Of a DNA stretch of 64,000 nucleotides, positions 1 through 64,000 are shown piece by piece (position 1 is the first letter of the stretch; every line of letters starts with the position of its first letter). The stretch is from NCBI GenBank assembly GCA_977030845.1, contig OZ365112.1:13268001-13332000 (forward strand), given 5' to 3'. Below the pieces are notes generated by a model. That model was not told the origin of the DNA. It did no database searches and saw nothing but the letters and a program-made list of their open reading frames with translations. Source of the DNA: Fimbriosthenelais zetlandica (lineage: Eukaryota). The position numbers and the translations under genes are program-made.

Positions 1-3000
1 AGGAACACCATGCCCATCTGAAAGATTTTTATTGTTGTACAATAAAATAAACATAAATTGATGAGTGTTTCAAGCCATATTAAGTTAAAGATCTTTAAGC
101 CTTGCCTTCATCTCTTCACTGAGGGACAGACCCCTCTCCATGAATTCCTCCAGTGAGGTCTCAGTCACACCCAGTTTCGCCGGGAGTTCCCTGATCCTCC
201 TGATCACCAGTGGGTTAGATCCCTGGATGAACAGTCGGCCAAAGTCTGGATCCTCCAGGCAGGCGCGACACATGTCTCCCTGCAAATACAACCATGTTTT
301 TCCAATTTGCTCAAAGAACCAACATAAACGTCCTACTCCAATAGAATTAAATTGGAGGGCGATACCCACATAAACGTCCCAATCCAATAGAATTAAATTG
401 GAGGGCGATGCCCACATAAACGTCCTACTCCAATAGAATGATATTGGAGGGCGATACCCACATAAACGTCCCCGAGATTTAAAGGGCTATATCTGTACCT
501 TAATAGAATGATATTGGAGGGCGATACCCACATAAACGTCCCGAGAGAAACGAGATTTAAAGGGCTATATCTGTACCTTAATACCATCAGGAATTTTAGC
601 TGAAGCCTTGGTGATGAAGTGTAGAACATGTTTGATCTTGTTCCACTTCTGCCTAGCCTTGCCTGTGCCAGGATTCTGTCTCGGCATCATACTTGCCTTC
701 TGTCCTGACAGACCTTGAAGTGTGGATTTTGGCCGAGGTTGAGTCGAAACATGTGTACCGGTATCTGAAAATCCAGCAAAAATCATTAATCACCTTCATT
801 CCATGGGTCTATGTAATAAAGACTTTTGTGTTAATGCAAACTGACTTTTAAATTGGAACTCTGCATGGAAATGTCTAATTTAATAGCAATTACTTGATGT
901 GCTACTCTCGCCTTCCCATAGGCTATATCTCCTCCGTCCGCGGGTTGATGGTACAGATCTCAATGATCTAGGGAACCTGTAGTGCTTGTTATGGAGAACC
1001 ATCTCTGTCAGGGGGGCCTCCAGATCCCAGGGTAAACCTGTATACCTTTCAGCTAACAACCTCTCTTCTGCTGGCAGATCCTTCACTGTAACAGCATTGA
1101 TGGTGCTCGGAAGGCCATTTCTCTAAAATGACATTAAAACAATATAGAATAATTACCATTTAGAAATCTATTAAATATTAATAGATATTTTTCAGCAGGT
1201 TTACGGGAAAAGTAAATTACCTTCCGCCATTCATAAGACTGTTGTCGATACCTTATCTCCAGGGCTCTTTCTTGCCTCAGAACTTCATGAGTTTCTTGTG
1301 AAGGCAAACAGACTAAACAAAGATAAAGTTAACATCGGACATTATTGTATTCATACTAATTCCTGAAATATACTGCTATTTGTCAATAGAATAATATAAG
1401 TATCTAAAGTTTTAGATCAAAAATTGTCTTCCTAATAAATGGTCCAGGTATATAAAATTGGGTTTAAATAGTTTTGCACTGAATAATGTAAAAGCCACAC
1501 ATTACATTGTATATATAATAGTGTATACCATTGCCAGGCCTGAGGGTGATTTTTGAGGTGACCACTCTGTAACAGGGGAAGAAGATGGTCTGTGTATTGT
1601 CCATGTTGGTCAGACTCACATAACGCAGCATCCAGTCAGTAGTCAGCTGACGGTGTCGTACACCCAACGTCACCACCAGAATATCTCCCACGTCCTCGAC
1701 GTCAATCCTATAGCTACCCTTTTCTTCACTACTATCATGTCCATCTAACCTACGATCCAAGCGAGAAGCAACTGTCCGGCCAACCACACCTGCAATGAGT
1801 TTACACAATAATCATCTTTTTACATTTAACTTCCTTGGATATTCCTAACAATTTCTTACCCACTTTCTGGGAATATAACAAACTGAAACAGCAGGGTGCA
1901 ACACGACAAAGAATACACAACACATTAGCATTCTTTTTTCAGTAATTATTACTCACCTGTCAGTGTTATGAATACATCTACCATTCCACCTTTCCTTGTA
2001 TTCCCAGTGCTCAAGGTAACAATATAGGACACCATATTACTAGAAGGCCCGGGTCCTTCCCTCCTAGTGGTGAGGTTGATTTGGTTCATGTTTTTCAGTT
2101 CCAGTGTGGTGTACATGTTTGAATATGAGTAGTGGTAACTCTTGAAGTCCCACATAGAGGAAGGGGGCTGGATACAGAGACATTGGGGTCGGTTGACGAT
2201 GTTAAACGCTGTCCTGTTGACCGAAGTCGTATGAAGAGTAGTTGTGAAAATAAGATCCATTAAATCGAGCCAAGGGTGCTCTTTCTCATCCCAAATCTGA
2301 AAAATTATAAATCATGGTATGTGTTATTTTCGAAATACGGGTAATTATGGATTATAAGTATTATTTATAGTGGAAAAGTTCACACATTTTGTGGATTCCA
2401 GAGGTGTTCATCATCATTCACATTGCCCAGCATGTTGTGGATCTGGATCTGGAGGGAGTAGTGTATAGGACCATCATGTAGGCTCCTCACAAAACCTGAC
2501 CTCAGGTAATCCGCGGCCTTCCGGTTCCTCTCATCCCGCCCAAGCCCCCATGGTGTGTGCTGATCTTCAGGGCTGAGAAGGCCTGCAATCATTGGCATGG
2601 AATTGTGAATTAATCAATTACTGATATTTGCTAAATGAAAAGAAGAACTGAAAAATCTACTCTGACATTACCTGTTTCAGCATGGGTGCTGTTTGTAGGT
2701 ATGAGTCTGAATTTGATCATCCTGGGCTTCCCATCTTTAGTGACCAGCATGTATGGAAGTTGACTGTGGTAGTGCAGGTTGTTATAGGAAAATGGCGACC
2801 GCCTCAGACAGTCCACTAGTGCGAAAAAACTGTAGGCAAGAGATTCACTTTATTATACATCCATTCTCTAGGGGAAATAGGGATAATTTTTCCAATGAAA
2901 TATAGTTCCGTCTTCACAAGGCTATCTTGTACTACAAACAGTTAGAGATATATCATAGTGTATGGGAAAGGGGCTTACTAGTTCGGGTCCTTTTCACAGA

Positions 3001-4447
3001 GAGCTTGTATCTGGTGAGAGGAGGTGGAGGAGAGCACCTCGTAGAAGGTCTTACAGTTTCTGGCTAGCGCCGTCCTGCCAGTAAACAGGATGAGATCCAG
3101 AGGTCCGTCCTCATTCTGATCAGCAAACTTCAGAGCTGCTTGACGGACACAAGACGCAGCGTCATCCTCACATCTCACACCACAATGTCTACAGGAGAAA
3201 GAGTTCAAGTATAAGTACCAAAAATTTGGCACGGGAACCTTAGCAATATAGACAACCTGAAGCAATGTTTCCCGTGTCGTCCATACAAAATATAATAAAA
3301 TAGCAAGTTTTCCAATGTAGGCCTATGTTTAGCTTACCTTAGCCTTACTCGAAATCGTCTGTCTTTTGTGAAGAAATGATTCTCGGGTATAGCAGGATGA
3401 GGGCGGATGACAGCATAACCCATGGCGCCCACGGCATTACAATGTAGGGCCCCAGTACTGGAGGAAGTTATCAACTTCTTAATTTTAGACGATATATAAG
3501 ACAGACGGGCCTTACTGCCAAAACCAGTCTTGTGCTTCTGTAATAAAAACAAGAAAATTATATTGTTTTTACATATTTTTTTTTTTTTTGGGGGGGGGGG
3601 GATTGTATATCTTATAATTAATTAATTACTTTATTTTATTTCCGATTAGATATATATTATTTTTAGAAGGAAATATAAACTACAATCAAATAACTTTCTA
3701 ATTACGTAATAGACCTATCAGATATTGGTATGCATGTCACCATGACCCATGCCAATTACGGTGCTTTTTAAGAACATTATTTCTCGCTCATGAACTTGAT
3801 CATAAGGCAGGGTAATCATATTCCAGAAGGAATCGGCTTAAAGCATGCGGTCAAGTACATGACTTTATTGCAGATCAAGGTCGAGAATACTTAAGAAATT
3901 TAGAAGTGCACTAATTAACCAGTGTGTAGGTAGGAGTCATTTAGGAAAAGTTTCACATGTTAAACATTTTCTGCGGTCTGTGATTTTCCCTAAATATCTT
4001 TAATATCCGAAAAAAGTATTATGCTCATACACACCTTATTGCATTGGGTCACTCTCCTGAGGAATCTTTCACGTCCCAGCATATTCTCACTTATTTCCAG
4101 AGCCTGGTTTCTCCACGGTTCCTCATTCTCAAACACCTGATCCTCCAGGCTGTGGCTGTACAAATAAAAGACAAATTTTACAGTTAAACTTCCTTTTATG
4201 AAGGCAAATATTATCATGTGAAAGACACATTAATATTAAGTTCTTGGTCAAGTTTTGAAATTTAATTACGTAGAAAATCTGCTGAAAATCTATGATCAGA
4301 CCTGTCGAAATCTTCTGAAGTCTCTTCTAAAATAATCTCCATTTTCTTCGTGTCGTAACGGCTGTATGTGGGAAAGACAATGCTTCTCTGCTGTCTTTGC
4401 TGACACTCTCCCGCCTGGTCACTGCAGTCATCTCTCAAAACCTCCAT
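1..4447 (-). CDS. Catalase-like allene oxide synthase-PLAT-lipoxygenase fusion protein (AOS-LOX family), 3'-truncated at the window edge
   Basis: Phase-consistent exons: 4302-4447, 4035-4155, 3338-3537, 2979-3188, 2672-2829, 2386-2582, 1957-2296, 1529-1789, 1221-1312, 894-1122, 577-764, 106-279, 1-17 (partial). Catalase-like motifs ALHCNAVGAMG, VRLRHC, LKFADQNEDGPLDL, LRRSP..YHSQ, YSLQIQIH, WDEKEHPWLDL and TAFNIVNRP; PLAT motifs YIVTLSTG..DVFITLTG and DWML..FPCYR; LOX motifs RQQSYEW, DLPAEER and EDPDFGRLFIQGSNP. These are colinear with the recalled coral (Plexaura homomalla) AOS-8R-LOX. The start at 4447 is the first ATG after an in-frame stop, but an upstream exon is possible. Confidence 0.92.
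322..583. repeat. 46-bp minisatellite array in a LOX-domain intron
   Basis: The unit ACATAAACGTCCTACTCCAATAGAATTAAATTGGAGGGCGATACCC starts at 322, 368, 414, 460 and 530. Complete units contain CTCCAAT-N8-ATTGGAG. A 33-bp segment is duplicated at 473-505 and 551-583. Confidence 0.95.
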
Positions 4448-5414
4448 ATGTTCGTTATCATGATCTTTAAATCAACAGGGTATAAGAGGTACAAACAGCA
4501 TAGCACATGGTAATATGATCACATACCGATCAGTATCGTCTATAATAAGTCGTCAGTCAGAATCAGGTGCTCTCCATTCATGAACATGACCAAAAATCCC
4601 CGGTTATAAACACCTTCTATTACTTTTAAAACAACTTTCACACTGATACGATCAGAAAGGTGAATGCGGCCCTAACGTGATTGATATCAATGCGTTCATT
4701 CGTGATAACTGATCAGATTATAGATGAGAGCTAAGCCATGTATAAGGCTGAAAACAGCTTAGAAACAATCCATTGCATCATAATTCGCAAAAAAATGTGA
4801 TGTTTTTTCTAGCCTCAGGGAAATAAAATACCCTTACAACTCGGTCACTTTGGGTCATTTAAAAAAACAAAGCAAATATATGATAATCGTTAAAGATATG
4901 ATTGATCAAAAGTGTACATTAAATTATTTTATGTCTCTTTAAAGCATTTCTTTTCAACACTTAAAACATAGGGGCTAACGGGGTCTCAGTAACACCTCTC
5001 ACTCAGGAAAAAACAAAGCACGCGATTAGGAAAAGTACATACACAAGACTTATAGTTCATTCCTGAACAAGTGAAATAGGATTTAGTATACACATGACAA
5101 AATCCGTTTGCACTGGCATTGAAAAATCACATGGGAGGGGTCAAATAATGCGCGGATGGGGTATAGTTGTATAACGATTTCTCACATATATAAGGCCACT
5201 GAGCTAGTGGCAATCACCTGAATGTCATTAGATAAGAGGAAAGAGAAGTAAATTTATAGGACTGATGCGTCATTTATTCAACTACATGTATTATGATTAA
5301 CTACATACAGATATACACACTGTGACACATACGGAAGAAAAACTATTCTCGTGCACCTATCACTCCTTGAATAATATTGTAGGTTTAAAAAGGAGTTTGT
5401 TACTTATTCAAGTC

Positions 5415-6611
5415 TCAATAACGATACAGCCTAAGATTCTGTAAGCCTAGTTGGAGCGAAAGATCATTACTATAACTATCAGTAGTAGATGCACTAGTAG
5501 CCCTGGACCCTCCTTCAGACTCCTCATCCCTTATACTAAACCTTTTCTTGTACAGCTCCTTTAAAGGCGATTTATTGCCGTTCTTCCAACCATTTCCCCA
5601 GGCATTTAAAGCTGATTCATTCTTAATTTCATCAGTAGAATCTGAACTAACTTTATCATTTATCTTGATAGACACAATGCTATTCTCAACAAAAGAAGAC
5701 TGAGGTTTATCAAACAGAGTATTGGATACATCTGAGCCATCGTCGGCATTTCTGTTGGTTCTGTCAATTTTGAACTGAAGCTTACACCCTTCGTCTTCTT
5801 TCAGCTCAGGTAAGGAGGATTTGGACCCATTATATTTGCTCATGACACTCGGCGAATGAGGGTTTGGCAAAGGTTTATCTTTATCGAGCAATATCTTGTA
5901 AGGCTTCCATTTTGGCTTTGTGAAATCAACTACAACGTCTTCTTCCAGACCACTGAAAAAGCCAGCAAAGCAATCCCCATCCTTGTCAGTTTTGTCTTTA
6001 GTTTTCTCCAAGAAAGTATCAAATCTCCTTTTCACATCTTCTTGTATTGAACTTGGGCTTGGTTTAGGGAGTAACGGAGGTTTCTTATAGGCAGAGTTAA
6101 CAAGGTTGCGCCATGGAGCATTCTTTTTTATTGGCCGAGTATATTGGGACTGACGCAGCACATCACGAACTGATTCCATTATTTCAGCCGGAGTTTTCTC
6201 CATCTCGAACCAGGCAATGTTTTCAACACTTCCTCCCATAGCAGACCCGTCAGACAGGCGATGCATCGACATTCTAGTCGAGTCATGAAACGTCATACTT
6301 CTAGAATCCATTTTACTGCCAACTTGATTGACCTTTCTAAAATTCTGAAGCGAAAGTTTTCTTTTTCTTCCCTCTATTTCTATCTGCCTTGGTAATTCCT
6401 CGTCAAAATATATTCGGCGAATATCGCACTTCATTGTGTAAAGTTTATGACGTAATTTCCTGTCATAATCGTTGAGACGCTGATGGAGGACGAGACCTTG
6501 TTGGTGGTTTTTACGGTGTGCTCGCAGCATCCGGTCACTATTGGATACCAGGTCTATCACTTGTACTGGTCGCCCCACTGTCTCCCCTTTTCGTCGTCGA
6601 CAGCGCGACAT
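5415..6611 (-). CDS. Intronless uncharacterised protein (~398 aa); N-terminal basic coiled coil (possibly CCDC190/DUF4697-like), rest low-complexity
   Basis: Uninterrupted ORF of about 1.2 kb in AT-rich DNA. The track start at 6626 is GTG; the first ATG is at 6611. The segment HRKNHQQGLVLHQRLNDYDRKLRHKLYTMKCDIRR looks like a coiled coil. The family assignment is tentative. Confidence 0.75.
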   Translation of the reverse strand: MSRCRRRKGETVGRPVQVIDLVSNSDRMLRAHRKNHQQGLVLHQRLNDYDRKLRHKLYTMKCDIRRIYFDEELPRQIEIEGRKRKLSLQNFRKVNQVGSKMDSRSMTFHDSTRMSMHRLSDGSAMGGSVENIAWFEMEKTPAEIMESVRDVLRQSQYTRPIKKNAPWRNLVNSAYKKPPLLPKPSPSSIQEDVKRRFDTFLEKTKDKTDKDGDCFAGFFSGLEEDVVVDFTKPKWKPYKILLDKDKPLPNPHSPSVMSKYNGSKSSLPELKEDEGCKLQFKIDRTNRNADDGSDVSNTLFDKPQSSFVENSIVSIKINDKVSSDSTDEIKNESALNAWGNGWKNGNKSPLKELYKKRFSIRDEESEGGSRATSASTTDSYSNDLSLQLGLQNLRLYRY

Positions 6612-7912
6612 GTCCCCACAGTTCACTTTCCTCCAAATGTCGAAAGAAAATTATCCACAGACACGGGAGAAAACCAAATAAAAGCTAGCTTTTGTAGCCT
6701 ATCTGAATTTTCTATTTCTCCACCTGGTTTGCGAAAGTATTATGTTGTCGCAGAAACTGCTATTTATCCAAGGTAAATCATAAATCAGTCAGTCCCTTAT
6801 GAATCCTTGGTGAAGATTGAACTTTGTATTGCAGTGACAAGAATGATATCCTAAGGGAAATAGCCAAGGGAAATGCGCCTTCATTCAATACGAATTTACC
6901 TCTGATGAAAAAGGGGTGGGGGGAGAGCTGGTATTCAGCCATGTGTGGTAAACTGTGACAAGTATAATGGGAAATGTATTTTATCATGTATATTATAAGT
7001 ATGTCTAAGTATATGCTGCTTTATCTCGCCCTTCAAACTGACTAGGATCCCGTCCTGGGTATTGGCACAGGGTTTGTCACACCCCGGCATGGGTCTTGCC
7101 ACTAGCTTGGTGAGAGACCAATATTAGTTTGGAAGATCTACCAGTTTGGAGAATTGTTTTACACAAGCCTATCACAAGCTTGGTGGCATAAACATGATAC
7201 TGCTTAGCTGTTAAAAAATATATATGAACTTAAAAAATTGATGAAGATAACCAAAAATATTTGTATAGATCTATTCATATATGTCCAATTGACATACTGC
7301 ATTTATACTATTTTTTCCATTGTACAAACAGATTTATTTAAGTATTGGAACAGCGCTACAAACACCTAAAGTCCCTACCATAGCCAACCATTAAAACTTG
7401 CAATAAACAGAAAGCAAAATTGCTCCACAGTTGGTCTTACCGGTAATGAATGACGTACAGGACCAGCAGGTTACCGAAGACATAACTAACAGTTTATCTA
7501 GCACTTTGGTCACTGTTACCAATAGTTACGACTTTTAACACTAGAGACATTCCCCAAATAAAAACCATCCAATAGAATCCAAGATTCATCCAGACATCAG
7601 GCACAAAATGTGCAGCCCTAAGATCTAAACAGGGATAATCTATCAGGACATTGTGCCTTAACAGTCAATACGTAAAACGTGGAAACTTTCCAGGGTCTGG
7701 GAATGGACTTGATTCAAATAATCCATACAATCAGCAAGGATACATAAGGATACTAATTCAAATAGAACATCCAAATATCAAATAGATAGTATTGGACTTT
7801 CAAGCGAAGAGTCAAATTTAATTTAGTATTAAATATTATACTAAATGGTACACGTTCCATGGGGATATCAAACTGAGGAAGGATACAAAACTTCTCTCCA
7901 CAAACGAGAAGT

Positions 7913-10900
7913 ATGCATTTTGTTACAACAAGAAATACCACAAGTGACATTCAGCCTTACATTTCTGAGTTTCAAAGCATTAAGGATGACAAGAGGTCAT
8001 TGGATAGCCCAGCTGCTGGGTTCCCATCAGACACTGCATGTTCAACCCAGCCCTATTTTCCTTACTGTCTCAACATAAAGAAAATGACCATTGATGAAAA
8101 GTCAACATCACCGGCTTCGATCCCAGGCAAAAGTCCTTTTAATACATTGCCAGTTTCTCTATCAGTTTCAAGTGGAGTTTCCCCTGTCATAGGACGAAAG
8201 GGCAAGCCAGATATTGAGGCATGCTTGTCTGTAACGCCCACAAAACTACCACAATTAGGACCCACGAAGGATCCAACAGTGGAAAGAATGCCAACACCAA
8301 GTTCTCATAGCAACCGCACAGGAGAGGGAGCTTGTTCAACTAATTCACCAATCAACTCCAAGACACCAGTAAGTCGTTTGTCTATGGAAGCAAAGAAAAT
8401 ATCATCAGCTTTCCCTCCTGGCAGGGGAGTGAGATCACCAGAAAAGTTTCTAGATGTCTATCAACATAGGGAGCAGAGTTTTGGTGGTAATTTTTTAGAA
8501 GTGAGTGGATCCATTAAGTATATGCACATAAAGACCGATGCAGATGAAAATCCTAGGAGCAGTGTTACAAACACACCCTACCCCTTGATCAAACAAGCGC
8601 GCTTTTCTGAGGATATCAACATTGAAGTTTCTGATGCCACCGAAAGGCTTCTTACTAGAGGAGAGGGTTATCGCTTACAAAACCTCCCAACAGTCACACT
8701 GCCTATATTGTCTATTGCTGAAAAACAAATGAGGGTAAACGTCCCCCCAAAGTTTCCACCCTTGAGGCAATTATCGTATTCGCCATCATTGAGTGACGGG
8801 GGAAAGCGTAAAGAGAGGGAACAAGATCGTCTGAGGAACCAAGTGTTGCAAAAAGCTCTAGCCTTAGGTCCAGAAAAGATATTGAAGGAATTAGATTCAC
8901 AGGAACATGTTCAGACTGACAGCTTCAATTTGAGAAAGGAATATGGGAAAAATCTAGAAAGAAACTGGTACCAACAGATGTTGGAGGACGAGAGAGCCCT
9001 AGAAGAACATAGAAAGTTCGTCAGATTGTGTCAGTTATATAAGCTAGACAGGTCACTGGATGAATTCTATATGTCTTTCTATAGCTCTGGCTCGGACTCA
9101 GAAGATGAAGTGGCTATTTTAGAACGTGAGGCTAATGGTAGCATGTCTGATGACGATATGATGAGGCATGGTACTGACATGGAGGCCCCCCTCATCAGGT
9201 TCGCCTCCACTGATGTGCTGGTCAGTGATCAAAGTGAGCATTCAGGTTCTGATATTGAGGTGGTCATGAAAGACAAATTAATGGACAGAAAAGTCAAATA
9301 CAAGATGAGAAAACATCGTAAAAGGAGAGAAGCCCGGTATAAACTGTTGTTTGGAGCCGAGCAGGAGGCTGAACAAAGAAAGGTTGAGTTTGATGAGGGT
9401 GGGTTATACATGTCTGACACTGAGATCAGAGCCATGAGACTCAAACTGAAGAGAGCTGAAGAAGATGAAGAACTTGGCTATAATGAGACATGCACCATAG
9501 CTGAATTGAAACAAGAGGTCATGAATGTCCTCAGCAAACTGAATAGAAAAGATAAAGGAAAATCCAAGAAGAGGAAGAAAAAAACGGAGAAAGATTGGGA
9601 TAAAAATAGAGGATATGGCCCACACATAAAAGAAAGCATGTATGACAGGTTCCTGAAGGAATATGGCCATCTACTTGAAGGATATAAAGTAGACCCAATT
9701 TCAGACGAATCAGACTCTGACGTCGAAGAATTTAACCCAACAGTTAATTATGTCACTGATAATGGTTTGCAGCAGACACTATCAGCTGGAAGTACAGGCC
9801 AAGCCACCACAATACTCCCAAGACTGAATTTCAGTTATAGTCCACTGATATCAGTACATGTCGCTAGCGACAACACACCAACCGTGACAGATATAGACGG
9901 GACAGTGACACACAACCGGGTGAAAAAGAAGAAGGCTAGAGTTCAGAAAGTCCTCAAGAATTTGTATGAGGATTCTAATGGACTTCTCCAGCAGTTAGAT
10001 ACCACAACACCTGTCAAGGTCCCACGGTCAGTCCGACGTCGACGTACCAGTGACCCTGGAGTCCACGAGGGTAAGATGCTAGTCCAGAAGTTTATCATAG
10101 AAACAGAGGAGGACTTGAAGGAACGACTAGAAGCAATTCAGGAGGAGGCTGAACGTAAAAAGAAAAACAAGAAAAGGAAAAAGAAAAAGAAAGCAAAGAA
10201 GGAGGAGCAGAAATTAGAGCAAACTGATAAATTGGAAGAAAGCAGTGTGAATGAGGCTGTAGAAGAAAAAGGCAGTCGTTCAAGCTGTTGTAATCGGACA
10301 GAAAATTTGGATGACGAATTTAAAGACAAACCCATCAGGCGCACCCAGAGTTTCCGACACTTCAGGATGTACAAAGACAAAAAGATCTCACTGAGAGAGC
10401 TGACTAAAGGATATGATTTCCCCGGTAAGGAGGTGAAACTGGAGATCGCTGAGAGAAGACTACAGAGACAGAGGGTGAGGAAGGGGAAGATAAATGCCAG
10501 AGAAATAAGGGAGAGAGTTGAAGACAAAAACCGAGAGGAAAGGAGGAAGCTGATTGCACTGGCCAAGGCTGAGTACCTAAAACATCTACAGAAGGCCAGG
10601 GTTGAGTGTGGCATAGTCACCAACGATACCGACACAGAGCAATCCAACTCGGGCAATGAAACCTCAGGTGGAAGGAGAAAATCTGTCTGGAAAAACACAG
10701 TGAGAAGGAGATCCAATGGACTTCTAGCTGAACTGAATCCCAAGCCCGATTACAAAGCTTTAGTGATGAACTCACCTTATTTGATCACAGGGGTGTCATG
10801 GAATCATGAGACCGAGAAAACAGAGTTGAGCCAGGAGGAGGTCGAGGAAGAGGTAGAGCAAGTGACAGAGTTGTTACTAGAAATGAAGGACTGCAGGTAT

Positions 10901-10993
10901 ATACGTTGGAGCAAAATCCAACAAAGGATCATAGACCGTATCAATGAACTAGAGCTTCAACAGCTTGATTATGATTACCCATCCGATGATTGA
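7913..10993 (+). CDS. Intronless uncharacterised 1026-aa charged/coiled-coil protein with poly-Lys NLS-like tracts and a C-terminal CRY(I/L)R motif
   Basis: 3.08 kb ORF from ATG 7913 to TGA 10993. S/P/T-rich N-terminus, acidic patches, K/R runs (KKKNKKRKKKKKAKK) and C-terminal EMKDCRYIRW. No RT, integrase or transposase motifs seen. Confidence 0.85.
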   Translation: MHFVTTRNTTSDIQPYISEFQSIKDDKRSLDSPAAGFPSDTACSTQPYFPYCLNIKKMTIDEKSTSPASIPGKSPFNTLPVSLSVSSGVSPVIGRKGKPDIEACLSVTPTKLPQLGPTKDPTVERMPTPSSHSNRTGEGACSTNSPINSKTPVSRLSMEAKKISSAFPPGRGVRSPEKFLDVYQHREQSFGGNFLEVSGSIKYMHIKTDADENPRSSVTNTPYPLIKQARFSEDINIEVSDATERLLTRGEGYRLQNLPTVTLPILSIAEKQMRVNVPPKFPPLRQLSYSPSLSDGGKRKEREQDRLRNQVLQKALALGPEKILKELDSQEHVQTDSFNLRKEYGKNLERNWYQQMLEDERALEEHRKFVRLCQLYKLDRSLDEFYMSFYSSGSDSEDEVAILEREANGSMSDDDMMRHGTDMEAPLIRFASTDVLVSDQSEHSGSDIEVVMKDKLMDRKVKYKMRKHRKRREARYKLLFGAEQEAEQRKVEFDEGGLYMSDTEIRAMRLKLKRAEEDEELGYNETCTIAELKQEVMNVLSKLNRKDKGKSKKRKKKTEKDWDKNRGYGPHIKESMYDRFLKEYGHLLEGYKVDPISDESDSDVEEFNPTVNYVTDNGLQQTLSAGSTGQATTILPRLNFSYSPLISVHVASDNTPTVTDIDGTVTHNRVKKKKARVQKVLKNLYEDSNGLLQQLDTTTPVKVPRSVRRRRTSDPGVHEGKMLVQKFIIETEEDLKERLEAIQEEAERKKKNKKRKKKKKAKKEEQKLEQTDKLEESSVNEAVEEKGSRSSCCNRTENLDDEFKDKPIRRTQSFRHFRMYKDKKISLRELTKGYDFPGKEVKLEIAERRLQRQRVRKGKINAREIRERVEDKNREERRKLIALAKAEYLKHLQKARVECGIVTNDTDTEQSNSGNETSGGRRKSVWKNTVRRRSNGLLAELNPKPDYKALVMNSPYLITGVSWNHETEKTELSQEEVEEEVEQVTELLLEMKDCRYIRWSKIQQRIIDRINELELQQLDYDYPSDD

Positions 10994-11169
10994 ATGTTCA
11001 AGATCAGGGACAGATCCAGAATTTTGCAAATGTTTTAGATCCAGAATCCTAACCCCTTCTAAACATTAGTACTTAATATAAGTATTCTAATATATTCATA
11101 ATAACAATAAAGGGATATTGGCCTGTACAACGCATATTACACAGACAAATTTTTTGTAAATGTATGCGA

Positions 11170-11289
11170 CCTCCAGTTGAATTCTATTGGGGTAACACAT
11201 TTACGTGGGTATCGTCCTAAAATTCAATTATACTAGGGTAGGATATTTATGTGGGTATCACACCCTCCAATTGAATTATGTTGGGGTAG
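11170..11289. repeat. Degenerate inverted copy (~2.6 units) of the 46-bp minisatellite at 322-583
   Basis: CCTCCAGTTGAATTCTATTGGGG..ATTTACGTGGGTATCG and ATTTATGTGGGTATCACACCCTCCAATTGAATTATGTTGGGGTAG match the reverse complement of the unit. Confidence 0.85.
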
Positions 11290-11736
11290 CCTACCGTAGG
11301 TCATTTATGTATGTATTGCCCGCCACATTGTTAATTGTCACAACACGGGTTATAATATTTGACATTTTACCATTACGTTTTAGTTTTAGGGCAGCACATT
11401 TGAAAATTTCAATTAACTGCACTGGTGACTCATTGACTCATGCAAAATATTACACCTATATGTAATGATCAGCTAAATGACAATTACATCATGTATACGT
11501 TTTCCAGATTTATTTCTAAAATAAAATTATCCAGATGAACGTCAATTATTTCAGTTCTTATAAGTAATAAGTTGTGGTTTTAACAGGTTTGAAATCACAG
11601 TACTTAATTCTTAATACTTAAACAGAACATAATTCTTAGGCAAAGAACTTTCAACACAACACTTAATGCTAGTAATTTACCAGTTTTCCACTGTATTATT
11701 TTTTATAAAAATAAAGTTCAATCCACGCCTTCAACT

Positions 11737-14447
11737 CTAATGTGGAACTAAATGCACCTCCATCAAACTTGAAAAGATCACGGTCATCTGAAAGTATTAA
11801 CAGGTTAGGAAAAATATTAGACTGCAACTTATCATAGAATAACATTAATTTATCTTAATTTTTTTATGAAAATGGCAAAGACTGACTGGTATGAACCATG
11901 AACACTCACAGTCTTCTGATCGTTGATAGTTGTCAATATTCCTTCCTCATCCTCCACGACAAGATCAAATATGCCTGGCTTTCTTTCAGCTATAAAAAGG
12001 AATCTTTAGTTGTATGAAGGTAAATAAAATCGGATTATTAGAGTAAGTAACGTTACAAAATTAAATTAATTTACCTGTTCCTGTGTTTTCATGTTCTAAG
12101 ACCAACTCGCCAGTCGTCTGGTTACATTGAAGGACCTTGGCTTTCTGCAATAAAAATAATATTATTGAGTATACAATATATCTGCATAGATTACAGATCT
12201 ATATCATTGAAAAATCTGACTGATTATAAATTAGGAATTTTTGTAGTATATTATCGGGGGCAACAATACCTTGAATTCGGATACCTCAGGCGTGTAGCTT
12301 TCAGACATCTCCAACACCTACAGGAATTAAAAATAAAATACATGTCGTTATACAAATTGAAAAAATAAACACTCATAACATTGACTATTGCTAGTATTTG
12401 ACAAATATTAACCATGAACTCGTTTTTTGATTAAGATGCATAACTGTAGGAGAACCTTGAAAGCATGAACCAATGCTGCTTAAATATGACTCATAATACC
12501 TTGTAAACGATGGTATCTCCAGGTCTCGGAGGACCTACAAGCGGCGTCAAATTAGACACGTCTATAGGCACGGGCTTTTGTTCTTCGGCAGCTTCAACTT
12601 TAAGTCTGAGAGGCTCATCTTCAGATATACTAGTCTGGAACAGATAATATACTTTGCATAAGTATCTTGTGGATAATAATCTAGTGTAATGTCAGGGCAA
12701 ATCAGAACTAATAGCTTAACAACTGAACTTAGATTTCTATTATTAAAATAAAAAATATAGACAAATGTGGTTTGGGCAAAATAAATGAAGATTTTCTTCA
12801 CCTGTGATGTGGAGGATCCATTATCGGTAGCAGCAGTAGTAGTATAATTCTGTTCCTCACTAGACTGTGTACAAGACCCTGCCTTTTTAGGCCTGGGTCT
12901 ACTGAACACCTGGGCACCTTGTAACTTCTGGGCTTGTTTAGGAAGTCTTCTCTGACCCGCTGCACCGCCAGTTTTCTGTCTTTGATTTGGTGGTTTTGGC
13001 GGCGGCATGGCTACATAGCCTGGAACGTCATGACTGACAAATTCATCCACGGTCATCACTGACTCAGTTTGCAGTTTATTAGGAGCGTTAGTGGCATTTG
13101 TATCTTCTGTGGATGAAATAACATTCATTGGTTCTCCAGTCGTTGTGTTCATATTGGTTTCAGGGTCAGTGGATATTTCTACATCGATCAATACTTTATT
13201 ATTCTTTGCGTCTTCTGCCTGCTCATCTGACTTAATAGGTGGAATGTTTTTATTGTCAGATGAGATATAAACATCCATGGGAGTTTCATCACCAGAGTCA
13301 AACTTGATATACTCAGGTTGATCTATCTGACAACTGGACGTCCAGCTCCGGTTTGCCACTTGACCAAAATTGGCAATTTGGGGATTTGCAAGTTCTGTAG
13401 GAGCCTCCGCCGATGGGCCTGCATCAGGATTTCGGTTATCTTTCTTCTTTCTCTTCCTGCGCCTGACTTTTTTGCGTTGGGCAGCAGTTGTATTTCCTGG
13501 TGAATTGTCTTTTCCTTCAGGCAGACCATCAGATGGACCCTCAAGTGATACAGCAGGACCAGGTTCAGCTACTATCGCTATTTCATTTTTTAAATCTGGC
13601 TGAGGTACATTTTCCTGTCCGCCTTCCTTTTCTATTCTTATACGCTTCAGTTCCACTTCAAGGACAGAAGTCTCCACTTGCTTCTTGTCCGTCTTTTCAG
13701 TTTCTAAGTTTACACATTCAGTACCCTCAGTGTCTTGGACATTGTGAATTACGGGATCCTCAGTCTCCGCTGCATATTTCCTTTTGTTGGTCTCAGTCAC
13801 CAAAACGTCACCAGTCTGGGTAAGTAGACGTTTTTCTTCATCTGTTCCAACGCTTGCCACCCTGGATCTTTTGTCTTTATTGACTCTAAAGAAAATGATA
13901 AAATATTAGTTATGAAACCTGCAAAACATTACACTGACATATTTCTGTCAAAATGGAAATGTATGTAATGAGATAAGTATTTAACAATTTTATAAGCCTA
14001 CTATAGTATAAGTGAAAAAAAATCTAGAAAAAATACGTCACTGCTTAAGTTAAGTGCTTAGTACTAGGCCTACAGTCATTTTACAACAACGACAACGTTA
14101 ATTCTATCACACAAATAAGGCTGTTAGGGCCATTCTATGTAGGCCTATCATCATTTCTAAGTTCAAATACAAATTCCTCATCTTTCATTAGAATACACAA
14201 CAAACAGTGCCTACCTGACTTCAATATTGTCATGATCGCGGAGAAGGTAGACACTTTCAGTGGATGGTAGTAAACACCCGTCCATGTACAGCTCCATATA
14301 TTTAACCTTCACGGCATGTGTGCGGGCTATCACAGATTCCACATTTCTGATCGTTGACATATGATCTCTATCAATTAACATCCAGTAAGATTGTCCCAAA
14401 TGAGACAAGTGTAGCTTCACACGCACCTTTTCGCTGGCGGCCGCCAT
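11737..14447 (-). CDS. COIL: Coilin (Cajal body scaffold), ~566 aa
   Basis: Exons 14215-14447, 12802-13885, 12500-12634, 12270-12317, 12075-12144, 11910-11989 and 11737-11787, all GT-AG and in phase. N-terminal domain MAAASEKVRVKL..YWMLID..LYMDGCLLPSTES..LLRDHDNIEV; NLS RKKVRRRKRKKK; C-terminal Tudor-like PLVGPPRPGDTIVYKVLEMSESYTPEVSEFK. Confidence 0.93.
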
Positions 14448-14600
14448 CTTTAGTTTGACTTTCTGACCACCACCGCTGGAGAGTTCCACAGCGTTGTAAC
14501 GGGTGTAAGTACTTCCCGTGTTGTGTTTTGCCTCATTCTGCTTGGAAACGTCGGTTGTTTACTTCCGGTCCAGCAGATTTTCAGGTAAGTTCACCTTGTG
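14440..14600. promoter_or_regulatory. Putative bidirectional promoter for COIL and IQCK, with ETS and YY1-type motifs
   Basis: ACTTCCGG (ETS) at 14561-14568; GCCGCCATCTT (YY1 consensus) overlaps the coilin ATG; the divergent ATGs are 435 bp apart. Confidence 0.6.
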
Positions 14601-14881
14601 AGATCTGAGAAAAAGGTGACTTCTGCCTTATTTCTCTACGGAATTATATTTTACCGCTTCGATTCATCGGATGTTGGCAAATTCCATATGTGGAATAGGA
14701 TAATTTGGAAATAATTTAACGCGATTAATGTTTTCAGAGGACGTAAATAGCTGACTCCAGTCCAGTGCAGTTCGCTTGCTCAGAACGAGAAAATTTGGTG
14801 ATCGGTGAATCCTTTCACTGCTGATATCTTTGATTTATACTTAATCATCCATCAGATTATTGGACACAATCTCAGAGGAAT

Positions 14882-16539
14882 ATGTCTGTAATTACGAGGG
14901 TTCCAGAACCCAATCTCTGGGAAACAATATGCAGAGGTAGGCTATACATTATATATTAAATTAAACTTTCTAATTTCTAACTTCTCACTCAGACTCAGTC
15001 TTCCGCCTGAGACATGATGAGTCCTGTCCTGAACATTATATTATTCAAAACAATAATTAGGTCATGTGCATGAAACTTATGATGATTTAATTATCTTACA
15101 GAATTCTCCAACATAAGGCCTACTTTTAATGATGACGACGCGGCCTCAGTTAAAACAGAGAAGGAAGATTATGACCCTTCTAAAGTTTCTCCTGTTTTCT
15201 ATGGTAATATGGCCACCAAGGTGGGCTCAGACAGTAACCCTACAGAAGGCTTCGATTCTTCTCGTTCACACCCTGCTCTAATAGGATATTCCTACCTAGA
15301 GAAACCACCTCAGTCCCCGCCTCCACCACCACCCTCTCCACCCAACAGAAACTCATGTAAGTTTGCTATTTTAATTTGCGTACAATCTAACTTTCAGTGA
15401 CTGTAGGCATCTCACTCAGTTCCATACAGTTATTTGATACTATTAGTATCTGTAGCCTATTATTTTCTTCTCTATAACCTACATAAAATACATGTGTTTA
15501 GACTTTTTGTGTGTTTAAACTTTGACATATTTCCTTTCAGGTACACCTCGCGAATATTTAGAGCATTATATTTTCCCAGTTCTACTTCCTGCCTTAGAAG
15601 ATATGCTAAAACAAGCGAAGTTAGAAAGATGCTTTGAGGTAAGTATTTCCTAAGTAGTTCTATATCATTATGTACTTGATAATAAAAAAAAAACTGGGAA
15701 TACATTGCTTGGAACATTAGAGAATACATCTGATAATTTCCCTAAAATAATTTTATGTACTCCTCTTCTTCAGAGGAAACGAACGAAATTTAACGCCCTG
15801 GACTTCCTGACTGAGTACCTTTACACGTGAGTTTTCGAACCATTCACTCATTTTCTTAATTAAATTGGACAGGGAGTTTGGACAGGGAGTCTCCCTCACC
15901 CTCCCTTTAAAATGTATCAATATCTGCAATCACAAAGTTGTGATTTCTTTCAGGCACAATCCCAAGAAAGAAGACAGAGAAGATGTAGTACTATGGGACA
16001 TACCTTTTGTCAAGGAATGGCTAAAAGACCAGTAAGTATTTTAATGATAATTTTAGAATACCATTCCCGTAATTCTATTTTGTACTAGGCCATTATAAAC
16101 TGTCTCATGTTATCACTTTTCAATATTTTAGTCCTCGACCGCCACTACCAAAATCACTGCTATGGTCAGAAGAAGAGGCAGCACTCATCATCCAATCTCA
16201 TTGGCGCGCATACAAGGTAGGCAACAATTATTTATTGTTCCCAATAGCTTCACTGTTCACTTCATATTTCAACACGTAGGCTACAGATATGTGTTGTGAT
16301 TTGTGGCATATCATGAGAATGTTCATTCTCTTTAGGTGCGAATTCTGCCAGAGGTGTGTGAACTAAGAACTTGGCAAAAGGAGTGGCGCGCTGAGAACGA
16401 AAACATTTCTAACAAAGTCAGCGATTTCTGGAACAAACAGATGCCAAACAACAACGAACCAACACCCAACGCCTCAGAGGAGCAGATAGCCGAGGTGGAG
16501 AAAGATATCTCAGTCCAATCACCGGCACCTCCAATGTAA
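14882..16539 (+). CDS. IQCK: IQ domain-containing protein K, ~275 aa
   Basis: Exons 14882-14936, 15102-15356, 15541-15638, 15774-15826, 15954-16031, 16132-16216 and 16336-16539, all in phase. Motifs PNLWETIC, CTPREYLEHYIFPVLLPAL, CFERKRTKFNALDFLTEYL, HPRPPLPKSLL and IQ motif IIQSHWRAYKVR match recalled IQCK. Confidence 0.93.
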
Positions 16540-16815
16540 AGAGGCAATAGGTTTTACCGATTAGAGACTAAGTAGAATTTGACCAGTGGGATGTATTTAA
16601 TTATTATTAAGTGGGGATGTCTGAGGGGAGATATTCTTGTGTGTGATTATTTATCCAAATGTAATTTGGATCTAATAGACCCTATTACTGTCTAACCTAT
16701 ACCTGCATACATGTACATATGATATTTTATCATTGGATACACTAGAATAAATTTAAGATTCTTATGTTTGTCTAAATCTTTTTTTGTCAAAAGCTAAAAG
16801 ATTGTGACCTAATTC

Positions 16816-16863
16816 GGGATTGAATGATTCAATCCTTATTGCAATAATGGGATTCTCAATCCC
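16816..16863. repeat. Nested triple palindrome
   Basis: GGGATTGAAT-G-ATTCAATCC, then TTATTGCAATAA, then GGGATT-CTC-AATCCC; the outer ends GGGATTGA and TCAATCCC are also complementary. Confidence 0.8.
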
Positions 16864-19800
16864 TGAAGACCTTAAACCTCGGGGGAGAAGCAGCTTCAGT
16901 GTTTAGCCTCAGAGAGCAGCACTGTACAACGAGCCTGATGCTGACTGACTCTGGTATAAGTAAAGTACCATTGATTGCAACACTCAAGAGATCCATTGTA
17001 AACGTACCCACCTTTTTAACACTTCAGTTGCTGCATCTCAACCGCATCAAAGCAAAATTCACGATAAAATCGTCCATCAGCCTGGCCCGAAAGGCAAAGA
17101 CGATCAGCCTGGCCCTAAAAAAAACAAAAGTTAAATTAATATTTTGGTTTCTCCTTGAAATTGGTTAAAAAAAAATGACCGCTGCCATTGTTTTCCAACC
17201 TGAAAACAAATATTTTTAATGTCAATAATTTCTTTCATTGCCTGACCGTTTCAAATATTTCTATCAAAGGAAAAATTACTTAAATGGAAAAAGAGAGGGA
17301 CTAGAGAGGGACAACAGTGATAGTTGAAGGTCTTATAAGTAGTCATATTTTCCCCGTCGTATATTGACAGCTAGACCACTGATTATTTAAGTGTTGCAGG
17401 TAGAAGTTAATAAAAAGTCTCACGCCTGCTAAGACATCCTCAATGCATCATAATCTCCAAGAGGCCACGTGCTGATATACACACATATGTCTTCAATAGA
17501 CGTTGATTACCGAGGTCCGTGTGGTTTACATGACTGGCTTTATCCTATGTAATTGTAGGCAATATCATGTTAGTGAGGCAGGCAGCTGGAGAGGGCAACC
17601 TAAGATGGTCCTTAACTAAGGCCATTGTTTGTTTTGTATTTGGATCTCGTGTAACCTGCTAGGGTTTCTAGATGTCCCAGCATAGCTACACGTGTGGTCA
17701 ATTGACGTGTGGGTGATAGGTGTTCTTATACCCCTTCCACAGGTCTACTAAGCCCTTCACTTCCCACATAGTTTACCTTTTCGAATTAAACTAAACGGAG
17801 CTCTGTCACTCATTTCATTTAAAATATAGCCTCTTATACACAGCGTGTTCTTTTTTAATGAAAGTTCATTCTCATCTTGATGAACTGTGGATGGTGGGGG
17901 GCTTGTCTCCCATAAGCCCCCCTCCACTCTAAGTTGCAGTCCCACATTTCTTCCCTCTACATCAATTTATCATGTCACCTGGGTGTGGCTTCATGCCAGC
18001 CCTGCAGTGTCAGATACAATTAGAGACAAGGCCTGGCAATAGACGACTAATTAAGGCTTCTACTGGCTGCCGCGCCTTCCAGCCCTGCCCATCTCTTAAC
18101 ATTGATCTTCCTCCTCCTCCCCACTTCCTCTCAAGGCTTCTTCTTACATATAGCTTTAGAGTTTTCTCCTCTACCCTTATCTCCTATATGTTCTGAACCA
18201 AGGCTCAAATCTACCCAAGGCAGCCATATCTTAAGCCAAGGGCTTTTGCTCCCTTCTATACTCATGCTACCTTCTATTATACCTTCAATAAAGGTATCAC
18301 TGCCGTTGGAGCATATGATAATACGACATTTGAAACAATGTGTGTTAGGGCATTCTTAACATTTTTTGTCATCTCTTCATGGTTCTATAGGTAATCCCCA
18401 CACTTTCCTCTCATTACTAAACATACCATATATTGTGCTCACCTATTTTAAATTCTTCTCCATCTCCTTACATTAAACTTAGATATAGTTTTATAGATTT
18501 AGGGGAAGTGTATTGGGCGTGGTGGTAATAAAGGATTTAGCTGAGGATGAGGATTTTGGTCATGCACCATTTGTGAGAGTCGACCATACATGTTCCCTGA
18601 TAAACTATGATAGATCTAATCCCTGGCCCATCCCCTTTATCTCCCTCATTTTGCATGGTAACCATTTTTCAACCGTATATCACATTCATCCGCCTGGGAG
18701 AATCCCTCCTATAATCTTAGTCAAGAGCATGGAGCCATATACATCGTTTACAGGACCCTATATCTATAGCCCTTAATCACTCTGCCTATTAGGAGACATT
18801 GAATTAGGTAATGTCATGAGCCATTATTCATATAAAACCTGGGGCAATTACCTAGTCAATCCACAGACAAGTATAATATTACTCCCCCACTTAGCCCAAC
18901 CTCATTAAGGGTCTAATTACAGGAGCTTGATTAGCAATAGGATTTGGATATAAGCGCACCTGTGGGGTGGGATGGATGGATGTGTGTAGAAGGGTACAGC
19001 CTGGTAGTATTCTAGGGCCAGATAAACAACTGGCAGGCGGTGAACACTAACAAAGTGATCGATTTATCATATGGCACAAGACGAAAAAAGGTCTATATAG
19101 GATAAAGGCATCATTCCCTGGGGCATTTAGTGCTAAAAGAATGACCCCATCTCCATGTGTCTGGATATTAAACAAAGAAGGGATTATTTGCCCAACAGTT
19201 CTGGCTGCAGGCGTCATATTCCACAACAGTGGCTGTTTCTATAGTCAATTTGGGCTGTACTCGGAATGCCCAAAATCTTATCTATAAAAGCAGATCTCTA
19301 TAATGGTTCTGGATAATGGTTCAAATCTCACTCCAGAGACAAACTGCTTTACTTTCATCCATCAAAAATTTCCCTGTCCATAGATTGGTTGGCCATGGCC
19401 CCCGCAGTCAAGCAGCGAAGCTCCATTTTGCTTTTCATTTCAAAAGACATCAAATCCCCACAGGATGAAATTGATGAAGGCGATCAGTCGCATCGAGTGA
19501 GGAGACTAGTTAAATCAAGTCCCGTTTTGTCAGTCAGTCCATCCATCCATCTCTCTCACCACAATTAGAGCTCTCATTCCTACTCTCTCTAATTTCAAAG
19601 CCCTGTTCGCACTGTCGTCATGCAACAACTTTTCTGACTGACTTTAATCGTTCATTTGGCCTCATTTATATTATTCGTTGATCATTACTACGATCAATTC
19701 CTGGGCAGAAACTTGCCAAAAGTTTGAAAACTATGTTGTTCAAGGTTGAAGAGGCTTAGTGACTTTTCTCTCCTCTAACAAGCTCTCTGGCATATAGAGA

Positions 19801-22800
19801 ATCTCTGGCATATAGAGAAGGTATACAAGAATACATAAGACACATTTGGTCTCATCTTCTACACTTTACATACAATCACTCACTAAGATTTACTTGCTTG
19901 ATCTCAGAGTTGGAAAGCTGGTTTGAAACATAATGAATCGCTGAGTACTGTAAAAAGCGTCCCATTTCCAAACGCTGCTCTCACGCTATTCGTCACGTCC
20001 ACGTAATGGCGGTTTTTCCATGGCAGTCATCAAACGCTTCAAGTACCTCAGCGTTTTGGCAATTCGTCTGTTTTCACAACTGAATTTTTCATATCTTGCA
20101 ATGCTACGATTGTATCGGTTAATGCCATTTTCTTTTTCAAGTAGCAATGAAATTGAAACGAATGAATTAATGAATAGTCAATCAGGCCCCATCCTGTGAG
20201 AGACGTGTGGGTCTCTGATTGATTGGACCACCCCAGCGTCACGGGGAACATATTCATTTATAACTGAATTATTCAAAGTTAAATTGAAGAATCTCGGCCA
20301 AATCTCTCCACTTAATAGCTTTATAGCTCCATTCATCATCCAACGAAAACCCATAATTTATGCATTCGATTTCCCAACATTTTCTGGAGGATTCACTTTC
20401 CCAGGGCATTCATTTCCTGGTCCATGAACTTCTGTATATTTCCCATCCCCAGTTTCTCATAGTTGTTAAAGTATAAGATGCCTACATACAGCCTATACTT
20501 CATTGAATGGGTAGTTTTTATGAGGGCATTTTAAACAGGATATTACCAAACTGATTATGGAGGCTTAGCCTAATTAAGATACAGCATTTCCCATTTTTCA
20601 CCCGCTCTCCATTCATCAAACATACCTACCAATTATTAATATTAATTTCCAGGGGTCATTTGTGCAAGGGTGGGCCCAACACTTTCCATTCTTTATGACC
20701 TTCTTAAATCCTATTATTTCTTTGAGTCGTGTGCCTTTACGAGCTCCGCCTTTTGTTGGTATGATAGGGCTGGTGGTTAAGGCAAGTAATAAGGAAGCAT
20801 TTATAAATCAGGGGGTTTGCCAGCACTCCGACCCTCGACAGACTTATCCGCCACATGGGGTTGCTTTTGGCACCATTTGTAACCTGTTGCAGACGTCATT
20901 GACTGTCCTCTCTAAGCAAACCATATTGGGAAAAAATGCCGGCAGATTTACAATGGCCAGGCAGCTGCTTAACTCACCCAGTGTGATCAATTGGTATAAA
21001 CCGAGACCAACATATCACCAGCAGGTCTGCCATTTGTTGTTCTGCCCTCTTTTTCCTGGTTTGAAATATAAGTATGAAACATTCCATATATAAGCACTAT
21101 TTTATAGTGGAGGTCTTTCATCATAAGAATTCATCCAATAATTTGTCTACCTCAACTGCTGAGGACTTAATTTTTCTAACAAAGAATATAGGATCGATCA
21201 AATGACGGACCTTGTTTTCCTGGATAAGAGGGGAGGTTGGTTCTGGTTCTGGTGGGTGGTGGGTGGGGGTTGGGGTTCTGTCTCTCCCCTTCGAGATGGA
21301 GAGACTGGAGACTAAAACTAGTCTATAGGTTTTCATACACAACAAAACTCAAGAGACAGATCTGCATGGTACAAGTGAGTGTGAATAGACTTCCAACTCA
21401 GACTCAATAGGGAAGACTGACCACTGCATTAATGTGACCATTGTCATATAATCCAGAGACCTAGGTTTATACTGTATTGATATAGAGGGTACCTATCATG
21501 TCAAAGTGAACATATCCTGAACAAAAACACTCAACTTAGTCACTTAGTGCACACAGGGTTTACAGAAGAAGTCTACTTTTGTTTGCATTATAGTGCAGGG
21601 TACAGGATTCTGCACTTTGAAATGGAAACCATCAACCCTTCAGAGGAAGGTATACAGATGAATTTTACTATTATTTATACAAGAAAAATTCGTTTTTCTA
21701 AACACCAGAAAGATGTTTAATCATCCACTCGTGACATAAAATGTTTGTGAATAAGTCTACCAAATCAAATAAATGCCATTTACCAGAAATAAAGCAATTT
21801 ACACGAAGAAAAAGGGCAGGCTGTAGAAGAGCTAGAAAAACGATCAAATCCAAACAGAACTCACGTTTTCTCTAACAGCCTGTAGAAAATAAGGCCAACA
21901 TAAACTTAAGTCCCACCTGATGGTGTCGGGTGGAAAAGCTATAGGCTACCAGTTGGGTGCTGCTTTCTATGAAAACATATAAAAACCCAAACCATGGGAC
22001 ATCTATATATATTCCTTCAGTTTTAAACGTCGACCGCATGCTGCAAAAACATTTCTCTACTCTACTGACCCTGTCATTGCTCACAGACGAATACGTACAA
22101 CCCCTGATAAAACTTTCATTAAAAAATGGAATAATTACAAGAGCTGGATATATCCATCATATCATATATATCTACCCTCTCCTTTAGCAAGAATGATATG
22201 CCACTTTCACCAAAGTAATGATGTTAAAGTTTCATTAAAAATATTAATTCACCAAATCACCAAAGTTGTTGATGTATCCCAAATTGGTTTTAGTGCATTC
22301 ACTTGTTTTGGAGGCGGGTATTCTGATCATGTCCGTCTGCACCTCACGTCCTTCAATCAGCGCCTATATTGCACTTTGCCACCTCTTTTATGTATGGCGG
22401 GGCTGGAGGCTGGGACCCCAACCACCGGAGGTCAAAATGTATAGAAAATGGAGGATAATGACCTGATGTCACTTTCCCATCATGGATCCTTTTATTAGGA
22501 GATTGTTTCTGCTGAAGTGCCACATTTTTAATCTTCTCCAGCTTCCTCAGCATGGAAGGTTCGGTCTGGCCACAGATGTTCAATCTTTGAAGGGTGGGAT
22601 GTGAGTTGGTATATGAGAGATAATGCATCGCTTTTATGGGACAAGTTCGCTTCCTCTGCAAGTACGAGGTGATGGTTCAATTCAAAGCAAATGCAGATGA
22701 GGTCCAATATTCATCATGGACAAAAAACGGAGAGAAAGGACAGCCCAGCATGAGAGGAATAGGAATCAGTGGTAGAAAGTGGGACAATTTCCGCTGCACT

Positions 22801-24263
22801 TTGATGCTTTATTCATGCAGTGGGCGATAAAGATTAGTTCAACCTCGTGCATTAAAAGGCAAAATCGGTTGGTGACCAAATGGCTGGGAACGCGAACATT
22901 TTACTGGTGATTCAGATGGATTTGTGGAATGACAAATGTGGATTTTTAACGTAATTGGGAAATTGCTTATCTGCGAATCTTTTTTATTAGGTCTTTATCT
23001 TGTTGATTCTCATTGGCAACGATTTACCTCAACAACACATGATCTCCTATAGTAAAGAACAATACCTTTGAAAACTGTAAAACGTTGGTATGGTAGGAAA
23101 AAAGAATGAACCCTGTGTCCTAGATTTATAAGATGTTAGTGGCCTTAATTAGACCAAGACCTAAATTCGTTAGCGTTTCAAATTAGTTCCTCAGGTTCCT
23201 ATCCATCAGTTTTTGAGGGAAGAAATTAACATTAGTGTGTAGAGATTAATACTTACATGGTGTGGTGAGGAGCGGTTTAATCACAGATGTCTTCTATTCC
23301 CTACATAATATATTACTTCCAGAAAATCAACAGGCAAGATCTGGAAAAAGATACATGCTTCCCCACGTCACTACATCCGACCACGCCCTTGGTGCCTGCC
23401 TGATTCATCTAAAAAGTCCAATAAATAAACACTGGCATTTAGTTTATATTCAGGACCTCCTGTTGGAATATGTGGTTAAAAAAGTGAAGATATCTAACAG
23501 AGTACTGAGATTCATTGATCTATATCAACCTTGCATCTTCGGGTAAAATCTGTTTAATAAAGTAATACTGATATGTTCCTGATTAAGGATGTATTCCTCA
23601 GTAAATTACTCAACAATTAAGGGTTCACAATATTTTTTATTTGTATATTTCGTATACAGCGTTCAATGCTTATGAGTATGTTATACATTTTAAGTTAGCC
23701 AATATCATTAAATGTTCTTAATGCATTTCTTTAGTGATCGACCTATTTGAGTTTATATTACATAATTATACTAATTTGAATGTTGAATCATTAAGGGCAA
23801 ATTAATTCCACAAAATCATAACATTCAGGCATTAGGCGCAAAAGAAATGTCACTCACTTACAAGTATATTAAAAGGAATGTACATTGTATATACAATGGA
23901 TGACAAATACATAAGTAACTCACAAACTTCTATGCATATGATATATACATTGACGCATTAACATAGATGTGAACGTTACCTGGATGGACTTATCTTTGAA
24001 TAGACATAAAAATAATAACTATTTACATATAATATACCATCAAATAATGGGACAGAGAGTGAACTGTGACAAACATATTTTATGAATTTAACAAGTCATG
24101 GAAGATGCGACAACTCCTTAAATGATGTTTTCTTAATTATGTAAGATTCCAAGAAAATCATTATAATCCATGTCGATGATTTAGGATCATTATTTTCTTG
24201 AGTTCTTGAGAATCTACTAATGACACGTGCACACTGCAATCGTTAATTAAAGACATTAAAACA

Positions 24264-25421
24264 TTAATTAGCAGCCATTAATTGAATACGTTGAAGTGAA
24301 GCTGGTTGTATGATGGATTGCAGTACGGTGAAATCAGCTTCATCATTGCCATCCAGCATGAAGAGTTGGGAGTGGAGACCTGGCAATGATGAATGGTCTA
24401 TCTGCACCACAGCTAATGAATATATCTCCAGTCAGTACAAAAACAAGCGTTTTACTAAGCGAGGAGGTTGTCAATATTTATCATATATTAATTTTGTCAT
24501 TGTCCATGTATGTTGGTACTAGAATATGATATTAAATGCTCTGCGATATAATGTAGATCTATTATTTTTCCTTGTAGCAACTGGTGAATCTTTCTTTTCT
24601 TTTCCTTCTTTAAAATACTATCTGGAACAAAGATGCTAAGGTGGAAATCGAGGAATATACACGGGAAGGAATGAGTGCTGTATTTCCCCAATCCTCTAAA
24701 ATATTCATATTTCCAACAGGGAGCTTGATTCATTTATCTTTATGGTCTTTTCCTCAGAGGACTTCTATCAGGGTAGCCTTATATAATGAAGGATGACTGA
24801 ATAATCCATGGCCGGGGGAAGGTTCAACACTTTGCTTCTATATACAAGGAATACAGGTGACAACTTGGCTCCTCAGGAAGGCTGGTCTCCCTTTTGAACA
24901 GCAAGTGCCAAAAGGCCTACAGTAGTGTGATATTTTGATATAATCTTTGGTTATTGTGTAAATTCCTCGACATCTAATCCTACAGTATGTGGTAGTTAGT
25001 TCCTATGCATCTATTTACTAATCAGGAATATTTCTTGTGTACATAATGGTTTCTTTTTGAAGTGTTAATTCATATAACATCACATCTCGCCTTGTTGCTG
25101 TAGCTGCTTTACTTCATGTAAGTGAGAGCCACCTCACTAACCTCCAAAATATTTGAAACTTGCTTTCATGTTTTTCTTTCTACACGGACTGCCAGAAAAT
25201 TTGATGTTTCCCTGGATTTCATTCCACAGATTAAAAAGAAGTTAATGTAAGCCCTTTCCCAGGTTAATGCAAATCACAGCATTGGTTGGCTTGGTGTGAC
25301 TCAGGCTTAACCTTGACCAGTAATTGGTGGCTTGATGGTCTGGTCGTAAATACATCATACTTCTGGACATAGCTGGTTAACGTAGAGATTGGCAATGACA
25401 TTGCCTGTGTTGGAGAAGAGC
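24264..25421 (-). CDS. Candidate last two coding exons of an unidentified gene (possibly the two-TM gene at 44.3-44.9 kb)
   Basis: Exon 25312-25421 has a strong acceptor (TTTTGTTTAATTCCAG) and donor AAG|GTTAAG. It joins in phase 0 to 24264-24401, giving GSSPTQAMSLPISTL..HQLLVK|IDHSSLPGLHSQLFMLDG..SLQRIQLMAAN*. The second acceptor is weak. Confidence 0.4.
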
Positions 25422-28400
25422 CTGGAATTAAACAAAAATAGACATTTAATCATCACTTAAAAACAGAGCAGCCTTTTGATGGGTGTTAGAATATTGATCG
25501 CAGCTAATAGGATCATGAATGGAATAATTAACAGTGTCCAGAATCCTTAATGGTCGGTAATTCATTTGCCTGCTCACATAAGATAAATTTATCCCAAGTA
25601 ATTAAAGAAGAAATGATTTCCTTGATTAGGGCCTGAGATAATAATTAAAAGATTGTTTTGCTCTTAAGTTTAAGTTATTCTTAGATATGAGATATGCGTA
25701 TACAGTACATTGTCCCATTCACTTCAACTGAAATCATTGCAAAAAAGACACAAACCAACTAGATTCGTGACAGGAGACAGTTAGTTAGAGGGACTTCACA
25801 CCAATTTGATTTACAAAAATTGCATGCACCAGAACATGCATGTTCATGTGTGAAACTGGTCACCAACCTCCAACATTGTGTTGAGGAGGATATGCCCTTT
25901 GTTCCCCACTGTATCATACTCAAACCCAACCAGTCTTTTCACTCTGATTCCACTCAGGGTATACCTTATATATTTCTCTATTCTCATAAGGTTATAACGA
26001 CACAATTGTTATCAACAAATGTAAAGAAATCATTCTAGACAATCCATACCAATAGGCTTAGATGGGCCTAGATGCAGAACTATTTCATCCACATAAATTG
26101 TGTTATTGTAAGTAAGTGTAAATTCTATATATATGTCCTGAATAAGTCATCCAATATCAATCACACACGCATATGTATGTTAGTTGATAAGCAATATATC
26201 TTATCTCTTTCGGTTCTAATGCCTCAAGGAAAAATGCTCTATGCACATCTCATTCATCGCTACACTGTACATACAACGCCACATCCAATGTGTCTTACAG
26301 TTCTCATACTTCCAATGAATCGTCTTCTTCAGCACTGAATAATAGTGTAGACAATATAACATATCGACCTAGGTATTACACTTAGTCCCCAGTCCCCAAC
26401 TAATTGTTTAAATCATTGAGAGAGAAAGTGGAGAGAAAAAAGGAGATACAACTTTATAAAGAATAGAGGATTTCTACAAAGTCAGTGTATTTCCCAAGGC
26501 CCTGATAAGGAGTAATTAAATAGGCAAGAAGAAAAAAAGCGATCTAAATAAACAAAAGATGGTGGGGAAAGACCTGTATATTTTAACATTAGACAGGCTA
26601 CTACATGGAATACACCAATACCACAATGTAATACTGGTATTGAATGGGCAATAATAAGTGCATATTTATTATTTTATATCTATTTTGGTCATCTTTCTGC
26701 TGTAGATTTCATACTGGGGACAGATTGACTGGTCATGCAGTGTGAAATATTGAGGATGTCCATCATATAAATTTAATTGAGTTGTTACACGAACTGTTTC
26801 CATTGACACACACATGCGACACAATGTTGAGAGGTTTCAGATAATGGTAGAGATTGTGAAGACAAAACAGAAGTCATAAGTCATGCGAAGGTGCTTTGAA
26901 TTGGACATAAAGTGTTAAAAAGCTTCTAAAAGATCTAAAAAAAAGTCATGTAGGTCATAAGGTCATTTACACATTGCAATTCAACGTTTTTCTCTTTCGG
27001 TGTGAAAGTTCCGTTAAAGTAAATATTCCCAGTAAAATGCATTTTCCGTGTCATCTCGGAATGAATTTAATGAATGATGAAATCGTTCATATTGAATAAT
27101 GTATTATTCACCAGGGCCTGCAGTCACATTTATCCCAGCCAGGAAGTGACTTTTTGACAAGCATTTCATTCTGACAGCTCGACTAACACCACACTGTAAA
27201 TTCAAAGGCTGTCATTATTGGTGACTACCACCCACCTTTTCATAATTAACATTTTTGTAAAAAGATCCCAATCTATGCAAGGTGCAAATGACTGGCCATT
27301 AAACTTACCAACATATTTTTAGATTTCAAGAGCAGCATTTTAATATTTGTAGCAAATCTGACTGTTTTAAACCAGGATATATCTTGCATATTTTAGGCAG
27401 AATGTCAGCCTCATTTTCTGGTAGATATCCGATCGCTAAGGGTTGCAGTGTATGGAGAAAGAGAAAAGGCTGGAGGGAAATAAAATAGAAGAGGAAAAAG
27501 AGGAGGGTGGTGGATCCAGGTAATGCTATGTTTTCCCTAGCTAAATAAGCTATGTAAATATTTAACCACTGAATCTAGACTCTTTCCTCCCCAATAGAAC
27601 CAGTCTTCCCCACAAGCATCCACCACAACTTCTCATTTGGCAGTTCAATGCAACATCATTACAGGTTCTTAAAATCAGAATGATTATATGAATTACAAAT
27701 ACCATTTTTATTTCTTCGTTAAAAGTTCCTGAAGAGCATCTATGAATTGAGTTTTAAGTTGCCACTTGAGTAAATGACTTACCTAAGTAAGGTATCTATA
27801 TTTATGCTACACCTTTAGTGCCTTGGTGTGCTATACATTTAAACATGTATACTGCAATGATTAAGCTAGGAGGAGAAAAGGGAACCACACCTAATTTAAA
27901 GGCTATCACTTTCTCTTGGCACAGCTGGAATGGGACCTGAGGGAATGAACTCCCACGGTATACCGTCTCTGTTCTATTTGCCTATCCTGTCGTGTAGACC
28001 AAAGCTCTGGGAACAAGTCAATAGGACAAAATTCGACTCTATAGAGTCAAATTTGTTCCAGGCTTGCATCTGACTTGGTGCGCTATGGAAACAGAATTGA
28101 TTCTGTGAGAATAGTCAACAAGTATTTTGCCTGGATCATAATTTCTTATTGAAATGGGCATGTTTGGTTATGATAAGGTCAAAAAAGCCTGTGATGCTTG
28201 GATTTTAAAACCTTTAAACCACTAGCATCACATCTGTTATATGCCTTTACTAGGTTTTCCATACCTCCACAGGCAGATATTCATAGTTGATTGAACCATT
28301 GCCCATCTGACGAAAAATAAACATCAAAGCCTCTGCTGCAATCAAGTTTGAGCGAGCAGGATGAGTGGAGAGCCAGGCAAAAAGGTAGATGGATGGGACA

Positions 28401-29919
28401 CCCTCAAGTAACGGCTGTCATTTGCCTTTACTCAAAAGCCTACAAGATTTTTTTTCCATCAGTGCCCCACTGGAGGACCATGCCTTGGCAGGCACTTAAA
28501 TCCCTTGTTAAGGCTTGATCATGACAGATCCCGAGGAGGTGTCATGCTGGGGCACTGATCCGCCAGGGAGTCATTGGCAGGCCAATAATGTCCAATAATT
28601 GGCTACCATTGCCGATACATCTCCATGGTAACAGGGCCTCTGAATAGGGCCTCGTAAAACCTGCTGGTCATCCCTGAGGGCAACCAATGAGCATTTTCTT
28701 CCATTAATTTTCAAGTCTCAAAAAAAATCAATCTTGGAGTAAATCGAAAAGGAGTGAAATCCACAGGTTAGGTTCTCATTTGGGGGATTTGTCGACAAGA
28801 AGGGAGTATATTGGAGTATGTTACACTTCTCTGTTCAAAGCTTCACTTGTTTGGGATTAATTCCACTTAAGTTGGGAGGTGAACCAACCGCCTTTCGGTA
28901 AGAAGCCCATGCCTTGTGCAAACTGAACCATTTGTGAAATACAGATATATCGCAGAGCTCCGGACCATATAATTGTGACGGCAACAAGTATACTCTGGCG
29001 AAACTATGTTTGCTAGAGGCGGAATGAAAGGAAGAGACAATTTTATGTGGCTCTATGTCAGATAAGGATCGATGGGTCAGCGATGGAAAACAGAGCCAAC
29101 ATGGTCCTGATCAATATGGCCTGTTTGAGTTCTTTCACCATATGACATGGCTCTCTGCCCTCAGTCAGGAGGGATTTTCCTGTCTTTGAGATATGATGCT
29201 ATGACAGAGATGTATGGACACAGCTTGTGTGTGCTCTACCTTCCACAGGCGAGAACACCACTATCTACTCAGAGCCGCTCCGAGTGGATCGCACACGAGC
29301 AGAGTCCAAACCAGGGATTGTGGAAAATGACACCAAGAACGGGGTATCTATGGTCTTCTAGTACTTGTTCTAGCAGAAACGAGGGGCATGGAAGAGCATC
29401 ACATTTCAAATACCATGCCGCAATTTCAAGTAAATTTAGATTCCAGGAAAAAATATTTGTGAAAATAGCAATAATGTATTGCAGCAAAATAACTATGTTT
29501 ACCAGCGACATTTGTTACCATACAACTGTTGGTCTCCAGCAGTGCCTTCATTAATCTTACTGGTGCTCGGTACATAATAGATGAGCCCCATTGTTACTCT
29601 ATGTTCTACATTAATTGCCTCTGTACTGGGAACTTAGATTGCCTGTACAAGGTTCCTAAAAGTTAGAATTCTCCTTATGACATGCTTAAATTTCATTTTA
29701 GTATCATTTATTCCACTGAGCTCTTGCTCTATATTGCATAAGATATATCCGGGATCCTGCATGCAAAGATTCCCATGGGATATGGATAAAAAGGTTTTCA
29801 ATGATCCATTCACCTTATGAAATGATATATTCATCTTATCGAAGGAACAAGATACGGTGAATATTTCATGTTTCCTTTGATTTGACTTGGCCCTAATAAA
29901 TTATCTATTTCCAGTAGGG

Positions 29920-30650
29920 CCTATTAAATTCGTCACTGAGGTAGAGGATCCATATATTCCCCATGTTTCCCTCAAATATGACCTGGTCCATTTCACCCTA
30001 ATATATGGTATAGTCCCCCTATTAAATTCTTCACTTGGGGCAGAGGCTACTTCCCCAGGATGTTCCCTCGGTTATAACCTGGTCTATAATCCTAATAACA
30101 TTATATGATCTATTCCCCCTATTAAATTCTACAAGGACCCATACTTCAAATACTTCCTCAATAAGTCTTATCGATTCTCCTTTTCGTCCAAATCATTATA
30201 ATATTATCAAGATCATATAAACCCTATAAAATGCTCCAATAGATAGGTGGATATCAATGCACACAGTACGTGGATCATCCAACTCCAAAATAGGTTTTAT
30301 TCACCCTAATTAAATGCCCAACTGAGGCAGTTAAGCGTGTATTTTCCAGTTTCCTTGTACTAATCAAGTGATATATTCACCCATTAAATGAAGTACTGAG
30401 AGTGTGGATATTTCCTCACCTTTACCCCTAATTATATAACTATCTATGTATTCAAAGTAACAAATTGTCTATTTATCCTACAAAAGCAGTATATATTTCA
30501 TCTTCCATTGTATATTCCATGGCCTATCCACTCGATTAAATGAACCACTCAGACTCGGGCGTCCTCTATCTATATGACCTGGTCCAATTAACCCTAATAT
30601 ATGGTCTATTCCCCGTATTAAATACCTCACAGAGGCAATTGATACTTCCT
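29920..30650. repeat. Degenerate ~98-100 bp tandem repeat
   Basis: CCTATTAAATTC recurs at 29920, 30018 and 30118. ATATGACCTGGTCCA..ACCCTAATATATGGT recurs near 29977 and 30572, with weaker ATTAAAT..ACTGAG units in between. Confidence 0.75.
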
Positions 30651-33600
30651 CTTTTTTCTCAACAAAAGAAAAACCCCATATCAGTAGATGTTATTGACTT
30701 GGGTATTGGATAAGGAGGTGTAGATACAATCTCTAGCACAGGTCGCTTATCGCGGGCATTACTTTTAGCAAGGCCTGGGATGTGTCAGACTGGGGAGGGA
30801 GATGATGTCTACCATGCCCACGGGGGCAATATCAAAAATAGAATGTGGAAACACGCTATAAACCAGAAGGTGGCTGCTATCCTTAAATGAACCTATATAA
30901 TGGGGGAGGCAGGACATTCCGGAAAACTTGTGCAATTTATTAGCGCGATTTATACTGGCGACCTACCCACTAAATGAGCTTAGCATTGGAAGTAAATGGC
31001 CAATTGCTGGACAGTGTTCCATGGCCAGAATGGCCGGAGAGAAAAAATGTTGCTTACTGGATTGAAGAAAGCAGAAATTATTTGATAGAACCCACATGAC
31101 TGAATTGAAGCTAATCTGGGAATGCCATATCATCATTGCTATCCCACATGTGAGGCAGGTTCCAACTCCAGCCTACCGTATCAAGATAAAAATACACCAT
31201 CAATCAATAACCATTCGATTTTCTCATCATCCTAACTTCACCATCACTTTCCTTCTAAGATAAATCACAGATCCCCTTTACAAGTGGCTGTAGGTACTTT
31301 ATTTCCAGGGAATATCGGGGGATTAATGTGCCCTCAAAGAACAGATCCACTGAAATTTAAAAGTTGTAATTTATCTGATCGTCTTGGGGACCTTTTCTTT
31401 CGGGATCTTATTCAATTGTTCAGTACATGCGCCAGTTTTTGTCAGCCTTTTGGTAGCTGAGGTAATTTCCTTGCCAGAGGTCCTTCGGCGATGCCCTAAG
31501 GGCCTGTGGCATGCAAATCGTCGGCGGCAACTATAACTATTTTCATGATGGAATTCTGGTGGATCCAAGGGCAATATAAACGAGCCTTGATTAATAGGAA
31601 GCAGTCAGATCCTAGTAAGCCTCCTTTAACTCAGGGTGATGGGCTGGGACAGAGGGCCTCTCTCTCTATATATAAGACTCATTTCGATCCAACATCCCAG
31701 AAGTTTGGATCTCAAGCCAAATACACCACAGTGCAGGACTTCGATCAATGGCAGGGAATCCTAGCTCCGAAGTTGACATTGGGTTGGCCTCTAAGTTGGA
31801 AACACTGGGCCAGAGCAGATAAGGTCGGGTTAAGGTGGGGGTTAAGCAAGGGTCATATATATTTGATACATTGTACACCACCATCATGTAATTTCCATAT
31901 TCACCCAGTAGGATATAAGATATGGGCCAAGCGAACTTATAGGCATCATCGAATGATGCACATAATACAAGCTTGGGAGAAAATTTGAGAGGATTTTAAG
32001 GTCAATGCAACCCATAAATAGTTAATACATTACTTCTTTCTTCGTATAATAGGCTCTCATTGTTTGCCCAACTGACTGACTTTCTTATGTTGCCCTATCC
32101 CTTAGACCGAAAATAGTCAGGCCCAACTAATGGCGATAGTTATAGCATGTTTCAGACTTTACCCAGGCAAATCTTGACCTACTCAAGTTGTTTGTGATAT
32201 AAATTCCCTCAACGACTTGCTGGCCACGTTGCTGTTATGTGGCGGGCTGACGGTAAGGTTAAGACGGTTTGATGATAAGTTAGGTCTGACTACCACACCC
32301 CTCAATGACCAGCTGGGGGCTGCTCGTCTACCAGGCCCATGTCTACCCACATTACTGCTCATATGATAGCAGGATAAACGAGCCATGAAAATCCCTATCA
32401 CAGACCTGCCCTGTGTCATGTAAAGCATGGAGAAAATGGGGGAAAATTCATCCTTTAGGCCAATTATTCTATATAGACCTGCAGTAAGACATGCTAATTA
32501 TTATAATTCATCTGCTAATTGGAAAATAGGTTGTTCCCAGTCAAATGACCCATGAAAGTCCATTCATCCATCACAAAGACATGGAGAGAAGAAAACAGGC
32601 TGGACATTTCTGTCTTGCACTGAATCTTCTCATGTCATGCAATATCTAATGATGGCAGAAAGTGACTATACATGCATTGCCTGACGATCAGTAGCCTGAA
32701 ATGATCATTTATTCAAGACAATTTCTCTATCTCGTGCCCCTGGTTATGCTACCTGTCGAGCATATTGGTATCTATGATCATGATCGATCGTTTTCCACCA
32801 TGGGAAATAAGTAGCACTTCAGAATATTGCAGGTAATCAGTACCCAGTACGACGTATCGGTGTCCTTGGGTGCGATACGTTTCATGCAAAGGAAAAGGTG
32901 CAGTAATCAGACAATTGTGAAGTTACCTCACTGTCCTACATGTGGATGGAATATAAAGGTCTGGAGGAGCTGATCAGGGAGTCTGGAAGCAGGGAGTCAG
33001 CTGATTTAGCTTGCCTTTATAGGTCTATGTCCGACCAGTGTCTTCTTAGAACTCTAGGACATTTGACTGTTCAAAGTCAGTCCTACAAGGTCCCTCGTCA
33101 GCCATATGTACACAGCCGATGACCATATAGAAAGTCTGTTTATAGCATGACAATTAAAAGGGCAGTCTGACTGTTTCCCTGGTGTATTTAATTCGGGACA
33201 TGCCTTGTTCCCAAGACCAGAATAAGACCTATATAGCTTCTGCTTAATGCGTTAAGGACCAGGGCTGGATCCTTCATTACTTGACCACCAAACATCAATG
33301 ATTTACATGCGCTGACAGAGATCGCTTTGCAGTCTGTTTGAAACTTCAAGAAGAAAGAAAAATCTCATCCCCAGGACTGGGAGTCTCATATCAAGAGAAT
33401 CGACTGGACGGAGATTAAAATGACAGATGGCGGATGTCTGGGGAGAGCAGCTAGGGGACGGCCGCCAATCTCTACACTGCTGGCTGCAATATGAAAAAAC
33501 CCACTATTTTTGTATCAAATCTCTTATTGACAGAATATGACCCAACCGTAGAAAAACAAAATATCAATCGTTGGACGTCGGGTAATATCCTTCAGTATAG

Positions 33601-36600
33601 TTTAATAAAATGGATTTTGTAAAAGCTACAAAGCCTTTCGGTCTTAAGTCCCAGGATATCAGTGAATTAAGGTAGAGGAGAGTGAAGAAATGCATTGATT
33701 TAGTGTTAGATGACTGTATGTGTGAGCTGAAGGTATTGACCATCCACGAGCCTGGCTTTCTTCATTATTGGGCCCTGTCAGCCACCATGAAAAGATGCAG
33801 GAATCCATAGCTGAGTATAGGATGTCTAATATTCCACACCATGTACGTATCTATGTAATAAGATTCATCAGATCCTTTTGACTCACCAGTAATTGCTTGC
33901 ACCTGTTCATCATTTTGCTATTCAATACATATACATACATAAGGGCATTCCCTGCAGCTCCTATGATTCGATATATTGTGTAGTCAATTAGGAGCTATTA
34001 TTTACAACTTTTTCGCCGAAAGGAACTTATCCGTGGAGGCAGTAGTAATTGTGGAGGGGGGGGGGGCGTTGCTTCTGCGAAAGGCGACTATTATGAAACG
34101 TGACTATGCGATGTATATTGTAACCTTTTCTCTGACATAATTCTTGATAAGAATCATAAATGTAGGTATATAGACTGTAAAATAAGAACTTATCTATGTC
34201 TCCAAAGTGACCCTATAACATGAGATTAAGTGTTGATCTGCCAATACGTTGAGCTCTTATTTACCCACAAAGCTTCTTTTGGGAGAGAGCATTCTTTACT
34301 AGAATGACATATGAGGGTATTTAGCTCAGTGTTGGGCCGAGTAAAATGTCTTGAGCATACCTGAATAATTCCCCTTTGTCCTATACTACTTAGACGCCTA
34401 CATTTTTTAAGTTTTCATCCATGTCCTTTGGCAACAGTTTTCCATCAATACTTTACTACGTATCATAAATGCTACTTAAACACTGAACTCCTCCCCTACT
34501 ATACAGCGATTTAGGCGCCACAGTCGGACAACAAAGGCAATCCCAAGAATCTTTGTCTCGAGGGTATAGATTCTTCTCCTACAACAATCAAAAGACATCA
34601 AAACCATTGTTTCCATTCATGGGCATGAGGAATCACATTCCCATGACTATCAGCAGTGCATTTTATTCTTTTCCCACACTGTAAATGCAGCTGGCATTGA
34701 CTTCATCTATACACTTCTCCAGCTAATTTGTGGTGTAGTATGGATGATATAGATTGGGAGGAATCCTCGGCTGCCTCGGTGGAGCAATCACCAACCTATT
34801 TGCATTGACTGTCTTCGTCTGGCCTCCAGCTATTCTGCCTCAGCTGTACCTGCTCCCATCCTGGCCGAGGACTACATTCAATCAGAAAACGGTATAGCTG
34901 TGCCGGTCACAGGCATTATCTGCCATCTGACATTACATGGCGTAATTACTGTAAAGGTGGCAATATGAAGCATTTCCACACAACATTAAGTCACTTTAGG
35001 CCTAATAATTCAAGGGTATTTCCACATTAAGGCAATAATACTTTTCAGAGTTTTCTATTGACCTTCGCCTATAACCGGTACCCTAGCCCAAAAGGAAAGG
35101 CTGGTCCTTCATTTTACAGTGTTCATTAATCCAACAAAAAAAGTAAAAGGTAAAAGTCAAAGGGTTGTATAAAGGTTAGGGAGGGCCCTAAATGTTACCA
35201 GTTAATTAGTGGGGTCTCTGAGGCCTAAGATGCGCCCTCAGCTCCAGGCTTCTCTCAGAATGACACAAGCATGGCAAACAGTATAGCCGGCACCCAGGCC
35301 TCCCAGCCTGCACCCGGCCATACCCCTGACCTTATCTCCCCTCTCTACACAATGAGTATGCGTGACTCAGGTACCCACTTCGTGAGGTGGTTAGCCTGAT
35401 AAAGGAAGTGGGGTGTGCCCCACTGAAAGCTTCTCTCTATGTAACTAGATTCTGTGTGACAAATGAAAGGCCCGAGCTACACAGAAGGCATGCAGACCGT
35501 ATATATATATATAGTGGTTCCTCTATTGACCTCCACTGGGCGACCAAATAATAACCGGGGATCGATACTTAAGTTGGACGCTAAGATTTAGCAAAGGTTC
35601 CATTGATCCCATATACATGGAATGATTGTGACATCTGGTAGATATATAAGACATCCTCTGGTGAATTAATACACTGGTCTTCTGGTCTGTCAGGATGTTA
35701 TATCCCTTCAATAGGACCAGGACAGAAAGGCAGGCCTGGTCTGTGAGTAGTATAGCGACAGTGGGATACAGAAATAAAGCACATTCTTTGAACCACACGC
35801 CTGCTCCAAATACAAATCAGCTGGGAAGTTCAACAAATCCAAAGGTGGCCACCCTTCCAAGCCACACACCTGCCGACTTCTAAGCCACTAAAGCAGAGGG
35901 GTGGAGAAGGAGGGCTGGAATCCGCCATTCGTTTGAGTCAGTTGCCAGGCGACTGGAATACAGAATGATGTATTGGGCCTCCCCGCAGACTGAAATGACA
36001 AGATCAGGGAGAGGACTGGTGTTTCCACCTTCCTTTCTACCTTTCAAGACAGACTGACGGATGGGACGGCCCAGGGAATACGCAATTCATAGGGATGGCT
36101 CATATGTTTGAAATAGACAGAAAAGAGGTGCGTGTTGCTCACATATAAATCACATGAATGACTGCAGTGAATAATAGTCGTGAAGTGTATAGCAGTAGGC
36201 TAATATCTGGATGTTTCATGAGGTGTAAGGAGTCACCCCCGAAATAATAAATTGTAAAGAAAAGTAATTTTCAAAACAGCTAATTAACATCAGAAGTGAT
36301 ATTTTTACTCAGTAATAATAAGGTACATTATAGACCGAATATGAGCATGAGAAGTGTCCAAGTACTGCACGACTCAACCCCAGGGGTAATTACCTACCAG
36401 CCCCTTGAGGCCTGAAGGTCTAAATGGAGGGGCAGGTTCTGGGTTAGGACCCCTGTCCCATTAGCGTGTCAACTTTCCATTGGAAGAATGCATTAATTAG
36501 TCGGCCAGTTCAGCCACCCTGTCTTCGGCGCATGTGAAGTTCCCATTCGGGCAGGGTCTCATTGGTTGAAATGAGGAAGCCAGTGTTGATTTGGCAATGC

Positions 36601-39600
36601 TTGAAGTAGGGGGCTACTGGTCAGGGATATGGTATATGACATAAGAATCTAAATCATGTACATTTCCATTTAAAAAATATCATATCACTTTGAGTTCATA
36701 ACGCCCCTCCCCACCTCCCCGAAAACTTCTAAAAGGATGTCAAATATCGCTCTACAGTGGCCTCATGCAGCAATATTCATCAATTGCACTCCCATCGTTG
36801 GCAAGATGGAAGGGCCTATTTGCATTGTATCTCACTGATCATTTCGGGAGTGCTACTAAACCCTCGTATTGGACTATTCCCTGACTGATTGTGTATGCAC
36901 GGGCATGTGCAACGATCATGTACTTTGCAGAGACTAATTTGGAGAAGGTTCCATGGTCATATGGCGCCTTCGTTGAATGTACAACATATAGGCGGGGGTC
37001 GCTGGCCCTGTGCTCTGAGCGTCAACAAATGCCTGCCGCCCCATTTCCATAAGGCAGATAGTAGTATGAAAAATGCCTCTTTTCTTCTATTTCAACATAG
37101 CAATGCTCACTCCCAATGGTTATTTAGAATAAACCTAATGGATATGGGTTTTTTAACGATAGAATATATGTTGCTTTCTCGAATAAAAAGCAGTTGAAAT
37201 TTTCAATCATAACGAATAATGAAGGAAAGTTTTGGTCACATTTAAGAATTGGCAAATTGCAAATTTTCATCTTGAGACCATATAGTAAAAATATAGTGCA
37301 TTGTCTGCTCTAGAAAAGGGGTTGTGTTCCCTCCTTGTAAAGGGAGGTAGCTGGTACTGGATCTGGATTAAGGGTAAATTGGCAAGTAGCTTCCAATGGG
37401 GCTTCAAGCTGATTACGCCCCTATTGACTGCTGATCAGTCTCATAATATCTCATGAAAATGGTAATCCCTGCACTACTCCTCTACCAGCTTCACATCAGG
37501 ACAATGTCTACCACATGTAGCATTAATCATACCCTGTCTACACGACCAATTCAATAAAGCTTACATCAAATGACCTATACTTATGTACATAAGATCTTAC
37601 AAGTCTCATTCCATGTTCGCCACTGAATACTGCAACCCAACACATTAAACCTCTCAAAGGTTCTCTCGTCTTTTTATAGGTGTTTACCTAAAGGATCTGG
37701 CTTAAGTTTGAGTTTCCAAACTATAGAAAAAAGTCTCCTGGCCTTTCGGTCATTATTCCCATGGTCATTTGCAGAAAGGACTTTACACAAGCAAGCGAGG
37801 GGCAGCTTTCAACCACTTCAAATGAGATGGTGTTTCGATCGCTGAGAACTTGGGAGCTGCTCGTGCTTGAAAACAGCTCGTAGAGAGTGGCTCATTAAAG
37901 CCCAGCCAGATGACAGCTTTCCCACGTTTTACCAGAATTGCCATTATCTCAAGTACATAGAGAGAATATGCCTCGTAAAGCAAACATTAATGTGCAGGTA
38001 TGGAATCTAAAAATGTCGTTTCTCAAAAAAAAGTTAAATTTGAGAATGCCAAACAAATACTTTAACATCTGCTTTGGACGAAAGTATATATGAGGGAATA
38101 TATTGTTTTCGGATTTGAGTTAAGCATTGAATTCATCTGAGATCAAATTGTCCAGACCAAGGCTACAAAACTTCAAGGGCTTTACCACCATTATGCATGT
38201 TACATTCCCTCCGCCTGGAGTAAGCGTACTCCTGTCATTTGGTGTAAAACATCAAAGGCTTCCGATCACCCAGAAGAGCCGGTGCTTTATTCTGGCGCTA
38301 GATTCAGCACCTCTATTGTAAGCGAGTCTGTTTTCCTCCTTTTTTTTCTTTTGCCAGATCACATTTCTGGTGTATTGATCAGAGGAAAGTCTGAGGGCCT
38401 GAATGGCCAGCCGTCGGCTCGATGTCCTTGATTTGTCGATTTGTAGGCAATTAGATGGTTTAGGCCTTCCTGTACAGCAAGCTGCTACGTCTGTGCTTCC
38501 AGGTCCTATACCGAATATATATATATACAGAGTGCAACAGTGTCTGCCATTATCAGGCTGCCATCTTATATATGGGATGAAATTCATCCAATCAATCAAG
38601 GCAGTATGGATCAATGACATCTGCCAATTAGGATTTTAATCTACTTTTGAAGTTTCATTGATTCCAATAAGAAGACGGTGAAATTTACGTCAGCATAGTT
38701 AAAAATATCACAGCTGTCAAAGGGATTTTATGAATCTTAATTACCATCTGTTCCCCGTATTAAATTGCCACTTTTTCCTAATAAAATTGCAATGGTCTGA
38801 ACGAGGGATATATTTTCATAGTTACTTTCATATTTCCCTTGTGGTTTTCCAGGAAAAAACATGGCTTCATGCTCATGTCAAAGTGGCCCTTGGTTAGTTA
38901 ATTGTTTTAAACCAGTTAAACTTAAAATTCATCTAAACCAATGTATAGCATGAACTACAGGTTTGCATGCGTTTCCAAAACAAAAAGGTACGTTCCTCCA
39001 CCCGACCAATTCAAACCACTCTGTAATAAATAAACAGAGATATTTGGTGCATGGATATAAAAACCATATTTACTTTCCAACAAATGGATTCCCTGTTTTG
39101 TATGTAAAGAGTGAGCCCTTCTGCGAGAGGAACCAGGTACATTATATGCCTCTGGTGGGCTTTAACACAGTTAGAGTTATTACTTTCTACCATGTTTCAT
39201 CAGACATATATAACAATATTTGCTCTTGGCATGAACAATAGCGAGCCCAGCGCCACACCAATTGCTCTATTGTTCTACCATATCTCTCATTGATAATTGC
39301 CTATTTTTCCAGCTCACTTATTGCATACACACTCAATAAAATATCGAGTTACCAGGAACCTAATGGGGCAATTATCACATAAGGAGCGGGCATAAAGCAT
39401 CAGCAAATAAGTAGTTAAATGCATCCTTAAATATAGATGCGCTCTGACAATATTTACACTTTTTCACATGTTTCTCAATAATTATTGATATCAAAAGGTT
39501 GATAGCACCCTTGCTGTAGAAGCAACTGATCTATCAGCAGAAATCTAATTTAATATTTTTCAATCAACAAATAGGAATCAATCCATATGGGCATGCCATG

Positions 39601-42600
39601 ACTAATTGAGAAAAACATGGACACTGGAATTCTATAGATCTATATGAAGATATATGATATCTCAAGGCAGGGAACCTTTCTGCGACTAACGTTTTATGGC
39701 TTCAAAATGGAAATAGGTTAATGATGGGGAGGTGGGTATATTAATCACCAGTTTGACCATAATACTAATTAGTGTGCAGCATGAGGAAGCCATCCACACA
39801 CCAGATGTGGGCTCTGGTCTATCGTCAGGCTCAACATTATGCCTTCAGGGTCATTGCGGCCTTGTGGACGGCCTCCATTGGCCTGGTATGATTATTACGT
39901 AGGCAAACATTGGTGAATTAACAGCTGAGGTATGAGGTCCATCACCTCACCATCTAATGTGTATGGCAATCATATGGAAAGTGGGTCAATGCATGTAGTA
40001 CACAGATGCCCTTTCATGTCCATGTCGTAAATTTTGGACTTGGGCTAAATCAGATCCGACAGATCAGGGGTTGGATGTGAAAGGAGGAGGAGTTGGATGT
40101 GTCAGAGAAGAGAGGTTGTACTAATAAAACATGTCAGTGAAGCTTATAAATGTAGTTAGAATAATTACTAATGGTGGTCAATTATTAAACAAATTGTGAA
40201 TAAGTCTAATATATACTATACTTGTAAGCGTATACTAATACCCCTCGCAATAAAGTCTTATCTCCTATCCCTTTACATCCTTTGAATACAGGGTTTTGTC
40301 TGCCTCTTGAAAGTTATATCACTTTGAAGCAGCCTGGAAAAACTTTCTTCTGTTCCCATGGAAATAAAAGGGGGAATTTAAGAGCTTTATCACATCTTGG
40401 TTGAGCTGTTGTGGTCACTGGGGACATTTCAGACCCCGTTTTATGTACTAACAGACCATTGCGGACTCTTATCAGGCAACAAAATTGGGAATCCACAGGA
40501 AAATTACCATCTTGAAATCCCCTCCGACTTGGACTTTTAAAAATTGAAAACAATACATTGCCTCATAAACTAAGGTTTGCTTTCCTAGACTGTTCTCAGT
40601 TGGATCATACTGTAGACCTATAGCTATAGTATCTAATGCACTACATGAAACTACATGCCCTCCCTGACCTTCCGGAGTACTTCCAGCCAGCTTCCGTTAA
40701 GATCTTCCGGCTGTACAGTGTAGCAGTAACTTAAAGTGGAATTTTCTATTAGATTAGCACATTACTAAGAGATTAAGTCTCATGGACAAAGCACAGAAGT
40801 TGTTGGAGTTTGTGTTGCTCGTCAGGCTTATCAATACGCTGGCAACACTTGGGAACAACAAAAACCAAACTCCCCTGATGAGACAGCAGCAACTTGCTGA
40901 AAAGCCATATCTGACAAAGAGATAAGTGAAATGTCAACCAAGGGAGCTGCTTACCCCCATGTGATAAGAAGCACGGGGCAAATAAAGCATATAGAAATCC
41001 GTCCAATCTTTGTTTGCCTCAATTCACCAATGGAATAAAATCTCCCCGATACAAATCGCTTTGGATGGAGCTATACCCCCTATGGCTCTAAATAGATCAT
41101 ATCCCAATTGATGTGATTGTGATCGACAAGCCAAACAGGTCTTGCATACATACGCTGCTCCCCCAGGGATGCTCGGGTACCTGTTTCTGCAACCTTTTGG
41201 GAGTTGCAATTGGAAAATAATGTGTTTGTCTCGTGTGTGCGGCCGTAAACAGAAGCGTCCCATACAACTGTACATTATGAAGAGAGGATTGTACTAATTG
41301 TCTAGGACATAAAGCCATATGTATTGGGTAATGTTGGCATTCTTTGTTCAGATAAACATACAGCAGTATAATACCTTACACAACAGCTTTCCGTTGTTGA
41401 GTATTAGAATCGCCAAGTATGAATAGGACTGAATATTACTGATGAAAACAGGCAGGAAAGCAGTATCACTGGAAAATTTGGGCACTTTTTTTCTCATCGG
41501 GTATGGAGCATCTTTTTCTGTCATGTCATTACCTTGAGACCACCAAAGCTCTGGGCCAATTTGTCAGAGTCAAGAGGGAAATTAACTGTACCACTTACAC
41601 ACTACCAGACCAACACTCAAGACTGAGAACCAACCAGTTAAAGGCCTTTATACCAAAAATACACGAGGAATCCATAAAGTGCCATTTTCAGATCCACCTC
41701 AGAAGTACGTTTTTATGAAAGGTGATTGTACAGACCTTTTTTTCTTTTTGTTTTTTTTAGACAAATATTTTTGTGTCATTTAAATGAGATATTACGCACG
41801 AGATGGGGAGACACTTCACATCAGTGCAAAGGCATTAAGAACCATGAATATTCCTAGTGGTTAATTGTAAAAGGAATCAAATTGACTTGTTCCAAACTAA
41901 ACAGAGAGCTTGCACTTCTATGGTATTCCACTGGTGTTCGGGCTGCCTGATTCAATAGACGCAGAGGAGAGAACGGGGGAATTTGAGCTGAATTAAAACC
42001 ACAAAGTCAGAAATTCCAATCTAAATATCTCCCCTTTCCAAACCAGTTCTCAAGCGGGGCTCACATTGGCGACCGCATTGAATTTCCATCAATCACCATA
42101 ACCATTTCACGATTAAATTAGCAATTTCCAACTATTCCTTTGCATTGAATAGAAGCATAGAAATCCCAACTGGTTTGGAGTAGTAGGGCTGGACCTATCT
42201 GGACCATTGAACAAATAGTTCTTGCCTTCAATATCTACTTTTGGCGACTTGGCCATGCTGGGATGAATCCAAATATGTCAGGCGTATACCCTCAGGGTGA
42301 AAATGATAAATGACAGAATGTTGGAGTTGTGGGAGATGGTCTTACTACTATTGCATCCCTTGGGAGCATGTCATTTATCCCAGGTGCACTGAGAAACTCA
42401 AGTGTTTGTCATTAATACCAGTGGAGGTGTTTGCCGTTAATTTTCCATCACACATGCCACTATTGGAGGGAGTATTTACACTGGGCACGGTGCCTGCTTG
42501 GAGGCCTGTGAGCAACTCATTTCACAACCATGGAGCAGCTCCAGTGAGCCATTTCAGACACTTGAAGTGAGCCAGGAATGGGTGGGCGCCATTTCATTAT

Positions 42601-44296
42601 TTCAGCAACAAAGCCCATCCCAAATTATTTTTACAGCATTCAAGGTTTCTTACATGTAGTTTCATGTTACTTTTAGGTACTTTTAGTTTTTGTCAAAACT
42701 GAAACACACCACTTGGCTTTTCACTTTGATCAGCCCACGATTTTCAATTGCTGTAACATTAGACAAAATGTGAACATTTGAAATAGAGCTCCCATGTGAC
42801 TTGTAAAATAATTAAGTAATGAGAAGAGAAATAGAAGAGGGCTTAAATTCATGCCGGGCCGTGTCGGGTTAAGAAAAATTCCCTTTTCATTTCGGCCTCA
42901 AGGAAACTCCTCTTTCAAAAGGCTGTAGGAAGCACCCATCACAAATTCAAAGCATTCGTGTAAGCTTCACAGTTGAGGTGTTCCAGTATTCAATTTGGGA
43001 TCAGCAGTTGCTGGGTGCAACACGTGCTCCAATTGTGCTCAAACAAATTAAGGTCTTACACTGGAAAATCCTGTGTTACAAAAAGGAGACGCAGGTGTAG
43101 CGGAAGTGTCTTTTATATTAAACCTGTGGCTGCATCCTAGGCCAGGCGGGATGGCACTGCAGGTTAGGTGCGTCAAGGCCAGGGTCTGAGAGAATATTTG
43201 AGTGGTAAGACATGGTCTAACTGCAAAACCTTGTTTTTCTTTAAACTGATAAAAGCAGACTGATGTTACCTTCAGACCCATATATACAGGAGTAGGAAGA
43301 CTAAATTGAGATAGTCAGCCAAACTTACAACACCCACTCCCTATAGACTCCACTCATATCTTAAGAGGTTCATAGAATTATGAACTGGCTTCAGAATCTC
43401 TGGGGGTTTTCTACTAATGATGCCGCAATGTATTAAATGTCTGACATAAGTAGCATCTTTCACTACAATACATTGTTAAAACATCCATTTTTGGCTCACA
43501 GGGGAGGAGGCTTATATCATGGTAGACTTGCTCGAGTCTGGTAGATCACCAGTAGCCCTATAAAGTCACATCTTTATTAAGATCTAAGGGACCAACTGGT
43601 GGCTATTATACAGAGAACAATCAAAGTAATCGCGTTATCCAAAATAGCCATCCATGGCCATGTAATGGGAGTCTTTGTTTATGGGTTATGGGGGTACTGG
43701 AAGTGTTATCTCAGGGTGATTGTTTGGGGAAATTGACATAAAAACGAAAAAAAAATCTACCAAATTGTTTTCCTGACAGAGGATATATACTCAACGATAT
43801 ACTAAAATCTAAATTAGTTGCATAAATTACAAATATTGAATGATATGTAATGTAAGATGCAAACATAAACCTCAATGACATTAAACATATGGGCAATTAA
43901 TGAATGCATGCTGAATACAAATGTCTAGTTATATCACATTAAGGATTATATACAACCATGGGTTTTACATAAAAATGTCCCTTTACATAGATATTGGGTA
44001 CGATTTTTATGTGTAAAGATTAAAATCTAACAGATATGTCAGAACGGCAACAGTGCTGCATATCATTATTGTTAGTGGCATAATTGACACAAGCACATTG
44101 TGGTGTTGGGGGGTTGCTAGTACGTAATGTTTCTTCCATCCCTCCCTTTTATATGACCATTTCCTAAAACATTACCTTATCCTAAACACTTAGTTTCCTA
44201 TACCAGTGAAACAAGAATATCAATGAAAGAATGATTACTTAACACTAGATGTAAATAATAAATTGTTAGAAATAAATGACATAATGACAAACTTAC

Positions 44297-44892
44297 CCAT
44301 GATTATTGAGTATCTGCATGGCCAGTTGTTTGAAGTCCTCGAACACTTCAGGTTCCTGCTGTATCCACTCTATGGCCTCCTTCTCTGACATAGTTCTTAT
44401 GGCTCGGCGGACTTTCTCCTGCCTTTCCGACTCCCTCAGACTCCGTTCATAATCGGGGTATTCACGGCAGCAGAGAATACATCCCAGCACATAAATTGCT
44501 ATTCCCACACCAATACACACGGGTCCAAAAATCTGGAACGGTCTAATGGCCGTGCCCAGATAGCCCCAAATACACAGAGCAATGCCTGCAATGATAAAAA
44601 GCATGGCCAGGCCAAAGAGACACTGACCGATGGTTCTCAGGGTAGGCTGCCATAAGCGACATAATCGTCGCCATGCTGTTAACATTGCCGAAGTACATCT
44701 TGGGACCGATTTTGCCTCGCCAGCCGGTCCTGTCCACATGGGGGTGGAGGAAAAATGGTGTTGAGTGCCTCCTGATAGGCAAGGGGACTCACAGGAGGTA
44801 GAGCATTTGGCAGGAAGGTAGGTGACTGATGAGGAGTCACCACAGCGAGTTGAGGGCTCACTCGACGTAGAGTTCTTAGTGTTGGTTACCAT
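44297..44892 (-). CDS. First coding exon of an uncharacterised two-transmembrane-helix protein (resembles the TMEM100/PIRT/TMEM171-type hairpin architecture)
   Basis: ATG at 44892; S/T/C-rich N-terminus; TM1 CLFGLAMLFIIAGIALCIWGYL; TM2 IFGPVCIGVGIAIYVLGCILCC; charged helix after TM2; ends at a consensus donor GG|GTAAGT (phase 2). Confidence 0.8.
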
Positions 44893-47800
44893 GCTGAGAT
44901 CTCCTCAGTGCACAAAGCCATAGCTTTAACCTTCTGATCTTTGCAGTTTGTCTCCCTCTTAATTATATCCTTGTTGTATGAAGGTGTGAGAACCTTTAGC
45001 ATAGTCTTCTATCGTAATCCACAAACGACACTCGCCATCCATTGTACCTTAGTAAATCTGTTCTCACACAAGATGCAAATACCAGTACATTCCAGGAATT
45101 AAATATCTCCTTAGAGCATGGATCATTTCAACATTTCCAAAGTACATACCGTTTAATAATCAGACTCCATAGTTCCATCCATCAACAGGCTACCTTCACC
45201 CCGGCACGTTGGATCCTGGAACTCATCACTTGTTATCTGAAATAAAGATAGAACTCCAATCAGAAACATTTTTTAATTCTACAGCTTTCAGTCATCCCAC
45301 AAATTTACATGAAATTGCAATGGCCTTGTCAATAAGACAAGATCCTTACATCAATAAAGCATGATGTCTTTGATCAGTAGTACTGGATGGTAAGTGAAGT
45401 CACACAGCCTGTAATCCATTCACTCAATCAATGAGGCCCGCTACAAGCGATGACAACACGAGCCGGTATTGGTATTAAACAGCCTGGAACACTATTGGTG
45501 GTATTAAAGAGCAAAGTCAATAACTTTGTTCAATCATTCCCGGTGCAGGGACAATAAAGTATTATGTTTGTAGTTCCATTGTATCTTGCACAGTGTTTAA
45601 GCAATGGACCACGAACAATTTTAGTGCATGCAGCATTGTAATCATTACAATGAGATCAATTTCACTGACCTGTGTTCAAATAACCTGTTCAACTGGACTT
45701 GATTGATTGTATGAATTTCAACTTCCAGACTTGATAATAGCTCTTATACTATATTATATCCTTGGAGTTATTTTCTTTTTGATTCTGACTGCTTTAGCCA
45801 CGTTGCCTCATGTGAGGTTCTGAGAGGACTGTGAGCTTCTCTCATTGAGCAAGTGGCTGCAGCGGCTAACGGACACACCCCAAACCACCTCCACCTCCAG
45901 CACCTATGCTCCAGCCTTAAATGCCTCAACTCATTGGAGCGAGTAGCGCCGATAGAAGCACAGGTCTGCTCCAGGGTGGAGGGTGGAGGGAGAGAGTCAG
46001 CTGCTGGCTGTAACAGGGACTTGTCTCTAGGTATAAGTGTGTGTGTCTGGTTCTTTGATTGTGAGTGGATCCTACTCCTCCAGACCTCCCTCCTCCGTCT
46101 ACTCCTCTGGAGGAACTGCCTCTCCTGGTTGGGGAGTGGAGGGTCCTGACTGCCTTATCTAATGCCACTGGCTTTGGTTCAATGGCAATAACCTCGGAGA
46201 CTCTGATTGCTTTGCCAAGTTAACATAGCGAGTGGTTCTGGTTGCATCGATCCTAAAGGAGATCTGTTGCTAGGAGGATCGGGTGTGGAGGGAAAGAAAG
46301 TTTGAAAGACTGAGATTCGCACGAGGGGATACTGATAGGGAAGGTACACCAGTATGAAACGAACTGAGAGGGTCGAAACTGGGGTAATAATGGGGAGGCA
46401 GGGACAGAATATGGACAGTGAGACAGATAGGGATACATGCATGAATAGATGTACAATGTCCATGCATATCCTTAGTTGGAATTAGTTGCATAAACCTATA
46501 CATGTACACTACAAAACCGACAACAAATGTTCAAATGATGATCCAGAGGTCGTTCTATTCTGTATAAGCAGCCAATGGAGTGCAATTACACAGCTTTTGT
46601 GTGAATTCCCATCTGTGAATGCACATAAAGTTGCATCCCATTCGTTAACTGTAATTCATGAGAATAATGGGACGTACAGTATCTGATTATACAGATGTAT
46701 GTCCAGATAAGTGGTGACCAGATCACTATCATTTAAAGAAGATAAGCATTTTGCTTTTATTCACAGGAGGTTAAACGAGTTCAATGTTTCACATAAACAT
46801 GTGATGTGTTGTATTTTAAGTGACATTTTCTCCTTCAATTTGCATTTTTAGTGGGGATTTACATTAATGGTAGGTATATCGATTCTCCACCAGAGATGAA
46901 TCCCGAAAATTGCAAGGGGTGGAACCAAGTACATACCGTGAAAAAGGCAAGGAGGAGCACTGGGAACGTAAAAGCAATGTGTAATGATATTTTTGTTCTC
47001 CTCAAGACATTTCTTATTTGTCAGCATCTGTGTATCTAAGAGACAGCCATCACAAGACAGTCATCAACCACATTTTATCCTGATCAAGGGTAAGTGGTAG
47101 CAACTGTTTGCCTGATGCTCGTGATCACATTTATCGCCTCTCTCTTTCTAATCATTCAATACAACAGATCCAGTCACGCAACCATCATCAGAATCCCTTT
47201 AGCTCAAAGTCTGTTTTCTTATTATGTCCCTTCAGGGCCAGGCATAAACTAGGCCTACTGTTTCAATACATAATCATTATCCTATTCTATTGATATCGAT
47301 TTTCCATAAATTTATGCAAATGTATATGGAAAACAAGCGTTTGCTTCAGTGAGAGAGATAGGGAAATACAGGAGATAGGAGAGGGATATAATGAGTGGCC
47401 TTGAATCGTTATAGTTCTGACATTCAGGCGTTTTAATCAATATATATGAAGGGCATAGCATTGTAAAGACAATTTGTCTCAGTGAAAGGCAGATATTGAC
47501 GTTTTCATGTCACATGTCTCGTGTGCTGGTCAATTATATATCAGTCAATATAGGCAACAGACACAGAGACCCACACACAGGAATTAATGGCCAGTCTGAT
47601 AGCCAACTTCCCAACACGTGCAGCTGCTTGCTCTCTGAAACTTTGATGAGAAGTGTGGGAGAAGTGTAAAGACCTACGCCGTAACAGGAAGGCCTTCTAA
47701 TTATAATGGGAGAAGCTCTACCTCCACTAACACGATCAAGGTGGGGTTATCTATGAATAATATTATATTTTATACCTTGGATGGATATTTTGGATGGAGC

Positions 47801-50800
47801 AAAATTAAAACAAATAAGAATTGGATCTGTCTATAAGGTTTTTTTAGTAACATATTTCCCAGGAGAAAAGCATTGTCATCTCAATGACTAAATTCAATAC
47901 TAAGTTTAATCGCCACCATTATTAATGTGACGTCACTCATCATCTATTGGGAGACCATTGGGGATTGGGGAGAGATGAGCAGACGTTTGGCTCGAATATG
48001 TAGTTCATCAATAACATCAATTGAGTAGCGGGTGGTTTGACCCCGTCATAATGTATATATGGATCACTAAAGCAGTAATGCATTCAATTATAACATGAAG
48101 CTCAGTATCAGATTCCTTTATATAAAAGAACCATAGTTGACCGAGATGCCTCTCTTACATACAAAGACTCCATTCATCACCTAATGTGTCTATATACAAA
48201 AATTGGCTTAGATATACGAGGTTATTATATTTGGAATGCGGATGGATTATGAGTTGTGTTGGATACAAAATACAACACCACTCAACTGCCTATACAGTTT
48301 GAAACTGGCATGGGCCCTTCTACTGAGAGAGAGCAGGTCGAGTTCGAGTATGTCAGGGTCTCGCACTCAATCCTTGCCAAAAATTACTTAGATTGCCAAT
48401 CATTAGCCAAGGAATAATGTATAAAACAGAAGGAAGAAACCAGAGAAAACTGTAAAGGATAACGATGCATGAGCAGCAAAGCCATAAAGCCTTTAAGAGC
48501 TTCGTTGTAAATAACAACAGCTTTTAGTTATATAAACCATTCTGGTGGGAAGCCACCACCTGACAATGTTAAAACATGTCCATAAATACAAGCAGGCGGA
48601 GTCCATCTGAGTGGTTCATGTTTATGACTGCAAAAAGTCTTTATAGGCATCTGAGACAAGTGCTCAATATATAGGATGGTTGTTGGGAGGAAATAGAAAA
48701 AAAGAAAAAATGTTATTTTTCTGCGGGAATGGAAAGCCCTCAACAAAGTAATCTATTTACGGGTTCTGGCATAACATATTCCTTCAAAACGGGAGCAGAT
48801 GTATTGAGTTAATATAAAATCCAATAAAATATTATGCACTATATATGCAGTCAAGTATTGAATAAGTACATGTAAGCCTTCTGATTATTCTTCCATTATT
48901 TGTTACTTCAGTTTTAAACACCTCTATAAAATCTTTGATTCCGTTTCCTCAATGTTCTCTTCGCGTGTCAAATACAAATTTAAAGGGAGAAAATGGACAA
49001 ATGGGATCAGGACTACACCCTGACCATTCAAGCCACACACTGAAAACCGCAATTTTATCGTTTTCACGAGAGGATTATGACGGAATTTGCTTCAAGGCGA
49101 ATGTTTATTGAGATAATATAACATTAAAGACAGGTCCACCTGAAGCCAAAATTTTCTCAGGGAAAAATATCATTACACAATTTCTGCCGCCGGTCCCAAA
49201 TCACACAAGATATATTTTCTGCTTTTCTAGTCTACATGAGATGGGCGATGAAAGTTTGTCTTCAATCACCGGATTCTGCCGCCAGACATATCGTCTGTAT
49301 TGTGCGCCTGGTTCAGGGTTAATGTAGGAAGGTGGCCATGGTCAGAAGCGATTCACAAGGCTTATATTCTATATCTCCTGCATGACCAAGCTTGTGATTC
49401 ACTGTTCTCTACACGCAATATAACTCCATAGTACCACTTCACTTCAATAGCTGTATGGACCTGTGAAAAGGGCCTTTGGAGAGGGCAATGAGTTATAGGG
49501 CCTAGTATCTACAGGTTTCCATCAAATATTGGAATACTTTCACAATGCATTTCAATTTTTCACATTCTGTTATTCAGAAATTTCTATTTTGTACTGCTCT
49601 CTAATGTGCCTGTGGTATTAGTAACTTTTCACATACTACTTTCCGCCATATATATGTGAACCAACCACATATTTCCAGCCATTCAAAATGATCTCGGCTC
49701 CTAATAACGTCTCCCAAATGAATAATAATGTTTGTGTTCAGTATATCTCTATGATCATGGGAGTGATACAAGTAGGTACCGATCTACATATTCATGATTA
49801 ATTTTTCCCACTTGAATCATTATAATTGGGGAGTTGCTGTGGGAGTGAATGTACATTCTGGAGGCGGGGCAAATTGTGTCATTCATTATATATATTCTTG
49901 ACTGAAGATTCAGTTATATTCCGTACCACATGTATGTGGCATAGAAATGTGGCAATCATTATTCAGTATTCATAAGTAAGTGATAGATATTCCATTTCTC
50001 CCGTGAAACTTTCCATCCAATAATTACATGGGTCATCATGCAATCTTCAAAAGATTGGTTTTATATTTGATATAAACTTTAAATTTAAATCGGTGGATTT
50101 GCAGTTGCTGCGTCTTAAGCAATAAATAATGTATTTACTAAGAGGCGTTGCTGGTCGCTGGCATAAGATAAGAGGATTTGGGTGTTGTTTTATGTGGTAG
50201 ATAACAGGTGGAGATTTTTAGGGATTAACTTTCATCAGTGCTGAGTGAAATCACCACCTTGCAGCAGCTAATATTTTCTATTCCCCAGTTTCAGAGAAAG
50301 TTTAATTATGTTTTATGGGAGTTTTTAATGCATGGGTATTCACATAGCAAAGACTGGTGAATAATTTTAGGGGACAATAATCTTTAAAATTCTATCTAGT
50401 TCATCGTGGATTCCCTTAAAGGTATCAGTCGCATTAAATGTTGGAGTGACCAGGCCAATTATGTCAGGTGTCCTACAATGATACATTCCATGATGTGTTA
50501 GAATGTCACTTGGACATTACCGACATCTAAGCCATTAGCTGTCATGCACTTGGAGGAAATACTAGCATCAGCTTCACTAGGTCTGACATCTGACACAAAA
50601 AGATCTGTCTAACGTGGAAGACGTGTGTCCAATCGCCTGTCCTCCCTTGCACCAATCCCTCTCTTCATTATTGTCACTCCTCCCGTTCCCAGTCAATATG
50701 TGTGTCCATCCATCCACTGTTCAGCACGTGTCACCCCATTCACTCAGACTTGCTGAAATTGAGAACCAATTGATTCCTATAATTGCAATGCCTAGTGACA

Positions 50801-53800
50801 CAGACTAACCCCGAACAGTGGGAGTATGGACAGGGCACAAATCTAACCCTGTCTCAGGGGTAAAGAAGAAAGAAACCCGAGGTTCGTTACCTCAAAGAAA
50901 TCCTTAATATTGTTCACTAGTCTCACTGCATGTAGGCCCTACTGAATAACAGAATGATTCCGCAAATGTAAAGTCAACTTGTGGAACCTATAGCCTTGTG
51001 GGGCAGCGGATAGACAGTGATCTTTAAAAGTACAGTAATAAAATCCATTCATCTGATTAAATGGGACTGACTCAGGCCGGGATATCTCCATTTACTTTGC
51101 TCTATTTGGTCATCCCAAACCACCTTACCGAAGTGTATCTGGTGCAATTCGCTTTCGAATGACTGGACAATTACTGTATTCTATTTTTTTATAACAAAGG
51201 GCATAAGACCGGCCATAGCAACAAATTACACCGATGCTGTTGTTCAACATAAGCCAATTTCGGTTAACTACAGCGCCTCGATGTATGCACCTGATGTAAG
51301 TACCAATATGGTTAGAAATATTGTTACAGCCAGAATAAGTAAAAACCCGCATGGTCCCTAGCTCTGATGCTCTATTTCAAACAGAACCGAGTAGGGTGAA
51401 GAGTGAAGACCAGTGTGGAGGCTATATGTATGTATTGGATGTGCTATTTGGTAGCCATCTCACGTTCACCCATCACATGTCCCTTTGTTATTGCTTCCCA
51501 GCCAGAAGGGGCTTCACACCCGTGTCATGGACTACTGAACAATACACACCGCAGTCTGGACATCACCAGCCAATTGCTCACACCGGCTTACCCACTTGTA
51601 GGAGCCACTCCCTTATCACTGTCTCTGATGAACTGAACATTAACTTTCTATAACACTAAAACCTGTTAAAGTGTAAGTGGCTGTTCCATGCTCTATAAAG
51701 ACCATTATCTCCACCGGGTTAATGGGTTATAATCCTTCCACTAATGACTAAAGCATGTAGAATTACATAAGAAATGACTTGCCTGATCCAACTACCGATG
51801 AAGTATAGTGTCAACTGTAATTGGTGGATTTGGAGCGGAGAAGCATGACAATCCTTCATTCTGGGGACATTCTGTCTATCAGGAATTGAGCAGGTATAGC
51901 TGGCTCGCATACCTATATTGCATTGGGTCCTGATGGAATGGCGAGTGGTTCATGAGCATATCGTGTCGCTCGCGCCACACTATAAAATGAGTAGAGAATG
52001 AGGGGAGGTAGTAGTGGAGGCGGTCTGGGCAGGCTGGTCACATTACACATGCATTGGCCATCATCGATCTATAAGCGCCAGTCCAGGCAAAAACAAGCGT
52101 TTCCTGAAAGCCGGGGCTGGCGGGGTGTGATCCTGATGTGCTGGTACCTAAATACCCCCTCATCCGGCCCGCATCCACGCCCCCACCATCGCCAAATGGC
52201 ATCGCTTCTGGTGTTTCTGATGAGCACACTACACAAGTTTGTCCCCTCTTTAAACTCTAAAGCAGATCCTGGTCCTCTTGTGCCAGAGGTAGAGACTGAC
52301 AATAGGTTGATGATAAACCGTCTTGGATACCAATGATTGAGTGATCCGAGTAGTATTGAATTGCGCTCAGTAAAATGGTTCACTACTCCGTCTCGGAACT
52401 TATTTCCAATTTAATGCAACAGACATTATGGTTGCAGTAATGGTAGTTAGGAACTCTGACTGCTTAAAATAAGTCTCAGGCTACCGACAAGTCATATCAA
52501 AACTATGCTACCAACTTCCAAATTGATAAAAAAAAATATCTCCTCTCCAACCCCATAGTCTAACAAATTTCAAACTGTTGAGAAAAGCGTGCCCACTTAT
52601 AATATGCTACTCAATGATGTAGAAGAACCTGACAAATTAGACATCCTAAGAAAATAGTACCAACCTATTGATGATAAATGACAGCCAGAAGCTACTTAAT
52701 GCTTACTGACAAAAATAAGCCTGTGGCCTTCTTGACTGAGCTATATACAGAGATCACATGGTCACAGAAAGGCAGAGACCTCTGGAGCGTTGCAACACAG
52801 TAAGTGGTGGCACTTTGAAGAGATAAATCAGCCAAAAACACTGCAGTTTACAACCAGAGCCATCAACGGTAAGGTTCTACGTTTTCATGTGTCTGCCCAC
52901 CAACAACTAAGTTTGGAAACAGGGCTGACAAGTACTGGATGAAGAGCTCTTGACATCCTCTCTCCATTAATGAGCTTGCCTTAAGGCAGGACCACACGAA
53001 GTCGATAAAATAGACTCAAGGCATTCATGTCATGAAGAATACCAACTATATAAACTCAGAATGCTTGGCAGTGAATCCTGTCCTTCATCGCTTTTTTCCC
53101 TTCAAAATTTGGGGTCTATAAAGCCTATGTCTGTGATAAGGAGGACACAGTGGCTTTTGGCTGTAATCCCTGATTCTGATTCTGACAAGGACAGACATAG
53201 TGCGTCTTGGATTTAAGCCCACATGGGGCAATGATTGAGGATCACGTTTTACGGTGGATTGCAGCTGGCTGCCTCCCGTCACTGTTCACAAATCCCAGCT
53301 TGAGTTTTCGATGTGATGTAGAGGGGGTCTCACAGATAGAACTAATGAGGCAACGGCCGACTGTCCACTCCAACCCGTCCCGTGCAACACTCAAGATGCA
53401 ACCACTGAGATACCCTATCAGAAACAAATCCAGAAATACGGGCTAGCGGACAGAGAACCCTGAGCTGGGTGTAGAAGGAATAGGGTTTATTATTCCCAGT
53501 TCCATAATTTTATCAGTAAAAGGGGAAATCAAGTGTCCATGCGTGGGAACGGGTTGAGTCTTATATATTTCTGAACATTTCACATGGGGTTGGGGATCAA
53601 CAATGGACGCATTATTTGGTCAAGCTGATAGCTTTGTGACCACCTTGTAAAATTCAGAAAGAAAATTGTTGAAAAAAATAGATGGTGAAAAATGTACTTG
53701 CACATCATATCACCGTACACACACCCTTCACCTGCCTCCCCTCACCCTCCCACAACCCATGACAGGAAGGTGATGGAGATAGATTTGAAATCCACCCAAC

Positions 53801-56800
53801 TATAGAGGAATACAGAAAAGGGCAGTGATTTATTGGATGTGTATTCATAGGAGACTGGGCCATATGTGAACGAGTGTCCCCTATGCTCCCTACTCTACCC
53901 CTCTTCATGGTACTCTCTACAGAATACCTCAATGTGCGCCTGATATTTTAAAGACCCATAGAAATACATAACTGACCAAACAATTTATCAAACAGCTGCT
54001 GCTGAACAACAAACAATGGATCACTTTCCCAAATACCGGGGTAAATTATTCAATGGGCAAAAATATGCCATGGTACATGGGTTAAGTTTAAGCATAATGT
54101 AGAGATGTTGCCGAGAACATGTACATACATATATATATTCAAATGATATATATATATTATATATGATGCATCAGTCAACAGTCACAGGGTCTGAGAGATG
54201 GAAAATATATATTAATAGTATTGATATGTGTTGCCATATACTACGTTTTTGAATATACATGGTGTCAAGTCTGTACCATATACATAACCCAGGGACAACT
54301 GGATACACAGACTTTTTATTTTATACCCCCTCTTATAGTACAATTACACATGTACTGATTACTTCAGTATAATTAAAAGTGAAGGGTTGGAAATCATTAA
54401 GTTCAAAATGGTATCATAAAAGCACAAAACCACTAATGGCATCAGGCAAAGCTTTTAAAATAATTAAATCAGCACTAGGCAAATTAAATGAAGTCCGCGA
54501 CCACACTTCAGGATTTATAATCCATGGTGCACATATAGAGAGAACGGAGCATCATTTATAATGATGGTATATTTGGGCAAAACATGCAAAGGGACTCGAT
54601 GGCAATTGAGGCACATTAGATCCAATTATAATCATTTCCTCGCCAACTAAATTATGCACTAATATGGGCAGGTATGCATTATCTAACGATGAGAGTGGCA
54701 TCAAACATGAATGGAATGAGCTATTTTAGGCTCATTTTTTCACCAAGTCATTATTCATCCCTTCACGACGCACTTATACGACGAACTTTGTTTTTTATGT
54801 ATAAACGAGGATTGTGTTCCTACCAGTCCACTTATCTAACTTTCTTTTCTTTTTGTACGCAAAATATATGCTCCAATTAAACCTAATGAGTAGTACAATG
54901 AAATAAATAATAGAGATACACATCGATTGAGTCAAATTGGTCATGGCTTGCCAACACATGATTGGTTTTCGAAATTAATTTTAATTAAAGTGTTACCTTA
55001 CCTTATACATTGCCCTCCATATGTCGACGAATCTTTCGGCTTAGTGTGTACATACATTATAGATGCTGCTCTCTGCAATTAGCCGCTGTACGGGAACCTC
55101 CAGCTTCCAACAGAAATCAATCAAGACTACTGCAAAGAGAAATTGGTCCTTGGTCAGCTGGTAGAAAGGAGGATTTGACAACGAAGATTTCTTGTTTTGG
55201 TCTTTTAGCATTTCAACTCTGTAGATTCTAGTAAAACATACCTGAGGTTTCTATCAAGGATTCCTCATGATTTGTTACATTTTCCACCCTCTAAACGCAG
55301 TAGTGAATACTTGCAATCTACGAAATTTTGATAAAGTGGAGAATATACTTTCATTACACTAATAGGCTTAATAGCCATAAGTATAATGTATATGAATGTA
55401 AGTAAAAATGTAATTGAAACCCACTTGCAGCTGCAGACCCAGAACAGTTTCCACCAAGAAAATTTAAAAAAACTAGTCACAATACAAAAATTCTACGATT
55501 GTAAAATATATAGAAGTGGATAATAACAGAGTTCCCAGGAAAATCCAAGTCAATCCACGAGTGGAAGGAAAGTTTCTTATGGTATCATTCTACTAGACTA
55601 CTCATTGCTCCGTGCAAGCATTCAGTGGACTGTCCCGATCCCTGGAGGAGGGAGAGATTGAGTTGAGGTGGGATGGCACTGTGTGAGGTGTTTATGGCAG
55701 CTCAATAAAGAGGAGGCTGGGGGAATTGGTAGTATATATATGGCAAAGTTGACCAGCATTTCCAGGACACTAAACAGCACTGCCAACACATTTCCTCTGG
55801 GTCCCCACTCGGTATTAACAAGGACGAGGGCCGATTGGAAGGCATTTCTTCAAGAAAGCCCTGTGAAACCACAAATATATATATACACCACTTTCACAAG
55901 TATTGGTCAATATGACAATTTATAACTAATGTACCAAGCAACTTACAATGTATATATCTTTCTTAATATTCAACACAGGTACTGCTGGATATAAAAAAAG
56001 GCTTTCTACTGGGTTATCCCAGTCAAAAGTATCCATATTTCCACAACCACGATTGTCCCTATTCTGCTGGGTTAAAGATCGTGTCCATGATTAGGACTGC
56101 CGTCCCTGCAGCAATGCAGAGCCAAAGCTGATTGGGCTCAGCGTCCCAAGTTAGGGAAGCAATTCCTGGTACATGACCTGGCCATTTTCTGTTTATGGCA
56201 GTGTGTCAGGTGGAGGCCTTACAAAAGTAAGGTCAATTATATCTAGTCTATTGAATCAGTGCCAGATGTCGGCAGGGACAATTGCATTGCTTTCCCAGTT
56301 CCTTCTGCGGATCCCCACAGCCCATCTACTACATACATAAAAGACCTGCAGATAGGTCTCATTTGGTCGCCTGGCCACAAATAAAACATCATTTCGCCTT
56401 GCGCCCAGAAAAAAAAATTTTAATGCAATTTTCTATAACCCTAAAGAATGAAAATGAGCCATTTCCTTTCATATGATACTGAATTGTTTGTATAACCGAT
56501 TTCATTGTGTTAACATCACTGCCCCGGCAGATTGGGGAAATCTCTACTGTACATTCAGTCTATATACTATACCAGAAAAGCCCGAGACCTACAGCTTAAT
56601 AACGGCAGTTAATCTTCATTTGGCTCAACCCTGCTTGGCAACATTCACACGCGGAAATGGGGCAATGGTCAACACAAGGGCTTACTGGCTAAAAAATGTG
56701 CGGGGAGCATGCCAGCTATTTCACCCATTTAGATGGGAACAGGGAATCCACAAGAGGGACGCGTCTTTACACAGATGCAATTTAAATGTACATGTACTCT

Positions 56801-58379
56801 GAAATCTTCTAATTATATCACCTTTCCGAAATTACATAGCTTTTTACAAAATTTATACATGAATCACTAAAAAATGCAAAAAAGTGGTATGCCTGAAGGA
56901 TCCTGCAAAAATATTGGTGCACACATCTGGAACACTGGAAATTATTTGTAAGACCCCTATAAAAAGTCTGTCTGTATGGTGTGATCCTTCAAAAATCCCA
57001 CAAATGAATTGACTGAACATACCCATTGGGAGGGTCGAGTCCGCTTTCGAAGGTGGTAAGAAGAAGGTGCTGCTACCTTGTGCATGGTGCTGAATACAAC
57101 TGGTGAAGTCTAGGTGGACGGACTAGACGGAGTGTCCGAGGCTTGTCAGGAGCAGTGTTAGAACCATACTGGGACATGACCGTCCTTAAATGACTATCTT
57201 GTGACGAGTCTATGTATGATCAGAATGATTATCTAACTCATCATACAGCTGAACGATCTCAGCACCTTATAGCATACAGGACCCTGATTTGGTCAAATAT
57301 AATCATTTTTATTCTGACTTTATACAGGGTTGTACAAAACCTTTAGATAGGTGTCTATTATGGTGACTGTTATAATAAGCCGTAAATAAGTAAATAACAC
57401 TTTATGTAATATTGTATCCGAAAGAGGTAGGATTTTCGCACTAAATAAAATGATGCTTCAGTTGGGCAGAGTTATCCACAAAGGTTTATCCACAAAATAG
57501 AGGCAAAATACATGTTTTGAGCGTAAAGTTGAATGCTTTTTACCTTACCTACCAACCTATTACAATCCGATGTGCGGATTAAAGCCCGTGTTACTAGAAA
57601 GATCTGCTACAAATGTCGAAAATTAAAGCCATTTTGCTTACATTTCATTTCAAGCAAAGCTCTGATATTAAGTTTATAGGCAGACCAACACCAAACAGAT
57701 ATATATTTTAGGGTCTGACACCCTACAACCAGTTAACAGTCTTAAACGCCCATCTGTTGGCAGTTCCCTGTAGACACTTGTTACTATGTAACTATTTACT
57801 CAATACTATTACTCGTTACTATGGATCTATTTAGTAACTCGTAACTAAACCCTCCCCTGTAATACATTATATAATTACAGCAGGAAAGACATGGCACATA
57901 TAAAATTCAAGAAAAGCTGGCGATCGATAATATGCAAAAATACACAATAAAAAACATCAATCTGAGTAGTTAACAGAGCAACCCCCAACTACCAGTTCAC
58001 CTGAACGCTAAAATGTAAATATTAAAAAAAATAGGAAAAAGAACAAAAGAAAAAGTCACTTCTTTACAGAATAGTCAAGCTCATTATTTACAGAATAGTC
58101 AAGCCAGTTTACCAGCCATTTCTGCATTGTTATAGATTGTCCATAAACAGGGCAGCCAAAGCTAACATTATTGCGCTAGATTACCGAACCCAAAATCAAC
58201 AATATCACGTAGAGGCTGAAAAAAAATCTGCACTGCTTCTACGAAGCTGCATTCTCCGCTCGGAATAACAAGAACTTTAAACATGAACTGTGTAACATGA
58301 ACTTCAACATTAAACGGAATTGCAGAACTCACTCAGATGTTGTGGTCACCCTGTAGCCTGGTCAGAGCTAGCTGTATAA

Positions 58380-61300
58380 TCAACTAGCATCTGTTTCACT
58401 GTCTCTATTGTCCATTTGTTTAGGCTGAGCTCCCACCTCCATGAGGAGACCAGCCTTGTCACGCACCTCTGACACTATCTTGATACGGGGATCCATATTC
58501 ACCATTAACCACTCGCCAATGGCATCAGGGTAAAAGATGTCACCCATCACGATTTGTATCTCGTTACGTAATTGTACCATCTCACTCTGCAATCTAGAAA
58601 AATACAATGGATTTTGTAAAATTGCAATTTAATGGGTAGTATGAATGAAAAATAAAATAAACTACGGACTCAACATTTATGTAAGAGCTTAGGCAATGAT
58701 CTAATGTTTATATAATATAAAGTTCATAACAAGGATATTAATAAACGGAAATTATAATGAATAGATCAAAATAAAATACTTACTGTTGAACGTGTGGTAG
58801 TAAGTGGAATATGTGCGCAGGATTAGCAAAACGATGTGCCACGTGATAGTCAGTCATCCAACCATTCAACCTTACAAGTGGAAAGAACAGTTATTGGAAA
58901 TATCCATGGAAATTTAGGTAAAGCCCAGAAGAAAAATAAAACTGTCATTCTCAGAGTAGGAATGCTTACCTGTCATTTTCTAACAGTAGCTTACATCGCT
59001 CCACATGACAGAGGAGTACATTCACACGACAATAGACGTCACTACCAGGGAAATCACACTGAGGAATATTGTGTAGTCTAAAAACAAAATTTGAAGATTA
59101 ATGTCAAAATTCCAATAAATGACATACTTATAGTATTTATAATTACTAGAAAAATATCAAAATAAAAGATAGAAGTATGACAGTTAGGTGATATGAATTT
59201 TCTGACTGAAAAATACTTACATAACAAACGGATCTAATGGAATTAATTCTTGGAAACCGAGTTCTAAACTGGCTTGCTTGTGAACTGCTTCAGTAAATTC
59301 CCCTGGTAATAAAATATATAAATAGATATAAATAATTAGATTGTATGAAGTTGTAACTGAAAGAAGCATTCTATCAAATTCTGAACATGAATATTTAAGA
59401 TTTTCTGTGCACTTTCATAGGAGAGAAAGACCGGGATATTAATGTAGATTTCTAGATATATTGTATGGGTCACTCACCAGCTTCTAATGTGAGAAGACAC
59501 AAAGCGAGTGATGGAAGACCAACAGGCAGAAGTTCACATAAAACGGAGTAGTGGTCGTACCTGGAATCGATTCTACATTTCAGAAAATCATAGCCAAAAA
59601 AATACCGTAAATTCTTCATCTTTCTTTTAACGGATTAAAACAGCCTTTTATTATGAGATTTTTTAAAATTTAATTTAATTTTTATAGAGCCATATTATTG
59701 GTGAAACCAGCTCACACTCTTAATCGTATAGAATATAATTTTCACCTTTGCCAGCCGGTGAGAGCGTAACCTCGGAAGTTTTGGAACTTAGCTCCCTGTT
59801 CTTTAATAACCAACATCCAGTCCTTGTGATTCTCTAAATGATAGTCAATGTTTGTAGCGCACATACAAGGTCCTGTAGCTCCTTTAAATGCACTAGCAGC
59901 CCAAACATTAGGAAAAACTTGGCAATAGCGATCCCAAATACCTGGAAAATAAAGCAAATTAAAAAGTTTAATGTATAAGAAATACTGATGTTATAAATTA
60001 CGATACATGTAAAATGGGAATTACTTACCTGCTGGAAGCCTGATTTTCTTCTCATAAAACCAGACCATTGGTTCCACAAGACTGCCTAGACCTGAGTCTG
60101 TAAGGAATAAAATAAGAAATTACAATTTAGAGAGCACGGTATTATGGCATTAAAAATTGAATGGGAGAAGAGGTGCGAGTTGATTTAATAGAATATACCA
60201 CTTACTTTCTAAGATTTGAGTTTCTGTGAGTCTGAACATATCATCCCACATGATAAGTTTGAGACGGGAATGCTTGTCTTTCACATTTTTCAGTACGTCA
60301 TGAGTATGACTTAAGAAAAGCTGCGTTGGTGTCCAGTTATTCTCCTTTATCCGTCTCTGGCACTCATCACAAACGCCCATATGGAATACCTTTACAAAAT
60401 GAAATGAAATGTCGATGGGTTATTTTAGAATTCATGTGATTTTTCTAGTAGAAAATATGCCAACATATTTAGAGAACGCTCATGAAATTTCATACACAAG
60501 TCGGCTGAATGACACAACGGTCAGCAAATATTTTTTTAAATATCTACCCACCTCATCCGCTCCAATATGTAGCCACTCTATGTCTGGATGAAGCTCCAAA
60601 ACCTGCTCTATCATTTGAAGGACAAGAGGGACTGCACCTAAAGGAACAGTTTCCAAAGGGTGACAATTAATCAGTAGGCATATATTTATATGGAATGGAC
60701 TTTATTTAACAATAGTTTAGCCTGCTATTATTCTCCAGAGTTGAAAAACAACGGAATAGGAGACTATCAATTATAAAATAAATATTTTATTAATTTTTTC
60801 GTTTGGAAACCATACCTTGATGAGAAGGACATAAAGCCATTGGAAGTTCTGGCACCTCTCGTAGTTCTTTGAACCGGGAATGCTTGAGGACGAACTGAAA
60901 TGGGCAATGGTTTGTTCAAGTTAAATAATGATGAGTTGGAACTAAAGAAACAAAGCCCCTGTATTATAGTTTATAATATAAGAGAAGAAGGCCTAGTAAA
61001 TAATTCTTTTCAGGTAAAAATTGTTCGCTGTAATTTAGGCCTTGTTCAACTGTGTTTCATCGACTTAAAATATAAGCAATTGTTTTAAAATATACCTCAA
61101 AATGTCCAAATGTCTGTATCAATGGAATGACAACCAAGCCATGTTCCTTGGCCAGATGCAGGAGTTTATCTATGTCCTGAGTACTGAAATATTAGACATT
61201 CACATGAACTCTTAATAACTCATGCAGGTGGCATGACGTGAAACCACTATTCCTTCACTGTAACCTCGGACCAAAGTCACCATATAAAATAAACAGCCTA

Positions 61301-61905
61301 CGAAAAGATTAAATTAGGATAAGCTGTCCCTTAAATTACGATTCCTAAGTTACAAATAGCACTCAGTCATTATGGACTACATGTATGTATAATTTTTCTT
61401 AGACTGACCTGTAGGCATTTGGTGCCTTTAGAATTTCAAGCTCCCCTTTATATGGGAACATATCCTCATACTCAACCAGCAGACCATTGGCACCCCATCT
61501 TCTTAAAAGTGGGAAAATCTGAAACGAAATAAATGCATGGATATGGGCAGTAACTCGTTAGTATCATGTACAGAGTTGGAGAATTGGGAGCTTAAGGATT
61601 TTATTTGCTCGAAATTTCTGCAATAGGGACTTACTCGTCTAACAATAGCTTATAATGTATTATATATGAGGTGGATTTAATAAACAACTTACCTTTTCAA
61701 AGTAGCTGATTAGGGGTGGTGCGCCCTTTAGATCAAGATGAACAAGCCTGAAAAATACCAGCATAAAAGATTCATTAAATACTAGTACTCCTAATCTATA
61801 GGAAATCACCCAGACATAAAATGAGTTAAGGTCTAAATTGGCGCCAAAAATTAGGCATATGACACTAATTTCTTACCGTCCTTCCATTGAATTGTTGGCC
61901 GACAT
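58380..61905 (-). CDS. HEXD: Hexosaminidase D (GH20, HEXDC-type), ~489 aa, no signal peptide
   Basis: 14 in-phase exons: 61877-61905, 61693-61747, 61409-61518, 61096-61183, 60816-60894, 60552-60637, 60206-60389, 60029-60097, 59746-59941, 59478-59560, 59221-59302, 58970-59077, 58784-58870, 58380-58593. Motifs [34 protein letters not shown], catalytic HIGADE, MWDDM, SAFKGA and LTGWQRYDH. Confidence 0.95.
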
Positions 61906-62339
61906 TCTGTCAAGACACTCGACCTCACAAGGCGGGGCCTGACCTGGGGCTGTAAGCTAAGGGCCGTTAGCCCTACAACATTTCGAGGTGAAAACTCTGG
62001 ACCTCAATTTCCGACAAAGAACTGAAAAATAAAAAAGAACAATTAGGCTTGGCCCTGCTCGTCCACTCCAACCCCAGGGCCATTCCTGTACCTGTACAGT
62101 AATATAGAATATAGTACTAGTCTATAGTATAGTGTAGGGCCCGACTCGGCAGGCAATACTCAGTTCATCTCGTCAACAAATGAAAGCTCATCGGATACAC
62201 TTCTAAAATCGAGAGAAAATGGGAAATAAATGACTAATGAGTAGGAATACACAATGCTTTACCCTTGACAAGATTAATTAAAGCGTTTAAACGTGATTAA
62301 TTTCGGCCACGAGCTCACGCCTCCTGTTCTCCTGACTCC

Positions 62340-62552
62340 ATGAAAATGTACCGGAAGTGACGGTCGTTGCATCGGGAAGAGTTTGCTAAGTGCCGATGTT
62401 TTACCATTTTCTATCAACATCCTTCCGGTTTAACAATCGAGTTGGCCTAGGAAAGATAAACAAGGGATAAATATCCGTATATTTCAGTCGCAGGCAGACC
62501 TATAATGCGCAGAAATTTCTAAAATACATCTAGAAGTTAATTTGTGTTGAAA
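62340..62552. promoter_or_regulatory. Putative bidirectional promoter for HEXD and OGFOD3, with ETS motifs
   Basis: CCGGAAGT at 62351-62358 and CTTCCGG near 62423, between a HEXD leader exon (donor GC|GTGAG at 62319) and the OGFOD3 ATG at 62553. Confidence 0.6.
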
Positions 62553-63899
62553 ATGGCCAGAAAACGAACGTACAAAGGAGGAAAAGGAGATCAGAAGGAA
62601 ACTGAATCTCCTCGACCGGGGGCTGGAAGGTGAGCGCTGGCTGCCTGTGGGCGTGACCGGCACGCACGTGTCCTAACTTGACTAACCAGGTGTAGGCGTC
62701 CTAAAAACTCTACAGTGTTTTCAGGCTACCCTCAAATCACTCAATGTCTTTGGAGTGTTTTAGAACTCCTACTAGCTGGTCAGTTAGAACAACACTCTAA
62801 TTTATATAAGACCGGGGTATTCATTTTTATAATAAAAATATTCTTAATTCCAGATCTCCCAACGAACCATCTGAAAACTCTGCCCCGGTTGAGCAATCTG
62901 ATAGGGGTACGAGCTTCTCCCACAAACGTATAATCGCTCGGATGGTGATCGTCATGGGCACCATGCTGGCCGCCCGCTTCTACTTCACCCCGCCCACCTA
63001 CACCCTAGCCAGTGTGTCTGAAACTGTTGACAGACGAGGTGCAAATGTCTCCTGTTCTACAGACTATGAGCAAGAAAGATTAAAATACATAGGTAACGTT
63101 ACCACTTATTTGTTTTAATTACAGAGAAAATGCTCCAGCTACACCACAAAGAGCAGGAGCCATTTTTGTCGCCAATTGGGACTCCCTGGAAGCCAAATAC
63201 AAAAGAAAGAAGCATTGAGGGTCGGGGGTAATACCCCTCCACCTGAAGTCTCGCTTCACTGGTTTTCTACATGTACGTCTATGCTCTCGCCCTCCCCCTG
63301 CTGACTCTTCCGTGTATACCGCCACCCTCCCCTGCTATAGAGACACACTGACACTGCTTGAGGGGTGTAGTACTAGTACACACACCCCAGTGTCTCTTCC
63401 AAGAGAAATCATATTATATACGATAGACGATAGATAATCTAATGACCTCTGATAATTGATATTTTAATAAAACATTTTTTTTTTCTTCACCAATTTCAGA
63501 ATGCTTTCCCAAGAGGTGTGGAAGAGTTGTGATGGATGGAGTTATAACTGATCACGAGGCAAAAGAGTTGCTTAGGTACGGTACTTTTGTTTTGTGTTTG
63601 AAAATGAGTGTGTTGTGAATTCAATTAATTTAATTTAATCAAGCTAGGCCGACTATTATATCATGATCTAACGTGTTCAAATAATTTAGGATAGCAAGAG
63701 CAGGCCTAGCACTTGGTGGCGGGAATGGAGGGGTGAGTAAATTTAAATATTACAATTTCCATTAGTATGATTTGAATTTGGTTTGAACAGACTTTTATAT
63801 CCTGTTATAACTACATGTACTTTTATGTTTTCAGGCGTCTATCTTAGATCTACATTCAGGAGCCCTCTCCAAGGGAGACAATTTCATCAATATATACTC
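62553..63899 (+). CDS. OGFOD3: 2-oxoglutarate and iron-dependent oxygenase domain-containing protein 3, 3'-truncated at the window edge
   Basis: Exons 62553-62629, 62854-63092, 63500-63575, 63690-63732 and 63835-63899, all in phase. N-terminal TM anchor, then CSTDY..ECFPKRCGRVVMDGVIT and GLALGGGNGGASILDLHSGALSKG, matching recalled OGFOD3. Confidence 0.92.
62673..62787. repeat. Imperfect inverted repeat (MITE remnant or RNA hairpin) in OGFOD3 intron 1
   Basis: The left arm ACCAGGTGTAGGCGTCCTAAAAACTC aligns to the reverse complement of the right arm (ACCAGCTAGTAGGAGTTCTAAAACACTC); both ends carry CTAACT/AGTTAG; the loop is about 40 nt. Confidence 0.55.
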
Positions 63900-64000
63900 G
63901 TAAGTAGACAGCTTGATTTATATATATAAATGCCTTTTCGTTTAAGGCAATACATTGTTATTTAATGTTTTAACTTATGTCACATCATACTTTGCAGAAT

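Follow-up and report, generated by a model that had tools for sequence, protein, structure and literature searches.

A remodelled haem pocket in the catalase-related domain of an invertebrate lipoxygenase fusion gene

A catalase-related, PLAT and lipoxygenase fusion gene

The window, the whole 64,000-nucleotide stretch of DNA that was analysed, carries a minus-strand gene that leaves it at position 1. The exons were translated in frame, and the spliced model within the window comprises 13 exons, whose 777 codons contain no stop. Eleven of the 12 model introns inside the window are GT-AG and one is GC-AG. In the spliced frame, a catalase-related domain made up of five GT-AG exons (3537-1957, minus strand) is followed by a PLAT domain and then by the start of a lipoxygenase (LOX). 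An earlier note, made from the DNA letters alone, had described an intact reading frame for a fusion of allene oxide synthase (AOS) and lipoxygenase, and both points agree with this model. The features are as follows.

4302..4447, minus strand: putative first coding exon, with an ATG at 4447 as candidate start; open frame and GT-AG junction to exon 2
4035..4155, minus strand: exon 2, N-terminal helical segment preceding the catalase-like core; aligns with the N-termini of the homologues Lingula P0029 and L002
3338..3537, minus strand: exon A, catalase-like, with G64, L66, H67 (3444-3442) and the AG of the split R102 codon; HMMER against 1u5u 64-101
2979..3188, minus strand: exon B, catalase-like, with the invariant KFADQNEDGPLDLIL block and F137 (3085-3083); HMMER against 1u5u 103-148, E 2.9e-5; 19 homologous fragments aligned
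2672..2829, minus strand: exon C, catalase-like, with H at the Y193 position; HMMER against 1u5u 173-217, E 1.6e-5
2386..2582, minus strand: exon D, catalase-like, with the LQIQIH block; HMMER against 1u5u 230-278, E 3e-7
1957..2296, minus strand: exon E, proximal helix with Y349 (2125-2123), Y353 (2113-2111) and K359/N360, then linker and PLAT start; HMMER against 1u5u 292-354, E 2.8e-6; 47 homologues in a representative search
1529..1789, minus strand: exon F, PLAT/LH2 domain; Pfam PF01477, E 9.4e-8, exceeding the curated cut-off
1221..1312, minus strand: exon G, PLAT-LOX linker; spliced frame continues, homologous to L002
894..1122, minus strand: exon H, start of the LOX region; spliced frame continues
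577..764, minus strand: exon I, LOX region; spliced frame continues
106..279, minus strand: exon J, N-terminal part of the LOX catalytic domain, with the GC-AG intron next; HMMER against human 5-LOX 246-294 (E 2.9e-7) and 3dy5 600-650
1..17, minus strand: first bases of the next LOX exon, where the gene leaves the window; frame and homology to L002 and Lingula (IQ.G..F motif)

A comparison of exon E with the protein atlas returned generic PLAT clusters only.

Residue mapping onto coral allene oxide synthase

Each exon was searched separately against PDB sequences. The best match of every catalase-like exon was the AOS of Plexaura homomalla (1u5u_A / 3dy5_A), at about 30-35% identity, and all five alignments were colinear and gapless, much as the near-gapless manual alignment of the earlier note had it. 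On this alignment, Arg64 is replaced by Gly (codon GGG, 3453-3451), Thr66 by Leu (CTA, 3447-3445), Asn137 by Phe (TTT, 3085-3083) and Arg349 by Tyr (TAT, 2125-2123). The distal His67 (CAT, 3444-3442) and the proximal haem ligand Tyr353 (TAC, 2113-2111) are kept. The earlier note had read a pocket remodelled in this way, with the same two residues retained, from exactly these codons. Arg360 has also become Asn, with Lys at the adjacent position 359, and Tyr193 has become His in exon C. Among the propionate-binding arginines (Arg64, Arg102 and Arg360), Arg102 alone remains in the window gene, its codon split as AG and A over the intron between exons A and B. Studies of the coral enzymes (PMC5617202, PMC5793058) identify the remodelled positions as residues that coordinate the haem or lie on its distal or proximal side.

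The substitutions would be spurious if the alignment were shifted and the canonical Asn and Arg lay one or two residues away. Exon A taken alone matches 1u5u weakly (E 0.46), which leaves room for such a shift. However, none of the five exon alignments contains a gap and all run colinearly, the motifs on either side match exactly (DGPLD..TG around 137 and the VG.xG spacing after 67), and the xxYT segment is aligned at 353 (vaVYT in 1u5u, nmYT in the window). There is no Asn close to 137, and the Arg nearest to 349 is at about position 377, over 25 residues further downstream. An artefact of this kind is hardly credible.

An ordinary AOS, or a lyase, could also tolerate these substitutions, and the automatic annotation would then be right. 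The homology and architecture are those of coral AOS-LOX. In addition, the title of Gao et al. 2008 (reference 25 in PMC5617202) states that Asn137 mutations in coral AOS alter the rate of the reaction and not its chemistry. Against this, four or five defining residues of the haem environment have changed together, and the window gene lacks the Thr-His pair, which the title of Mashhadi et al. 2016 (PMC8124189) names as a hallmark of catalase-related enzymes acting on fatty-acid hydroperoxides. None of the five exon pieces matched the Pfam Catalase model (PF00199) at E ≤ 1, whereas the canonical relative P0031 exceeded the cut-off (28 bits against 25). Since canonical relatives also score weakly, the missing match says little about membership. 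We consider an ordinary AOS improbable. Since most of the residues that hold or tune the haem are replaced, as they are in the whole clade described below, the window gene probably does not encode a genuine allene oxide synthase.

A clade of invertebrate homologues with the same remodelling

The clade that contains the window gene is monophyletic (support 99/98). Most of the related contigs are from marine metagenomes, of gutless-worm type and others, and the nearest named relatives, the 'AOS-LOX' proteins of Lingula and Branchiostoma, both fall outside it. Arg349 occurs in 19 of 22 canonical cluster representatives and in none of the 21 clade members, which carry Trp (nine), Leu (six), Cys (five) or Tyr (one). 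At this position even P0001, the nearest relative, differs from the window gene (Trp against Tyr), which leaves the tyrosinate with no conserved hydrogen-bond partner. All ten canonical relatives compared have Asn137. In 20 clade sequences, this position is Leu in ten, Phe in six and His, Arg, Met or Asn in one each, and it varies inside a block of exon B in which positions 122-131, 133, 138 and 139 are invariant. Other residues are invariant in this clade only (T310, T320, N323, L331, S344 and E357); the canonical sequences carry Gln at 357.

The proximal Tyr353 is found in 21 of 22 canonical cluster representatives and in 16 of 21 clade representatives, the others having Leu, His, Trp, Cys or Phe, and it ranks 29th of 68 columns by conservation within the clade. 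The distal positions were read in the nine members that cover them, as a database search with exon A gave no candidates and exon A of the relatives was recovered solely from longer contigs. Position 66, which is Thr or Ser in canonical relatives, is Arg in four, Lys in three, and Leu and Gly in one each; position 67 is Arg in seven, Glu in one and His in one. The CAT codon of the window His67 is one transition away from the CGT Arg codon of the relatives. Being exceptional among the sampled relatives and a single transition from CGT, His67 does little to support a conserved catalytic dyad. The contigs of the nearest relatives (P0001, P0002, P0005 and P0007) are 0.6-1.6 kb long and lack exon A, and L003 starts just before exon B. 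His67 may be ancestral in the subclade of the window gene (L001, L003) or may be a reversal.

Judged from the aligned sequences, the set of replacements is clade-wide, coherent and selected, and is not a quirk of a single gene. The earlier note had raised the question of whether Gly, Leu, Phe and Tyr at the four positions are conserved in relatives. The loss of the canonical residues does hold across the clade, apart from the single Asn at 137; the particular replacements vary, with Trp, Leu, Cys or Tyr at 349 and mostly Arg or Lys at 66.

Selection on the gene

Comparison of the window gene with its nearest relative L001 over 238 codons gave a pN of 0.193 and a pS of 0.705. Worm-type loci gave omega values of 0.02-0.08, which are rough because dS is saturated in most pairs; the L029/L030 value, which includes intron matches, was left out. 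The selection suspected from the intact frame is therefore seen in the substitution rates, and a dN/dS near 1 was not found.

These data bear on the idea that the gene is decaying, or is a pseudogene, and that its catalytic residues drift without selection. It is already contradicted by the 13 exons and 777 codons without a stop, by splice sites that are all consensus, by a pN far under pS and by long invariant blocks over a deep clade, and we regard it as very improbable. The near-invariant scaffold, the new clade-specific invariant residues and the low pN/pS together indicate, from comparison of coding sequence, that the gene is under purifying selection and is not decaying.

The lipoxygenase partner and the predicted fold

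The LOX catalytic core of the window gene lies beyond window position 1, and its state was judged from two clade members. The iron ligands of an active LOX are a His-x4-His pair, a His-x3-Asn/His motif and a C-terminal Ile. The His-x4-His pair is present in L002 and L028, and a third His-x3-His motif is also present in L002. As these iron-ligand histidines are kept, the partner enzyme is probably alive.

The protein folded was that of Lingula, the nearest full-length relative available, and the model informs on the fold only, not on pocket geometry. The domain model has a pLDDT of 86 and a TM of 0.87-0.90 to 1u5u, so the catalase fold is predicted to be kept in this relative. Chanoclavine synthase was among the fold matches of the model.

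A probably repurposed domain, or possibly an altered haem enzyme

The reading we favour, with a probability of about 0.55, is that the domain has been repurposed: haem-dependent AOS chemistry would be gone, and the domain would serve the fused lipoxygenase. The gene is an intact three-part fusion of AOS-like domain, PLAT and lipoxygenase, with its N-terminal catalase-fold domain at 3537-1957. The catalase-type haem environment has been dismantled across the clade: the tyrosinate-pairing Arg349, the distal Asn137, two of three propionate arginines and the Thr partner in the Thr-His pair are lost. The replacements are mostly hydrophobic or aromatic, or basic at 66-67. Strong purifying selection holds the fold, the beta-barrel blocks and the new clade-specific invariant residues. 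The domain probably survives as a lipoxygenase-attached module that has a structural or regulatory task or binds lipids or hydroperoxides. The homology, the substitutions, their clade-wide pattern and the selection are shown by the sequences; that haem catalysis has been lost and that the domain has taken on a new role are inferred.

Several observations run counter to repurposing. The window gene keeps His67 and Tyr353, the minimal haem dyad, as well as Arg102, and Tyr353 is the majority residue of the clade. The Leu-His pair is also similar to the Val-His pair of true catalases. The Asn137 mutants in the title of Gao et al. 2008 (reference 25 in PMC5617202) belong here too, as do a few stony-coral paralogues that vary at T66 and R349 (PMC5793058).

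The same retained residues would suit a domain in which Tyr353 continues to ligate haem and His67 acts as the distal base, and which carries out a modified hydroperoxide reaction instead of allene oxide synthesis. Its pocket would be more hydrophobic (L66, F137 and Y349), and it would be a new catalase-related oxylipin enzyme coupled to a LOX. In addition to His67, Arg102 and the 16 of 21 clade representatives with Tyr353, the strong purifying selection, the apparently active LOX of L002 and L028, and the varied chemistry known on the catalase fold, such as that of coral HPL (PMC5617202) and chanoclavine synthase, are in keeping with it. However, none of the 21 members has Arg349 and the residues in its place vary, Tyr353 itself is replaced in five of 21, and two of three propionate arginines are lost. 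Arg occupies position 67 in seven of nine members, and the window codon is a single transition from it. The invariant Glu357, which we take, from catalase structures, to lie near the haem propionate side, also speaks against a haem enzyme. We hold this, the main alternative, to be possible but unlikely. A more specific form of it is slightly more doubtful still: haem bound via Tyr353 would sit in a distal pocket unlike that of the described catalase-related enzymes (Leu-His here, Lys/Arg-Arg in most relatives, with neither Asn nor Arg349), and would drive a new transformation of the hydroperoxide of the fused LOX, in an undescribed oxylipin branch widespread in marine invertebrates.

The earlier note had proposed an undescribed hydroperoxide-processing activity, an altered haem site or a haem-free module coupled to a LOX. 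The remodelled pocket, the purifying selection and the PLAT-LOX fusion on which this rested all stand, and the comparative data lean towards a domain that has departed from canonical AOS chemistry. The uncharacterised oxylipin pathway that it suggested is plausible.

Automatic annotation gives genes of this type the name 'allene oxide synthase-lipoxygenase', and the name appears in differential-expression lists for immunity or stress in scallop, clam, mussel, oyster, pteropod, snail and octopus, for genes that may share no more than the name with the clade of the window gene. The AOS name is probably wrong for any gene whose catalase-like domain has been stripped of most AOS-defining residues, and an oxylipin pathway inferred from the name would then be wrong too. 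If the favoured reading is true and the catalase-fold domain, conserved but free of haem, regulates the lipoxygenase, it would be a clear case of a pseudoenzyme. If haem is bound, an enzyme that has a Tyr ligand but neither Arg349 nor Asn137 would extend the chemistry known for the catalase fold.

Comparison with known systems

The closest characterized system is the AOS-8R-lipoxygenase of P. homomalla (1u5u, 3dy5), which has the same order of catalase-related, PLAT and LOX parts and aligns without gaps and colinearly over 64-354. The window gene shares His67, Tyr353 and Arg102 with it, together with the KFAD..DGPLD, LQIQIH, HPW and FNI blocks, and differs from it by R64G, T66L, N137F, R349Y, R360N and Y193H and by the lack of a Pfam Catalase signal. 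True catalases and the 33-kDa catalase-related protein of M. avium (3e4w) share the core fold, judging from the Lingula model, and exon C also matches 3e4w weakly. However, identity to them is only 13-18%, and the window domain falls below the Pfam Catalase model. Catalases retain the Asn, the Arg-x3-Tyr motif and the three propionate arginines.

No biochemical work on the clade homologues was found in the literature, and precedents come from corals. The cHPL-LOX of Capnella imbricata shows that the reaction can change on the same fusion scaffold (PMC5617202). That enzyme retains every defined catalytic and haem residue, and its specificity is set by residues of the substrate channel (PMC5617202), whereas in the window gene the haem environment itself is changed. 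Stony-coral AOS-LOX paralogues without T66, R349 or Y353 are known from A. millepora (c002903), A. digitifera (XM_015912608.1) and O. faveolata (XP_020618715.1) (PMC5793058). Those are isolated, occur beside canonical copies and are known from sequence, in contrast to the replacement set of the window gene, which a whole clade carries.

Among bilaterians, the 'allene oxide synthase-lipoxygenase protein' of Lingula anatina (P0029) and XP_019646486.1 of Branchiostoma belcheri (P0020) are fusion homologues that also have non-canonical pockets. The Lingula pocket has S/F at 64, S at 137 and L at 349 and keeps Tyr353, with a His one residue away from position 67 in the gapless alignment; the Branchiostoma protein has F66 and D137. 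Both have lost iron-ligand histidines of the LOX, unlike the clade members L002 and L028, which keep them.

Gene model and domain architecture

On the minus strand at 4447-1 lies a multi-exon animal gene, modelled from splice sites and reading frames, with 13 exons (1, 2, A-J and the start of the next), 777 codons and zero stops. Eleven of its 12 introns within the window are GT-AG and one is GC-AG. The GC donor (AAG/GCAAGG) stands in place of GT at 104-105, after exon J (279-106), and this splice is backed by cross-junction homology to the locus L002 and to a protein of Lingula.

The interval 3537-1957 comprises exons A-E of this gene, which is of the allene oxide synthase (AOS)-lipoxygenase (LOX) type. 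When the in-frame translations of these exons were queried singly against PDB sequences, the top match of each was the AOS domain of Plexaura homomalla (1u5u_A, 3dy5_A), gapless and colinear.

Exons matched to coral AOS (cAOS) by PDB sequence search
Exon A, minus strand: cAOS residues 64-101
Exon B, minus strand: cAOS residues 103-148
Exon C, minus strand: cAOS residues 173-217
Exon D, minus strand: cAOS residues 230-278
Exon E, minus strand: cAOS residues 292-354

The exon after E encodes a PLAT domain (Pfam, E 9.4e-8), and exon J aligns with LOX catalytic domains over their N-terminal portion; the gene runs past the window edge beyond exon J, so its LOX iron site is out of view. No second copy of the gene was found in the window. 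A 46-bp tandem repeat (318-472; 3.4 copies, 90% matches) lies within the intron separating LOX exons I and J, and the upstream flank holds long uninterrupted ORFs at 5415-6626 (minus strand, 403 aa) and 7913-10993 (plus strand, 1026 aa, Lys/Glu/Ser-rich).

Haem pocket of the window gene

An earlier note had described a remodelled haem pocket here from the sequence alone, and PDB alignments and a codon check confirmed every residue and codon it assigned.

Haem-pocket codons (cAOS numbering, PDB 1u5u)
3453-3451, minus strand: Gly at 64
3447-3445, minus strand: Leu at 66
3444-3442, minus strand: His at 67
3085-3083, minus strand: Phe at 137
2125-2123, minus strand: Tyr at 349
2113-2111, minus strand: Tyr at 353

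R102 is retained, in a codon split AG/A, while Asn replaces R360, with Lys at 359, and His replaces Y193. In cAOS, R64, R102 and R360 coordinate the haem, H67, T66 and N137 are distal residues, and Y353 is the proximal ligand (PMC5617202); T66, H67, R349 and Y353 are listed as catalytically important in AOS (PMC5793058). Based on these roles, the window gene retains both members of the His/Tyr dyad, together with a single propionate arginine, and has lost the five other named residues. It departs from catalase-related AOS at four defining features (T66, N137, R349 and the propionate arginines). The domain is clearly homologous to an AOS, yet it should not be filed as one.

Relatives and residue pattern

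The exon E query of 1.84 billion cluster representatives returned 47 matches, mostly single-exon ORF fragments of assemblies and metagenomes, and a word-indexed search with exon B returned 19 fragments with identities of 55-68%. Looking up contigs and scanning one metagenome yielded 38 loci, the majority from JGI metagenomes of a record series that we take to be gutless marine worm symbiosis samples. Named relatives were a Lingula anatina 'allene oxide synthase-lipoxygenase protein' (P0029) and Branchiostoma belcheri XP_019646486.1 (P0020).

The maximum-likelihood tree placed the window gene within a 17-locus clade (support 99/98), with Lingula, Branchiostoma and the canonical sequences outside it. 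The closest relative is L001 (71% identity, support 99/93); L003 groups with this pair at 88/83, and the three are sister to the other clade loci with weak support (80/82). In L001 (355-711), exons C and D form one continuous exon and the D/E intron is present; C and D are split in the window, so an intron was gained or lost between these lineages. One and the same gene is present in L028 and L032, which are a GenBank WGS contig (JAAUYG010155614.1) and a metagenome scaffold from ENA: the proteins encoded by exons A and B are identical, the distal motif is Ile-Arg-Arg and the LOX histidines are intact. P0040, a 380-aa protein from a Logan contig, is another non-canonical catalase-related variant: it retains R64, R349 and Y353, but Ser stands in for His67 and Leu for Asn137.

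Residues in the clade and in canonical relatives
Position 64: clade Y4 N2 G1 A1 F1; canonical R in 8/8 that cover the position
Position 66: clade R4 K3 L1 G1; canonical S or T
Position 67: clade R7 E1 H1 (n=9); canonical H in 9/9 that cover the position
Position 137: clade L10 F6 H1 R1 M1 N1 (n=20); canonical N 10/10
Position 349: clade W9 L6 C5 Y1 (n=21 representatives); canonical R 19/22
Position 353: clade Y16 plus L, H, W, C, F; canonical Y 21/22
Position 360: clade R9 H8 N3; canonical R 17/22

Exon B residues 122-131, 133, 138 and 139 are identical in all 20 sequences, and position 137 varies amid them. Among the 9 clade sequences covering exon A, the window alone has His at 67; its codon, CAT, is a single transition away from the CGT of L029, L030 and L014. 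By conservation, Tyr353 ranks 29th of the 68 exon E columns. T310, T320, N323, L331, S344 and E357 are invariant in the clade only, without counterpart in the canonical set; position 357 is Glu in the clade and Gln in canonical sequences. The clade pattern is one of shifted rather than lost constraint.

Selection and fold

Between the window gene and L001, pN was 0.193 and pS 0.705 (238 codons), and omega was about 0.1, with dS saturated; among worm-type loci omega was 0.02-0.08. A decaying gene is ruled out by these low values, and the earlier suggestion of an intact gene under selection held, omega not being near 1.

Structure prediction, using a 12-row alignment, was performed on residues 20-395 of the Lingula protein, the closest full-length relative with a protein id. 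The model (mean pLDDT 86, pTM 0.87) had 1u5u as its top structural match (TM 0.87/0.90, rmsd 2.1 Å, 365 columns), with true catalases ranked next (TM ~0.6), so the cAOS scaffold is predicted to persist in non-canonical bilaterian members.

Interpretation of the remodelled domain

The data show that the catalase-type haem environment has been dismantled across the clade under selection, with the fold retained and new positions conserved. The likeliest reading, with a probability of roughly 0.55, is that the domain would have been repurposed and haem-dependent AOS chemistry given up, because Arg349 is kept by no member and its substitute varies, even the closest relative having Trp where the window has Tyr; most members have Arg as the distal residue; a quarter of the representatives can dispense with the proximal Tyr; and two propionate arginines are lost. 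The main rival, which we consider rather unlikely, is that the window copy still binds haem with altered chemistry. This copy carries both His67 and Tyr353, and some support comes from the retention of Tyr353 by most of the clade and from a paper whose title reports that Asn137 mutants are tolerated. For a repurposed domain, the substitutes at 137 and 349, which are bulky, hydrophobic or aromatic, are as expected if an emptied cofactor site were filled. Two features, the invariant Glu357 and the Lys/Arg-Arg that the sister group conserves at 66-67, hint that the domain may have acquired a binding role, speculatively for a lipid carboxylate.

Partner lipoxygenase and comparison with known enzymes

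The LOX His-x4-His motif was found in clade members L002 and L028, and L002 additionally carries the third His and a His-for-Asn motif. These retained histidines, belonging to relatives rather than to the window gene, suggest that the fused LOX is probably active in the window's clade. In the Lingula and Branchiostoma LOX domains the iron-ligand histidines are deleted or substituted (in Lingula, Gly and Arg at the His-x4-His pair and Tyr at the third His), and both 'AOS-LOX' proteins look, from their residues, like double pseudoenzymes.

Our literature search turned up neither biochemical nor structural studies of AOS-LOX homologues from lophotrochozoans or other bilaterians; the name was met solely where expression or proteome papers had assigned it by automatic annotation. 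The closest published remark concerns three stony-coral paralogues that are variable at T66, R349 or Y353 (PMC5793058).
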